This document shows, piece by piece, positions 1 through 64,000 of a stretch of 64,000 nucleotides of DNA. This DNA is from Obrimoposthia wandeli. Taxonomy: Eukaryota. The notes under the pieces were generated by a model. That model saw only the letters and a list, made by a program, of their open reading frames with translations, ran no database searches and was not told where the DNA came from. Made by a program: the position numbers and the translations under genes. The stretch covers positions 496,001-560,000 of the forward strand of contig CDROCS010002834.1 of the NCBI GenBank assembly GCA_977020255.1, written 5' to 3'. Numbering within the stretch: position 1 is the stretch's first letter; every line of letters starts with the position of its first letter.

Positions 1-526
1 TTTGTAATATCCACGGCTGAAGTGGTAGATCCATAACCGTTGATAGCTCATCAATATGCAGATTTTGAACCCTTAACGGCCAGTCAGAATCCTGTGAGTC
101 AGCAGACAACTCAATCAGTTGTGAAGGCAGGGCAATAATGCCTGTAATTTTAAGCTCACCATGATGTTCAGGCAGTACAGGCAATTGTTCACGGTATTGC
201 GGAGCTGCAATCCAGCCGAGGTTGACTAAAAACCACCCATCATCCACTGCAAAAGGGTAGAGCAAATGATAACCAGGACGGCCTCGATAGAGCTGATTAT
301 CAAGCAGCACGGCTTTACTGTGTTCAAACTTGCCATGCAGGGTTAACCCATACCAACGGGGATCACTGGGTAAACTGGCAAGGCTGTAATAAACCTGCTC
401 ACTACGGCGCTCTAACGCAATACTCAATGCTTCTTTTTCTTGCGCACGCGACATTTGCCACAGACCCAACTTGACCAATGTCATCATTACCGCCAAAGTA
501 AAAAGTATGAAACCAATCCTTCGCAT
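1..526 (-). CDS. SURF1/Shy1 family cytochrome c oxidase biogenesis protein (3' part runs off the window)
   Basis: Not in ORF track. Hand translation from ATG at 526: MRRIGFILFTLAVMMTLVKLGLWQMSRAQEK...LLDNQLYRGRPGYHLLYPF...LVNLGWI, matching SURF1 motifs (LGxWQxxR, DNQ, G-Y, VNxGW); expected position after cox3/DUF2909. Confidence 0.9.
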   Translation of the reverse strand, partial: MRRIGFILFTLAVMMTLVKLGLWQMSRAQEKEALSIALERRSEQVYYSLASLPSDPRWYGLTLHGKFEHSKAVLLDNQLYRGRPGYHLLYPFAVDDGWFLVNLGWIAAPQYREQLPVLPEHHGELKITGIIALPSQLIELSADSQDSDWPLRVQNLHIDELSTVMDLPLQPWILQ

Positions 527-552
527 ACTTACCTTTCACCCTTGGAGACGCC

Positions 553-774
553 ATGCTCATTAAAGCCACCATCGTCTGCCTATTGATATTTATTGTGCTG
601 AATCTATTTCGGGCATTGCCTCTAATGCTTAAGAGCAAGAATGACTCGCAATCACCCCATAAACCGATGTCGCACTTCTTTGGTCGTCGTCTTCTTCTGT
701 CTATTTTTGTCTTTGCTCTATTATTACTGGCAATCGCCACGGGTATTATTGAACCGAACCCTCGCCCCTATTAA
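553..774 (+). CDS. DUF2909 family twin-transmembrane small protein of cox operons
   Basis: 73 aa, two hydrophobic helices, C-terminal G-x-I-x-P-N-P-x-P; sits divergently between SURF1 and cox3 as is typical. Confidence 0.8.
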   Translation: MLIKATIVCLLIFIVLNLFRALPLMLKSKNDSQSPHKPMSHFFGRRLLLSIFVFALLLLAIATGIIEPNPRPY

Positions 775-816
775 TTAATGAGCCAGTAATTAATGAGCCG
801 ATAATTAATGAGCCGA
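772..816. repeat. 15-bp tandem repeat x3 (TAATTAATGAGCC+AG/GA)
   Basis: Units at 772-786, 787-801, 802-816; first unit begins with the TAA stop of the DUF2909 gene. Confidence 0.9.
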
Positions 817-855
817 GCTTAATTACCAACAAGTAAATATTAGCTACAACACTTG

Positions 856-1773
856 CTATAAAATATAGACGAAAATAAATAGGCACAGCCAAACCACATC
901 AACAAAGTGCCAATACCAAGCCCCCGCTTGAAACGCAAAATGCTGATGGGGCGTAAAGTGTCCTTTCAAAATACGGCACCACACCACGAATAACATGATC
1001 GTACCTAAGGTTACATGTAGCCCATGAAAGCCGGTGAGTAAGAAGAATGTGTTGCCATATACCCCAGAATCAAGTTTTAAATCCATCTCTTGGTATGCAT
1101 GGATATACTCCACACCTTGCAAGTAAACGAACAAACTGCCGAGCAAAACGGTTAACAACAAAAATAAGGTCAAGCGTTTACGGTTGCCCTTTTCTAATGC
1201 CGTATGCGCAATATGCACCGTGACAGATGAAACTAATAAAATCATGGTGTTGTATAACGGTAAACCGATAGGCCCCATCGCTTGGGTTTCACTACCATCA
1301 GGGGTTCTAATCAGTGGCCATTGCGCGACAAATTCTGGCCACAACACCAAGTTCGTCATTTCATTATTACCCGCCCCACCCAGCCAAGGTACCGAGATCA
1401 TGCGGGCATAAAATAACACCCCAAAGAAGGCGAAGAAAAACATCACTTCAGAGAAAATGAACCAACTCATGCCTTGGCGAAACGAACGATCCATTTGTGA
1501 GCTATACAAGCCCCCCATCGACTCTTGGATCACATCTCGAAACCAACCCGTCAGCATAAAAAGAATTAAGCCAACCCCTGTCAGTAAAATCCACGGGCCT
1601 TGCCCATTAAACAAATTACCGACCGTTGCACCCGCCCCTAAAGCAATCAAAAAGAGAGCAATAGCACCGACAATCGGCCATATGCTGGCATCTGGCACAT
1701 AATAATGTTCATGGGGTTTATTCGCTGATTGCTCAGGAAGAGACTGTTCATGTTCACTGTAAGGATTAGACAT
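856..1773 (-). CDS. coxC: Cytochrome c oxidase subunit III
   Basis: Motifs WPIVGAIA, FIFSEVMFF, TGFHGLHV, WYWHFVDVVW. Confidence 0.97.
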   Translation of the reverse strand: MSNPYSEHEQSLPEQSANKPHEHYYVPDASIWPIVGAIALFLIALGAGATVGNLFNGQGPWILLTGVGLILFMLTGWFRDVIQESMGGLYSSQMDRSFRQGMSWFIFSEVMFFFAFFGVLFYARMISVPWLGGAGNNEMTNLVLWPEFVAQWPLIRTPDGSETQAMGPIGLPLYNTMILLVSSVTVHIAHTALEKGNRKRLTLFLLLTVLLGSLFVYLQGVEYIHAYQEMDLKLDSGVYGNTFFLLTGFHGLHVTLGTIMLFVVWCRILKGHFTPHQHFAFQAGAWYWHFVDVVWLCLFIFVYIL

Positions 1774-1792
1774 CTTTACAACCTCTTGTTCT

Positions 1793-2383
1793 TCATTGCG
1801 TTAGCGCTGTGCCCGTAGGCTGAGCGTCATATAAGGTATAAGCCAAAGTTAATGTATTTATATCTTCAGGTAGATCTGGGTCGATATAAAACACTAAGGG
1901 TAACTCTGCCGATTCACCCGCCTCTAAAGGCTGACGGTTAAAGCAAAAACATTCGATTTTATTAAAATAACGTGCAGCTAAGCCCGGAGAAACCGACGGC
2001 ACAGCCTGACCGATAGACGCCGTCGCCGTCAGGTTACGGGCAGCATATTTAATGGTTTTCGTTTCACCCGGATTAACCACAACGCGGGTAATTTGCGGTT
2101 CAAATGTCCACTGCATCCCCGGACTGATATAAGCCACAAACTCCACAGTTACCTTACGATCACTAACAATACGCTGACTCTGTTTCGTTGGCGTATTTGC
2201 CGTTTTACCGTTGATTCCCGTGAGATCACAAAACACGTCATAAAGCGGCACTAAGGCAAAAGCGAACCCAAACATGGCAACAGACATCAATATTAAAGAC
2301 CAAAAAGAACGCTTCTTACCTTGCTGCCTTGCATCTTGATCTGTACTGGATTTCTGCTCTGTTTTCTTTTCTGAGCTGCTCAT
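1793..2383 (-). CDS. ctaG: Cytochrome c oxidase assembly copper chaperone CtaG/Cox11
   Basis: VPLYDVFCDLTG and KIECFCF copper-binding motifs. Confidence 0.96.
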   Translation of the reverse strand: MSSSEKKTEQKSSTDQDARQQGKKRSFWSLILMSVAMFGFAFALVPLYDVFCDLTGINGKTANTPTKQSQRIVSDRKVTVEFVAYISPGMQWTFEPQITRVVVNPGETKTIKYAARNLTATASIGQAVPSVSPGLAARYFNKIECFCFNRQPLEAGESAELPLVFYIDPDLPEDINTLTLAYTLYDAQPTGTALTQ

Positions 2384-2438
2384 AACGTATCCCTGCGAAG
2401 GTCATCGACAGATATAATCAATGAAGCGAATAAAGGGG

Positions 2439-4103
2439 TTAATCAATTTTTGGTGGCGTCGAGAAGGTATGATGAGGCGCAGGTGAAGCGACCGTCCATT
2501 CCAACCCTTCAGCCCCTTCCCATGGTTTTGCTGCTGCTGACTCACCACCGCGAATACACTTAATCACGACGGCCAAGAAAATCAGTTGAGATAAACCAAA
2601 CATAAAGCCGCCAATACTGACCACCGCATTCACATCGGCAAATTGTAGGGCATAATCAGGAATTCGACGCGGCATACCCGCAAGCCCAAGAAAATGCATC
2701 GGGAAAAATAAAATATTCACTGAGACGACAGAGCACCAAAAGTGCCATTTAGCTAGCCGTTCATCGAACATATATCCCGTCCATTTCGGCATCCAATAAT
2801 ACGCCGCAGCCATAATGGAAAAAATGGCCCCCGACACCAAAACATAATGGAAATGCGCGACCACAAAGTAAGTATCATGATATTGAAAATCAGCAGGAGT
2901 AATGGCCAACATCAGCCCAGAAAACCCGCCAATGGTGAACAAAACAATAAAGGCGATAGCAAATAACATCGGCACTTCAAAAGTCAACGAGCCTCGCCAC
3001 ATCGTCGCCACCCAGTTAAAGACTTTCACCCCAGTAGGCACCGAGATCAACATGGTGCAATACATAAAGAACAGCTCAGCCGCCACGGGCATACCCGTGG
3101 TAAACATGTGGTGTGCCCACACCAGAAAACTGAGCCCAGCAATCGATGCGGTTGCATACACCATCGAGCTATAACCAAAGAGTTTTTTACGCGAAAACGC
3201 AGGAATAATGGCCGAAATGATACCGAAACTCGGCAGAATCATAATGTAAACTTCGGGATGACCAAAGAACCAGAAGATATGCTGGAACATCACCGGATCG
3301 CCGCCACCCGCCGCATTAAAGAAACTCGTCCCGAAATATTTATCAGTCAGTACCATGGTAACGGCACCTGCCAGCACGGGCATAACGGCAATTAACAAGA
3401 AAGCGGTGATCAGCCAAGTCCATACGAACAAAGGCATTTTCATGTAGGTCATACCCGGTGCACGTAAGTTAACAATGGTTACAATCACATTGATCGCCCC
3501 CATAATCGAACTTATCCCCATGATATGAATAGAAAAAACAAATAACCCCGTACTGGCAGGGCTATACATGGTCGACAGCGGCGCGTAGAACGTCCAACCG
3601 AAATTAGGTCCGCCCCCTTCCATAAATAGCGACGATAGCAACAAGGTAAACGCAAACGGTAGAATCCAGAAACTCCAGTTATTCATTCTTGGTAACGCCA
3701 TATCTGGCGCACCAATCATCATTGGAATCATCCAGTTAGCCAGCCCTGTAAACGCCGGCATGACCGCACCAAAGACCATGATCAAGCCATGGACTGTGGT
3801 CATTTGATTAAAGAAATTGGGTTCGACTAACTGTAATCCGGGCTGAAATAATTCTGCTCGGATCACCATTGCCATCGCACCGCCAGTTAAAAACATGGCA
3901 AAACTGAAGATTAAATATAACGAACCAATATCTTTATGATTAGTCGTAAATAGCCAGCGTTTTAAACCGGTTGGTTGATGATCATGATGTGAACTGTGAT
4001 CGTCTGAAAAACTGTTCTTTAACGCGTCGTCTTTTAAGATACTGCTGTTTGAGTCACTGCCTTCAACGTCAGTTTTAGCGTCTTCTCGTAACATATCCGT
4101 CAT
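2439..4103 (-). CDS. coxA: Cytochrome c oxidase subunit I (type A1 heme-copper oxidase)
   Basis: TNHKDIG, FGHPEVY, WAHH, VAHFHY, GMPRR motifs. Confidence 0.98.
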   Translation of the reverse strand: MTDMLREDAKTDVEGSDSNSSILKDDALKNSFSDDHSSHHDHQPTGLKRWLFTTNHKDIGSLYLIFSFAMFLTGGAMAMVIRAELFQPGLQLVEPNFFNQMTTVHGLIMVFGAVMPAFTGLANWMIPMMIGAPDMALPRMNNWSFWILPFAFTLLLSSLFMEGGGPNFGWTFYAPLSTMYSPASTGLFVFSIHIMGISSIMGAINVIVTIVNLRAPGMTYMKMPLFVWTWLITAFLLIAVMPVLAGAVTMVLTDKYFGTSFFNAAGGGDPVMFQHIFWFFGHPEVYIMILPSFGIISAIIPAFSRKKLFGYSSMVYATASIAGLSFLVWAHHMFTTGMPVAAELFFMYCTMLISVPTGVKVFNWVATMWRGSLTFEVPMLFAIAFIVLFTIGGFSGLMLAITPADFQYHDTYFVVAHFHYVLVSGAIFSIMAAAYYWMPKWTGYMFDERLAKWHFWCSVVSVNILFFPMHFLGLAGMPRRIPDYALQFADVNAVVSIGGFMFGLSQLIFLAVVIKCIRGGESAAAKPWEGAEGLEWTVASPAPHHTFSTPPKID

Positions 4104-4117
4104 TGTCTGTTGCTCCC

Positions 4118-5266
4118 TTAAAGCTCTTTGCCGTTGAGCACAGCCTGCACTTCTGCAGCTTGTACGGTTTCGCCCGTATCATTACCCCATGCATTACGCT
4201 CATAGGTAATAACAGCCGCTAATTCTTTCAGGCTTAACTGAGGCCCGAATGCCTGCATCGCGGTTCCTTTGCGACCATGAACAACCACACTGATATGCTC
4301 TAATTTTTTAGCCGGATCAATCGAAACCCCTTGCCCAGCCAGAGCAGGGAATGCACCAGGAATACCAGCCCCTGTTGGTTGATGACACATAGAACAACGC
4401 GCGAGATAGGTTTTTTCACCCAACGCCATAAGCTCTTCCATCGGCATTTGCATCGACAATAAATGTTGCTCTTCTTCATACGCTGCTTGTTGGGTGGCTT
4501 TGGTGGCTGTTAGCCAGCTATCGTAATCATCCTGAGACTTGGCAATCACCACAATGGGCATGAAACCGTGGTCTTTCCCACACAACTCGGCACATTGCCC
4601 ACGATAAATGCCGGGCTTATCGATACGTGTCCACGCTTCATTAATAAAGCCAGGGTTGGCATCTTTTTTTACTGCAAATGCAGGCACCCACCAAGAATGG
4701 ATGACATCTTGTGAGGTAATAAGAAACCGAATTTTTTTACCAATAGGCAAGACTAGAGGGCGGTCTACTTCAAGTAAGTAGTTTTCACGCTTCTCTCGCT
4801 CGTTCTCAATTTCCGCAGAAGAGGTGGCCAACAGTGAGTAAAAATCGACATCTTCATTGAAGTAGTTGTAATGCCATTTCCATTGAGAACCCGTAACTTG
4901 AATGGTGATATCCGATTCTGACGTGTCTTCCATTGCCAACAAAGTGGTTGTCGCAGGAATCGCCATGGCGATGAGAATAACGAAGGGAATGATGGTCCAG
5001 AGAATTTCGACTTTAGTACTTTCATGAAACGAGGCCGCGACCGCACCACGCGATTTCCGATGATGGATAATAGCCCAAAACATGATGCCAAAAACAATAA
5101 TACCAATGACCACACAAATATAAAAAATGGTCATGTGCAGGTCATAGACTTGCTGGCTAACCCGAGTTACCCCTTGAGTCATATTTAGCGGCATACTTTT
5201 CGTTTCGGCAGCCACAGGGAATGCCAAAACACTTAACAACAATACGCTGATCAGTCGACGAATCAT
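4118..5266 (-). CDS. coxB: Cytochrome c oxidase subunit II with fused C-terminal cytochrome c domain
   Basis: CuA motif HSWW...CAELCGKDHGFM plus heme motif CSMCH; start placed at MIRRL (5266) after GGAG-rich RBS. Confidence 0.96.
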   Translation of the reverse strand: MIRRLISVLLLSVLAFPVAAETKSMPLNMTQGVTRVSQQVYDLHMTIFYICVVIGIIVFGIMFWAIIHHRKSRGAVAASFHESTKVEILWTIIPFVILIAMAIPATTTLLAMEDTSESDITIQVTGSQWKWHYNYFNEDVDFYSLLATSSAEIENEREKRENYLLEVDRPLVLPIGKKIRFLITSQDVIHSWWVPAFAVKKDANPGFINEAWTRIDKPGIYRGQCAELCGKDHGFMPIVVIAKSQDDYDSWLTATKATQQAAYEEEQHLLSMQMPMEELMALGEKTYLARCSMCHQPTGAGIPGAFPALAGQGVSIDPAKKLEHISVVVHGRKGTAMQAFGPQLSLKELAAVITYERNAWGNDTGETVQAAEVQAVLNGKEL

Positions 5267-5517
5267 CTTCCTGACCTCTCCTTTTGTCATCCTGACATTC
5301 ATCAAGAACTGTTCAATGAAAACACGAGGTTATAGCAAAAACCAGTCTGTTTACGCGTAGCGCTCAGACCTTGGTTAACACTTTGTTTACATTTAACTTA
5401 GGACAAAACAGAAGAAATGAGCAAAGAAATACTAATAAAAAATTAATCAGGCATGCAGGTAGAAAAACTAGATGCGCAATCAGTAACAAAAGGAAGTATG
5501 ACGCTAAAATTCACGAT

Positions 5518-6327
5518 CTAGAAGCGTATGTGCACCAAGATGGGTGTAACTCGGTATTTCAAACTTGGCATTCTTGCGATCCAACGCTGCCAAGATCGCC
5601 AACGTGGACAATCATGATCTAGCGGACTATAGCGACTGATTAATTCTGCCCATGGCAACCAATTCAATACTTGTTGAGCTGGGTCTTTAAACCCGTGACT
5701 ATATTGTTCAGCCCCCATCTTTTTAGCTAATGCAGAATCACAACGATCGCCCGCCAGAACTAAACAGGCTTCTATTTGGCTAAAGTGGCAGCCAATGCGC
5801 TGAATAAAAGTGGCTAACTCTTTGCTTTCACATTTCAATAGTGCTTGATCACACAACAATAAAACGGGGGTATTTTTCTGAGTAGGCAATGACGCTAACC
5901 ATGATAAATCGGTGACAGATCCACGTTGCATGGTATACCGATCACTGCGATGAAAAAGCCGTTCACGCCATAAGAGGTTCTCATCCGTATCTAATTCAAA
6001 CCAACGACAACGGCCATTATCTAAACGATAAAAACGGGTATCAAGCCCCGCCCCAACATTGATAATAAAACCATTGGGATGACGGCGAAGAAATTTCAAG
6101 ACGTGTTTATCACACTGTAAGGTAAGCGTGGCATGCAGTAATTGACGTTCAGAAACATTGCCAGCCAGACAATCAGGCACAAGATGGCACTGACTACACG
6201 CAGCAGCGGCGATGGGATCATAAATAAGTCCATCATCAGCCAAACTTTCTCGGCTTCTAAGCCATAATGGCTGCAGCAATTCAGAAGGTATGCGGTATCG
6301 AGAGGAATTAACCATTATCATCTCCAT
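5518..6327 (-). CDS. Class I SAM-dependent O-methyltransferase (LCM/TcmP-like)
   Basis: PLWLRSRES, D-P-I-A and NVGAGLDTRFYRL motifs. Confidence 0.85.
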   Translation of the reverse strand: MEMIMVNSSRYRIPSELLQPLWLRSRESLADDGLIYDPIAAAACSQCHLVPDCLAGNVSERQLLHATLTLQCDKHVLKFLRRHPNGFIINVGAGLDTRFYRLDNGRCRWFELDTDENLLWRERLFHRSDRYTMQRGSVTDLSWLASLPTQKNTPVLLLCDQALLKCESKELATFIQRIGCHFSQIEACLVLAGDRCDSALAKKMGAEQYSHGFKDPAQQVLNWLPWAELISRYSPLDHDCPRWRSWQRWIARMPSLKYRVTPILVHIRF

Positions 6328-6343
6328 GTGATATGAATTAGAT

Positions 6344-6362
6344 GATAATGACTATCATTAAG
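6344..6362. promoter_or_regulatory. Fur box upstream of the methyltransferase
   Basis: GATAATGACTATCATTAAG matches 15/19 of GATAATGATAATCATTATC, 16 bp before the start codon. Confidence 0.7.
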
Positions 6363-6426
6363 TTTTGCAAAGTATTCTCGATACTAATGCAAAACATAAT
6401 GATTAATTAACATTTACAAGGATCGA

Positions 6427-7044
6427 TTACATCCAGTCAGCAGTACGAATAACACCAACAGCAATGCCTTCAATCGTCAATTGCTGATGAGTAAGATCAA
6501 CAACAATCGGAGCAAAATCTTCATTTTCAGCATGCAACAAAACTTGCGAGCCTTGCTTATCAAGTCGTTTTACTGTTACATCATCATCAACACGAGCAAC
6601 AACCACTTGCCCATTATGAACATCTTGAGTTTTATGCACAGCAAGTAAATCACCATCCATAATACCGATGTCTTTCATGCTCATGCCATTTACCCGCAAT
6701 AAGAAATCAGCGCGGGGTTTAAATAAGGCAGGATCAACTTCATAATGCGTTTCAACATGCTCTTGAGCCAAAATAGGTTCACCAGCCGCAACACGACCAA
6801 TTAATGGTAAGCCTTTTTCTTCGACTTCATCATGACGTAATACACGAATACCTCGTGATGCACCCGGCACAATTTCAATCACTTCTTTACGTGCCAAAGC
6901 TTTTAAATGTTCTTCAGCAGCATTCGCTGAACGGAATCCCAATTCACGAGCGATCTCAGCACGTGTTGGCGGCATCCCACTATCTTCGATTTTTGCTTTG
7001 ATCAAATCAAAGACTTCTTGTTGGCGCGGCGTTAACGGCTTCAT
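6427..7044 (-). CDS. lexA: SOS repressor LexA
   Basis: [11 protein letters not shown], Ala-Gly cleavage site (VAAGEP), GMSM catalytic Ser, TVKR catalytic Lys. Confidence 0.99.
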
Positions 7045-7052
7045 GATTCACC

Positions 7053-7088
7053 CTGTTTGTTTATACAGTCTACTGTGAGTATATCCAG
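7053..7088. promoter_or_regulatory. Two tandem LexA (SOS) boxes
   Basis: CTGTTTGTTTATACAG (7053-7068) and CTGTGAGTATATCCAG (7073-7088), both CTG-N10-CAG, directly upstream of lexA. Confidence 0.92.
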
Positions 7089-7378
7089 TGTTTACAGGCT
7101 TGAAAAGACAATTGTTCACGAAAAGACCAATCTGCATAGAAAGCAATATGAACAATACAGTAAAAGCATTTGAATTCACGCAAGCATTTGATTCATTAAC
7201 ATGGTTAGAATGTAAAAATTAGCCGCACTCAAGCAAAGATTATCAATGAAATATTAAATAGAATAAAAGATTATTCAAAATCATAATTTGATATCAATAT
7301 CTTGCATTTTCGCTGCATGAAAGCAGCCATTTTCTGCTATCCTTGCCTCGCATTAAGAATTCGAGGCTAGTAAAAGAT

Positions 7379-9808
7379 ATGTCAAGTTGGCAGAAAATCT
7401 ATCAAAAATTATTGAATTTGCCGCTTTCCGTGTTGGTTAAGACCAATTCAATTCCATCCGATCCCGTTACAGATTTAGAATTAGATATCGAACGACCAAT
7501 CGTTTATATCTTACCTTTCCGTTCAAATACGGATCTAATGACACTGCGTAGCAGCACCCAAGAGCTTGGTCTACCCGACCCACTGACACCACTTGAAATT
7601 GGTGATCAAAAATTCTCACGGTATGTTTTCGTGGCAAACGGTCCAAGTATTTTTGGTACCGATCGAGAATTACCGAAAGAATCACTCCAGTTATTCACCA
7701 GTTTACTTGAGCAGCATAAGCAAGATTCTGAGCTCGATATCCAGCTCATTCCGGCCTCTATTTTATGGGGACGAAAACCCGGTAAAGAAAGCCACAGAGG
7801 GCCAGTACTACGCCCGCTCAATGGGCCTGAGAAATTTACCGCTATTTTGGGGCACGGACGTGATTGTTTAGTGCGTTTAAGCACGCCTGTATCGTTGCGT
7901 TATATGGCTGAACATCACGGTACTGATGACGCAATCGCGCAAAAATTAGCACGGGTGGCAAAGATTCATTTCTCTCGCCAACAGATTGCGGCCTCAGGCC
8001 CTCGTTTGCCCGATCGCCAAGCCTTATTCAAGCGCCTACTGGCATCTAAGGCAATCGACAAAGTTGTTCGAGAAGAAGCTGAAAGCCGTGATGTACCGGT
8101 AGAAAAGGTCCGTAAAGAAGCCATCGACATGATGGAAGAAATTGCGGCTAACTTCTCTTATTCACTGATTAAAAATGCCGAACGTTTTCTCGGTTGGTTA
8201 TGGAATAAGCTCTATCAAGGGTTAAATATTCACAACGCTCAGCGAGTACGTAAGCTGGCGCAAGATGGTCATGAGATCGTATATGTTCCGTGTCATCGTA
8301 GCCACATGGATTATCTGCTTTTATCTTACGTTTTGTATAAAGAAGGCTTAGTACCGCCACACATTGCTGCGGGTATTAACCTGAACTTCTTCCCTGCGGG
8401 ACCAATTTTCCGCCGCGGTGGTGGCTTCTTCATTCGTCGTAGTTTTAAAGGTAACCGCCTATATTCAACGGTTTTCCGTGAGTATTTAGCAGAGCTTTTT
8501 GCGAAAGGCTATTCCGTCGAATATTTCAGTGAAGGTGGACGCTCACGTACTGGACGTTTATTACCGGCGAAAACGGGTATGCTTTCAATGACAATTCAAG
8601 CGATGTTACGAGGCCTAAATCGCCCTGTTACATTGGTGCCGGTCTATATCGGTTATGAACACGTTATGGAAGTCGGTACTTACGCGAAAGAGCTACAAGG
8701 CAAGCGCAAAGAAAAAGAAAATCTGGGTCAGATTTTGCGGACGTTACGTAAACTGCGTAATTTTGGGCAAGGTTATGTGAATTTCGGTGAGCCTATCCCG
8801 CTGAATCAATACCTAAATGATAACGTGCCAACATGGCATAATGACATTAACCCAATCGAACCACAAAAACCAAGCTGGCTAAATCCAGTGGTGAACGATC
8901 TTGCCGTTAAAATGATGACACACATTAATGATGCCGCTGCGACGAATGCCCTCACATTGTGTGCGTTAGCATTATTGTCATCTCGTCAGCGCGCACTTAG
9001 CCGTGAAGAACTCGAACAACAGATTGATAGTTACCTGCAAATTCTGCGTAACGCATCCTATTCGTCACAATGTACGATGCCAGACGAAGATGCAAAAACC
9101 TTGGTTGAACATGCACTAGACCTCGACAAGTTCATTGTAGAGCGTGATGGTTTAGGTGAAGTTATTTCGCTCGATCGTCAACAATCTATTTTGATGACTT
9201 ACTACCGTAATAACATTATTCACTTATTTGCGTTGCCGTCTTTGATTGCACATATCATCGTTCAGCATCAGAGCTTATCCAAAGATAATATTTATGAACA
9301 AGTGCAGTTACTGTATCCATTCTTAAAAGCAGAGTTATTCTTACGCTTTGAGAAAGACGAACTGAATACAGTGATTGATTCCATCATTAAAGAACTGGTC
9401 CGTCAGCGTTTATTATTAAGTGATGGTGACATTATCTCGATGAATAATGCCCGTATTGGGCCGCTACAGTTATTAGCCCGTACGATCACTGAAACGTTGC
9501 AACGCTATACCATCACATTAACGCTACTGCATGCAGAACCTCAAATGATGAAGAGTGATTTAGAGCAGCAAAGCCAAATGATGGCACAACGTTTAAGTCG
9601 CTTACACGGGATTAATGCACCAGAGTTTTTCGACAAAGGTGTCTTCGCGATATTAGTGAAAACGCTACGCAAAGAAGGTTACCTCAATGATGAATGTCAT
9701 GCGGTGTCTCGCCAAGTAGAAAACCTTGTCGATCAATTAACTGCATTGGTTTCACCTGAAGTGAAATTAACCATTCAAGCGGTAATGAATCGCGATGAAA
9801 AAGCGTAA
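7379..9808 (+). CDS. plsB: Glycerol-3-phosphate 1-O-acyltransferase
   Basis: [23 protein letters not shown] motifs; divergent from lexA as in gammaproteobacteria; start at MSSWQK. Confidence 0.98.
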
Positions 9809-9848
9809 TTCAATTTAGTGTTAATACACTGAGATACACCTTTAAACG

Positions 9849-9873
9849 AAAAGCTGGCATTGCCAGCTTTTTT
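9849..9873. terminator. Intrinsic terminator after plsB (potentially bidirectional)
   Basis: AAAAGCTGGC-ATT-GCCAGCTTTTTT. Confidence 0.85.
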
Positions 9874-10245
9874 ATTGCCTGCAATTTATCTTAATCATTT
9901 TATAAGCTTTCGGGTTATGGGGTTCCCAGTAGTCCTAAACATGTACATCAGCCCCGATAACGTACTAGCGACTAGCTGGCAACCGCCGTATTCATTATGA
10001 TACGTCTAAAAACGCAAGCTTTTAGGTTACTGGTATATAAAACCTCTAAAGCTGTACCATTTTATTGGTCTCGCTAAAAACCAGCCTACACCCCAGAGCT
10101 GATAGGCTTCAGCTAAGTTAATGATTCATTAATGCAATGTCCGTTTAATAATAAGAAATAAGCATTTCTTAGTTTGATGGTGTTTTTAAATTAAAAAGCT
10201 GTACAGCCGCTGTAACAATGACGATTTACACAAATCACAGACAAT

Positions 10246-10272
10246 AAAAAAGCACCTTGTAGGTGCTTTTTT
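10246..10272. terminator. Intrinsic terminator after ubiA
   Basis: AAAAAAGCACCT-TGT-AGGTGCTTTTTT. Confidence 0.85.
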
Positions 10273-10291
10273 ATATCGTTCAACATTTTAT

Positions 10292-11155
10292 TTATTTCAT
10301 CATGACACTCATGGCGATACCTAAAAATATCAGCATGCCAACATAGTTATTATTCAAAAATGCTTTAAAACACAGTTCACGTTTTCGGCTTCCGATCAGT
10401 CGTTGTTGATACACAAATAAGCCTGATGCCATTAATAAGAACCAATAATAAACTTGATGTAAATCGAGGCTGTGCCCAATAGAAATCATTAGCACTAAAG
10501 TACTTAACTGCAATAAACCAATAATAATTTTATCAAAGCGCCCAAATAAAATGGCGGCGGATTTGATGCCAACTTTTAAATCGTCATCGCGATCGACCAT
10601 GGCGTACTGGGTATCGTAAGCAATGGTCCATAATATATTGGCGGCAAACAATAACCATGCAACCACAGGTAACTCGCCCGCTTGTGCGGCGTACGCCATT
10701 GGAATTGACCAACCAAATGCCATACCCAGTACAAGCTGCGGTAAATGGGTATAACGCTTCATAAACGGATAGGCTGCGGCCAATGCCAGCCCAACGACAG
10801 AGAGCATAACCGTTAAGGTATTCATGGTCAGTACTAATAAAAACGACACTAAGACCAATAAACCGAATAAACCGAGCGCTTCACGTTCCGATACCTTACC
10901 CGATGGCATTGGTCGTTCAGCAGTGCGTTTTACATGGCCATCAAAATTACGATCAGCAAAATCATTAATCACACAGCCAGCTGCGCGCATAAAAATAACA
11001 CCAAGCACGAACACCACCAGCACATGGATATTGGGTAAATCATCAGCGGCTAAAAACAGTGCCCACAATGTTGGCCATAACAAAAGCAAACTACCAATGG
11101 GGCGATCAAATCGTGCCAGCTGACAAAATGCTTTCGCCTTAGTCATTGCTAACAT
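10292..11155 (-). CDS. ubiA: 4-hydroxybenzoate octaprenyltransferase
   Basis: [16 protein letters not shown] and [13 protein letters not shown] Asp-rich motifs. Confidence 0.98.
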
Positions 11156-11691
11156 TGTCTCTCCTTTGAATACACCGGGGCTTGTGCCAAAAATAATTCA
11201 GCCACCAGCAACGGTTTGTTATTTATCCATAAACGTGAACGGCGAGCCCATATTGGCTGTGCTTGTGTTCCTGTATTCGCAACTTCCAATGCATCACGAC
11301 GCGCACTTTGATCGGTAAATATCCGAAAACCTAATGGCATCTCACCTAATTGCTCAAGATCACTCTCTTGCCCAGTAAGGGTCGATAGTGGGATTAAAGT
11401 ACGCGCAAATACCCACGGTTGCCCGTCACCCATCAAGATGACTTTTCGTAATAAACAATCAACATCACCGATCAACTCACGTTCATCAGCCGATAACATC
11501 ATACTATCGATTTTCTTCTGCTCAATGAGCGACACGGTAAATTCATCACAATGACGCTGAAGTCGACGTGATAATGAATTAGGTTCAAGCAACCAATGCC
11601 CAAACGCTGTGCCTTCTATCGCGAGTGAAAGGGGTGTTTCCCACTGCGCATTATCCAATAATGGTTTATACAACTGCTTGAATTTCGACAT
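11149..11691 (-). CDS. ubiC: Chorismate pyruvate-lyase
   Basis: [35 protein letters not shown]; overlaps ubiA start. Confidence 0.95.
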
Positions 11692-11850
11692 CTTTCCAAT
11701 TCGAACGCTACAAGCTTATAATTAAAATAGCTTGGTAGAATGCGGTTAATTTATTACCATGATGATCTGCTATTGTAGCAAGCCGTAACGAGTAGGAATA
11801 TCGTTACGGTCGAAAGATAGCAATTCATTGCGACAAATTCAGATAAACCC

Positions 11851-12276
11851 ATGAGTGTAATGATGAAATCGACAATCTTTGGCTTCACCCTTTTTTTGGC
11901 TAGTTTTCTAGCTACCCAGTATGTTGCAGCAGCAGATGCCCCCCTGTCGCAGCCTAATTATTCTTATTACACCTTAACCCCCGACATAACGACCAACTAC
12001 GTTACTCAGGGTAAAAAACTAGGCTATTTGCGCTTACAGATCGATTTAATGGTCTCTGATCCCAGCTTAATCGAACAAGTGGAACATCATTCGCCATTAA
12101 TTCGTGATGCTATTATCAACATCATTGGTCAACAGCCAGAAGCAAAAGTGAAATCGTTGGCGGGGCGTGAAGAGATTCGTCAAGCCTGCTTGGCCAAAGT
12201 GAATGAACTGCTGATCACAGAGACCCGACAAAAACTTGTAACAGAGTTATTGTTTACAAAATATCTGTACCAATAA
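11851..12276 (+). CDS. fliL: Flagellar basal body-associated FliL-like protein (orphan copy)
   Basis: N-terminal hydrophobic segment, ITTNY...YLRLQIDLM, PLIRDAII, ELLFTKYLYQ. Confidence 0.85.
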   Translation: MSVMMKSTIFGFTLFLASFLATQYVAAADAPLSQPNYSYYTLTPDITTNYVTQGKKLGYLRLQIDLMVSDPSLIEQVEHHSPLIRDAIINIIGQQPEAKVKSLAGREEIRQACLAKVNELLITETRQKLVTELLFTKYLYQ

Positions 12277-12312
12277 CGGCTGATAGTCGTTATGGCATTT
12301 ATTATCAGCAAT

Positions 12313-12340
12313 AAAAAAAGGCGCTCAATGAGCGCCTTTT
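12313..12340. terminator. Bidirectional terminator between fliL and glpD
   Basis: AAAAAAAGGCGCTC-AAT-GAGCGCCTTTT. Confidence 0.85.
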
Positions 12341-12412
12341 AACTATTTATTTTGTATTAACCTTGCAGCACTAAAGCGTTATAACCTTAGTCATAGTTAA
12401 CTCATCTATCGC

Positions 12413-13960
12413 TTATGCCGCGACATTTGCTTCTGATTTTTTAGCCGCAATAGATAGTGCTTTATCCGTAATGTACTGTGCCACCGCTGCGATTTGCTCA
12501 TCATTTAGATACAAACCTAATTTACTACGGCGCCACAATGCATCAATTTCATTTTGCGCAAATTCTTGCTCAATCATGTAATCAAGTTCGCGAGCATAAA
12601 GGCCTTCGCCAAAATGTTGACCCATATCAGCTTCACCATTGACTCCCTCTAACAATCTCACCGCTCGGTTACCGTAGTTCGTTGCCATACGCTCACACGT
12701 AAAGGCAGATAACCATGCATGCTGTTGTTGCAGCTTCTTGGCCAGCTGTGGGATGCTAAAGTTCGCTTCACCACCCGGCAAATACGAATCAGCGGTCCAG
12801 CTTGGTCCCATGTTGGAGAAGAAAGGCGATAACTTAGTCATCGCGGCTTCAGCAAGCTTACGGTATGTGGTTAGCTTACCCCCGAAAATAGATAGTAAAG
12901 GGGCTTGATTCGCTTCTTGTTCAAGCTCTAAAGTATAATCACGGGTAATTGCTTGTGGTGAGTCTGATTCATCATCACATAGCGGACGCACGCCACTGTA
13001 GGTCCATACCACATCAGTACGATCCAGCTTTTTCACAAAATTGGTGTTGTAAGCTTTTAATAAGTAATCGATCTCGTTATCATCAATTGCCACATTACGC
13101 GGATCACCATTGTATTCAACATCCGTCGTACCAATAATCGAAAAACGATCTAAATAAGGAATAACGAAAACAATTCGATTATCTTCATTTTGCAAAATGT
13201 ACGCTTGCGGTTCATCGTGTGCGCGTGGCACGACAATGTGCGAACCTTTAATTAAGCGAATATTGCGCGGAGATACTTCTTCCATGCTGTTATCGAAGAA
13301 CGCTTTCACCCAAGGGCCAGCCGCATTCACCAACGCACGTGATTTACGTACAAATAGTTCGTTCGTTTGAACATCGCGAATGGTCACAAGCCAAAATTCA
13401 CCTTCACGTACCGCTTTTTCAACACGGCAACGATTACGTACATCCCCACCTTTTTCAGCCACTTCCATTGCATTTAAAAGTACCAAACGTGCATCATCGA
13501 CCCAGCAATCTGAGTATTCGAAGCCTTTGGTGATTTCTGGAATTAAGACTGAATCTTGACCAAATTTAAGGCCATGGCTCGCAGGTAATGTGGTGCGTTT
13601 ACCCAAGTTATCATACATAAATAAGCCAGCACGAATCATCCAAGCCGGACGAAGGTGTGGGCGGTGAGGCAAACGAAAACGCATAGGACGAGCAATGTGA
13701 GGAATTTTTTTCAATAGCACTTCACGCTCTGCCAACGCTTCGCCAACTAAACGGAATTCATAGTGCTCAAGATAACGAAGACCGCCATGGATCAACTTCG
13801 AACTCGCAGAAGACGTAGCAGAAGCAAAGTCATCAGCTTCATATAAACCGACGCTCAAACCTCGTCCAGCAGCATCAGCGGCAATACCAGCACCATTAAT
13901 ACCACCACCTACTACAATTAGATCCAAAATCTGCGTGTTTTCTGCCGTCATGCCATCCAC
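12413..13960 (-). CDS. glpD: Aerobic glycerol-3-phosphate dehydrogenase
   Basis: GGGINGAG FAD motif, SSASSKLIHGGLRYLE, GGKLTTYRKLAE. Confidence 0.98.
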   Translation of the reverse strand: MDGMTAENTQILDLIVVGGGINGAGIAADAAGRGLSVGLYEADDFASATSSASSKLIHGGLRYLEHYEFRLVGEALAEREVLLKKIPHIARPMRFRLPHRPHLRPAWMIRAGLFMYDNLGKRTTLPASHGLKFGQDSVLIPEITKGFEYSDCWVDDARLVLLNAMEVAEKGGDVRNRCRVEKAVREGEFWLVTIRDVQTNELFVRKSRALVNAAGPWVKAFFDNSMEEVSPRNIRLIKGSHIVVPRAHDEPQAYILQNEDNRIVFVIPYLDRFSIIGTTDVEYNGDPRNVAIDDNEIDYLLKAYNTNFVKKLDRTDVVWTYSGVRPLCDDESDSPQAITRDYTLELEQEANQAPLLSIFGGKLTTYRKLAEAAMTKLSPFFSNMGPSWTADSYLPGGEANFSIPQLAKKLQQQHAWLSAFTCERMATNYGNRAVRLLEGVNGEADMGQHFGEGLYARELDYMIEQEFAQNEIDALWRRSKLGLYLNDEQIAAVAQYITDKALSIAAKKSEANVAA

Positions 13961-14000
13961 CTATCCCATAATATGCTTGATGTTGATAATTCGAAACCAA

Positions 14001-14042
14001 AACGAACATTGGAATGTTCGTTTTGATTCGATAACGAGCATC
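14001..14042. promoter_or_regulatory. GlpR operator half-sites upstream of glpD
   Basis: AACGAACATT (14001), AATGTTCGTT (14013), TTGATTCGAT (14023), AACGAGCATC (14033) resemble the E. coli GlpR half-site WATGTTCGWT / AWCGAACATW. Confidence 0.7.
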
Positions 14043-14214
14043 ATAACTGACAATTAACTCAAGATCATCATTATTATTTGCGATTTGTTATAAAAATATG
14101 ACCAATTCGTCAAATAACACGCATAAAAAACGGACTGCCATTACTGACAGTCCGCTTAGGAAAGCTGTTCGACACGCTTTCGTATCGGTTATCTCTTTTT
14201 GTTATCACGTTTTA

Positions 14215-14994
14215 TCAATCTGGAGCGTTGTTTTGACCAACCACTTCCATATGGATTTCATGCTCAGTAATCAGCTTCGCTAACGCTTCTGGCGGATGTT
14301 CGTCGGTAAACAGCATATCAATTTGGCTAATATTACCCAAATTCACCATTGCATTACGACCAAATTTCGTATGATCGGCACCCAGCATAACGCAGCGGCT
14401 GTTTTCAATAATCGCTTGTTTTACGCGTACTTCATGATAATCAAAATCAAGTAATGAGCCATCAAGATCAATACCACTGATCCCCATAATGCCGAAATCT
14501 AACCGAAACTGGGAAATAAAATCGAGGGTTGCTTCACCCACAATACCACCGTCGCGGTTACGTACTTCACCGCCCGCTAAGATAACGCGAAAATCATCTT
14601 TTCCCGTTAATACGCTGGCAACATTCAAGTTATTCGTCACGATACGCAAATCGTTATGATTAAGCAGTGCACGAGCAACCGCTTCAGGTGTGGTACCAAT
14701 ATCAATAAATAGCGTAGCCCCATCAGGAATATGTTCTGCCATGGCTTCTGCAATACGGTCTTTTTCAACCAACTGCATGACTTTACGCGTATTGTAAGAG
14801 GTATTAACGGAACTGGATGGAATGGTTGCTCCGCCGTGATGGCGACGAATTTGATTTTCAGCGGCGAGTTCATTCAGATCTCGTCGAATTGTTTGAGGAC
14901 TCACGTTAAAACGTTCAACCAGGTCATCAGTACTGACATAGCCCTGGGTTTTAACGATGTCGATAATTTCTTGATGTCGTTTGCTTTGCTTCAC
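14215..14994 (-). CDS. glpR: Glycerol-3-phosphate regulon repressor (DeoR family)
   Basis: VSPQTIRRDL HTH, FIDIGTT, DHTKFGR; glp context. Confidence 0.96.
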   Translation of the reverse strand: MKQSKRHQEIIDIVKTQGYVSTDDLVERFNVSPQTIRRDLNELAAENQIRRHHGGATIPSSSVNTSYNTRKVMQLVEKDRIAEAMAEHIPDGATLFIDIGTTPEAVARALLNHNDLRIVTNNLNVASVLTGKDDFRVILAGGEVRNRDGGIVGEATLDFISQFRLDFGIMGISGIDLDGSLLDFDYHEVRVKQAIIENSRCVMLGADHTKFGRNAMVNLGNISQIDMLFTDEHPPEALAKLITEHEIHMEVVGQNNAPD

Positions 14995-15091
14995 TGCTAA
15001 CGCTGCTCCTGGTTACAACAAGGCTCCGCGAATACGGAGCCTTATCATATTACCTACCGCGGTAGAAAGATGCCAATGATGACGATCTCAA

Positions 15092-16462
15092 TCATGCATT
15101 TTGTTGTGCACGCTCAATGGCACGTTTTTCATGCTCCTTGTTTTCACCCATTAGTGCTAATACAAGGAAGAAGATTGATAAACCACAGGCTGAAACCAGC
15201 ACCATGAAACCACCATCCCAACCAAAGTGGTCAACGGTATAGCCTAATACAATGTTTGCCACAACCGCACCACCAAGGTATCCAAACAGGCCAGTAAGGC
15301 CAGCTGCCGTACCCGCTGCTTTCTTAGGTGCTAGCTCTAACGCATACAGACCAATAAGCATTACCGGACCATAAATAAGGAAGCCGATAGCAACCAGTGC
15401 AGCCATATCGACCATTGGGTTGCCCGGAGGGTTAAACCAGTAAACCAATACCGCAATCGTTACAAGTGACATAAATAAGATGCCAGCAGGTGCACGACGA
15501 CCTTTAAAGAATTTATCTGACATCCAACCACACAGTAATGTGCCAGGAATACCAGCCCACTCATAAAGGAAATATGCCCAAGACGATTTATCTACGGAGA
15601 AATCTTTTACTTCACTTAAGTACACAGGAGCCCAATCAAGTACGCCATAACGAATCAAGTAAACAAATGCGTTTGCAATTGCAATAAACCACAATAATTT
15701 GTTGTTAAATACATACTTGAAGAAGATTTCCTTACCGGTCATCTCTTTTTCATGTGATTCATCGTAGTTTTCTGGGTAATCGTTTTTATATTCTTCAATG
15801 GCAGGCAAACCACAAGATTGTGGTGTATCACGCATGGCGACTAATGTGAAAGCGGCAACCAACAACGCGAAGAATGCCGGTACGTAAAATGCCGTACGCC
15901 AGTCATCGTTAAAGGCCCATAAACCCAATAAGAACATTGGACCGATTAAACCACCACCCACGTTATGCGCGACGTTCCAAACAGACACTAATTCGCCACG
16001 TTCTTTGCGTGACCACCAGTGCACCATTGTTCGGCCACAAGCTGGCCATCCCATACCCTGAAACCAACCGTTCAAGAACAATAAGATAAACATGGCGGTA
16101 ATACTGCTTGTTGCCCAAGGCATAAAGCCAAAGCACAGCATCACCAACGCCGACATGGTCAAACCTGCCGCCATAAAATAGCGTGGATTAGAACGGTCTG
16201 ACACACTCCCCATTAAAAACTTTGATAAACCATAGGCAATAGAAACAGCGGCCAGAGCAACACCTAAGTCACCACGGCTGTAGCCGTATTCTTCAATCAA
16301 GAAAGGCATTGCCAACGTGAAGTTTTTACGGACCAGATAATAACCAGCATAGCCAAAGAAGATGCCCATAAAGAGCTGCCAACGTAGACGTTTATAGACA
16401 GGGTCTATTTGTCCACCAGACAGTTTCGCAGTATGAACTGCAGGTTTAAAGATGCCAAACAT
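15092..16462 (-). CDS. glpT: Glycerol-3-phosphate transporter (MFS)
   Basis: [39 protein letters not shown]. Confidence 0.98.
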
Positions 16463-16598
16463 AAGGTGTTCCTTTAAAAGTTATTGTTATTTTAGCAAGG
16501 ACGATTTTGAACAGAGTACTGTTGTCACGATATTGCTTTTAACAAATTGTTGATTTTCATTGTTGTTTCAGCGATGGATTACGCGAACGCAAGCTATA

Positions 16599-16709
16599 AA
16601 CGAGCAAAACAATCGATTTCGCTCAATCGGCGCGGATTATTACGCGAATGAAAAGATAAAGATGTGAAAACAATCATAAACGAAGATTTATATTTCATAA
16701 TCGAAGATT
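16599..16709. promoter_or_regulatory. Probable GlpR half-sites upstream of glpT
   Basis: AACGAGCAAA (16599), AACGAAGATT (16679), ATCGAAGATT (16700); the last two match AWCGAACATW 9/10. Confidence 0.5.
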
Positions 16710-16835
16710 TATTTTTTAAAAATGAGATGTTTTGCCTAGAAATGCAGATGAATAAATTGAAGTGCTCTTTGAATCAGAGACTAATGCCATTCGCAACAGG
16801 AAATGGAACGACATTAGTCTTGAGAGGAAGGGGAA

Positions 16836-17678
16836 TTATTGGTGGTTCGACTTTCCTAATTTCGCATCAACAAGGGCGATTAAACATCCACTGATCAAAC
16901 CAAATAAATGCGCCATGTTCGCTATCGACATGCCCATCGGCTCAGCAAATCCAATCACCAGCCATGCCAGCATAAAACCGACATACGCTTTTGGCATAGT
17001 AAGCCCCCGTTTAGGTGCCAACCAGCCCATCCACCAGATGTAGCCCATTAACGCGTAAACAACCCCGGATAAACCACCAAAATTAGGACCATGAAGCCAA
17101 AATTGCGCAAATCCTGATATCAATGCAGATATTAAAAAGACTTGAACCAGTTTTACGCTACCACTATGCCGTTCTAATTGCCCCCCGAGAATCCACCACC
17201 ATAAGCAATTAAAAATAATGTGTAAGGCAGAAAAGTGAATCAAAGCGTGTGAAAAAAATCGCCACACTTGCCATTGGTCACCATCCATAAACGGGAAATG
17301 AAATAGATCAAAAATCGGTTGTTGCAGACCGAAGAACCACAATACATAAATAGCGATAACCACCACCATAACCGATAAACTAAACGGTCCAGCCTGTGAT
17401 TTAACCATCCCAATTAAACTCGGGCTTCGATAATTGAATTTTGCCGTACGGCTTTCGGCCACATCCCAAGATGCTGCTTGATACTTAGATTCGTGCGGAT
17501 TACTCAAAAAAGCGTTGAGTTCAGCTTCTGCTTCAACCTGATGTTGAATATCAACTAACCAGATGGCAAAGACACCTTCTGGTTCAGATGCTAAAGACAA
17601 TGTAATACCACGCGACGCCATATAGTCGATAAACGCTTGCGCCTGACGAGGATTATGGAATCCAGCTAATCGTTGCAT
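16836..17678 (-). CDS. glpG: Rhomboid intramembrane serine protease
   Basis: WRFFSHALIHFS, GGLSG catalytic Ser, ANMAHLFG catalytic His. Confidence 0.97.
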   Translation of the reverse strand: MQRLAGFHNPRQAQAFIDYMASRGITLSLASEPEGVFAIWLVDIQHQVEAEAELNAFLSNPHESKYQAASWDVAESRTAKFNYRSPSLIGMVKSQAGPFSLSVMVVVIAIYVLWFFGLQQPIFDLFHFPFMDGDQWQVWRFFSHALIHFSALHIIFNCLWWWILGGQLERHSGSVKLVQVFLISALISGFAQFWLHGPNFGGLSGVVYALMGYIWWMGWLAPKRGLTMPKAYVGFMLAWLVIGFAEPMGMSIANMAHLFGLISGCLIALVDAKLGKSNHQ

Positions 17679-17718
17679 CTATTACTCCGATAAAATATCA
17701 GATCGACAATGGGTAACG

Positions 17719-18051
17719 TTAACCGATCTGCTGAATAATGGGTAAAGCCTGACGACGCCAAGCTTCAAAGCCACCATCCAAACTATACACCGCTTCAAAC
17801 CCTTGGTTAATCAAATATTGTGCTGCACCTTGGCTGCTAATGCCGTGATAACACATCACAATCACAGGTTGTTCAAAATCAACCTGATTCATTAGCTCAA
17901 CCATGGTGTCATTCGTCAGGTGATAAGCATTTTCAGGATGTGCTAACCCAAATGATTGAGGGTCACGAATATCCACTAATACTGCCTGTGATTCTTCTTG
18001 CTGTAATAAGCTATATGCTTGATCAACTGAAATATGTTCAAACTGTTCCAT
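17719..18051 (-). CDS. glpE: Thiosulfate sulfurtransferase (rhodanese)
   Basis: [25 protein letters not shown]. Confidence 0.96.
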
Positions 18052-18082
18052 TGGTTGCCTCTTGGTCCTAATAATAGATATC

Positions 18083-18671
18083 GATCTTTCCCGCTATCAA
18101 AGTGTGATGATCGTCCGATTTAGGATCCCATCGATAACATGGCGAAGGAAATATCGTTGTCACCTATTGTACCTTACTCAGTTACTCACAACCTCGTACA
18201 GAATGTAGGGGCTTATCCACACTGTGAAAGTAACCGCTAGTGTAGGTACCATGGGGCTTTGAAAAAGAGAAATGATACCTTGCAACCAAAAAGAGCAAAA
18301 AACAACCAGCTGTGGAAAAGCCTGTGGATTGCGTTGATAATGTGTTTTCAAATAATAGGATCCACTATATGTAGTGAGGATCCGATCATAAGCTGTGCAT
18401 AACTCACTCTGTAGTCCACAAGGATATTCACAAACGTGCGTTATATCTCAAAAACATCCCCAAAGATATCCCAACAAAAAAGGCACCATCTATCGCTATA
18501 ATTTGATGATACTTCAAGGTGAAAGCAACAGCAGCTCGGTAAATTCAACACGTTAGAAAAAGTTACACACCGAATTTTTGCCACAAAAAAACCGACCATG
18601 ATAAGTCGGTTTTTATTTTACTGCCTGTGGATAGCCTTATAACGATCGAGATCATCGTAATAAACTAGATC
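18083..18671. promoter_or_regulatory. Cluster of DnaA boxes and GATC sites (replication-control-like locus)
   Basis: Perfect TTWTNCACA boxes at 18213-18221 (+), 18311-18319 (-), 18394-18402 (-); 1-mismatch boxes at 18182, 18424, 18577, 18626; nine GATC sites. Confidence 0.7.
18585..18615. terminator. Intrinsic terminator after rpoH
   Basis: AAAAAAACCGAC-N8-GTCGGTTTTT. Confidence 0.8.
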
Positions 18672-19532
18672 CTAGTAAAAATCGCCTACTGCTTCTTTCA
18701 GCTTCTTCATGGCATTTTTTTCAAGCTGGCGAACCCTTTCGGCAGATATGCCGTAGTGATTAGCTAAATCTTGTAAGGTCGTCTTTTCATCATCTAACCA
18801 ACGAGATCGCACAATATGCTGACTGCGATCATCTAATCCTGCTAATGCATTGGATAGACGGTTGTTAGTATGTTTTTCCCAGTTATTTTCTTCGTAGCTT
18901 AAAGCAACATCAGAGGCTTTATCTTCAAGGAAATAGACAGGAGCAGTGTAGCCTGCATCACGATCATCATCTTCATTTGGTAATTCAAATGCGGGATCTT
19001 GTGCGGCTAAACGTGATTCCATCTCGCGTACTTCAGATGGATTAACACCAAGTTGTTCTGCAACCATTTCAACTTCTGCGTTGTTAAACCAACCCAGACG
19101 CTTTTTTGACTTACGCAGATTAAAGAATAGTTTACGCTGCGCTTTGGTTGTCGCAACTTTCACGATACGCCAATTGCGTAAAACATATTCATGTATTTCA
19201 GCTTTAATCCAGTGTACCGCGAAAGACACCAAGCGAACCCCAACTTCAGGGTTGAAGCGTTTTACCGCTTTCATCAAGCCGATGTTGCCTTCCTGTATTA
19301 GGTCGGCTATTGGTAAGCCATAACCGGAATAGCCACGAGCAACGTGTACAACAAAGCGCATATGTGACATTACCAAACCTTTCGCAGCTTCAATATCGCC
19401 ATCATAATGCAGACGTTCAGCTAACTCTTTTTCTTGCTCTGCGGTAAGCATTGGGTGTCTATTGACTGTCTGGATATAACTATCCAAGCTACCAGCAGAA
19501 ATTAGAGCCATTGAAGACATCTCTTTTGCCAT
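18672..19532 (-). CDS. rpoH: RNA polymerase sigma-32 factor
   Basis: [14 protein letters not shown], RpoH box [19 protein letters not shown]; downstream of ftsX. Confidence 0.99.
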
Positions 19533-19564
19533 TCAAAAAAACCTCGTGTGTTTTTTATACCAAT

Positions 19565-19600
19565 ATAACGTTATCTGAACACCGATAACGTTATCTGAAC
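19565..19600. repeat. 16-bp direct repeat (ATAACGTTATCTGAAC) x2, period 20, each with palindromic core ATAACGTTAT
   Basis: 19565-19580 and 19585-19600, in the rpoH leader. Confidence 0.9.
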
Positions 19601-19675
19601 CTGTAATAATGCCAAGAAAATAGGTCGCTTTGCAAGCGAGCCGCGTAATTTACACCATTTTTCAACAAAAAAATG

Positions 19676-20608
19676 TCAGATAGGTTCAATTTCTTTCAAA
19701 TGACGCCCCGCAGAAAAGCGAGCTGCAAGCAATCCAAGGAAGGCCGCTGTCATCATCAAAATCAGACTTTCATCCCAACTTAAACCCACTAAACGGAAGT
19801 TGCTGTCGTATAACATCGCGAGTTTTTCAACCGCACCGTCAAGAAGTATAGTCACTATTGTCGTTAGTACCCACGCAATAACAGCCCCTATTAGGCCGTA
19901 CCACACCCCAACATATAAGTAAGGACGCAGAATAAAGCTGTCTGTCGCCCCCACCATCTTCATCACTTGAATTCTATCTTTCTGGTTCAACACTTGAAGA
20001 CGTAGGGTGTTACCTACAATTAAAAAGACCGCAAACAGCATTAAACCTGACATCAATAACGCCAAGGTAACAGAGAGATCCTGAATCGCCGCTAACCGTT
20101 GTAGCCAGTCACTGTCTAATCGCACTTCATCCACAGTGGGCTCGGTGCGAATTTTAGTGGCGAGTTGTGCTGCTTGTTCATTATTTTGCCAATCAGGTGC
20201 TGGCCGTACAATAATCACAGCCGGTAATGGATTCTCATCCAGCAAACTGAGTGCTTGCTCAAAACCCGCATGTTCTCTGAAATCTTCAAGGCCTTTATCG
20301 GGTGAAATATACGTGACTGCTTCAATTTCAGGCCACGATTGTAACTGCTCAGAAAAATCAGCACCGACTTGCTCTGAAGCATTATTCTCTAAATACAACG
20401 TAAGTTGGGTCGGGTTTTGCCAAGCTTGTGCCACCAAGGTGACGTTTTTCGCTAATAAATAAAACGTTGAAGGTAACGTTAAGGCAAACGCTAAGACCGC
20501 GAGTGTTAAAATATTACCTAACGGACGCTTAAAAAGATCATTCAGTGCTTCAAAACACTGCTGCTTATGAATCGCAAAAAAGCCAGTTTGTTTACGCGCC
20601 ACGGGCAA
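19676..20608 (-). CDS. ftsX: Cell division permease FtsX
   Basis: ALTLP, GNTLRL, MKMVGATDSFILRPYLY. Confidence 0.97.
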   Translation of the reverse strand: MPVARKQTGFFAIHKQQCFEALNDLFKRPLGNILTLAVLAFALTLPSTFYLLAKNVTLVAQAWQNPTQLTLYLENNASEQVGADFSEQLQSWPEIEAVTYISPDKGLEDFREHAGFEQALSLLDENPLPAVIIVRPAPDWQNNEQAAQLATKIRTEPTVDEVRLDSDWLQRLAAIQDLSVTLALLMSGLMLFAVFLIVGNTLRLQVLNQKDRIQVMKMVGATDSFILRPYLYVGVWYGLIGAVIAWVLTTIVTILLDGAVEKLAMLYDSNFRLVGLSWDESLILMMTAAFLGLLAARFSAGRHLKEIEPI

Positions 20609-21260
20609 GCTCCCTTAAATGACCTTGGTGCAAATCTAATCGACGGTAGTTATGTGTCGATAATAGCGATGTATCGTGTGTTGCCATCAATACACAGACC
20701 CCAACACGATTAAATTCTTCAAATAAACGCATTACTTGTTGTGATAATTCGGCATCTAAATTACCGGTGGGTTCATCCGCTAATAGCAACATGGGTTTAT
20801 TGACTACAGCCCGAGCAATGCCCACTCGTTGCTGTTCACCACCGGATAATTGAATCGGTAAACAACGTGCTTTATCAAGCAGCCCCACTTTATCAAGGGC
20901 TGCTGATACACGACGTTTAACATCATTTTCAGACACTTGATCTACCCGTAAAGGTAAAGCAACGTTATCGTAGACACTGCTGTCCATCAATAATTTGTGG
21001 TCTTGAAAAATGATGCCTATATTACGACGTAAAAAGGGTATCTGCTTATTGTCGATACGTGTTGTTTCATGACCATTAAAAAAGATATGACCATCACTTG
21101 GTCGCTCTATGGCACAAATCAATTTCAGCAGGGTGCTTTTACCTGCTCCAGAATGACCAGTTAAAAAAGCCATATCTGCTGACCGCAGATGAAAATCTAC
21201 TTTTTGTAGCGCTTGGCTACCGCCACGATAGGCTTTACTTACCTGCTGAAATCGAATCAC
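20592..21260 (-). CDS. ftsE: Cell division ATP-binding protein FtsE
   Basis: [27 protein letters not shown]. Confidence 0.98.
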
Positions 21261-21263
21261 ACG

Positions 21264-22586
21264 TTATTCCTCGTCACTAAATAGTGCTTCAATAAACTCT
21301 TCTGCCACAAAAGGACGCAAGTCATCAATACCCTCACCAATGCCGATATAGCGAATAGGGATACTGAATTGATCTGCGATCGCAAAGATCACACCACCTT
21401 TTGCCGTTCCATCAAGCTTAGAGATCGTAATACCTGATACTGGTGCTACTTCACTAAACAATTTAGCCTGACTGATCGCATTTTGACCAGTACCCGCATC
21501 AACGGTAAGCATAATTTCATGCGGCGCAGCTGGGTCAACCTTCTTCATTACGCGTACAATTTTGCGTAATTCTTCCATAAGGTGACCTTTGTTCTGCAAT
21601 CGACCCGCAGTATCAGCAATAACCACATCAACGTTACGTGCTTTCGCTGATTCTATCGCATCAAAAATTACAGACGCGCTATCGGCACCAGTATGCTGAG
21701 CCACAACAGGTACGCCATTACGCTCACCCCAGACTTGAAGCTGTTCAACAGCGGCTGCACGGAATGTATCACCCGCCGCCAACATGACAGATTTACCTTC
21801 ACTCTGAAATTGCTTCGCTAGCTTACCTATCGTTGTGGTTTTACCTACACCATTAACACCCACCATTAAAATAACAAATGGCTTTTGAGCAGTATCAACA
21901 ATCAGCGGCTGCTCAACGGTTGACAGCATGTCGGCTAATTCTTCTTTGAGTAAACCATAGAGTGCTTCACCGTCTTTAAGTTCCTTACGGTTGGCTTTGT
22001 CTGTCAGGTTCTCGATGATTTTTAAGGTAGTATCCATACCTACATCGGCAATAAGAAGTTGCTCTTCTAGCTCTTCAAATAATTCATCATCGATCTTTTT
22101 ACCGCTGAAGAGACCAAAGAAACCTGAACCAAAGTTAGTTTTGGTTTTCTTTAGACCGCGCATTAAGCGCGCAAAGAAGCCGTCAGATTGTGGCTTTTCT
22201 TGCTCGTGAATGATCACTTCAGCCGCTTTTGCTGCTTGTGCTTCAGCTTCTGCCTTAGCAGCCGCCTCTGCTTCTTCCGCTTTTATCACCGCTAAAGCTT
22301 CTGCTTCTTCTGCCGCTTTCGCTACAGCCAGTGCTTCTGCCTCTTCCGCGGCCTTGGCAATTGCGAGTGCCTCAGCTTCTTCATCGGCTTTCGCTTGTGC
22401 AAGCGCATCAGCTTCTTGCTGAGCTAAAGCCTCATTATTCTCCTTATTGTCTGTTGATTGCAGTGAATCAACATCCACCTCATTTGTTTGATTTTCTATC
22501 GTTTGTTCGGTTTGCTCGGTCTTCTCTTCAGATCCAAAACCCAGCCACGAAAATAATCCGCGTTTCTTTTTCTCTGCCATTGGCAA
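21264..22586 (-). CDS. ftsY: Signal recognition particle receptor FtsY
   Basis: GVNGVGKTTT, DTAGR, KLDGTAKGG; acidic low-complexity A domain. Confidence 0.98.
   Translation of the reverse strand: MPMAEKKKRGLFSWLGFGSEEKTEQTEQTIENQTNEVDVDSLQSTDNKENNEALAQQEADALAQAKADEEAEALAIAKAAEEAEALAVAKAAEEAEALAVIKAEEAEAAAKAEAEAQAAKAAEVIIHEQEKPQSDGFFARLMRGLKKTKTNFGSGFFGLFSGKKIDDELFEELEEQLLIADVGMDTTLKIIENLTDKANRKELKDGEALYGLLKEELADMLSTVEQPLIVDTAQKPFVILMVGVNGVGKTTTIGKLAKQFQSEGKSVMLAAGDTFRAAAVEQLQVWGERNGVPVVAQHTGADSASVIFDAIESAKARNVDVVIADTAGRLQNKGHLMEELRKIVRVMKKVDPAAPHEIMLTVDAGTGQNAISQAKLFSEVAPVSGITISKLDGTAKGGVIFAIADQFSIPIRYIGIGEGIDDLRPFVAEEFIEALFSDEE
22218..22418 (-). repeat. About four 12-aa (36-bp) Ala/Glu/Lys repeats in the FtsY A domain
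   Basis: QEADALAQAKAD / EEAEALAIAKAA / EEAEALAVAKAA / EEAEALAVIKA. Confidence 0.85.
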
Positions 22587-22664
22587 ATCCTAACCCTTGA
22601 TTGGTACAATTTGCAGTCTAAAAACAGGTGTATACTATCATTTTCTAAACGGTCAAAAAAATCT

Positions 22665-23270
22665 ATGACGAGACACAAGCAGCAAACAGGCCAAAATATG
22701 CCAAATAATCGCCGAGATGGGTTCGTTAGAATCATCAGTGGGCAGTGGCGCGGACGTAAATTGCCGGTCCACGACGTTGAAGGTTTAAGACCCACCACTG
22801 ATCGCGTAAAGGAAACTGTTTTCAACTGGTTAGCTCAAGACATTTATCAAGCTAAATGCCTTGATCTGTTTACTGGTAGTGGTGGTTTAAGTTTTGAAGC
22901 TTTGTCTCGTGGTGCCGAAAGCATCACTATGCTTGAATTAGACAAAAAAGCCGCAAATCAACTACAACAGAATTTAACGACTATTGGTGCCACCAATGCC
23001 AACGTTCTAAACACTGATAGTCTAAAATATTTAGCACAAACAGGCACGCCCCATGATGTAGTGTTTATCGATCCACCCTTTCGTAAAGATTTGATACAAA
23101 ATGTTATCGAACTATTGGAAGCCAACAACTGGCTCACTCCCCATGCAATGATTTATATTGAAGCGGAGAAAGAACTGGGTGAGATCGTAACGCCTTCACA
23201 CTGGCGTTTACATCGCGAAAAGATAGCAGGCCAAGTTTGTTATCGTCTATTTGAAAGAGAGAAAGTATGA
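22665..23270 (+). CDS. rsmD: 16S rRNA m2G966 methyltransferase
   Basis: RIISGQWRGRKL, LRPTTDRVKET, DLFTGSGGL, DPPF; start uncertain (22665 or 22698). Confidence 0.96.
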   Translation: MTRHKQQTGQNMPNNRRDGFVRIISGQWRGRKLPVHDVEGLRPTTDRVKETVFNWLAQDIYQAKCLDLFTGSGGLSFEALSRGAESITMLELDKKAANQLQQNLTTIGATNANVLNTDSLKYLAQTGTPHDVVFIDPPFRKDLIQNVIELLEANNWLTPHAMIYIEAEKELGEIVTPSHWRLHREKIAGQVCYRLFEREKV

Positions 23271-23533
23271 AAGCACTCATTGCATTAGCTAAAGCCGCTA
23301 TCGGTTTTGTTTGGCTAATACTGATTATCAATATTTTCTCCCCGTTTCCGGGTGTTGCCGCGATGGCACTGTACATCATGACAGGGTTCCTCTTCATGAT
23401 GCATGGTTTGCAAATGCTCATTTTTATCGGCGCATTTGGCGATAAAATTAATATGTCAAAATGGGAAATATGGTCGATTTTAATTTTTGGGATTTTTGCA
23501 CTGCTCGATATCCGTCGTAAACATATGATGTAA
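23267..23533 (+). CDS. yhhL: DUF1145 family membrane protein
   Basis: 88-aa hydrophobic protein overlapping rsmD stop, HGLQ and FG motifs; E. coli-like synteny. Confidence 0.85.
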   Translation: MKALIALAKAAIGFVWLILIINIFSPFPGVAAMALYIMTGFLFMMHGLQMLIFIGAFGDKINMSKWEIWSILIFGIFALLDIRRKHMM

Positions 23534-23638
23534 AAAAATGGGCAAGCATCGAATACCGGTACTTGCCCATTTCATACTAACCGGATTTTACAGATTCCAA
23601 CTCAATACGAACCCGCGATGACTACAAACCCACCATCA

Positions 23639-24232
23639 CTACAAGCCAACAGATAAATAGGCGCGTATACCATCTAAGAACATCTGCACTGAAATCATCA
23701 CCAACAATAACCCCATAAGCCTTTCAACAGCTTTTAAGCCTTTCTCGCCCAATAAACGATTAAAGACCTCGTGGAACATCAAGATGACAAACGATCCCCC
23801 CCAAGCCAATAAGACGGCTAGCACCCAATCCCATATTCGAGTGGGATCTTGATTCGACAACAACAATAAAGAAGCCAAAACAGAAGGCCCTGCAATCATC
23901 GGGATCGCCATTGGCACTAAAAATGGTTCTTCACCTGCCGCTAACCCTGTTACTCCACCGGGTTGTGGAAAGATCATTTTTATCGCAATCAAAAACAGTA
24001 TGATGCCACCAGAGATACTGACGGTTTCTGTCGAGACATGTAAAAATGCCAACATCTGTTTACCGCCAAATAAAAACAGCAACAGAATGATCAGTGCAAA
24101 GCACAATTCACGTACCATAATAATACGGCGACGTTTCGGCTCGATATGTCGTAGGATCGACAACATTACCGGCAAATTACCCAGCGGATCCATGATTAAA
24201 AATAACATGACCGCTGCAGACATTATTTCCAC
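23639..24232 (-). CDS. yhgN: MarC/NAAT family membrane protein
   Basis: IMDPLGN, VPMAIPMIAGP, ERLMGLLL. Confidence 0.9.
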   Translation of the reverse strand: MEIMSAAVMLFLIMDPLGNLPVMLSILRHIEPKRRRIIMVRELCFALIILLLFLFGGKQMLAFLHVSTETVSISGGIILFLIAIKMIFPQPGGVTGLAAGEEPFLVPMAIPMIAGPSVLASLLLLSNQDPTRIWDWVLAVLLAWGGSFVILMFHEVFNRLLGEKGLKAVERLMGLLLVMISVQMFLDGIRAYLSVGL

Positions 24233-24397
24233 AGGGTGAACCTCAATCAGAGATAAATCGTAAGATTATTTCGAAGTAGATACATAATCAGCTGAACAGC
24301 TGAATAAGAAAGGCGGAGTATAACAAACGAACAAAAAGGTGACGATAAAAACCATCACCTTATTTACAATATAATCGTTATATTTTTCGAGCCAGCA

Positions 24398-24640
24398 TTA
24401 ATGGCTACACATGCGTTCACGGTTCGCTGTAATCATGTCACCCTGAAGTACCACTTTCTGACGATCTAGCAAGAATGACAACAACGCATCAAATGTTAAG
24501 TCTTGTTGGCTACAAGTATAAAAGCGTACACCTTCACCATACTCAGCTTCAACAGCATGCTTAAGTGAAGCAAGGGTGTATTCTGCATCTTCTGCAAGCA
24601 ACAAATTAAGTACCGTATGGGCGTGAATAGATTGGTTCAT
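24398..24640 (-). CDS. yecH: YecH (DUF2492) putative metal-binding protein
   Basis: SIHAHTVL...G..VRFYTCS...L...K...CSH; start moved to MNQSIH (24640). Confidence 0.85.
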   Translation of the reverse strand: MNQSIHAHTVLNLLLAEDAEYTLASLKHAVEAEYGEGVRFYTCSQQDLTFDALLSFLLDRQKVVLQGDMITANRERMCSH

Positions 24641-24762
24641 GGTTACACTCTTTACGTTATGGGTATTGAGCCTATTAAACCATGCTGATTTTTTTTTGAT
24701 TTGATGCAAAACAAATAAGTGCATTTAAAGTGCATGTTATGATTTGGCTTCTATCTATACGA

Positions 24763-25074
24763 TTACGGCTTTTCACACCCACACTGCCAACATATTTCAA
24801 ACTGACCTTCATTTGTCTCATTACACTGCGGACAGATCCAATCACGGTATTCAGCCTGTTCATAATCTTGCAGCAGACGACCCGCCTTACCAATGTACTC
24901 TGATTCAACCCATAAGCCGACTTCAACGGCATCCGCAGGTAATTCCCCCACCGCTGAACCTAAACTCTCGCCAGTAAGCCTAACTGCGATACACGCACTC
25001 TCCAGCATCCCTTTTAAACTGTGTGCTTCTAGGTTATTAGCCGCACTGTACACTTGAATCCATTGCTTCGACAT
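24763..25074 (-). CDS. DUF2007-like protein with C-terminal zinc ribbon
   Basis: N-terminal EAHSLKGMLE...GELP, C-terminal WICPQCNETNEGQFEICWQC. Confidence 0.8.
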   Translation of the reverse strand: MSKQWIQVYSAANNLEAHSLKGMLESACIAVRLTGESLGSAVGELPADAVEVGLWVESEYIGKAGRLLQDYEQAEYRDWICPQCNETNEGQFEICWQCGCEKP

Positions 25075-25185
25075 TGATAGATCCTTTTAGTTACCTCAAT
25101 AGACCGAGCATTGAGCATTCTTCTTTCTTTTATTTTAGATATAAAAAAACCGCTGATAACAGCGGTTTAATAAAAGTGAGACAAC

Positions 25186-25809
25186 TTATAGCAATAATGA
25201 AGCAACAAACAATGATTGTGCTAAAAAGTATGTACTCATAATCGCACTGACAGAATGCTTGAAAGAGCCACGGAAGTGCTCTATTGCCAATAAAATATCA
25301 GACACCACAAAAATCAGCGCACCAACAAGTGCCAATAGCCCAACGGTCGATTGAGCCGTTAACCAAAACTCACCCGCCGCCCACGCCATTTGAGTGATCA
25401 TCGCGATATAAACCGCAACAGGTAGGATTAAACGGCCTAAAGACGGCAGCAATAACAGAAAGACAATAACCCCCCCGGCAAATAACATCGCAGGTAACCA
25501 CCACACGATGCTGCCAGAAAGCTGACTCCAGAAAGCCATCGAATAAACAATATGGGCTAATAAGAAGCTAATGAGCCCCTGAACAAAACGCTTCTGGGGC
25601 TGCATTAGTAACACATCCCCAATGATAGAGAGTAACAAACCACCAAAAATGGCTTGTTGATAGAAACTGCCTAGCCCTGTTTGCCAAGCAACAGTCAGTA
25701 ACAACACCATGGTAAATGGCTTGAATAAGTAAAACTGCCATTTTGGCCCATGATAAGCCGCATTAATATGTAATAAACCCGATAGAGAGATGGCTAACCA
25801 AACCCACAT
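25186..25809 (-). CDS. yhhN: YhhN family lysoplasmalogenase
   Basis: FKPFTM, GDVLL, FLLAH, SDILLA, TYFLAQ; start at MWVWLA. Confidence 0.92.
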   Translation of the reverse strand: MWVWLAISLSGLLHINAAYHGPKWQFYLFKPFTMVLLLTVAWQTGLGSFYQQAIFGGLLLSIIGDVLLMQPQKRFVQGLISFLLAHIVYSMAFWSQLSGSIVWWLPAMLFAGGVIVFLLLLPSLGRLILPVAVYIAMITQMAWAAGEFWLTAQSTVGLLALVGALIFVVSDILLAIEHFRGSFKHSVSAIMSTYFLAQSLFVASLLL

Positions 25810-26099
25810 AGCATCACCGATATAGTTATAAGCCAAGACAGTGTAGAAACCCAACCGCAATTGTCTAGCCTAATACCTTCATAACTAGACCTCGCTAGAA
25901 AAACCATTATGAATTTTAGCTATATCTACCTTTGCCGGCATATTTAATCCCTGACATTACACAGACCCTAAATACTCATCGAATGCGTAGACTACACCAT
26001 TAAACAGGCGTAATTATTGGATAACTCATCAAAATAAGCCTTGGTGTTCCACTCGCCTGACATTCTTCATTATTTGGTATAACTTCCGATGAGGAAACA

Positions 26100-26129
26100 G
26101 CCTTAAATCGCCTTAAACCGCCTTACATA
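26100..26129. repeat. 10-bp tandem repeat x3 (GCCTTAAATC/GCCTTAAACC/GCCTTACATA)
   Basis: Read directly; contains TTAAA-N5-TTAAA at 26103-26117. Confidence 0.75.
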
Positions 26130-26593
26130 AATGATAATAATATAAATAATAAACATTTAAAATCAAAAACTTAAAAACAACAATGTCCACATACATGCTA
26201 GTGATTTATCCAGACCCACCAAACATGACTCATCGTTTTATACCATACCGTTAAATTCAATAATTTGAAATAAAACAGTGGTTTATTGCATGTTTTATAT
26301 AATACAAATCTAATTACCCCACCTTTACAAAACATCAACTCTTCTAAAAGATACCTAGCCCCCCCCAGCGCAATAATGATCCAATAAATAAATAGTTAAT
26401 TTAATCATGACGATAAGCCATATTAATCATGCATATATTAATGATAATAATCAATTAGTTACAGTTAAAATTACCAACCAAAAAACAAATAGCTCAAATT
26501 AAGAACACACTGAAAAATACAGTTTATACCAGCTAAAATAGGCAATTAACCCCCACTTAAAACCCCCTTTTAATACAAAAAGTCAACTTGAAC

Positions 26594-26623
26594 TTGCCTA
26601 AGCACCAAAAAACATGCTATTCT
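26594..26623 (+). promoter_or_regulatory. Sigma70 promoter for the 26-aa ORF
   Basis: TTGCCT (26594) - 18 nt - TATTCT (26618) with extended -10 TG at 26615. Confidence 0.55.
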
Positions 26624-26665
26624 CTTTATCAAGATGAATACAGCAGCTAACCAAGGAGACCTACT

Positions 26666-26746
26666 ATGTTCACTTCTTCTCAAAAACAAGGACTTGTGAT
26701 GATCGCAATAGTAATGGGCCTAATGACACTGCCTGTAATTTATTAA
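26666..26746 (+). CDS. Unannotated 26-aa single-helix membrane peptide MFTSSQKQGLVMIAIVMGLMTLPVIY
   Basis: Below ORF-track cutoff; AAGGAG RBS upstream, ATG start, 17-residue hydrophobic stretch, own promoter and terminator. Confidence 0.75.
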   Translation: MFTSSQKQGLVMIAIVMGLMTLPVIY

Positions 26747-26763
26747 GATCTAAAAAATTCCAT

Positions 26764-26791
26764 AAAAATGGCGCCCTTAGGCGCCATTTTT
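26764..26791. terminator. Perfect 12-bp bidirectional terminator after the small ORF
   Basis: AAAAATGGCGCC-CTTA-GGCGCCATTTTT. Confidence 0.9.
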
Positions 26792-27078
26792 GTTTCTACT
26801 GCTCATCCATGTCACATTCCAATTGTTCACTCTTCTAGCTGATGCTATTTAAGCCACAACGAGCGAAGGGTGATTCTCAATACCGATACTTGTGTATTTT
26901 TGATGCAGTGCAACGATATCTCCGAATCAACGCCTTGATTGCAAACCTATACTTTTTCACTGAACCACGCACCTTGACGCCATACCCTTCTGGATAAGTC
27001 AGATAGCGAAGTGTTACGTAAGAAAAAGGCCCTGTTTAATAACAGAGCCTTAAGAATGAGTTGTTATATAGGTGCACC

Positions 27079-27444
27079 CTAGAGTGCTAGCTTAATATGA
27101 TGCCAATGGACCGAATAAAACCATATCGCTAATGCCGTAAAACCGAGCACGAGAAATACTGCTACCCCCCATATAAACCGTCCACTTCGTGGGGTAAGTT
27201 CTTTTTCACATAACTTACATGCTGCTAAAAAACCTTTTTTATCATCAAGTTGATAACCGTCTTCGTGAACCGTTTTATTACGAACCGATGCGATAAAGCG
27301 TAACTTGGGCACAATTTCATGCGGTAAACGTTCTTCACTACTACTAATTAACTGATGCAATCCTTTTCCTTCAGCGTGATAATGCTGACGTAATAAATGT
27401 TCGATTCGTCGGGTTCGCGTTACCACCATTTCAATATTAGCCAT
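27079..27444 (-). CDS. DUF4145/HEPN-like small protein with C-terminal transmembrane helix
   Basis: GKGLHQLI...LRFIASVRNKTVHE (R-x4-H motif) followed by FIWGVAVFLVLGFTALAIWF. Confidence 0.7.
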   Translation of the reverse strand: MANIEMVVTRTRRIEHLLRQHYHAEGKGLHQLISSSEERLPHEIVPKLRFIASVRNKTVHEDGYQLDDKKGFLAACKLCEKELTPRSGRFIWGVAVFLVLGFTALAIWFYSVHWHHIKLAL

Positions 27445-27800
27445 AAGCAGCCTCTCTTCCTGTTCTCTCTACCTTACAGCGACTTAAATTCCATTCAAAG
27501 CGTCGTGACACTGATTTACATTAGATCTTAGCTTAGCCTTCAAAAAATCAATTTAACTCGATGAAAAATCATCTCGATTATTCAATATTTTCCGTTAATG
27601 GTCAGCTTGATAAAAGCTCACCGTGAAACTGGACGCATTAAATATACGTCTGGATCCAATTTTTGGATTTTCATACATCAAAATGTGCTTTCAGATCACT
27701 ATTTCCTCGTCTTCTGATATTTACTGTTGTTCTACTCAACAATAATGATGGCTCTATCACCTGTATCCACCCATTAATTTGACTATCAAGGAGGTGAGTT

Positions 27801-28133
27801 ATGCCGATATGGATCGTTTTCGTCATTATCACGCTACTAATTTTTTCAGTTCTTTATTATGTTCGCTTTTATCGTCGGCATGTCATCGGTGAAAATGCCG
27901 TTGAACAAACCCTTAAGGTGACGATTCTCGAGAAACAAAGCTCTCCAATCATTGGTGCAAGAGTCGGAGAAGATAATGAAGAATATTGGATTTATGTTCA
28001 ACCAACCGCTGGCGGACCAAAACGAGAATTCATGGTAGGCATTCATTACTACCATGCACTCAACTCTGGCGATCAAGGCACGATGACGTATAAAGGCAGA
28101 GACTTTTTACATTTCGCCTTACAACGAGATTAA
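27801..28133 (+). CDS. DUF2500 (YhhM-like) membrane-anchored protein
   Basis: N-terminal TM helix, YHALNSGDQGTMTYKG; strong AAGGAGG RBS. Confidence 0.85.
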   Translation: MPIWIVFVIITLLIFSVLYYVRFYRRHVIGENAVEQTLKVTILEKQSSPIIGARVGEDNEEYWIYVQPTAGGPKREFMVGIHYYHALNSGDQGTMTYKGRDFLHFALQRD

Positions 28134-28155
28134 CCCGTCATCTATAGACTAATAC

Positions 28156-28199
28156 AATGATGATAACGCAGTACAAATCACCCTCGCGTTATCATCATT
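28156..28199. terminator. Perfect 14-bp inverted repeat between convergent genes
   Basis: AATGATGATAACGC-N16-GCGTTATCATCATT. Confidence 0.6.
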
Positions 28200-28215
28200 A
28201 CGTTTTTCTTTATGA

Positions 28216-29220
28216 CTAAGGGACCAGCCATGCTGTTTTAGGGCTTTTTGCCAACAACCAACTGGATGCGAGGGCCAAGCCACCACAAATGATCGTCCAA
28301 AATGGAATCATGATTATTGGATGGGCGAAATACAGATCAAACGCCCGAACAGGCCATAAAAAGATGGGGTGCAGTAAATATACCCCTAGGCTGTATTTAC
28401 TGATAAACGCAAATTTCGACTGCCAGAAATCCCCCAGCACCTCACCGTAACGCTGACATACAGCAAAAATCATTGCGGCAATAATCACGGTATTCAGCGT
28501 TTTATACGACATCCACCGACCCACCGTATATTCACCCAATGCCAAGCTCTTACTCACGACCATGTAATCGGTGAGTAATAATGCCGCGATACCCAAGGGA
28601 AATAATAGTGTCAGTGGTGGCCAGCGATACTGAAACAAACAATAGCCTATCAATAGATAACCACTGTAGAGCACCAACTCCTGACTCCATAGGCCATCAA
28701 TTTTCAATAAAAATAACGTGGTCAGTGTTAGCCAAAGGCACGTCATGCCAATCACGGTACTTTGTTCATACTTACGAACAAATATTTGAAAGAGGGGAAT
28801 AATGAAATAGAGCGGAATAAAATAGTAGAAAAAGCCGAGGTGATAATAGGTTTCGTGAACAGGTAAAGCTGTCAGTGTATCAAGTGCCACTGTGCTATCA
28901 AATCCGGCGAGGGTGAAACCCGATAACCCCGCATAGAATATTGACCATACGATAAAAGGTAAGAGCACTTTACCTAGACGCCGCCTGACATAATATTTAG
29001 CATCGAATTCACGCTTATCACTCAGCATTAATGCACCAGTGATCATAATGAAAATAGGCACAGCCCAACGGCTAAAACTGTTAAACGTTATTGCTGTAAT
29101 CCATTCGCTGTTAGGAATAATACCCAACTGATCGCGATACGGCCCCAGCACATGGATCACCACAACAGCTACCGCGGCCAAACACCGTAATATATCGAAA
29201 TACCAAATTTTTTGCCTCAC
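28216..29220 (-). CDS. Acyltransferase 3 family (WecH/YiaH-like O-acyltransferase)
   Basis: FDILRCLAAVAVVVIH, RWAVPIFIMITG, YHLGFFY, SLGVYLLH. Confidence 0.9.
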   Translation of the reverse strand: MRQKIWYFDILRCLAAVAVVVIHVLGPYRDQLGIIPNSEWITAITFNSFSRWAVPIFIMITGALMLSDKREFDAKYYVRRRLGKVLLPFIVWSIFYAGLSGFTLAGFDSTVALDTLTALPVHETYYHLGFFYYFIPLYFIIPLFQIFVRKYEQSTVIGMTCLWLTLTTLFLLKIDGLWSQELVLYSGYLLIGYCLFQYRWPPLTLLFPLGIAALLLTDYMVVSKSLALGEYTVGRWMSYKTLNTVIIAAMIFAVCQRYGEVLGDFWQSKFAFISKYSLGVYLLHPIFLWPVRAFDLYFAHPIIMIPFWTIICGGLALASSWLLAKSPKTAWLVP

Positions 29221-29373
29221 CCAACCTGCTCCTGTATTCAGTCATAAAGTGAAACACGCATAATCAAAGCTACGTGTTTCTACTTTCTTGTTTGAATATA
29301 GCAGCCAGTAAGAGTAAGTACCTGAACTTACTCTTACAATTTGGTACAACTAACGCAAAGTTAACATAGCTAA

Positions 29374-30096
29374 TTATGGTTGTTGACGGGTTGCTGCCAG
29401 AACAATCTCACGGATACACAAGTTTTGTGGCTGTTGGTATGCATAGCTGATTGCATTCGCAATATCTGAAGGCGCAATTACCCCTCCCATGCCTGCTTTC
29501 CACTCTTCATAGCCATCTTTAATGTCGTTACTTGTAGTATGGCTAAGAAGCTCAGTTTCTACGGCACCAGGTGCAATCGTGATGAAACGTACATTATCAT
29601 CAGCCACTTCTTCACGGATATTTTCAGTGATCGCATGAACCGCAAATTTAGTACCACAATATGCGGCATGGCTTGGGAAAGTTTTACGGCCAGCAACAGA
29701 ACTAATGTTAATCACAGTACCGTGTTGACGGGTTTTCATATCTGCTAGTACGACATGGATACCGTTTAGTAGACCCATTACGTTCACATCGAACATGGTT
29801 TTCCATTCAGCTGGATCTTGGTCATGTGCTAGGCCCAGTAACATCATGCCTGCATTGTTAACTAAGCAATCAACAGGGCCAAACTGTGCTTCAGCTTCTT
29901 TTACCGCAGCAGCAAATGCTTCAGCATCGGTCACATCAACTTTACGGCACATTGCATTGGGTAAATTCAGCGCCTCAAGACGTTCAACTCGGCGTGCTAA
30001 CAGTAATAAAGGATGACCTTCTGCTGATAATTTACGAGCGGTTGCTTCACCAATACCAGAACTTGCACCAGTAATAACAATTAGAGACTTAGACAT
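29374..30096 (-). CDS. SDR family oxidoreductase
   Basis: TGASSGIG, NNAG, YCGTK catalytic motif, IAPGAVET. Confidence 0.95.
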   Translation of the reverse strand: MSKSLIVITGASSGIGEATARKLSAEGHPLLLLARRVERLEALNLPNAMCRKVDVTDAEAFAAAVKEAEAQFGPVDCLVNNAGMMLLGLAHDQDPAEWKTMFDVNVMGLLNGIHVVLADMKTRQHGTVINISSVAGRKTFPSHAAYCGTKFAVHAITENIREEVADDNVRFITIAPGAVETELLSHTTSNDIKDGYEEWKAGMGGVIAPSDIANAISYAYQQPQNLCIREIVLAATRQQP

Positions 30097-30621
30097 AGAT
30101 AAACCCTTTCATAAATATAAGAAGATATTTCATCGCTATCACTGCTCGGTGATGTTGATGGCAGTAAATATAGATGCTTTATCTCTAACTGAAAAATATC
30201 CATTTCCTCTGGTTATCATAAAAAAAAACTATGGATAAAGTATTAAATACACATTTCCCATTGATATTTATGATGAAAATGTACTTTGAAACATCGTTTT
30301 AATGCTTAACCTCTCATTTTGTTACATCAAGCCCCCTGCAAACCATATTCCATACTGTATTTTATCCCACCCTATATAAGACAAAGAGTTAACCGACACG
30401 ACAAGATCAATCAAATTCATATGTATTTCGAATAACTCACTACGAAATGATATAAATCACGCAACATTAAACTATGAAATTAACGTTAGGCAGACAAAAA
30501 GCAAACAAACGAAACATTTAGAAACAAATATACCTTTGTTTATAGCATTAACAATGACGTAACCTTTCGCTCCAGAAAAGAAGTGCCCATTGATGGGATT
30601 AAAATGATAACGGAGGGAGTA

Positions 30622-32220
30622 ATGCACTCATCAGCTTCACAACAAACACCACAACAACAGAAGAAAACGGTATTTACCCGATTTCTTGATACCGTAGAGT
30701 TTCTCGGTAACCTTTTACCTCACCCAATCACTCTTTTCGCACTTTTTTGTGTGGCGATTTTAGTCGCGTCTGGCATTGCCGGATATTTTGGCGTTTCTGT
30801 TATCGACCCTCGCCCAGAAGGTGCAGCAGGACGAGCAGCTGATGGCATGATTCATGTCGTTAGCTTATTTAACGCAGAAGGCTTACAGCTTATTGTTGCT
30901 AACCTTGTGAGTAACTTCACTGGTTTTGCACCATTAGGCACGGTACTTGTCGCCATGCTGGGTGTTGCGATTGCAGAATACTCAGGCCTACTGTCTGCCG
31001 CTATGCGTGGTCTTGTGATGGGTGCCTCTCGTCGCATGGTAACGCTGGTTGTGGTCTTTGCGGGTATCATCTCTAATACCGCATCAGAACTTGGCTACGT
31101 GGTTCTTATCCCTCTTGCAGCAATGCTATTCCATTCATTAGGTCGTCACCCTCTGGCGGGTTTAGCAGCAGCGTTTGCTGGTGTATCGGGCGGTTATAGT
31201 GCCAATTTACTGCTTGGTACGGTTGACCCTCTGCTTTCGGGTATCACTGAAACAGCAGCGCAAATGATTGATCCGAACTACCTCGTTGGCCCTGAAGCTA
31301 ACTGGTACTTCATGTTTGCATCCACATTTGCAATCACCATAATGGGTGCATTTGTTACCGAGAAAATTGTTGAGCCAAAACTAGGTAAATACAACGCCGA
31401 GGAAGCAAGTGAAGACCTTGCCGGTGATAAGATGGGTCAGCTTACCGATCTTGAAAAGAAAGGTCTTAAACTTGCAGGTTTGGCTGCTCTTGTTGTATCG
31501 GTATTGTTAGCAATGACTATCGTGCCAGCAGATGGCATTCTTCGTCATCCTGAAACAGGCTTGGTGTCGGGCTCTCCGTTCCTTCGTGGTATCGTTGCGT
31601 TCATTTTTGTATTCTTTGCTATTCCAGGTTTTGTTTACGGCAGAACCGTCGGCACAATGAAGAACGACCGCGATGTGATCAACGCGATGTCTAAATCAAT
31701 GTCGACCATGGGTATGTACATTGTATTGGTGTTCTTTGCTGCACAGTTTGTGGCTTTCTTCAAATGGACAAACTTCGGCCAAGTCTTCGCCGTTGGCGGT
31801 GCTGACTTCCTACAGTCTATCGGCCTAACGGGCCCAATGTTGTTCTTCGCCTTCATCTTGATGTGTGGTTTCATTAACCTAATGATCGGCTCAGCGTCTG
31901 CACAGTGGGCAGTAACAGCACCTATCTTTGTTCCGATGTTAATGTTGGTCGGTTACGCACCAGAGACGATTCAAGCGGCATACCGTATTGGTGATTCTGT
32001 CACCAACCTGATAACACCAATGATGAGCTACTTCGGGATGATTCTGGCTGTTGCTACGCGCTACCAGAAGAACCTCGGTTTAGGTACTTTGATTTCAATC
32101 ATGCTGCCTTACTCAATGATATTTGTGATTGGTTGGAGCATCATGTTCTACATCTGGGTATTTGTTCTGGGTATCCCGGTTGGTCCTGGCTCTGCAACCT
32201 ACTTTAATATCGCGGGCTAA
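30622..32220 (+). CDS. abgT: AbgT family (p-aminobenzoyl-glutamate) transporter
   Basis: LPHPITLF, GRHPLAG, GVSGGYSAN, RIGDSVTN; start at MHSSAS after GGAG. Confidence 0.93.
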   Translation: MHSSASQQTPQQQKKTVFTRFLDTVEFLGNLLPHPITLFALFCVAILVASGIAGYFGVSVIDPRPEGAAGRAADGMIHVVSLFNAEGLQLIVANLVSNFTGFAPLGTVLVAMLGVAIAEYSGLLSAAMRGLVMGASRRMVTLVVVFAGIISNTASELGYVVLIPLAAMLFHSLGRHPLAGLAAAFAGVSGGYSANLLLGTVDPLLSGITETAAQMIDPNYLVGPEANWYFMFASTFAITIMGAFVTEKIVEPKLGKYNAEEASEDLAGDKMGQLTDLEKKGLKLAGLAALVVSVLLAMTIVPADGILRHPETGLVSGSPFLRGIVAFIFVFFAIPGFVYGRTVGTMKNDRDVINAMSKSMSTMGMYIVLVFFAAQFVAFFKWTNFGQVFAVGGADFLQSIGLTGPMLFFAFILMCGFINLMIGSASAQWAVTAPIFVPMLMLVGYAPETIQAAYRIGDSVTNLITPMMSYFGMILAVATRYQKNLGLGTLISIMLPYSMIFVIGWSIMFYIWVFVLGIPVGPGSATYFNIAG

Positions 32221-32245
32221 TCTTCCTTAGATAAAAAACATCTTT

Positions 32246-32292
32246 AAGCCGAGATAGTTATCTTTAAACCAAGATAGTTATCTCGGCTTTTT
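32246..32292. terminator. Long-stem terminator after abgT containing two AGATAGTTATCT copies
   Basis: AAGCCGAGATAGTTATCT-N8-AGATAGTTATCTCGGCTTTTT. Confidence 0.75.
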
Positions 32293-32382
32293 CTTGCCTG
32301 CAATTCAAGGATATCTGGTGAAACGTCACGTGATATGACATCGTTATAGCACTACATACTTTTCATCGCTGGGCTACCTCTT

Positions 32383-33264
32383 ATGGATCTGCGTCTACTT
32401 CGTTTCTTTGTTGCTGTTTATGAAGAAAAGAATATTACTTTTGCGGCAGAACGTTGCTTTGTTTCTCAGCCATCAATTTCCAACGCGATTAAGCAATTAG
32501 AAGAAGAGCTCAATACACCATTATTTATACGCCACAAGAAAGGCGTAAATCTTACAGATGAAGCTCATTACCTATACCCATTAGCGATTCGGTTACTTAA
32601 CGACATCAATCGTTTGCCACAATTATTTCAGCAACGAACAGAATGCTTACCGCTCACTTTGGGCAACTTCCCCGATCTGAGTCAAAGCCAACTGGCACGC
32701 TTCTTAGCATTACTAACCCAACAAGTGCCCAATGTGCTGTTAGAGTTGGTCGATCATAGTGCGGAATCTGATGCGCGTATCACGTTAGATATGTTTAAAG
32801 CCGATGGTGAGATTTTCTTACCCCTGTGGGATGAAGATTATGTGTTATGCATGCTACCCAATCACCCACTTGCAGCTCTGGATAAAGTCACGCCACAACA
32901 ACTGCATCAGCATGATTTTATTGAGTGTCCGCCGTGTGAAGCCCACCAGCAAACCATCGGCCTATTAGCCTGTGATGGTTTGGCGGTAAATTTAGTCGCC
33001 AAAGCCGAACATAAAACGCAGGTAATGCACCTTGTTCAAGCAGGATTAGGTATTTCATTTCTACCAACTGGCGTACTAGAAACAGCTAAAGAACTCGTCA
33101 CGGTTCCCCTTGATGGCCCCCGTATGTTTCGCCGTCTGGGGTTATGCTACCCCGCCAATAAAACCCTCAACCCAGCGTTATCAGCGGCAGTAAAGGTACT
33201 TAGCCAGTATGCACACAGCGATCAGGCTGGCACGGTGCTTACCGAGAAAAACACCGAGAGTTAA
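32383..33264 (+). CDS. LysR family transcriptional regulator
   Basis: MDLRLLRFF...AAERCFVSQPSISNAIKQLEEEL HTH. Confidence 0.95.
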   Translation: MDLRLLRFFVAVYEEKNITFAAERCFVSQPSISNAIKQLEEELNTPLFIRHKKGVNLTDEAHYLYPLAIRLLNDINRLPQLFQQRTECLPLTLGNFPDLSQSQLARFLALLTQQVPNVLLELVDHSAESDARITLDMFKADGEIFLPLWDEDYVLCMLPNHPLAALDKVTPQQLHQHDFIECPPCEAHQQTIGLLACDGLAVNLVAKAEHKTQVMHLVQAGLGISFLPTGVLETAKELVTVPLDGPRMFRRLGLCYPANKTLNPALSAAVKVLSQYAHSDQAGTVLTEKNTES

Positions 33265-33356
33265 GTTTTATCTATCGCAACGATAAGTAAAATCGACTGT
33301 TTCAAATTACTGGTCAGATTTATGCTTGTGCTTCTATAGGATTTGAAGCACAGGTT

Positions 33357-34247
33357 TTGCCCATGAATATCACCCCATCAAGAGCACTCGTCGTAGAAGG
33401 CGGCGCAATGCGCGGAATATTTGCCAGTGGCGTATTAGATGCTTTTCTTGAAAATGGCTATATGCCGTTTGATTTTGCAATGGGGGTATCTGCGGGCTCG
33501 ACCAATCTATTAGGGTATTTAAGCGGCAATCATGGTCGTAGCCACCGGATCATTACTGATTACTCTCGTCGCCCTGAATTCATCAACTTTTCTCGCTTTA
33601 CCCATGGCGGACACTTAACCGATATTCGCTGGTTGTGGAATACAACGACTCGAGAATTGCCGCTCAATTTATTTCAATTCGAACAACGCAACATTCCCTT
33701 TTTTGCGACAACCACAAACGTTGAAACAGGGCTTGCTGCTTACACCGAAGTCACTCGCGAAAATGTAGCAGAAGTCATGATGGCATCGTGTGCTTTACCG
33801 CTCGCTTATCGTGACTACCCCACAGTGAGCCAAACGCCCATGAGTGATGGCGGTATTGCAGATTCAATTCCGGTTATCGAAGCATATCGACGTGGGGCAC
33901 GTAAAATCACCGTCGTACTTTCTCAACCATTAGGTTACCGAAAAAGTGACACCAAAGTGCCATGGCTATTACGATCGATGTTTCATCATCACCCACAATT
34001 AGCCGAAGCCTTGTTGCATCGCGCCAAGCGTTATAATGAAGCGTTAGATTTTATTCAACATCCACCCGCTGATTGTAAAATAACCATTATTGCGCCCAAT
34101 AAAACCTTTCAAGTGGGCCGTCTAACACGTCATTTAGGCAAACTGGAACATGGATATTTACTGGGGCAACAAGCTGGCTATCGACTTTGCGGGGTAGTGC
34201 CTTGTCATGGTGAGCATTGCTTTGATGGCCTTGGTTTAATGGTTTAA
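33357..34247 (+). CDS. Patatin-like phospholipase
   Basis: EGGAMRG, GVSAG nucleophile elbow, DGG. Confidence 0.92.
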   Translation: MPMNITPSRALVVEGGAMRGIFASGVLDAFLENGYMPFDFAMGVSAGSTNLLGYLSGNHGRSHRIITDYSRRPEFINFSRFTHGGHLTDIRWLWNTTTRELPLNLFQFEQRNIPFFATTTNVETGLAAYTEVTRENVAEVMMASCALPLAYRDYPTVSQTPMSDGGIADSIPVIEAYRRGARKITVVLSQPLGYRKSDTKVPWLLRSMFHHHPQLAEALLHRAKRYNEALDFIQHPPADCKITIIAPNKTFQVGRLTRHLGKLEHGYLLGQQAGYRLCGVVPCHGEHCFDGLGLMV

Positions 34248-34249
34248 GC

Positions 34250-35464
34250 TTACGACAGTTTTTCGTAATTATTGGTCCAATCAAGCGCCTGCTGATGGCT
34301 ACTGGCCACCAAGGTTTCTGGTATGCCCAATTCAGTGCAATATTCGCTGACCTTATGCCAATCAGCCTGCTCGTAAGCATCTAACAGTGCTAATACTTGC
34401 CCAAGCTGGCCTTGATGATGCAATAAGGCGGTTTGTACTTCATCTTGCAGGGGTAACAACGCCAGTAGCTGATCGAGCGAGCTGTCTAATAATGCATCCA
34501 ATAATGAGAACATCCCAGTCAGAAATGCCTGTTCAGATTTTGCCTTTAAATTACTGTTCGCCACCAAGACTTCGCACATCCGTGCCCGCTGCAGCGACAT
34601 TGAATACAACTCTTTCGGTTTGTTTAATGCGGCATGCGCGGTTGCAACCACCCCGACAAACATCCGTACTTTGTCTTCGCCCAAATACACCAATGCTTGT
34701 TTAAATGAACTGATGGGCTCAACAGCGCGCGTCATTGCGGTATTCACATAACGCAGCAATAAGTATGACAACGAGACATCGCTAGCAATGATTTGCTCAA
34801 CCGTTTTAAAGTTAACTGGCTCACGGCAAATTTCTTGCAGTAAGCGAACCGTTGTCAGTTTTTGCGGTTCAATTTGACGATTTTTTAGCAATTCTGGCTT
34901 ACTGAAAAAATATCCTTGAAAAAAGTGAAATCCCGCATCCAGTGATATTTGAAAATCTTGATGTGTTTCTACTTTTTCAGCTAAAAACTTTATTTTCCGG
35001 TGCTTATTTTCAGTCACAAAGGCACACGATTTTTCGATACCTAACTTGATCAAATCAAGTTTAATAATATGTACATAAGGTAGAAAACGCTGCCATTCAG
35101 CCGAAGCTTCAAAATCATCTAATGCAATTACGTAACCATTACGGTGTAAGTGCTTAATCGCAATAAATAACTCGTCATTAGGAATGCAAGTTTCAAGCAC
35201 TTCAATCACCACCCGCTTTTTAGGCAGCAGCAGTGGCAATAAACGAATTAGGCTTTCATGAGGAAAATTAATAAAGGTACGTTGACCAGCAGTTGCTAGG
35301 TTATCGCCCACAGCCATATAGTTTTCAACCAACAAACGACAAGTCGCTTTATTGGCTTCAATTAAGGGAAAGGCATTACTTTCACCATCGCGGAATAATA
35401 GCTCGTAACCGACAGTCCGTTGCTGGCGGTTTAAGATGGGCTGACGTGCAACGTATGAATACAT
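34250..35464 (-). CDS. cdgJ: EAL-HDOD domain c-di-GMP phosphodiesterase (CdgJ-like)
   Basis: ARQPI, GYELLFR, ALDDF, AEKVE, QGYFFSKP then HDOD-like domain; next to rhtB-pldB as I recall for V. cholerae cdgJ. Confidence 0.85.
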   Translation of the reverse strand: MYSYVARQPILNRQQRTVGYELLFRDGESNAFPLIEANKATCRLLVENYMAVGDNLATAGQRTFINFPHESLIRLLPLLLPKKRVVIEVLETCIPNDELFIAIKHLHRNGYVIALDDFEASAEWQRFLPYVHIIKLDLIKLGIEKSCAFVTENKHRKIKFLAEKVETHQDFQISLDAGFHFFQGYFFSKPELLKNRQIEPQKLTTVRLLQEICREPVNFKTVEQIIASDVSLSYLLLRYVNTAMTRAVEPISSFKQALVYLGEDKVRMFVGVVATAHAALNKPKELYSMSLQRARMCEVLVANSNLKAKSEQAFLTGMFSLLDALLDSSLDQLLALLPLQDEVQTALLHHQGQLGQVLALLDAYEQADWHKVSEYCTELGIPETLVASSHQQALDWTNNYEKLS

Positions 35465-35504
35465 GACGGTTAAAGTATCCTGTTATCCGTAAATAAAATG
35501 AGCA

Positions 35505-36128
35505 TTAAGCACGTGCTGATGCGAGTAATGCACCACAACCAATAAACATCGAGCCAAAGACACGGTTCAACGTGTTCATCACACGAGAAGATCGTATATA
35601 CCCTGTCAGTTTAGAAGCTAGTGATACATAACACAGCATAACGCAGGTATCGACCAATACCGTTGTCGCACCCAAGATAATAAACTGCATCATTTGCGGT
35701 TCATTCTGATTAATAAACTGTGGAAATAAGGCCACTAGAAAAATAATCGTTTTAGGGTTAGTCATATTCACCAATACGGCTTGGCGAAATAATGATTGAG
35801 CAGACACATTGTCGGCGGGTGTATCGAGATTAATAACGGCTTTTTCTTGCCATTTTTGCACACCTAACCAAACAAGGTAAATCACCCCCACCCATTTGAT
35901 GACCGAAAATGCCATCGCAGATTGAGCAACAACCGCCCCAAGGCCAATCCCAACCAATATAATATGAAAGGCCAATCCTGCTTGCAGACCGACTATCGAT
36001 GCTAATGATTTACGAAAACCATAAACCATGCCGTTACTGATCGAGTTCACTGTGCCCGAGCCTGGGGCAATACTAAATACTACCGCTGTCGCTAAATATG
36101 CCAACCAAACTTCAATATTCACAACCAC
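35505..36128 (-). CDS. rhtB: Homoserine/homoserine lactone efflux protein
   Basis: PGSG, GLGAVV, YLVWLG, NMTNPK. Confidence 0.93.
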   Translation of the reverse strand: MVVNIEVWLAYLATAVVFSIAPGSGTVNSISNGMVYGFRKSLASIVGLQAGLAFHIILVGIGLGAVVAQSAMAFSVIKWVGVIYLVWLGVQKWQEKAVINLDTPADNVSAQSLFRQAVLVNMTNPKTIIFLVALFPQFINQNEPQMMQFIILGATTVLVDTCVMLCYVSLASKLTGYIRSSRVMNTLNRVFGSMFIGCGALLASARA

Positions 36129-36392
36129 ACCTCATAGTGAATTTATTGGGGTTAAAATAATCAAGACTGCCCATGATCCACGCAGTTAACCGTAGAATGT
36201 CAGTGAAAGCAACCTGCGGATCATTATTCTGCCGTATCACTTTACGATATACTCTATGATCAAAGAAATTCGTAATATATAAGCGACCTATCTATGATTT
36301 AACTGTAATCATTAATTAAAATTAATGGCTCTATAATCAAATGGCTTTCATTTTTATTATTCATTTCCTATTTCGTCAGGCCGAGAGAAAAC

Positions 36393-37397
36393 ATGATAGC
36401 TCAACCTTTACATTATTTTGATTTTTCACAAGAAGACAGATACGCCGAGACAATGTCTGGGCCAGTAGCTGAAATGTGGAAACAACGCCAGGAAGGCACA
36501 TTCAAAGGTGTCGATGATCTCAATATTGGTTGGGTAAGCCTGACGGGTTACAACCATGATAAAGCGATTATTGTGGTGAATGGTCGTATCGAAAGCTATT
36601 GGAAATACCAAGAACTTTTCTACGATTTAGTCAAACAAGGGTACGATGTATATGCCATTGACCATCGCGGTCAGGGTATCTCCGATCGTTTAGCCAAAGA
36701 TAACGAATTAGGGCACGTTGAAGAGTTTGATGATTATGTTACCGATCTAAAAACCTTCTTTGATACCGTGGTAACCCCTAAAAAGTATCAACAACACTTT
36801 CTGCTTGGTCATTCAATGGGGGGAACCATCTCAACCCTATTCTTGGCAAAATACCCATCATTGATTAAACGTGCAGTACTAAGTGCACCGATGCACGGTA
36901 TCCTGTTGTCTAATTGGATGAAGCCAATCGCTTCCCCTTTTGCACGTGTCGTTGAGCAATTACAACGCCAACCTAATTATGCACCAGGGCAAGTACCTTA
37001 TTATCCCAAGCCTTTTCTCAATAATAAATTGTGCCAAAGCCAGATACGTTATCAATGGTTCCGCGACTTATATGAAAACAAACCAGCATTAAAAATTGGC
37101 GGACCCAGTGCTCGCTGGGTATGGCAAGGTATGGCGGCCGCGAATCGCTGCATTACACAAGCAGCGAACATAGCGACCCCTATACTGCTCATTCAGGGTA
37201 GCGATGATAATATTGTTGATAACCAAGCACACCATCGTTTTTGCCAAGCCATGAACCAAGCCAATCGCTCGTGTGAATTAAAAACCATTAATGGCGCGCG
37301 TCATGAATTATTGTTCGAAAAAGATGCTTATCGTAATACCGTGTTGGCCGCGACTTTTTCTCATCTGAACCAAGACAACAGCACACCATCAACATAA
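36393..37397 (+). CDS. pldB: Lysophospholipase L2
   Basis: NGRIESYWKY, DHRGQG, GHSMGG, RHELLFE. Confidence 0.93.
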   Translation: MIAQPLHYFDFSQEDRYAETMSGPVAEMWKQRQEGTFKGVDDLNIGWVSLTGYNHDKAIIVVNGRIESYWKYQELFYDLVKQGYDVYAIDHRGQGISDRLAKDNELGHVEEFDDYVTDLKTFFDTVVTPKKYQQHFLLGHSMGGTISTLFLAKYPSLIKRAVLSAPMHGILLSNWMKPIASPFARVVEQLQRQPNYAPGQVPYYPKPFLNNKLCQSQIRYQWFRDLYENKPALKIGGPSARWVWQGMAAANRCITQAANIATPILLIQGSDDNIVDNQAHHRFCQAMNQANRSCELKTINGARHELLFEKDAYRNTVLAATFSHLNQDNSTPST

Positions 37398-37530
37398 GTA
37401 AGTAAAAGCGGAAATTATGAAATCACACATTAGCCTCTTTTTTCTGACGTAAACTGGTTTAGAATTCATCATACTAATCAGGTACAGAGGTTATTGTGTG
37501 TATCTGCCCCCTGTTTGCATTGCGAGAATA

Positions 37531-38331
37531 TTCATGTACAAGATTGTTGCTTCAGATCTAGACGGTACGCTACTCACTCCAGACCACAAAATTGCACCAT
37601 TCACCAAAGACGTCTTAAACCGTTTACACCAGCAAGGTAAAGATTTTGTGTTCGCCACAGGCCGCCACCATATTGATGTTGCAGGTATGCGTGAACATAT
37701 TGGTATTCCTGCATACATGATCACCTCTAATGGTGCACGTGTGCATAATTGTAAGGGCGAGTTGATCTTCCAACAAAATGTTCAAGCAGAAGTCATCGCA
37801 GGCGTGATTGCATTAACCAAAGTCGACCCTGAACTCAAAATCCATATCTATCGCAACGACGATTGGCTATTAAATATGGAAGATAAATCGCTAAGCGAAT
37901 TTCATGATACGTTTAGTTACCAACTTTTTGATGTTGAAAATCCGCCATTAGAGGGTGTAGCGAAAATATTTCTCACCCGTGATGACCAAGATCATGACAA
38001 GCTGGTTGAATGGGAAGATCGCCTTAATGAACATTTTGGCAGCCGTGCCAATATTGCATTCTCGACCCCTTGGTGCTTAGAAGTGATGGATGCTGGCGTA
38101 TCAAAAGGTCATGCGCTAGAAGCGGTTGCGAAAGAAAAAGGCTATGCATTGCAAGACTGCCTCGCATTTGGCGATGGCATGAATGATGCTGAAATGCTGG
38201 CAATGGCAGGTAAAGGGTTAGTGATGGAAACCTCTCACGATAAAGTGAAAAAGGCGTTACCGAATAATGAAGTTATCGGCTCTTGTGCTGATGAAGCCGT
38301 GGCGCATTACTTAGCAGACAACCTGTTATAA
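37531..38331 (+). CDS. Cof-type HAD-IIB hydrolase (YigL-like)
   Basis: SDLDGTLL, ATGRH, SKG, FGDGMND; follows pldB. Confidence 0.94.
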   Translation, partial: FMYKIVASDLDGTLLTPDHKIAPFTKDVLNRLHQQGKDFVFATGRHHIDVAGMREHIGIPAYMITSNGARVHNCKGELIFQQNVQAEVIAGVIALTKVDPELKIHIYRNDDWLLNMEDKSLSEFHDTFSYQLFDVENPPLEGVAKIFLTRDDQDHDKLVEWEDRLNEHFGSRANIAFSTPWCLEVMDAGVSKGHALEAVAKEKGYALQDCLAFGDGMNDAEMLAMAGKGLVMETSHDKVKKALPNNEVIGSCADEAVAHYLADNLL

Positions 38332-38360
38332 GCATCTTTTTACGGTGAGTCGCATTATAT

Positions 38361-38387
38361 AAAAAGGCTGCCAACGCAGCCTTTTTT
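38361..38387. terminator. Bidirectional terminator
   Basis: AAAAAGGCTGC-CAAC-GCAGCCTTTTTT. Confidence 0.85.
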
Positions 38388-38415
38388 GATCATTGTCATC
38401 AGATAACATTGATAA

Positions 38416-38880
38416 CTAGAACTGCCCTGTCATCTGTAATATTGCCTGCCACTGCGTTTTCGTCACTGGCATAATGCTCAATCGATTACCTCGTTTCACT
38501 AAAGGCATCTCTTCTAACAACGGATTGGCTTTCATTCGCTTTAATGAAACAAGTCGTAAATGGCGCTGATATTCCACATCAACCATGATCCAGCGAGGAT
38601 TTTCGTGCTCAGATTTTGAGTCAAAATACGGACAGGTCGGATCGAATTGGAAATGATCGGGATAGGCTTCTTTCACGACGGTTGCAATACCAACCACCCC
38701 CACATCTTTACACGAAGAATGATAAATAAAGATCTGATCGCCTAATTTAACCTGATCACGCATCATATTTCGTGCCTGATAGTTACGAACCCCTTCCCAA
38801 CACGAAACTTTTTGCTGCTTTAAAGTGTCTATGGAAAAGGTATCTGGTTCGGTTTTAAATAACCAATAGCCCATAATCAT
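38416..38880 (-). CDS. EVE domain protein
   Basis: YWLFKTEP, WEGVRNYQARN, YHS, RLSIMPV. Confidence 0.95.
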   Translation of the reverse strand: MIMGYWLFKTEPDTFSIDTLKQQKVSCWEGVRNYQARNMMRDQVKLGDQIFIYHSSCKDVGVVGIATVVKEAYPDHFQFDPTCPYFDSKSEHENPRWIMVDVEYQRHLRLVSLKRMKANPLLEEMPLVKRGNRLSIMPVTKTQWQAILQMTGQF

Positions 38881-38926
38881 TCTCGTTGTATACTTTCACC
38901 CAAGCCTAACATGAAGAGGGATTTGC

Positions 38927-40021
38927 ATGACACATCCATGGATGCGAACAACGTTACCGATTGCCATTCTTATCGCCTTAACGGGTTGCTCGACATCTAC
39001 CCCTTTGTCATCTACATCGGGTATGATCGATCTCACGCCCCCTAAAGAGCCAACGCAACTCGGTAGTCGTTCAACGACGGTTGCCAAGACAACAGATGCC
39101 ACTGCGCAGGTAAATGATAGCGGAAAAGTACAAGCCTTTATGATGCGAGGCATGGTGACGCTCGGGCATGAAAGTAATAGCATTCAACCTTGTGGTAGCA
39201 CGCAACAATACTGGCTAACAACAGCAATATCTGATCGTGCTGCGCTTGAAAAAATCACCCCAAACGGCTACCAAGCTATGTATGCGGAAATGATTGGTTT
39301 CTTAGAGCCCGCTCCCGAAGAAGGCTTTGCCGCTAACTACGATGGTCGCTTTACAGTCAAACAAATCAACATGATTTCTGCTGAAATGAGTGGCGGCTGT
39401 AAACAACAACCGCATACAACACGCGCTTTTGGTAATGAACCCGGTTGGGCTGCTGAAATCAAAGATAAGCAAGTCACCTTAATTCAAATGGGTAAAGAGC
39501 GCCAAAGACAAGCAATTATCTCAACCTCATCCCTCTCGGGTAAGCAACAATATACAGGCAACGATTTCAACCTAACTCTCACCAAATCACAATGTAGCGA
39601 CACCATGAGCGATGCGTTATTTGGCTGGCAATCCACATTAGAGTGGCAAGGTAAGCAATTCAAAGGCTGTGCAACTATTGGCGCTACCGATGTCACTTTG
39701 AATTGGATTGGCGAGTATCAGAGTGGCACTCAAACCACCCAGAATACGGGTTTAACCACCACGTTAGTGCTTAACCCCGATCATTCAGCAACCACAACGT
39801 ACGCCTATACGAATGGTGATAACAGCCTTGTTGAAACAGGATTTTGGCAACAAGCCAATCAAAACACTGTGCAAGTTATGATGACACGCCATCAAGGTCG
39901 TCGTTTAAATGGCGAACGTTTATTTACGTTAAACGGCAAAACGCTAATCACAACAGAAGAAGTGGTTAACGGTCATGCTTATAGCCTTGGTCGTGACGGT
40001 TTACGGCTCGAGAAACAATAA
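38927..40021 (+). CDS. Multidomain lipoprotein (COG3650-like domain plus NlpE-N-like C-terminal domain)
   Basis: Lipobox LTGC; GNEPGW and CSDTMSD motifs; C-terminal TLVLNPD..A...Y...ETG.W. Confidence 0.65.
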   Translation: MTHPWMRTTLPIAILIALTGCSTSTPLSSTSGMIDLTPPKEPTQLGSRSTTVAKTTDATAQVNDSGKVQAFMMRGMVTLGHESNSIQPCGSTQQYWLTTAISDRAALEKITPNGYQAMYAEMIGFLEPAPEEGFAANYDGRFTVKQINMISAEMSGGCKQQPHTTRAFGNEPGWAAEIKDKQVTLIQMGKERQRQAIISTSSLSGKQQYTGNDFNLTLTKSQCSDTMSDALFGWQSTLEWQGKQFKGCATIGATDVTLNWIGEYQSGTQTTQNTGLTTTLVLNPDHSATTTYAYTNGDNSLVETGFWQQANQNTVQVMMTRHQGRRLNGERLFTLNGKTLITTEEVVNGHAYSLGRDGLRLEKQ

Positions 40022-40130
40022 AGCTGGATTCAAGCAATACATGTGTGGCTTGATATAATATTGCGGTTACCGTCGGGAAGTCGCGTCACTTCCCGTTTAC
40101 GTTATGCCATTTTATTTAAAGAGAACGTTT

Positions 40131-40712
40131 ATGCCTTGCCCGCGCTGTGGTTTCCAACACAACTGTATTTGCCATGCTGAACCCCAATCACTCACCAGTG
40201 CTGCGCATTTTGTTTTACTGACTCACCCCAAAGAGCTGAATAAAGACACCAATACCGGGGTATTAATGGAACGTACCCTACCTCATTGCCGCCGGGTTAT
40301 TTGGGATCGAGCCACACCGCCGAGCGAGCTTATCCAGCAATTAACCAACCCTCAATTTGACCCTTGGTTATTGTTTCCTAGTGATGAAACGCACCCTGCC
40401 AGTGATTTTCAACCAACGGATCAGAAAATACCTTTATTTGTCATTCTTGATGCGACCTGGCAAGAAGCACGAAAAATGGTACGTAAAAGCCCATGGTTAG
40501 CCGCGCTACCACGGTTGAGTCTAACGCCAAATTCCACGTCTGAATATCAGCTACGCCGTAATCAGCAGGCTGGTAATCTATGTACTTGTGAAGCAGGCAT
40601 CGCATTACTTTCACTGATCAACCAGCCACAACAAGCAGCCGAACTTGAGCAATACTTCAATGCTTTTATTGAAGTATTTCATGCGGATAAAAGCGGTCAC
40701 ACTAAAAGCTGA
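40131..40712 (+). CDS. DTW-domain tRNA-uridine aminocarboxypropyltransferase (TapT/YfiP-like)
   Basis: CPRCG...CIC, THPKE, NTG, LDATWQEARKM, LCTCEA. Confidence 0.92.
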   Translation: MPCPRCGFQHNCICHAEPQSLTSAAHFVLLTHPKELNKDTNTGVLMERTLPHCRRVIWDRATPPSELIQQLTNPQFDPWLLFPSDETHPASDFQPTDQKIPLFVILDATWQEARKMVRKSPWLAALPRLSLTPNSTSEYQLRRNQQAGNLCTCEAGIALLSLINQPQQAAELEQYFNAFIEVFHADKSGHTKS

Positions 40713-40744
40713 GTTACTACAACCGCGACGATTATTGTACAAAT

Positions 40745-40793
40745 TTGCATCATACTTTAAATACGCTATACTAAAACCGACTAATCAGTCGGT
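40745..40793 (+). promoter_or_regulatory. Sigma70 promoter with palindromic TetR-type operator at the start site
   Basis: TTGCAT (40745) - 16 nt - TATACT (40767), then ACCGACT-AATC-AGTCGGT (40776-40793). Confidence 0.7.
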
Positions 40794-40864
40794 ATCGGTG
40801 TTATTTAAACACGGCATCGAACTGTTCAGGATCTTTGTGCCCACTCACTCATGAGGCAATATCA

Positions 40865-42298
40865 ATGACAGTAGCAGAAAACGTCGTCACCAAATTAGAC
40901 ATCTCGGCAATGCAAAATACATTACACGAGCAACGTGTAAGTTATTCTGCTCACCCAATGCCAGACTATGCTGAACGAATTTCCCAGCTAAAGGCGCTGA
41001 AAAAAGCCTTGTTAGCCAACAAAACAGCACTGTGTGAGGCACTGAATCAAGATTACGGACAGCGTAGCCAACAAGACAGTCTAATGGCTGATGTGCTGCC
41101 CTGCGTTATGAATATTAACTACACCATTAAACACTTAAAAAAGTGGATGAAACCCTCGAAGCGCCATGCGGGCTTATTGCTAGCACCAGCCAAAGTTGAA
41201 GTGGTTTATCAACCGCTTGGGGTAATCGGGATTGTCGTACCGTGGAATTTCCCGATCATGCTCAGCCTTGGGCCATTAATCACCGCCTTAGCGGCGGGTA
41301 ATCGCGCCATGATTAAGCTCAGTGAATTCACCCCTGCAACCAATATCGTACTGCGTGAATTGCTGGCATCGATATTTGAAAATAAGCACGTGGCCGTTTT
41401 TGAAGGTGAAGCCGATATCGCAGCGGCCTTTACCGCATTACCCTTTGATCACCTGATTTTCACCGGTTCAACCACCGTTGGCCGTCATGTTATGCGTGCA
41501 GCGGCAGATAACCTCACCCCCGTTACATTAGAGTTAGGGGGTAAATCACCCACCATTATTGCACCTGATATACCGTTGGACATCGCTGTTGAACGCATGA
41601 TTTACGGCAAAAGCCTTAATGGTGGACAGATCTGTGTCGCCCCTGATTACGCATTAGTCCCAGAAGATAAAGTGGATGATTTTGTTGCTGAGTACAAAAA
41701 GCAATTTAATAAGATGTATCCTAAGGGGACGAATAACAAAGACTTTACGTCGGTAATTAATCAGCGCCAATATCAACGCTTAACCGCTTGGCTTGACGAT
41801 GCCAAAAGCAAAGGCGCAACGGTGATCCCTTGCCATGAAGACAGTCGAGATGATCAACAACATCGTATGGTCACCCATATTTTGTTGAATACCAATAATG
41901 ATATGACTGTCATGCAAGATGAAATATTTGGTCCAATATTGCCAATCGTGCCCTATAAAACAATTGATCAGGCATTAGATTATATTCAGCAACGCCCTCG
42001 TCCACTGGCGTTATACCTAATGAGTTTTGATGCAGAGCTGCAACAGCGCATTAAAACCACCAGCCATTCAGGCGGAATGTGTATTAACGAGTCAGTCTTC
42101 CATGTTGCTGCCGATGATGCACCGTTTGGTGGTGTCGGTCCTTCAGGTATGGGGCATTATCACGGTAAAGAAGGGTTCTTAACGTTCTCGAAAGCGAAAA
42201 CAATTTTGAGTCGCGGTAAAATAAATACCGCTAAATTAGTGACCCCACCTTACGGTGGCTGGATCCAAAAGCTGATGTTAGCTTTCTTCCTTCGATAA
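40865..42298 (+). CDS. calB: Coniferyl aldehyde dehydrogenase family ALDH
   Basis: PWNFP, KLSE, FTGST, LELGGKSP, GQICVAPD, EIFGP; start MTVAEN. Confidence 0.88.
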   Translation: MTVAENVVTKLDISAMQNTLHEQRVSYSAHPMPDYAERISQLKALKKALLANKTALCEALNQDYGQRSQQDSLMADVLPCVMNINYTIKHLKKWMKPSKRHAGLLLAPAKVEVVYQPLGVIGIVVPWNFPIMLSLGPLITALAAGNRAMIKLSEFTPATNIVLRELLASIFENKHVAVFEGEADIAAAFTALPFDHLIFTGSTTVGRHVMRAAADNLTPVTLELGGKSPTIIAPDIPLDIAVERMIYGKSLNGGQICVAPDYALVPEDKVDDFVAEYKKQFNKMYPKGTNNKDFTSVINQRQYQRLTAWLDDAKSKGATVIPCHEDSRDDQQHRMVTHILLNTNNDMTVMQDEIFGPILPIVPYKTIDQALDYIQQRPRPLALYLMSFDAELQQRIKTTSHSGGMCINESVFHVAADDAPFGGVGPSGMGHYHGKEGFLTFSKAKTILSRGKINTAKLVTPPYGGWIQKLMLAFFLR

Positions 42299-42319
42299 AT
42301 TTGGGAATTTAATCTGTTT

Positions 42320-42919
42320 ATGGTTACAGAAAAGAAACGGCAAATTTTGGATGCAGCCCTATTACTCTTTGTCGAACAAGGAATTCAGGCGACAGCAACA
42401 GCCAAAATTGCCAAGCAAGCAAACGTGGCAACGGGCACGCTATTCCATCATTTTTCGAATAAACAAGAATTGGTGGTGACGCTATACCGTTCAATCAAAG
42501 ATGAATTGAGTCAGTCCATTAGCCAAAATACTGCTGATAACGTTGGTTCATCGAACAATCAAACGGATGCTTTAAAATCCACCATTGAAAGCTATTGGCA
42601 CCAAGCGATTGAATGGGCAATAAGTCACCCACTAAAGTGGCAGTTTTTGCAGCAATTTGCCAACGACCCACAATTTAAAATTAGCCAACAACAAGATGTT
42701 ATGACGTCATCAATGGCGTTTTTGGTTGAAACGGTTAAGCAAGGACAGCAGCAAGGCGTATTGGCATGCTTGCCAATACCTTTAGTACTTAACTATTGCC
42801 ATTTTCACTATTTAGCGGTGACAACCTTATTTATTGAACAACCAGAGCTATTCCAACAACCAAGCTATCAAGACGGTGCTTTCCAGATGTTTTGGCAAGG
42901 CTTAGTCGCCAAGCCATGA
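42320..42919 (+). CDS. TetR/AcrR family regulator
   Basis: ILDAALLLF...IAKQANVATGTLFHHF. Confidence 0.95.
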   Translation: MVTEKKRQILDAALLLFVEQGIQATATAKIAKQANVATGTLFHHFSNKQELVVTLYRSIKDELSQSISQNTADNVGSSNNQTDALKSTIESYWHQAIEWAISHPLKWQFLQQFANDPQFKISQQQDVMTSSMAFLVETVKQGQQQGVLACLPIPLVLNYCHFHYLAVTTLFIEQPELFQQPSYQDGAFQMFWQGLVAKP

Positions 42920-42943
42920 TGTAAAAGTGGCTGACACAAAAGC

Positions 42944-42970
42944 AAAACGGGAGCATAAGCTCCCGTTTTT
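42944..42970. terminator. Bidirectional terminator
   Basis: AAAACGGGAGC-ATAA-GCTCCCGTTTTT. Confidence 0.85.
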
Positions 42971-43009
42971 GATTCATTGTATAATACGGTTTTCACCACA
43001 TCGTAATGA

Positions 43010-43549
43010 TTAAGCTTGTACGTCAGCGTATTGGTTTAACTCTGCAATACTTACTGTCGTAATAAACTCACCGTCTAAGTAGAAATTCACGTTATCGCCA
43101 GCTTTCTCACCACGTAGTCGCGCGGTTTCACCATTTTGGTAAGACACGTTCATTTCTAGGGTGGAATCGTCAAGCTGACGGAATGTAGCCGCTTCAATAT
43201 TGCTGTTCTGCACGCTTGCTAGCGGCACTGTCGTCATTGATTTATCTAATTTACTGTTGATCTTAAAGATAGCATCAACAGGCATATCAGCCACTGCGGG
43301 TGATTTACCCGTAATAGGGTTTTTACCTGTCCAGAACTCAATTGAGTTGAAGATAAATAGATCAGCGGCTGCAGCAATACCGTATACCGGGCTTAACAGA
43401 ACAAATAGACCCGCACGACCATAACGGTTATCGACAGCTGATAAGTTTGCTTTGGTCACCATTTGTGAGGTGCCCATCTGACCAATACAACCAGTTAAAG
43501 AGGTTGCCAATACAGCCATCGCCACAGCTTTCAGTGCGATCTTTTTCAT
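43010..43549 (-). CDS. DUF3332 family lipoprotein
   Basis: Lipobox LTGC, DLFIFNSIEFWTGKNP. Confidence 0.85.
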   Translation of the reverse strand: MKKIALKAVAMAVLATSLTGCIGQMGTSQMVTKANLSAVDNRYGRAGLFVLLSPVYGIAAAADLFIFNSIEFWTGKNPITGKSPAVADMPVDAIFKINSKLDKSMTTVPLASVQNSNIEAATFRQLDDSTLEMNVSYQNGETARLRGEKAGDNVNFYLDGEFITTVSIAELNQYADVQA

Positions 43550-43811
43550 TTGTTCGTTACTCCGCGTTAAAATTAAAAGGTATAAAAAGTCGGCGGATTA
43601 TAAGTGCTTTTGTGGATATTACGAGTCAATTTTTTGTGAATAGTTCTGAAATCAAAACAATGTAGGCTTTAAGCTAAATCAAGGTAAAAAAACGGTGATT
43701 TACTATCAAACCGTAATAAGACAATCACCTGATTAATTGATAATAAATATATAAAAAGCGGCTAAATAGCCGCTTTTAGATTTACCGTTGTAGCTTGCTA
43801 CTTTAATACAT

Positions 43812-44999
43812 TTAAACGTATTGACCGGCAACATAACCCGAGCTCCAGGCCCATTGGAAATTGTAGCCACCCAACCAACCGCTCACATCCATCACTTCGC
43901 CAGCAAAGTACAAACCAGAAACCTGCTTAACTTCCATCGTTTTTGATGACAGTTCATCAGTATCCACACCGCCTAATGTAACTTCAGCAGTGCGGTAGCC
44001 TTCCGTGCCATTTGGAGCAATAGACCACGAGTGGAAATACGTATCGAGGTTTGCGACCTCTTTCTCATTATATTGCTTCAATGGCTTATCGCTAATATCA
44101 CCACGCTCGATAAGCACTTCAATTAAGCGCTTAGGCAATAAACGCGACAGTGCTGTTTTTAAGCTTTGGTTCGGATTGCTTTCACGCATCGCACGCAAGG
44201 TATCGCTCAACGATACGTCGGGCAACAAGTTGATTGTCACTTTCTGACCCGGTGTCCAGTACGATGAAATCTGTAAAATAACCGGACCAGACAAACCACG
44301 GTGGGTGAACAATAAACTTTCTTTGAAATACGTGCCGTCTTCCGCTTCAATCGTCACTGGAACCGCAATACCAGATAATTCAGCAAACGCTTCTTTTTCT
44401 TCTTTATGCAAAGTGAAAGGCACTAAACCAGCGGTGGTAGGCACCATTTTTAGCCCAAATTGCTCTGCAACCTGATAGCCAAAAGGCGTTGCACCCAGCT
44501 TAGGCATAGATAAACCACCCGTCGCAATCACTAAAGACTCACATTCAACCGTATCGGTATTCAGTTTTAAGCTAAAGCCAGTATCGGTTTTAGTTATGTC
44601 ATGCACATCACAACGGTAACGCTGTTCAACCGTCGGTAAATCACACTCAGCTAATAGCATTTGCACGATTTCTTTGGCTGAATCTTCACAGAATAGCTGC
44701 CCGTGCGAGCGCTCTTCATAAGCAATATTATGTTTCGCAATCATCGCGATAAAATCCCACTGGGTATATTGCGATAAGGCTGATTTTGCGAAATGAGGAT
44801 TACGACAAACAAAATTGCTGGCTGTCACATCATAGTTAGTAAAGTTACAACGACCGCCACCAGAGATCAGGATTTTACGTCCTGGTTTCTTTGCGTGATC
44901 AACCACCAGCACAGAACGACCTCGTTTGCCTGCTTCTGCCGCACACATTAACCCTGCAGCACCTGCACCAATAATTACCACATCAAACTTGTTAGCCAT
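43812..44999 (-). CDS. yhiN: HI0933/BaiN/YhiN family flavoprotein
   Basis: GAGAAG, KILISGGGRCNFTN, TGGLSMPKLG, AEVTLGGV, GGYNFQWAWSSG. Confidence 0.95.
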   Translation of the reverse strand: MANKFDVVIIGAGAAGLMCAAEAGKRGRSVLVVDHAKKPGRKILISGGGRCNFTNYDVTASNFVCRNPHFAKSALSQYTQWDFIAMIAKHNIAYEERSHGQLFCEDSAKEIVQMLLAECDLPTVEQRYRCDVHDITKTDTGFSLKLNTDTVECESLVIATGGLSMPKLGATPFGYQVAEQFGLKMVPTTAGLVPFTLHKEEKEAFAELSGIAVPVTIEAEDGTYFKESLLFTHRGLSGPVILQISSYWTPGQKVTINLLPDVSLSDTLRAMRESNPNQSLKTALSRLLPKRLIEVLIERGDISDKPLKQYNEKEVANLDTYFHSWSIAPNGTEGYRTAEVTLGGVDTDELSSKTMEVKQVSGLYFAGEVMDVSGWLGGYNFQWAWSSGYVAGQYV

Positions 45000-45125
45000 T
45001 TCTGTACCTAAACGTTGGATCATCACGGAATGAAAAAGGGATGCGATACCATAGCGGTTTGCATCCCTTTGTGTTCTGCGCGCATTTTACGCGGCTATGC
45101 CGTGAATACCAATCCTAATCCAACT

Positions 45126-46253
45126 TTAGGCTAAATTAGACTGACCGCGACTCATAGAAATATCGGCATTGGGCATATGTAATGTTGCGGTTGGAAACGC
45201 AAAATCAGCACCATTGCGATGCACGACATCCACTATTTTTAACATTACATCTTGCTGTACTTCTTGATACTCAATCCAATTAACGGTTTTGGTAAAGGTA
45301 TACACCAATATATTCAATGACGATGCAGCATACGTATCAAAACAAACGATCATGGTTTGGTTACTATCAATATCAGCATGATTTAATAACATGGCTTTTA
45401 TATCAGACGCCACTTTGCCTACGACAGCCGCATCTTCATAACGTAACCCGACACTTTGTTTAATTCGACGGTTCGTCATTCGTGAAGGGTTTTCAACCAC
45501 GATCGAGCTAAAAACAGAATTGGGTACATACAGCGGTCGCTTATCAAATGTGCGAATAACCGTCATTCTAAAGCCGATGCGCTCAACCGTTCCTTCAATT
45601 TGGCGATCAGGACTGCGTACCCAATCACCCACTTTAAAAGGGCGATCCAGATACAACATCATGGCACCGAAGAAGTTAGCTAACATATCTTTTGCGGCCA
45701 TACCGACAATTAAGCCACCCACGCCACCGAAGGTCAGCACCCCCGACAAACTCAAGCCTAGATTTTGCATCATCACTAAGCCACCAATGACCATTACGAT
45801 CAAACGCAGTATCTTAGAAATAGCATTGATGGTGGTGGTATCTTTCGCCTTAGGTAAGATACCGGATTCGACATTACTGATCAGACGTAACAGTATCCAG
45901 ACGAAGGTCCAAACTACGATTAAATGACGAACAACTGCAAGAAAGGTCGTGGGGTAGCTTGTGATATTATCAACCACAATGCCAAGTGATAATACAGCAG
46001 GCCATAGCCAGATCAGCCAACTGACAGGACGACGCACCGCACTTACCAGCGCATCATCCCAAATTAAGCGGGTGTTTTCGGCAATCACAGAAAGACGGCG
46101 GGTAACAAGTAGCCATCCACCCCATAAAAATGCACTTAACGCGAGTAGCAGACCCACGTTATACATCCAGTCGTGATTCACACCTTGTTCAAGAGATGAC
46201 CACCATTGAATAAATCTTGTCATAAAAACCGTTAGCCAATATTTCGATACCAT
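45126..46253 (-). CDS. MscS family mechanosensitive channel (YnaI-like)
   Basis: GGVGGLIVGMAAKD, DRPFKVGDW, GTVERIG, FAFPT. Confidence 0.93.
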   Translation of the reverse strand: MVSKYWLTVFMTRFIQWWSSLEQGVNHDWMYNVGLLLALSAFLWGGWLLVTRRLSVIAENTRLIWDDALVSAVRRPVSWLIWLWPAVLSLGIVVDNITSYPTTFLAVVRHLIVVWTFVWILLRLISNVESGILPKAKDTTTINAISKILRLIVMVIGGLVMMQNLGLSLSGVLTFGGVGGLIVGMAAKDMLANFFGAMMLYLDRPFKVGDWVRSPDRQIEGTVERIGFRMTVIRTFDKRPLYVPNSVFSSIVVENPSRMTNRRIKQSVGLRYEDAAVVGKVASDIKAMLLNHADIDSNQTMIVCFDTYAASSLNILVYTFTKTVNWIEYQEVQQDVMLKIVDVVHRNGADFAFPTATLHMPNADISMSRGQSNLA

Positions 46254-46336
46254 AAAGTAGTCATAAAGCTAAGCGGTTCAATTTCAATAAGCAATTAATA
46301 AAAAACGTTGAGCAAACATAACGACATAATTTGTCA

Positions 46337-46678
46337 TTAGATGCCAAGAAACGCGACGGCAAAAATAGAGATAAAGAACACCATCACAAACGTACTCGCA
46401 AGGACAAATAACTTGCGGACTTTCACACATTTGGTCATGAATAGCGGATCATGATGATTCTGATACTGCTGACTACGAATGTAGTGAAAAAGGCGGACTT
46501 GCTTACTGACATTCCCTTGAGAAGAGAAAAAGCCTCGACCATCAACTTGCTGATAAAGTAACGGATCACAATCTCGCATTACTCGAAGTAATGTACGCAA
46601 GGTACTCACATATCGAGACACATTCACAACCATGATCAAAAAGAGTGCAAATAGAAATGCATCACCACTAATATTCAT
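46337..46678 (-). CDS. uspB: Universal stress protein B
   Basis: RYVSTLR...DPLLYQQVDGRGFF...KQVRLF. Confidence 0.93.
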   Translation of the reverse strand: MNISGDAFLFALFLIMVVNVSRYVSTLRTLLRVMRDCDPLLYQQVDGRGFFSSQGNVSKQVRLFHYIRSQQYQNHHDPLFMTKCVKVRKLFVLASTFVMVFFISIFAVAFLGI

Positions 46679-46751
46679 TATAAACCCCCCAAACAACATC
46701 AGTTACAGGCTGGGGAAGAGAGGGCGCCGTTTAATTGCGCCCCTAAAAAAC

Positions 46752-47279
46752 TTAACCAGCCGTTGTATCCATTACAGATGTAGAGCCAGCCTTCGCCATT
46801 GCTGCAAGATCTTTATCAATAAAGAATAAAGCTTTGCCATCTTCGCCAACTAACTCAATCTTATCCAAAATACCTTTAAACAATTTTTCTTCTTCATGCT
46901 GCTCTGATACATACCACTGCAAGAAATTAAAGGTAGAGTAATCTTGAGTCGTGAATGCCACATGAGCTAATTTATTAATTTGTTGAGTAATTAATTGTTC
47001 ATGTTCATATGTTTCACGAAATACCGCACCCAAAGATTCAAACTCGTGCTTTGGTGCTGAAATTGCACCCAACATTGGCATAGAGCCCGTTTCACTCACA
47101 TACGTGAACAAACGCTGCATATGTTCCATCTCTTCAACTGCATGTGAACGTAAAAACTCAGCAGCTCCCTCGAACCCTTTATCTTCACACCATGCGCTCA
47201 TTTGCAGGTATAGGTTTGAAGAAAAGAACTCCAAATTAATTTGCTCGTTCAGCTTTGCAACCATCTCTTGAGCTAACAT
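46752..47279 (-). CDS. ftnA: Non-heme ferritin
   Basis: [26 protein letters not shown] ferroxidase residues. Confidence 0.97.
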
Positions 47280-47531
47280 TACACGACTCCTATCTATTTA
47301 AGTGTAATCAACACATTGCCACTGTGCACAATTGAGTTTGCAACTCATGCCCACAATTGCCGTGAAATTATCAATCAGTATCCCATAACATACGGGTAAG
47401 ATTAAAAAAAAGACTCATTTTGTGAAAATTAATTAACGCACTATCTTCCTATAAAGGATGCGATCTAACCGATATTTTTCAATCATACTCAATGCTAGCA
47501 TGAATAAAACCACGATAAAGGAGTGCAAGTT

Positions 47532-47954
47532 ATGGCTTATAAACACATTCTAGTTGCAATCGACCTCTCTGATGACAGTTTCATCCTCGTCAATAAAGCG
47601 GCTACACTCGCCAAAGAACTAGAGGCCAAGTTGTCTTTGATTCACATCGATGTTAATTATGCCGAACTTTATACTGGTCTTATTGATATCAATCTCTCTG
47701 ATACCCAGTTCAAAATGTTTGATGATGCACAAAAGCAGCTTCAAGCACTGGCAGAGAAAGCAAACTACCCGGTTTCTCATACCTTAGTGGGTAGTGGTGA
47801 TTTTAGTGATGAAATTTGCCAAGCCATCAATAACCTCGATATCGAGTTAGTAGTATGTGGTCATCACCAAGATTTTTGGAGTAAGATCCTTTCTTCAACC
47901 AAACAATTGATGAATGCGACCCCCGTCGATTTATTGATGGTGCCTTTAAAATAA
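47532..47954 (+). CDS. uspA: Universal stress protein A
   Basis: YKHILVAIDLS, CGHHQDFWSK, DLLMVPL. Confidence 0.96.
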   Translation: MAYKHILVAIDLSDDSFILVNKAATLAKELEAKLSLIHIDVNYAELYTGLIDINLSDTQFKMFDDAQKQLQALAEKANYPVSHTLVGSGDFSDEICQAINNLDIELVVCGHHQDFWSKILSSTKQLMNATPVDLLMVPLK

Positions 47955-48142
47955 AGCCGATCCTCTTGACTGGTTTTCGTTAGTATTTCAACAACGGCGT
48001 TTGATACGTTCAACGCCGTTGTGCATTTATTGTTTGACCATAAAACCGCAACCTTTACCTATTTCCCTACCTTTTATCCATATTTCAACTGAATAATTTC
48101 GGTTAGACTATCGCCCTCTATGGATAATAAATTAAATAAAAA

Positions 48143-49018
48143 ATGGGATATTTATCAGCAATCACCCTGTTATGGGCATTTTCATTTAGCTTGATCGGTG
48201 TGTATTTGGCCGGTCAGGTTGATGCATGGTTCTCTGTGCTCACACGTGTCAGCCTTGCCGGTTTGGTTTTTCTTCCCTTTTTAAGAAAGAAAAATTTACA
48301 CGCTAAATTCGCCATTAAGCTAATGATTGTCGGGGCTTTTCAGCTCGGCATCATGTACTGCTTCTATTACCAATCTTTCTTATATTTAACCGTGCCGGAA
48401 GTACTACTGTTTACTATTTTCACCCCAATTTACGTCACCCTGATTTACGATCTACTGCATAAACAATTTTCAGCATGGTATTTACTCACCGCTGTTATCG
48501 CGGTAGTTGGGGCTGCAGTTATTAAGTTTGAAGGGATCAACGAGAACTTTATTATTGGGTTCTTTATCGTACAGGGGGCAAATTTATGCTTCGCTATCGG
48601 GCAAGTTGGCTATAAGCACATCATGGAACAAGAGCAGGCAGATCTACCGCAACATACAGTATTTGGTTTGTTTTATTTAGGGGCTATTTGTGTCGCATTA
48701 CCGATGTTTTTATTGTTCGGCAATATCGAGAAGTTACCGACAACCAATACCCAATGGGGCATTTTAGTTTACTTAGGTACGATTGCTTCTGGTCTGGGTT
48801 ATTTCATCTGGAATAAGGGGGCTACCATGGTGAATGCTGGCGCGTTAGCCATTATGAATAATGCTCTGGTGCCTGCGGGCTTGATCGTAAACCTAGTGAT
48901 TTGGAATCGTGATGTCGATTACTCTCGTTTAATTATCGGTGGTGTTATTATTCTATTTTCATTGTGGTTCAATGAAACGTGGGTAAAACGTAAAGTCGAG
49001 CAAACCAGAACCACATAA
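48143..49018 (+). CDS. DMT/EamA carboxylate/amino acid/amine transporter (YigM/MadN-like)
   Basis: LLWAFSFSLIG, FTIFTPIY, ASGLGYFIWNKG. Confidence 0.88.
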   Translation: MGYLSAITLLWAFSFSLIGVYLAGQVDAWFSVLTRVSLAGLVFLPFLRKKNLHAKFAIKLMIVGAFQLGIMYCFYYQSFLYLTVPEVLLFTIFTPIYVTLIYDLLHKQFSAWYLLTAVIAVVGAAVIKFEGINENFIIGFFIVQGANLCFAIGQVGYKHIMEQEQADLPQHTVFGLFYLGAICVALPMFLLFGNIEKLPTTNTQWGILVYLGTIASGLGYFIWNKGATMVNAGALAIMNNALVPAGLIVNLVIWNRDVDYSRLIIGGVIILFSLWFNETWVKRKVEQTRTT

Positions 49019-49036
49019 GCTAATAAGCTAATAAGC
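49016..49036. repeat. 8-bp tandem repeat TAAGCTAA x2.6 starting at the stop codon
   Basis: TAAGCTAA TAAGCTAA TAAGC. Confidence 0.8.
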
Positions 49037-49048
49037 CAAATCACACAT

Positions 49049-49096
49049 AAAAAAAGAGGCGAGATACTCGTTAACATTGAGTATCTCGCCTCTTTT
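49049..49096. terminator. Long bidirectional terminator between the DMT gene and hemB
   Basis: AAAAAAAGAGGCGAGATACTC...GAGTATCTCGCCTCTTTT. Confidence 0.88.
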
Positions 49097-49122
49097 CGAA
49101 GTTCAGCTATCGCAAGTATCCG

Positions 49123-50211
<1,089 letters not shown>

Positions 50212-50303
50212 TTAATACCATTCTGGATAAATATCTAGACGGGTATAAGCCTATAATAATGCGAATGTCATGGCATTATTATCCTAATTCGATAATACCA
50301 CCC

Positions 50304-51101
50304 TCATAACGTTTCGGGAGGTCTGATCACAAAAAACGCTTGCGTTGTCGCACGTGAATTACTCACTACTTTAGCGGTTTCTTGCTGGCGACATTGAGCG
50401 ATAACATTGGCAATATGGGGCAAAAATTGCGGTTCGTTACGGCTAGATTTTGGCTTGGGCCGGTAATCGCGGGGTAACAGGTACGGGCAATCCGTTTCAA
50501 TCATCAAACGATCATCGGGTATCAAATGCACAATATCACGCAATTCAGTGCCACGGCGCTCATCACACACCCAGCCTGTAATGCCGATATGCAAATCAAG
50601 ATCTAAACACTCTTTTAGCTCTTGCTCACTGCCTGTAAAACAATGTAAGACTGCTGCTGGTAATTTCGCGCGCCATGGTCTTAGTATGTCGAGAAAGCGC
50701 TCATGCGCATCACGACAATGCATAAAAACAGGCAGATTCAATTCTGCGGCTAACGCCAACTGAGCCTCAAATACCGCTTCTTGTTGCGGCCTAGGCGAGA
50801 AGTCACGATTAAAATCGAGCCCACACTCTCCAATCGCCACCACTTCAGGCGTTGCTGCTAAAGCACGAATATGAGGGAGCGTTAAGTCTTCAACAGACTT
50901 TGCATCATGCGGGTGAACCCCTGCCGTACTGTAACAATATTGCGGCCATTGCTGCGCCATTTGCTGCGCTTGCTGACTTTCTTCAATACTGGTGCCCGTT
51001 AAGATTAAGCCGGTTACGCCCGCTTCTTTCGCACGCGTAATAACATCGTCACGATCTCTATCAAAGCGACTGTTCGTTAGGTTAACGCCAATATCTATCA
51101 T
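50304..51101 (-). CDS. tatD: TatD family nuclease
   Basis: DIGVNL, GVHPH, IGECGLD, HCR, HCFTG, ETDCPY. Confidence 0.97.
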
Positions 51102-51204
51102 TTTAAAAACCTAATAAATCCAATAAACCAAGTCATGCACTTACTATTTGAATCTAAGAAAACAAAAAAACCGGCTCATCACCGGTTTTTATTATCACAA
51201 CAGA

Positions 51205-51966
51205 TTACTGTTCTTCGCTTTGCTCAATATCGTCGTCTTCTTCTTGGTCTCGCACATAAAAACGCGAGAAGAATAAGCCGACTTCAAACAATATACACAT
51301 TGGTATGGCGAGTAATGTCTGAGAAATTATATCTGGCGGAGTCAGCATCATTCCCACGACAAACGCACCCACAACAATATATGGCCGCTTTGTCTTTAAG
51401 CTTTGTGGGTCTGTTGCCCCCGTCCAGCATAAAAGAATGATTGCCACAGGTATCTCGAATGCAATACCAAACGCCATAAATAACGCTAAGACAAAATCAA
51501 GATAACTGGCAATGTCGGTTGCAACCTGTACCCCTTCTGGTGCAATTCCCGTAAAGAAACTGAACACTAAAGGAAACACAACGAAATACGCAAATGATAC
51601 GCCACCGTAAAACAGCAAAGAGCTGGAAAACAATAACGGCATGATTAGCTTACGCTCATGCTTATACAGACCCGGCGCAACAAAGCCCCACACCTGATAT
51701 AAAATCATGGGTACAGCAACAAATACTGAAGTAACCAATGTGAGTTTTATTGGTGTAAAGAAAGGCGAAGCAACATCCGTTGCAATCATCGTTGCCCCTT
51801 CAGGTAAACGCTCTACCAAAGGTGCAGCCATGAAGGCATAGATGTCATTTGCAAACCAAACTAGACCAAGAAAAACCACCAAGACACTCAAGATAGAACG
51901 CAATAGACGATTACGTAACTCAACTAAATGGCTAAATAATGGCTGCGTTTCTTCTACTGTCGACAT
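51205..51966 (-). CDS. tatC: Tat translocase subunit C
   Basis: [25 protein letters not shown]. Confidence 0.98.
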
Positions 51967-51977
51967 AGTGATGTAAT

Positions 51978-52316
51978 TTATTCCTGCTTTTGAGAAGTCG
52001 TTGTTGAGGTTGACTCGCTTTTTTCAGCATAGGGACGTTGAACATCTGAAGCGGCCTGCTTCAATTCTTCAACCGATTCACGCAATTCTGGCGATAAATC
52101 TTTCATTCCCATTTGTTCGGCTTTTTTAAGATTTTCTTGCAGTTCCTGAATTTTCAGTTCTTGCGACAATTCATCTTTCACCGAATTTGCCATATTGCGA
52201 GCAGCGCCTACCCAACGCGAAACACTACGTATCGCGACGGGCAGCCGTTCTGGCCCCAGTACTACTAATCCCACCACAGAGATCAGTATTAACTCCCAGA
52301 ACCCGATATCAAACAC
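51978..52316 (-). CDS. tatB: Tat translocase subunit B
   Basis: MFDIGFWEL...LGPERLP. Confidence 0.97.
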
Positions 52317-52319
52317 GCG

Positions 52320-52583
52320 TTAAACCTGCTCTTTGTCTTTTTGGTTCTTTTGAACCTGGTCTTCACTTTGCTGTTCTTCTTTAGACAGAGTTTTCTGTTC
52401 GAAGTCAGCGTCAGCTTCAGTGTTGTCTTTTTTCACGGTTGGATCTTCATCACCAATCGCTTTTTTGAAACCTTTTACGGCCGATCCAAGATCACCACCA
52501 AGAGAACGTAATTTCTTTGTTCCGAATAAAAGAACAATGATCAGTGCAATAATTAGCAACTGCCAGATACTGATACCACCCAT
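52320..52583 (-). CDS. tatA: Tat translocase subunit A
   Basis: [11 protein letters not shown]...LFGTKKL...GFKKA. Confidence 0.97.
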
Positions 52584-52666
52584 GCTTGTTTTACCTCAGC
52601 TCTTTGTGGTTAATGACTAATGTTATGTTGAAACTTTTAATGTGTATATTATCGCTTACTTTACCG

Positions 52667-54304
52667 CTACTTACGGCAAGCTCGCCAACCAAGTAACCAG
52701 AACGTGACGCCCATTGCAGCAGACGCTACAGGAATCGTTTCAACATGGTTACTAAAAAGTATGGCAGAACATACCAACAGAGTCGCGCCGATACCAAAAT
52801 AGAATCGGGCAAGCCCTTGATAGCGTCGACTCTCCATGAAATTGTCATAGAGTTTATCGATTCGCTGATTCATTACCTTACCTTGGCGCAAACTGTCGTA
52901 AAGTAATTCTGGCAATTCTGGTAGCTTTTCAGCCCAGAAAGGCGCTTTGTTTTTGATTGCCTCAACAATGGCCTGCGGCCCTACTTGGCGAGACATCCAA
53001 TCTTCAAGGAAAGGCTTTGCTGTGGTCCATAAATCTAATTGTGGATACAGCTGACGTCCAAGCCCTTCAACATATAATAACGTTTTCTGTAATAACACAA
53101 GCTGCGGTTGCACTTCCATATCAAAGCGACGCGCGGTGTTAAACAGATTCAATAGTACATGACCAAATGAGATGTCACATAACGGCTTCTCAAAAATAGG
53201 TTCACATACGGTACGAATTGCAAACTCAAATTCGTCAATATTGGTATCTTGCGGTACCCAACCTGAATCCACATGCAATTCAGCGACCTTGCGGTAATCG
53301 CGATGAAAAAATGCTAACAGGTTTTCCGCTAAATAACGTTTATCTTCACGGTTTAGCGTACCCACAATGCCGCAATCTAATGCAATCCACTGTGGTGTTT
53401 CTGGGTTTTCGTAAGAAACAAAAATATTCCCTGGATGCATGTCTGCATGAAAGAAGCTATCACGAAAGACTTGAGTAAAGAAGATATTAACCGCACTTTC
53501 GGATAACAACTTCATATTGGTGCCATTCGCAATCAATGCATCAATGTCTGAAACTTGAATGCCGTAGATGCGTTCCATGACCAATAAATTGGTACTGCTG
53601 TAGTCAGTGAACATCTCTGGTACATACAGGGTATCACTGTCTTCAAAGTTACGACGCAGCTGGATGCTATTCGCCGCTTCACGCATCATATTGAGTTCAT
53701 CAAGCAACGTTTTTTCATACTCACGCACCACTTCAACCGGGCGTAATAAACGGGCTTCTGGCAATACACGTGCAACGATATGTGCCATACGATACATCAG
53801 TTTGATGTCAGCTTGTATGACAGGAAGAATATCAGGGCGAATAACTTTTAACACCACTTCGCGCCCATTTTCTTTCAATGTCGCGGTATGGACTTGAGCA
53901 ATGGAGGCTGAGGCTAAAGCTGTTTCATCAAAATCATCGAACCAGGTTTCAATTGGGCCACCTAAAGAGAGCTCCATGTGTTCTTTGGCCAACTTGCCAT
54001 CAAACGGTTCAACCTGATCTTGTAACAAAGCCAGTTGATCAGCGATATGCGGGGGGAAAAGATCACGCCGGGTCGACATCATTTGCCCGAACTTGATCCA
54101 TACTGGGCCAAGTTCTTGTAAGGCTAAACGTAGACGTTCACCTAGCGACTTTTCTGGATGCTGATTCTTAATCCAAAATAATGACTTACGCACCATTTTT
54201 GGCATTTTCGTACGCGGGTCTTCTGGCAAAAAGTCATCGAGCCCATACCGTAACTGGACTTCAATGATTTTATAAAGACGCTTGAATTCAGATGGCGTAA
54301 TCAT
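52667..54304 (-). CDS. ubiB: Ubiquinone biosynthesis kinase-like protein
   Basis: [35 protein letters not shown]. Confidence 0.98.
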
Positions 54305-54912
54305 GATGGGTGACGCTCTAATAACTGATTAAATCGCGCTTCAAGGCGTGAAGAATCTGACTTTAAGTCATCCACTTGATCAGCAAAATAGGCAATTTCT
54401 AAGGCTTGTGGTGCTAGCTTCCATTCTTCGGTAATGATTTCCGCTAAGTCACGCTGACGACGTTCAACACTGCGCTGAATAAAACGCGCACTGTTTTTCA
54501 ATCCACTGACAACGGTGTGTGCAACGATATCACCGGTATATTGAGACAGTTTTTCTTCAACATCAGGTTTTAGACCACTAAGCAACGCAGAAAATTGCTG
54601 GGCTAACTGGATATCACCTTCTAATGAAAGCTTATCGGCTTTAATCAGTTGGGTCAGATTCGCCTGCTGACGCAGTTCAGAAAGCACACTTAGGTTAAGC
54701 GCTAATTGACAATCAACATCACCGTCATAAACCGCCAACACATCAATTTGCTGACTAAATATGAAAATCAGTTGCTTACCAAATTCATTAATCGTTACGC
54801 TAATGATTTTTCCGCGTAAACGCGCTAAACGACGCTGACTGTCAGCATCGTCTTTCAATAACGTATTAAGCGAAGTTTCTACCGCGCCAGTGACCAAAGC
54901 ATCAAATGACAT
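54301..54912 (-). CDS. ubiJ: Ubiquinone biosynthesis accessory factor (SCP2 domain)
   Basis: SCP2-like N-terminus, [15 protein letters not shown]; between ubiE and ubiB. Confidence 0.92.
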
Positions 54913-54919
54913 ACAGTCC

Positions 54920-55675
54920 TCAGAACTTAAAACCACGATGCAGCGCAACAATACCACCGGTTAGGTTGTAATAGTTGGTTTGCTCAAAACCTGCATCATC
55001 CATCATACCTTTTAAGGTTTCTTGATTCGGATGCATACGGATAGATTCTGCGAGGTAACGATAACTTTCTGCATCGTTAGCAATCAATTCACCCATTTTA
55101 GGCAGTAAATAGAACGAATACGCATCGTAAACTTTAGATAACGGCTCAATAATCGGTTTAGAGAACTCTAACACTAACAAACGACCACCGGGCTTCAGTA
55201 CACGATACATCGAGCGTAATGCTTTCTCTTTGTCGGTCACATTACGCAAGCAAAAACTGATCGTAATACAATCGAAGTAGTCGTCAGGGAATGGCAATTC
55301 TTCTGCATTCGCCTGCACGTAACCTACGTTACCAACAATGCCAGAATCGCGCAATTTACTGCGACCCACCTTCAGCATTGAATTGTTGATGTCAGCCAAG
55401 ATAACTTGACCCTCATCCCCAACAATACGTGAGAATTTTGCGGTTAAATCACCCGTACCACCGCCTAAATCCAACACGCGATTACCACGGCGCACACCAC
55501 TACAATCAATAGTAAAACGCTTCCATACTCTGTGAATACCCAGCGACATCATGTCATTCATAATGTCGTATTTAGCTGCAACGGAATGGAATACATCCGC
55601 GACTAAATTCACTTTGTCGTCCTTGGCTACGGTTCGATAGCCGAAATGAGTCGTATCTTGTGTGGTATCCGTCAT
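54920..55675 (-). CDS. ubiE: Ubiquinone/menaquinone C-methyltransferase
   Basis: [35 protein letters not shown]. Confidence 0.98.
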
Positions 55676-55749
55676 GCTATATCCGTTATGCTTATATTTG
55701 TGTAAATAACCAGCGTAGTGTACTTGATGGTTGAGCTTTGCTCAAAGCA

Positions 55750-57291
55750 CTACGACAAATCATTTGCTGCAGAGCGCTCTGAATTACCTCTTTCGGGTAG
55801 TTCATTCAAGGTAGATTGCGCTTTTTCTACCAGTATTGGGTTAATATCACGCTTAACTTCAACCCCAAGCTGCTTAAATCCTTCCGCTTGGCGAATTACA
55901 TTGCCTCTCCCTAAGGTCAATTTATTCATTGCCCCTTGATAACTTTGAGTTGCCTTATCAAGTGATACGCCTACCGTTTCCATATCGGTCACAAACAAAC
56001 GTAATTTGTCGTATAACTTACTGGCGCGTTCAGCAATTTGTTTGGCATTTTGATTTTGACGATCATTACGCCATAAGTTGTTTATCGTACGCAATGCCAC
56101 CAGCAATGTCGTCGGACTCACTAACATAATGTTCAAATCCATCGCATCACGGATCAAACCGGGGTCAGTCTCGATGGCAGCTTGGAACGCAGGTTCTACC
56201 GGTATAAACATCAATACATAATCGAGGCTATGTAGCCCATGTAGCTGATGATAATCTTTACGGCTTAACCCGCGCATGTGCGCTCGTAACGAAGCAGCAT
56301 GTTCACTTAACGCCAATTCGCGCTCAGCAATAGTGTCGGCATTAAAGAAGCGTTCGTACGCGACCAGTGACATTTTAGCATCTACCACCACATCTTTATC
56401 TTGCGGTAAATGCACCACTACGTCGGGCTGGTAGCGTTTTCCGTCTTCATTTTCTAAGCTGACTTGCGTTTGGTATTCGTGCCCTTCACGTAAACCGGAT
56501 TCACTCAACACCCGTGCCAATACTACCTCACCCCAATTACCTTGCGCTTTATTGTCCCCTTTTAGTGCTTGAGTCAGGTTGACGGCTTCTTGTGCCATCT
56601 GCTCATTCAAGTGTTTAAGGTTATTAATTTCATGCACTAAGGTGTGGCGTTCACGTGATTCTTGGCTGAAATTGTCATTCACTTGTTTCTTAAAACCTTC
56701 AAGCTGTGCTTTTAATGGGCTAAGAATCGATTCCATACTAAGTTTGTTTTGTTCATCAACCGTTCGGGTTTTCTGTTCAAACAGTCGGTTGGCTAAACTT
56801 TCAAATTGCACCCGTAAACGTTCTTCTGCATTAACGAGTAGTGCAATTTTTTCTTCAGCGGCTTTTTGTTCTTCAAAATGGCGCGCGTCTTGTTCTCTCA
56901 AGTCCCCTTCAAGCCCAGCATTGGCTGCTCGTGCATTTTCCAGTTGTTCAGAAAAGTATTGTTTTTCATTTTTCAGCGCTTCGAAATGACGCATTTTTTC
57001 CAATGCGGCGGCAAGACGACCGTGCATTTGGCGTAATTCATTGGTCAAGCGATCGCGCTCGACATCAAGCTCATCTAATTCACCATTACGTTCGGTTAAT
57101 TGCGCTTGAATTTGGTGCTCACGGCTTTGTGCCAACCGTATGCCGGCATCAATCTGCTGTTGGAATAACTGTGCCTGTTGCTGCACGCGTCCTTTCATCC
57201 AGATTGCGGTTAACACACTCGCAATAGTTGCACCGGACATTGCAGCCAATACCGCCAGTACCCCCCCGTTAAGCCATTCAGCCATTATCAT
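55750..57291 (-). CDS. rmuC: DNA recombination protein RmuC
   Basis: Coiled-coil N-terminus, QGNWGE, PD..VDAK, LMFIPVE. Confidence 0.96.
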   Translation of the reverse strand: MIMAEWLNGGVLAVLAAMSGATIASVLTAIWMKGRVQQQAQLFQQQIDAGIRLAQSREHQIQAQLTERNGELDELDVERDRLTNELRQMHGRLAAALEKMRHFEALKNEKQYFSEQLENARAANAGLEGDLREQDARHFEEQKAAEEKIALLVNAEERLRVQFESLANRLFEQKTRTVDEQNKLSMESILSPLKAQLEGFKKQVNDNFSQESRERHTLVHEINNLKHLNEQMAQEAVNLTQALKGDNKAQGNWGEVVLARVLSESGLREGHEYQTQVSLENEDGKRYQPDVVVHLPQDKDVVVDAKMSLVAYERFFNADTIAERELALSEHAASLRAHMRGLSRKDYHQLHGLHSLDYVLMFIPVEPAFQAAIETDPGLIRDAMDLNIMLVSPTTLLVALRTINNLWRNDRQNQNAKQIAERASKLYDKLRLFVTDMETVGVSLDKATQSYQGAMNKLTLGRGNVIRQAEGFKQLGVEVKRDINPILVEKAQSTLNELPERGNSERSAANDLS

Positions 57292-57338
57292 TTAAACCTG
57301 AAAAAAGAGAAATATCAGATATAAAGGCTAAGTGGATA

Positions 57339-57354
57339 CTGGATAAATGTCCAG
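57339..57354. promoter_or_regulatory. LexA (SOS) box upstream of rmuC
   Basis: CTGGATAAATGTCCAG = CTG-N10-CAG, preceded by TA. Confidence 0.8.
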
Positions 57355-57511
57355 CAGTTATCCGTTAGCGAAAACCAAGTGAAAAATAGTGATGAAAATT
57401 ACGCGGAGACAATCACAGCGTTGAAAGATGTGATCTAGTTGTTAGAAAAACAATCGCATAGACTAGCGCACTGAACCACCCTCTTTTTATAAACCAAATC
57501 GTAGGAAAACA

Positions 57512-58414
57512 ATGAACGAACGTCATGCGCTCGGATATGGCTTAGCGGCTGTATTACTCTGGTCTACCGTCGCAACCGCTTTTAAGATCACCCTTGAATA
57601 TTTCACCCCGATTCAAATGATGGTAGCGGCCAGTATTGTTTCAGCTATCGCGCTGACGGCAATTGCCCTCTATCAAGGCAAGCTGCACTTATTAGGCCGA
57701 ACGTTTACCGCCCGTCCTTTTTATTACCTTACGCTTGGTTTGATCAACCCTTTTGCTTATTACCTCATCTTATTTAAATCGTATGAATTGCTGCCTGCTT
57801 CTCAAGCTCAACCGCTCAACTATAGCTGGGCAATTACCCTGACATTGATGGCTGCGGTATTCTTAGGTCATAAAATTCGCAAGCAAGATTGGGCGGCTTG
57901 TGCGCTGGGTTATTTCGGTGTGGTGGTGATTGCAACTAAAGGCAATATTACCGCGTTACAGTTTGATAGCCCCTTAGGTGTCGGACTGGCATTATTCTCA
58001 ACCATTCTATGGGCGATGTATTGGATCTTAAATGCTAAAAATAAAGCCGACCCAGTACTCGGAGTATTATTGGGCTTTTTGGTGTCGTTGCCTTTTTCGA
58101 TTGGCTTAAGTGTGTATTTAGGCGGTTGGAAACCAGTGCCATGGCAAGGTTGGATGGCCGTGAGTTACGTCGGCCTATTCGAAATGGGGATCACCTTCGT
58201 CTTGTGGATAAACGCATTACGCCTAACCAACAATACGGCACGGATCAGTAACTTGATTTTCATCTCGCCGTTTATTTCTCTGTTACTGTTAGCTACGATT
58301 ATTGGCGAAGAAATTCACCCATCGACTTTGGTCGGTTTGGTACTAATAGTCTGCGGTCTCTTGATCCAACAGTGGAAAGGCAAGAAGGCTCCCGCAGCAA
58401 ACACGTCGAGCTAA
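57512..58414 (+). CDS. DMT/EamA family transporter
   Basis: LLWSTVATAFK, two EamA repeats, LIFISPFISL. Confidence 0.9.
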   Translation: MNERHALGYGLAAVLLWSTVATAFKITLEYFTPIQMMVAASIVSAIALTAIALYQGKLHLLGRTFTARPFYYLTLGLINPFAYYLILFKSYELLPASQAQPLNYSWAITLTLMAAVFLGHKIRKQDWAACALGYFGVVVIATKGNITALQFDSPLGVGLALFSTILWAMYWILNAKNKADPVLGVLLGFLVSLPFSIGLSVYLGGWKPVPWQGWMAVSYVGLFEMGITFVLWINALRLTNNTARISNLIFISPFISLLLLATIIGEEIHPSTLVGLVLIVCGLLIQQWKGKKAPAANTSS

Positions 58415-58537
58415 TGCATCGAACCTAATACCAAGACAAAAAAAAGCCTGTCACAAAGACAGGCTAACGTTTTACACGGGTTGTCGAGACCCAGCGCCTC
58501 TAGAAGAACAAAGGCGTCTAGTTATAAACTCTTTTAC

Positions 58538-59758
58538 TTAATTTGCTGCGACCGTGTGCCATTTACGACCCACCTTAGACCAAAGAATCAATAAACCAGG
58601 GATCACTAGCCACATTTGGAACGTCAATAGAATTGGTGGAGAAAAATCTAAACGTTGCGTCAAACTCACCATTAAACCTGCACCACTCATTTGAAATAAA
58701 CCCAGTAATGCCGCAGCGGTTCCTGCACGGTCACCAAAGGGTGCAAGTGCTTTACCAGCCGATGAACCGAGAACAAATGCAAAGCCAAATGAACAGATAA
58801 AGATAGGCAGCATAAATGCCCATGCTTGCGCGATGTTGCTCAATACCAACATTGCCGCACCAGCACCAATTAATAAGATCAGCCCTGTTTTAAGCGTACG
58901 ACGGGTACCAAAGCGATCCATGTATTTGGGTGCGACCATACACGCTAAAATATTGAGTGCGGCATTAATACCAAACCAAATCGTGAATTGCCCCATATCC
59001 TGACCGAGCTCCATCATCAACCAAACTGGTGCTGATGTAACGTAAGCCAGAATAACTGCCATTGCTAACATACATAGTGTCGCGTGGAATAAGAAAACCG
59101 GTTCACGCAATACTGACATATAACGTTCGAAGCTAATCATCGAACCTTGAATGTTGGTATCCGCTGGGCGTGTTTCTTTAAAGCTAATAGCTATAAAGCT
59201 ACCTGCTACAATCGCAAAACCCGCCATAAAACTAAAGTTAGAACGCCAACCAAATTCATGGGTTAACCATGAACCAAGAATCGGTGCTAAAGCTGGAATG
59301 AAGCAGATTGCCCCGTTTAAATAGCTGATCATACGACCGCTACGTTCAGGACCAAAACTATCACGCACTGCCGCAAAAGCCGCAACTGATGTCGCACAAG
59401 CGCCGAAACCTTGTAATAAACGCGCCACCAGCAATAAATCTAATGTTTGTGCCCAATACGCCATTGCGGCACTCAATGCGTAAATAGTGATACCACCCAA
59501 CGCAATAGGGCGACGACCAAAGCGATCAGCTAATGGACCCGCCAATAGTTGACCAAGACCTAAACTAAACATGAACCATGTAACGGTATCTTGCACACGT
59601 GTTGTATCTACCGCAAATTCCTTTGCCATTGCTGGCAATGCAGGTAAATAAATATCGATCGCAAGAGGACTAAATAAAACAAGTACCACCATTAAGGCGA
59701 CTAATCTTGTTGCTGATACGGCTATTGATTGACTTGCCGTTGCTGTTTCTGGCTGCAT
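58538..59758 (-). CDS. MFS multidrug efflux transporter (Bcr/CflA/MdtL-like)
   Basis: IDIYLPA, GPLADRFGRRP, RLLQG, APILG. Confidence 0.9.
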   Translation of the reverse strand: MQPETATASQSIAVSATRLVALMVVLVLFSPLAIDIYLPALPAMAKEFAVDTTRVQDTVTWFMFSLGLGQLLAGPLADRFGRRPIALGGITIYALSAAMAYWAQTLDLLLVARLLQGFGACATSVAAFAAVRDSFGPERSGRMISYLNGAICFIPALAPILGSWLTHEFGWRSNFSFMAGFAIVAGSFIAISFKETRPADTNIQGSMISFERYMSVLREPVFLFHATLCMLAMAVILAYVTSAPVWLMMELGQDMGQFTIWFGINAALNILACMVAPKYMDRFGTRRTLKTGLILLIGAGAAMLVLSNIAQAWAFMLPIFICSFGFAFVLGSSAGKALAPFGDRAGTAAALLGLFQMSGAGLMVSLTQRLDFSPPILLTFQMWLVIPGLLILWSKVGRKWHTVAAN

Positions 59759-59874
59759 GTTACTTTCCTATTTAATGACAGCGGCAGTCTAAGGCTTTAG
59801 TGATATGAATAGAAATGGTTTATATTCAAACCAGAATTTCCATTTTGGAATATCACTTTTTGCAGGGGTGCACT

Positions 59875-60831
59875 GTGTCATTCGAAAAGCTTGCCCGACT
59901 TGATCTTAATCTCTTAGTTTGTCTGCATGTATTGCTTGAAGAGTGCAGCGTTACTCATGCCGCAAAACGCCTTAACCTCAGTCAATCGGCGGTGAGTAAA
60001 ACCTTAACGCGCTTACGTGACCAATTTAATGACCCTTTATTTACCCGCTCTGCTCACGGTATCAAACCCACCCCTCGCGCGCTGGCATTAGTCCCGCTAT
60101 TAGAACAATTATTACGGGATATCGAAAACCTTACTGCCCCCGCAATCTTTGAGCCGAAAAGCAGTGACCGTCATTTTAAAATGGCGCTGGTAGAAAGTGC
60201 CTATCCTTTATTTTTGCCGCAGTTTCTTGGTGATATATTTTCTGAAGGCCCCAATATTATTCTCGATACCCGCGCGTGGGAGCGTAATGCTTTTGATAAA
60301 TTGCAACGTGGAGAAATCGATTTCGGGATCACAGGTAAAGATCTGAACCCCAAAGATGCAATGCTGACATTGATGCCACCTAAAGGCATAATTTCTCAAG
60401 AACTATGTCGCGACACCCAGTGCTGCATCGTACGTAAAAGGCACCCTATTTTGAGCCCTGACAGCCCTGAGTGGGATCAAGATTATTACCTTAAACAACG
60501 CCATATTCAGGTACGCTGTGGGCAAGATGATCGCTGGTTATTGGATTATAAATTAGCAGAACAGGGCCTGACGCGTGATATTGCGATGTATGTACCCGAC
60601 TTCAACAGTGCTGCGAGCTTATGTACTCACACCGATTTAGTGTTTACCGCGCCGAGTCACTTCGCAAATTACATTGCCGCTCAATTAGATTTAGTGGTAC
60701 TGCCTCTACCCTCAGAACTTCCTGCTATGGCTTACACATTATTCTGGCATCAACATCAAGAAAAAGACCTTGGGCATAGTTGGTTACGTCAAATTATCAT
60801 CAGTCGTTGTCGTGATTTATCTTCCGTCTAA
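59875..60831 (+). CDS. LysR family regulator (YidZ-like), divergent from the MFS gene
   Basis: DLNLLVCL...SQSAVSKTLTRLRDQFNDPLF; GTG start at 59875. Confidence 0.92.
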   Translation: MSFEKLARLDLNLLVCLHVLLEECSVTHAAKRLNLSQSAVSKTLTRLRDQFNDPLFTRSAHGIKPTPRALALVPLLEQLLRDIENLTAPAIFEPKSSDRHFKMALVESAYPLFLPQFLGDIFSEGPNIILDTRAWERNAFDKLQRGEIDFGITGKDLNPKDAMLTLMPPKGIISQELCRDTQCCIVRKRHPILSPDSPEWDQDYYLKQRHIQVRCGQDDRWLLDYKLAEQGLTRDIAMYVPDFNSAASLCTHTDLVFTAPSHFANYIAAQLDLVVLPLPSELPAMAYTLFWHQHQEKDLGHSWLRQIIISRCRDLSSV

Positions 60832-61029
60832 TTGCAGCCAGCCAACAAAAGCGATAACGTAATACGATATGCCAAAGCAACTGAGTGCGATAACCGAGAT
60901 ATAAAAAAGTGCACCTCATTGTTCAATAATTAATGCTCAGTAGTTAACGTTCAGTAATCAACGCTTAATTATTTCGGCTGGCAACTTTCCGTCACACAGA
61001 CGGTGACATACAACAAGGAACCTCAAAAC

Positions 61030-62817
61030 ATGCAAGCAGCTATCTCACAACGTGTTGAGCAGATCCGCCAATGGTTGATTAGCAATCAACTCGACGCTTT
61101 GCTTATTCCTCATGAAGATGAATACCTCGGCGAATACATTCCCGCGCATAATGAACGCTTACTTTGGGCTACCGGCTTTACTGGCTCTGCGGGTATGGCT
61201 GTGATCACCCGTGATAAGGCCGCCGTTTTTGTTGACGGTCGTTACGTGGTTCAAGTACGCAAGCAAGTACCGGGTGATGTATTTGAATACCGTCATCTTA
61301 TTGAAGAGCCACCAGTACAGTGGGCGCAAGATAACCTGACTGCTGGCAGTAAAGTGGCTATTGATGCACGCCTTCATAGCGGCGCATGGTTAACACGAAC
61401 AACAGAAAGCCTTGCGGGTGCATTAGAGCTTGTATGTATAGATCAAAACCCTATCGAAACGCTATGGCACGATCGTCCTGCAGCAACATTGTCTAACGCA
61501 AAGTTGATGGGATTAGATTTTGTTGGTCAAAACAGTACTGATAAACGCAGTGAAATTGCAGCAAAACTCACCAACCTAAAAGCTGAAGCAGCGTTATTAA
61601 CACAAGTCGATAGTATTGCGTGGTTATTAAACGTGCGTGGTAGCGATGTGCCAAGCCTACCGGTTTTGTTATCAACAGCCATTATTCATGCTGACGCAAG
61701 CGTCGATTTCTACATTGACCCAGCTCGCTTACCTGAAGAGTTTGCCTCACACGTTGGTGATGGTGTTCGTATTCATCAACCTGACGCACTGGAAGCGGGT
61801 TTACAGGCATTAAGTGGCAAGCAGGTATTGATAGATCCAGCAACAAGTAATGCATGGGCAGGTCAAACATTACATACTGCAGGTGCCAACCTTGTTGAAG
61901 CCGCTGATCCTTGTTTGCTGCCAAAAGCACAAAAAAATTCAACCGAAATGGCAGGCATGAAAGCCTGTCATATTCGTGATGGTGTTGCAGTCTCTAAATA
62001 TTTAGCATGGGTAGATGCACAGGTTGCTGCGGGTAACTTACTCGATGAAGGCACACTATCTGACAAGTTATGGCAGTTCCGTATTCAAGATACCAGCTGT
62101 ACTGATGTGAGCTTTGATACGATTTCAGCAGCAGGCAGCAACGCTGCAATGTGTCACTACAATCACTTAAACCAACCAGAACCTAGCGTACTGGAAATGG
62201 ATAATGTGTACCTTGTCGATTCAGGCGGTCAGTACCCAGATGGCACAACCGATATCACGCGTACCATTGCGATTGGTCAGCCTGGCGATGAGGTTAAGCA
62301 CACTTTTACCTTGGTATTAAAAGGTCATATCGCTTTAGCATCAGCTCGCTTTCCAAAGGGCACAACAGGCTCTCAGCTTGATGCATTAGCCCGTCAACAC
62401 CTATGGGCAAATGGCTTCGACTACGACCACGGTACTGGTCATGGTGTGGGTCACTTCCTCAGTGTGCATGAGGGACCGCAACGTATTGCGAAAAACTACA
62501 ACCCAACCGCCTTGCTACCGGGCATGGTGTTATCGAACGAGCCGGGTTACTACCGCGCAGATGCCTTTGGTATTCGTATTGAAAACCTAGAGTTGATTGT
62601 TGAAGTCGAGACCCAAGGTGACATGACCGTTATGGGCTTTGAGTCGTTAACGCGTGCACCGATTGATCGCCGTTTAATTGATTTAAGCTTGCTGAATGAT
62701 GTTGAATTAGCTTGGTTAAACAATTACCACCACACGGTATTTACCGTGATTAGCCCATCTCTTGAAGGCGATGAGCTAGCATGGCTTGCACAAGCGACAG
62801 CACCACTGAAACGCTAA
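61030..62817 (+). CDS. Aminopeptidase P family (M24B, XPNPEP1-like) protein
   Basis: TGFTGSAG, DGRY, DSGGQY, GTTDITRT, HGTGHGVG, VHEGP, NEPGYY, GIRIEN. Confidence 0.95.
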   Translation: MQAAISQRVEQIRQWLISNQLDALLIPHEDEYLGEYIPAHNERLLWATGFTGSAGMAVITRDKAAVFVDGRYVVQVRKQVPGDVFEYRHLIEEPPVQWAQDNLTAGSKVAIDARLHSGAWLTRTTESLAGALELVCIDQNPIETLWHDRPAATLSNAKLMGLDFVGQNSTDKRSEIAAKLTNLKAEAALLTQVDSIAWLLNVRGSDVPSLPVLLSTAIIHADASVDFYIDPARLPEEFASHVGDGVRIHQPDALEAGLQALSGKQVLIDPATSNAWAGQTLHTAGANLVEAADPCLLPKAQKNSTEMAGMKACHIRDGVAVSKYLAWVDAQVAAGNLLDEGTLSDKLWQFRIQDTSCTDVSFDTISAAGSNAAMCHYNHLNQPEPSVLEMDNVYLVDSGGQYPDGTTDITRTIAIGQPGDEVKHTFTLVLKGHIALASARFPKGTTGSQLDALARQHLWANGFDYDHGTGHGVGHFLSVHEGPQRIAKNYNPTALLPGMVLSNEPGYYRADAFGIRIENLELIVEVETQGDMTVMGFESLTRAPIDRRLIDLSLLNDVELAWLNNYHHTVFTVISPSLEGDELAWLAQATAPLKR

Positions 62818-62855
62818 ATCACTCGTTGATTCTAATTCAGTAAATAGAACAAACT

Positions 62856-62910
62856 AAAACGCCCGTATACATGTTTAGCGAAAATTCGCTGAAGTATACG
62901 GGCGTTTTTT
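62856..62910. terminator. Long hairpin terminator between the peptidase gene and thiH
   Basis: AAAACGCCCGTATAC...GTATACGGGCGTTTTTT. Confidence 0.85.
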
Positions 62911-62954
62911 ATTGCGCTAAACATGACGCTAAAAAATGATCATTCTATCTGACA

Positions 62955-64000
62955 CTAGCCGGAGTAAGCATGGTGCCAATCTTTCCATACCACTTCAAAA
63001 CCATTCTGCTTAACGGCAGCAGCCACATCAGCAACTGAACGATCATCACTAATCGAAAATTGCTCCAGCTCTGGTTCATCGTTAGCATAACCACCCGGTT
63101 GAGTTTTCGATCCTGCTGACATGCTCGTTACGCCTAGTGGTAATACATTATCGCGAAACTCGGGAGATTCTCGAGTCGATAATGATAATTCCACTTGCGG
63201 ATTAAACATCCGATAAGCACAGATCAACTGAACTAACTGGCGATCACTCATTATCGATTTAGGCTGCAACCCCCCTTCACACGGGCGTAGGCGCGGGAAG
63301 GAAATTGAATATCGGGTTTGCCAATACGTGCGTTCAAGGTAATCAAGGTGGGTCGCGGCAAAGAAGCAATCTGTCCGCCACTCTTCAAGCCCTATCAGTG
63401 CACCGATCCCGATTTTATCTATCCCAGCTTTAGCCAAGCGATCTGGCGTGGCGAGGCGATATTCAAAGTCCATTTTATTGCCCCGCAAATGGTGTTCAGC
63501 ATAAGTCGGTGCGCTATAGGTTTCTTGATACACCATCACGGCATCCAACCCTAAGGTTTTCAGCTCAGCATATTCTTCTTGTTCTAACGGCTGTACTTCC
63601 ATTGCCAGATAACTAAATTGCTGTTTGATCGCAGGCACACTTTTGCGAAAGTATTCCATGCCCACTTTGCGCTCATGCTCACCCGTTACCAATAATATGC
63701 TATCAAAGTTCATCGCTTTGATGGCTTGGCATTCTTGGTTAATTTCTTCCAAGGTAAGCGTACGACGCTTAATCCGGTTTTCCATTGAAAAACCACAGTA
63801 AGTACAGGCATTGGCACAAAGGTTAGAAAGATACAGGGGCACATAAAACGACATGGTGTGTCCAAATCGTTTACGGGTTAATGCCGCAGATTGCTGCGCC
63901 ATTTGTTCTAAATACGGTTCAGCCGCTGGAGAGATCAATGCTTTGAAATCGTCCAAATCACGCTTCGATTTACGTAACGCACGCTCTACATCTGTCGCTG
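62955..64000 (-). CDS. thiH: 2-iminoacetate synthase (radical SAM); 5' end lies outside the window
   Basis: CANACTYC motif, YQETY, SFPRLRP, SAGSKTQPGGY; frame stays open to 64000 (ATDVERALRKSKRDL...). Confidence 0.96.
   Translation of the reverse strand, partial: ATDVERALRKSKRDLDDFKALISPAAEPYLEQMAQQSAALTRKRFGHTMSFYVPLYLSNLCANACTYCGFSMENRIKRRTLTLEEINQECQAIKAMNFDSILLVTGEHERKVGMEYFRKSVPAIKQQFSYLAMEVQPLEQEEYAELKTLGLDAVMVYQETYSAPTYAEHHLRGNKMDFEYRLATPDRLAKAGIDKIGIGALIGLEEWRTDCFFAATHLDYLERTYWQTRYSISFPRLRPCEGGLQPKSIMSDRQLVQLICAYRMFNPQVELSLSTRESPEFRDNVLPLGVTSMSAGSKTQPGGYANDEPELEQFSISDDRSVADVAAAVKQNGFEVVWKDWHHAYSG

Follow-up and report, generated by a model that had tools for sequence, protein, structure and literature searches.

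A Vibrionaceae-wide cluster of DnaA boxes, Dam sites and a predicted NrdR operator between rpoH and glpE

The intergenic spacer between rpoH and glpE carries a short, sharply conserved element that, judged from its sequence and its distribution, is probably a Vibrionaceae-specific promoter region controlled by DnaA, NrdR and Dam/SeqA, with the glpE-glpG operon or a divergent transcript as candidate targets. A first-pass annotation of this DNA had proposed a DARS-like or datA-like replication-control locus at the same place. That reading was not borne out, as the triad of DnaA boxes that defines DARS is absent, the canonical loci sit elsewhere in these genomes, and the palindrome at the center of the cluster is a predicted NrdR operator. 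The features on which the analysis rests are listed in Table 1.

The window (the whole 64-kb stretch of DNA that was analyzed) comes from a mixed assembly of 1.35 Gb that contains many bacterial genomes, with 24 copies of mnmG and 6 of mutH. GlpE and RpoH encoded in the window are 97-99% identical to the Photobacterium indicum and P. profundum proteins. Along the minus strand, ftsY-ftsE-ftsX-rpoH are followed by a 620-bp spacer, glpE and glpG, and then by an MFS transporter and a DeoR/GlpR-type regulator; no mnmG was present on the window's contig among the matches listed for this mixed assembly. The first-pass description of the region as non-coding DNA lying between the rpoH terminator and glpE agrees with this gene context.

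Table 1. Positions of genes, sites and candidate signals in and around the rpoH-glpE spacer, numbered within the window.
Feature	Position	Strand	Evidence
glpG (rhomboid), 3′ of glpE	16836-17678	-	ORFs
glpE (rhodanese)	17719-18051	-	ORFs and homology
rpoH-glpE intergenic spacer, containing the entire cluster	18052-18671 (620 bp)	.	ORFs; tblastn synteny in 67 Vibrionaceae loci
Candidate glpE promoter -10, TACAAT	18166-18171	-	Conserved TACAAT / TATACT / TACACT before glpE
DnaA box 4, TTATCCACA, opposite orientation	18213-18221	+	Perfect match
Family-wide conserved core	18300-18412 (~100 bp)	-	46-species alignment; profile search
DnaA box 3, TTTTCCACA	18311-18319	-	Perfect match; conserved
DnaA box 2b, CAATCCACA, 2 mismatches	18323-18331	-	Alignment; CACA invariant
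Predicted NrdR box 2, degenerate, ACACATTATCAACGCA on the minus strand	18330-18345	.	16-bp linker from box 1
Candidate extended -10 of a putative divergent promoter, TGATAATGT, overlapping NrdR box 2	18335-18343	+	Promoter-signal scan
Invariant GATC abutting NrdR box 1, glpE side	18359-18362	.	46-species alignment
Predicted NrdR box 1, TCACTACATATAGTGG on the minus strand, center of the palindrome noted in the first pass	18362-18377	.	Core positions 6/6; 13/16
Invariant GATC, rpoH side of NrdR box 1	18379-18382	.	46-species alignment
Extra GATC, clade-specific	18384-18387	.	GATC scan and alignment
DnaA box 1, TTATGCACA	18394-18402	-	Perfect match; CACA invariant
30-mer resembling the E. coli mutH upstream region	18556-18585	+	25/30 ungapped identities
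rpoH terminator hairpin, U-run on both strands	18587-18614	.	Hairpin call; covariation in Vibrio alignment
rpoH	18672-19532	-	ORFs and homology

The site counts that had drawn attention to the spacer were reproduced. It holds three perfect TTWTNCACA boxes, in both orientations (DnaA boxes 1, 3 and 4 in Table 1), against ~0.11 expected per 620 bp (Poisson P = 2e-4), and the 64-kb window as a whole contains 11 where shuffled sequences gave 9.5. Five one-mismatch boxes were found (18182, 18258, 18424, 18577 and 18626), at least four having been claimed, and the nine GATC sites between 18083 and 18671, for which the annotation had put the expectation at about two, compare with a window mean of 2.5 per 620 bp (P = 1e-3). 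No other 620-bp stretch of the window has 3 perfect DnaA boxes, and nowhere else does the GATC count reach 9. The near-palindrome GGATCCACTATATGTAGTGAGGATCC at 18358-18383 is flanked by two GATC sites, as described. Because about one such box cluster per genome is expected by chance, conservation is the decisive evidence.

Synteny of rpoH and glpE around a spacer of 320-620 bp was found in 67 Vibrionaceae loci, each with 1-4 perfect boxes and 4-12 GATC sites. Most of the spacer is unalignable between genera, whereas a core of ~100 bp is sharply conserved; in an alignment of 46 species it has 35 invariant columns, which include the CACA of three boxes and both of the GATC sites beside the palindrome. 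nhmmer matched the core in 70 of 70 loci, and a sequence-only model gave one strong match, consistent with a single-copy element, in 120 of the 121 Vibrionaceae genomes sampled. The core was not found in 144 other genomes of the order (the best match was weak, E = 0.002), nor at the glpE loci or glpE upstream regions of Aeromonadaceae. Comparison with orthologous glpE-upstream regions, which the first-pass annotation had put forward as a check, showed that the boxes are conserved family-wide.

Three reduced genomes (L114, and L115 and L116 of 1.9-2.1 Mb) have kept the core. In L114, rpoH is not adjacent, yet the core lies 144 bp upstream of glpE; in L115 and L116, glpE has been lost and the core persists between rpoH and glpG, upstream of glpG. 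The core stays linked to glpE/glpG when rpoH is elsewhere. Among the Vibrio species listed, NrdR box 1 is 174-177 bp away from the glpE ATG in most and 188-307 bp in three; towards rpoH, the distance ranges between 135 and 322 bp.

Read from rpoH towards glpE, the core consists of DnaA box 1, a GATC, NrdR box 1, a second GATC, a 16-bp linker, NrdR box 2, DnaA box 2b and DnaA box 3. The first part of its consensus is TTAYNCACA (DnaA box 1), ~9 nt, GATC, 3-4 nt, a 14-bp palindrome and GATC; the second part, after this GATC, is 13 nt, ACAC(T/A)TTATCAACGCAATYCACA, 3 nt and TTWTCCACA. NrdR sites comprise two 16-bp boxes placed 15-16 bp apart, with six highly conserved positions (C4, A6, A8, T9, T11 and G13); E. 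coli NrdR tolerates A6T and, in one box, C-N9-G spacing, and G13 is critical for binding in vitro (PMC13584703). The palindrome is a predicted NrdR box of this type (box 1), with all six of these positions in place. It is the sole 16-mer in the window that combines them with at least 12/16 matches to the NrdR consensus, which was reportedly given by Rodionov and Gelfand in 2005 as ACACWATATATWGTGT and against which box 1 scores 13/16.

The six core positions of box 1 are invariant in 46 of 46 species, and positions 2, 7, 10 and 12 vary. Its scores across species (10-14/16, core 6/6) overlap those of genuine nrdA boxes, which are 13-14/16 with core 6/6 in V. cholerae, V. algivorus and P. profundum. 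In V. cholerae, the NrdR site of the core is the only both-strand match in the genome to the stringent pattern CNCWAYATNTWGTG. The nrdR gene is present in P. profundum, V. cholerae and the three reduced genomes. By sequence mismatch or known location, the palindrome is presumably not a parS, SlmA, matS, LexA, CRP or crtS site.

Box 2 is degenerate: it has C4, T6, A8 and T9, with a G at position 14 rather than 13 (consensus ACAC(T/A)TTATCAACGCA), and in most species it retains 3 of the 6 core positions, lacks G13 and follows a 16-bp linker. With so weak a second box, NrdR binding might itself be weak. L115 and L116 carry a near-canonical second box, C(C/T)ACTTTATATTGA, with 5/6 core positions after a 15-bp linker; in these two genomes neither GATC site is intact any longer, and TTGTCCACA and TTTTCCACA are still found as DnaA boxes on the flanks. 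The V. algivorus spacer contains an additional, perfect (16/16) NrdR box 74 bp away, and V. rumoiensis has a 15/16 box at the place that, by eye, aligns with it. If the palindrome is an NrdR operator, as predicted, it suggests that the element controls transcription in the manner of nrdAB and does not remodel the nucleotide state of DnaA.

The DnaA boxes flanking the predicted operator form opposed arrays. Box 1 reads TTATCCACA in most Photobacterium and TTAC[C/A]CACA in Vibrio, and box 3 reads TTATCCACA in most Vibrio; box 2b lies 3 bp before box 3 and shares its orientation. Box 4, outside the core, is ~41 bp upstream of the candidate glpE -10 (spacing by eye), and in V. cholerae a similarly placed GGTGGATAA lies 39 bp before the TACAAT (counted by eye). 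A Dam/SeqA target has at least two conserved GATC sites, spaced by roughly one to three turns of the helix. The core contains such a pair, 20 bp apart, with both members kept in the 46 species of the alignment, and every genome checked has the dam and seqA genes. Both GATC sites have been lost in the three reduced genomes, which keep dam and seqA; the Dam sites are therefore not indispensable.

The arrangement most similar to the core is found at nrdAB. In three genera, the strong NrdR box of the nrdA promoter is preceded by a perfect DnaA box at a distance of exactly 78 bp, and such pairing at real nrdA promoters indicates that a DnaA/NrdR co-control design exists in these genomes. The rpoH-glpE core is a second predicted instance of the pairing, at a locus other than ribonucleotide reductase (RNR). 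As predicted here, it shares with the nrdAB control regions of E. coli and Vibrionaceae one or more DnaA boxes beside paired 16-bp NrdR boxes with a 15-16 bp linker, the combination of one strong and one degenerate NrdR box, the six identical core positions and nearby GATC sites. It differs in that it is not upstream of any RNR gene (these are on other contigs, and its own neighbors are rpoH and glpE-glpG), has DnaA boxes on both sides in opposed arrays, has two invariant Dam sites bracketing NrdR box 1, and shows no sequence similarity to nrdAB beyond the boxes. To our knowledge, NrdR is considered a repressor with almost no targets besides RNR genes, and co-control by DnaA and NrdR is known only at nrdAB.

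The proposed kinship with DARS, whose elements stimulate the loss of ADP from ADP-DnaA, was examined directly. A DARS core consists of box I, 5 bp, an opposed box II, 3 bp and box III (PMC8682772). A triad scanner (box starts at 0, +14 and +26, with box I opposed to II and III) recovered E. coli DARS1 and DARS2, the uvrB-upstream cores of V. cholerae and V. algivorus, and the rppH-mutH cores of P. profundum, V. cholerae and contig C122 of the window's own assembly, the last taken to belong to the window's Photobacterium by its similarity to P. profundum. V. cholerae DARS2 had previously been aligned by the Katayama laboratory. No triad was present in the 64-kb window, and one of 67 orthologous spacers was positive. 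In blastn searches of the spacer against E. coli DARS1, DARS2 and datA, an alignment that the first pass had suggested, only DnaA-box words and one 13-mer were returned, with no homology past these. The core resembles DARS1 and DARS2 as a non-coding, mixed-orientation DnaA-box cluster, and its same-direction box pairs with a 3-bp gap recall boxes II and III (as in the V. penaeicida match); it differs in lacking a box I opposed to box II across 5 bp and in being rich in GATC. Dam sites had been cited as a hallmark of DARS and datA, but the corresponding E. coli spacers of ~600 bp carry just one (DARS1) or two (DARS2 and datA). With no triad in the spacer, and with orthologues of DARS2 (at rppH-mutH) and DARS1 (at uvrB) elsewhere in Vibrionaceae, identity with DARS was rejected.

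Identity with datA fared no better. datA, which promotes the IHF-dependent hydrolysis of DnaA-ATP, lies beside queG and the glyVXY tRNA genes and has an IHF site placed among its DnaA boxes 2, 7 and 3. In V. algivorus, P. profundum, V. cholerae and Parasalinivibrio, this queG-adjacent position is taken by a cluster that is rich in DnaA boxes, two of them head to head, and poor in GATC. The core is like datA in being an early-replicated DnaA-box cluster with boxes ~80-100 bp apart, and is unlike it in being GATC-rich and in containing an NrdR operator, as predicted here. The IHF consensus WATCAANNNNTTR was not seen by eye between the boxes of the core, and TATCAACGCAAT, considered as an IHF site, misses the TTR part of the consensus (also by eye). 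These observations, together with the datA-like cluster beside queG, led us to reject datA identity.

GATC sites combined with DnaA boxes characterize oriC and the dnaA promoter, which are sequestered by SeqA, and the core resembles both in its DnaA boxes, clustered conserved GATC sites and opposed box arrays. The V. algivorus oriC, with its 13-mers and three perfect R boxes, is at chromosome position 130-390, and the core, at 44.2 kb, is ~44 kb away and has no profile similarity to it. The core has no AT-rich 13-mer unwinding element and no gidA or mioC neighbor, so that here the first-pass judgment that oriC is unlikely holds. In other complete chromosomes the core is 45-160 kb from one end of the record (coordinate 0 or the far end), measured in record coordinates.

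A resemblance to DARS2 had also been suggested for the 30-mer near the rpoH terminator. The similarity is real, in that the 30-mer matches the E. coli rppH-mutH spacer at a site 65 bp before mutH and includes a 13-nt exact word, and no other match reached at least 22/30 in 1.7 Mb of sequence scanned. The matched site is, however, ~430 bp from the E. coli DARS2 core, and the 30-mer is not found in Photobacterium's own DARS2 locus. In the window it lies within a ~100-bp insert confined to the P. profundum/indicum clade (P. profundum and one other of the 13 Photobacterium genomes). The insert is single-copy and has this narrow distribution, and was rejected as a mobile repeat. The 30-mer is an unexplained curiosity outside the conserved element.

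Two candidate promoters were identified around the operator. The operator is more than 100 bp upstream of the candidate glpE -10, a long way for repression by simple occlusion. Weak evidence for this -10 comes from a metatranscriptome contig with an end at 18154. On the opposite strand lies the candidate extended -10, which outscores every other promoter-like signal within 260 bp on both strands and passes in 73% of 67 species. In that arrangement NrdR box 1 would span ~+12 to +27 and the -35 zone would be covered by DnaA boxes 2b and 3, a geometry ideal for repression. Downstream of it on the plus strand, no conserved ORF was found, and RNAalifold returned only the rpoH terminator and trivial GATC pairings; a small protein and a structured sRNA were rejected on these respective grounds. 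An Rfam search of the window and four orthologous loci gave only a sub-threshold, terminator-like STnc370 match and noise. Four metatranscriptomes yielded flat, unstranded contigs at ~3-5x over genes and spacer alike, for which DNA carry-over could be the explanation. We know of no link between glpE or glpG and dNTP metabolism.

In the mechanism that we favor, a predicted tandem NrdR operator, consisting of a canonical and a degenerate box, is bracketed by two Dam sites and flanked by DnaA-box arrays. A promoter in or beside the core would be repressed by NrdR loaded with dATP and ATP, and DnaA on the flanking boxes would tune that promoter. After passage of the replication fork the two GATC sites would be hemimethylated, and SeqA could then bind and provide a cell-cycle window. 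Of the two candidate targets, only the glpE-glpG operon is coding; the other would be a divergent, non-coding transcript extending from the operator to the two-way rpoH terminator. We infer the binding, and the transcript that it would control, from the sites, their selective conservation and spacing, the glpE/glpG linkage and the nrdR, dam and seqA genes. Points against this reading, besides the weak second box, the distant glpE -10, the flat RNA contigs and the Dam sites lost in reduced genomes, are that the divergent candidate has no conserved product and that glpE and glpG are absent from the published NrdR regulon reconstruction for Proteobacteria, which lists RNR genes, yfaE, trxA, topA and a few hypotheticals. 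The fallback reading of the first-pass annotation, a DnaA-regulated promoter, comes closer to this evidence than its DARS/datA proposal, with NrdR and Dam/SeqA now added to DnaA as predicted regulators.

The divergent signal might instead mark an unannotated small RNA gene on the plus strand, running from ~18350 to the two-way rpoH terminator (~18620) and repressed by NrdR and DnaA. We consider this unlikely. The strongest promoter-like signal is on that strand in the same 73% of species, its extended -10 over box 2 with box 1 downstream is a classic repressor geometry, like that of box 0 and box 1 of E. coli nrdAB, DnaA boxes 2b and 3 fall in the -35 zone, and the terminator has a U-run on the plus strand. 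Set against these are a length that varies from 135 to 322 nt, the absence of a conserved ORF, of an Rfam match and of any conserved structure besides the terminator, a TG that is displaced from the extended -10 in Splendidus-type sequences (by eye), and an RNA contig (18254-18440) that overruns the proposed start; moreover, an AT-rich NrdR half-site resembles a -10 by nature. That the spacer is a functionless, chance or neutral cluster of DnaA-box-like words in AT-rich DNA is extremely improbable. About one 600-bp stretch with 3 perfect boxes is expected per several-Mb genome, and an NrdR-like 16-mer of the quality of box 1 is expected ~0.25 times per 64 kb, but the invariant columns between unalignable flanks, the single copy in nearly every genome sampled and the retention of the core in reduced genomes refute this explanation.

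A role in replication control has to be weighed separately from DARS or datA identity. A locus that is datA-like or DARS-like in function, or a DnaA sink, could act near the origin, shortly after initiation, by titration or by a change in nucleotide state, with SeqA and NrdR gating access; we regard this as rather improbable, somewhat more so than a small RNA gene. At least three high-affinity boxes and several weak ones are present, the outer DnaA boxes are spaced at a constant 178 bp between outward-facing pairs in most Vibrio, and the opposed arrays are like those of origin regions in which DnaA oligomerizes. The fixed 178-bp spacing would also suit a nucleoprotein complex that is not transcriptional. 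The core is kept in reduced genomes even where glpE has been lost, and it lies 44 kb from the verified oriC of V. algivorus, although in the other chromosomes the 45-160 kb are record coordinates only. On every testable feature of DARS or datA membership, however, the core came out negative: the triad is absent, no IHF consensus was seen by eye, the GATC content is unlike that of either locus, and canonical DARS1, DARS2 and datA-like clusters exist elsewhere. A replication-control locus would, in addition, leave unexplained why the central and best-conserved element is a predicted operator for a transcriptional repressor. More speculative, and slightly less likely again, is a site close to the origin of chromosome 1 that would serve as a checkpoint found only in the two-chromosome Vibrionaceae and would integrate the dNTP pool (through NrdR), DnaA status and fork passage (through Dam/SeqA), acting via a regulatory RNA or a gated DnaA complex. 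If true, replication initiation or elongation would be coupled to precursor supply independently of the RNR genes.

Taken together, these data argue that the conserved DnaA/Dam element is best filed as a Vibrionaceae-specific variant of nrdAB-type DnaA/NrdR control. We found no paper linking rpoH-glpE, VC0150 or VC0151 to such an element, in agreement with the earlier statement that no such element was known to be described at this locus. The result corrects a tempting misannotation, as the true Vibrionaceae DARS1, DARS2 and datA-like loci sit elsewhere. It suggests that nrdAB-type logic has been fixed across an entire family at a non-RNR locus, apparently near the chromosome-1 origin and even in genomes of 1.9-2.1 Mb. 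A promoter region of this kind would imply that the circuit of replication and dNTP sensing has an output not recognized before in Vibrio, Photobacterium and Aliivibrio, genera that include pathogens and model symbionts.

The rpoH-glpE spacer carries several features besides the conserved DnaA-box and NrdR-box core. Three more GATC sites, at 18083, 18109 and 18124, separate the glpE start codon from its candidate -10 (window 18052-18165), and those lying in GGGATCC and CGGACGATCATCAC contexts are kept across Photobacterium species. A 30-mer at 18556-18585, which the first-pass annotation had likened to a stretch of E. coli DARS2, is identical at 25 of 30 positions, ungapped, to E. coli sequence (L082:2097-2126) located 65 bp before mutH, at the mutH-proximal end of the rppH-mutH spacer; in the window it falls inside a clade-specific insert downstream of rpoH. 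The Photobacterium mutH/DARS2 locus itself appears to sit on a separate contig (C122) of the assembly that contains the window. This assembly is mixed, with at least 24 bacterial mnmG and six mutH genes.

The V. algivorus spacer has an additional, perfect (16/16) NrdR consensus box, ACACTATATATAGTGT (L106:2199-2214), 74 bp from box 1 on the rpoH side. As read by eye, a 15/16 box occupies the aligned place in V. rumoiensis (L047), and the other Vibrio species are without it. In three genera, the strong NrdR box of nrdA has a perfect TTATCCACA exactly 78 bp upstream of it, and the nrdA ATG is 123 bp downstream of that box (Table). In V. cholerae, an additional 6/6 NrdR-like box is found 324 bp upstream (L110:388).

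Three reduced Vibrionaceae genomes of 1.9-2.1 Mb were included (L114, L115 and L116). Two are missing glpE, and in the third glpG is apparently split by a frameshift. Both core GATC sites are gone from all three, and dam and seqA are kept.

Upstream of uvrB, a DARS1-type core triad was present in two Vibrio species, V. cholerae and V. algivorus; in P. profundum, a search of the 1.5 kb preceding uvrB (L121) found no such triad.

Coordinates of features at the queG, nrdA and uvrB loci (L-numbers denote loci from other genomes)
Feature	Position	Orientation	Species
queG-side DnaA-box cluster	L107:570-905		P. profundum
queG-side DnaA-box cluster	L108:430-715		V. cholerae
queG-side DnaA-box cluster	L109:1150-1450		Parasalinivibrio
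queG-side DnaA-box cluster	L104:2015-2053		V. algivorus
TTATCCACA / strong NrdR box, nrdA upstream	L110:634/712	with nrdA	V. cholerae
TTATCCACA / strong NrdR box, nrdA upstream	L111:633/711	with nrdA	
TTATCCACA / strong NrdR box, nrdA upstream	L112:638/716	with nrdA	
DARS1-type triad, uvrB upstream	L119:3883		V. cholerae
DARS1-type triad, uvrB upstream	L120:1060		V. algivorus

Next to the 3′ end of queG, the spacer is the site of a dense DnaA-box cluster poor in GATC, which has up to five perfect boxes and includes a head-to-head pair. Since this Vibrionaceae cluster matches the position of datA in E. coli, it is probably the Vibrionaceae counterpart of datA.
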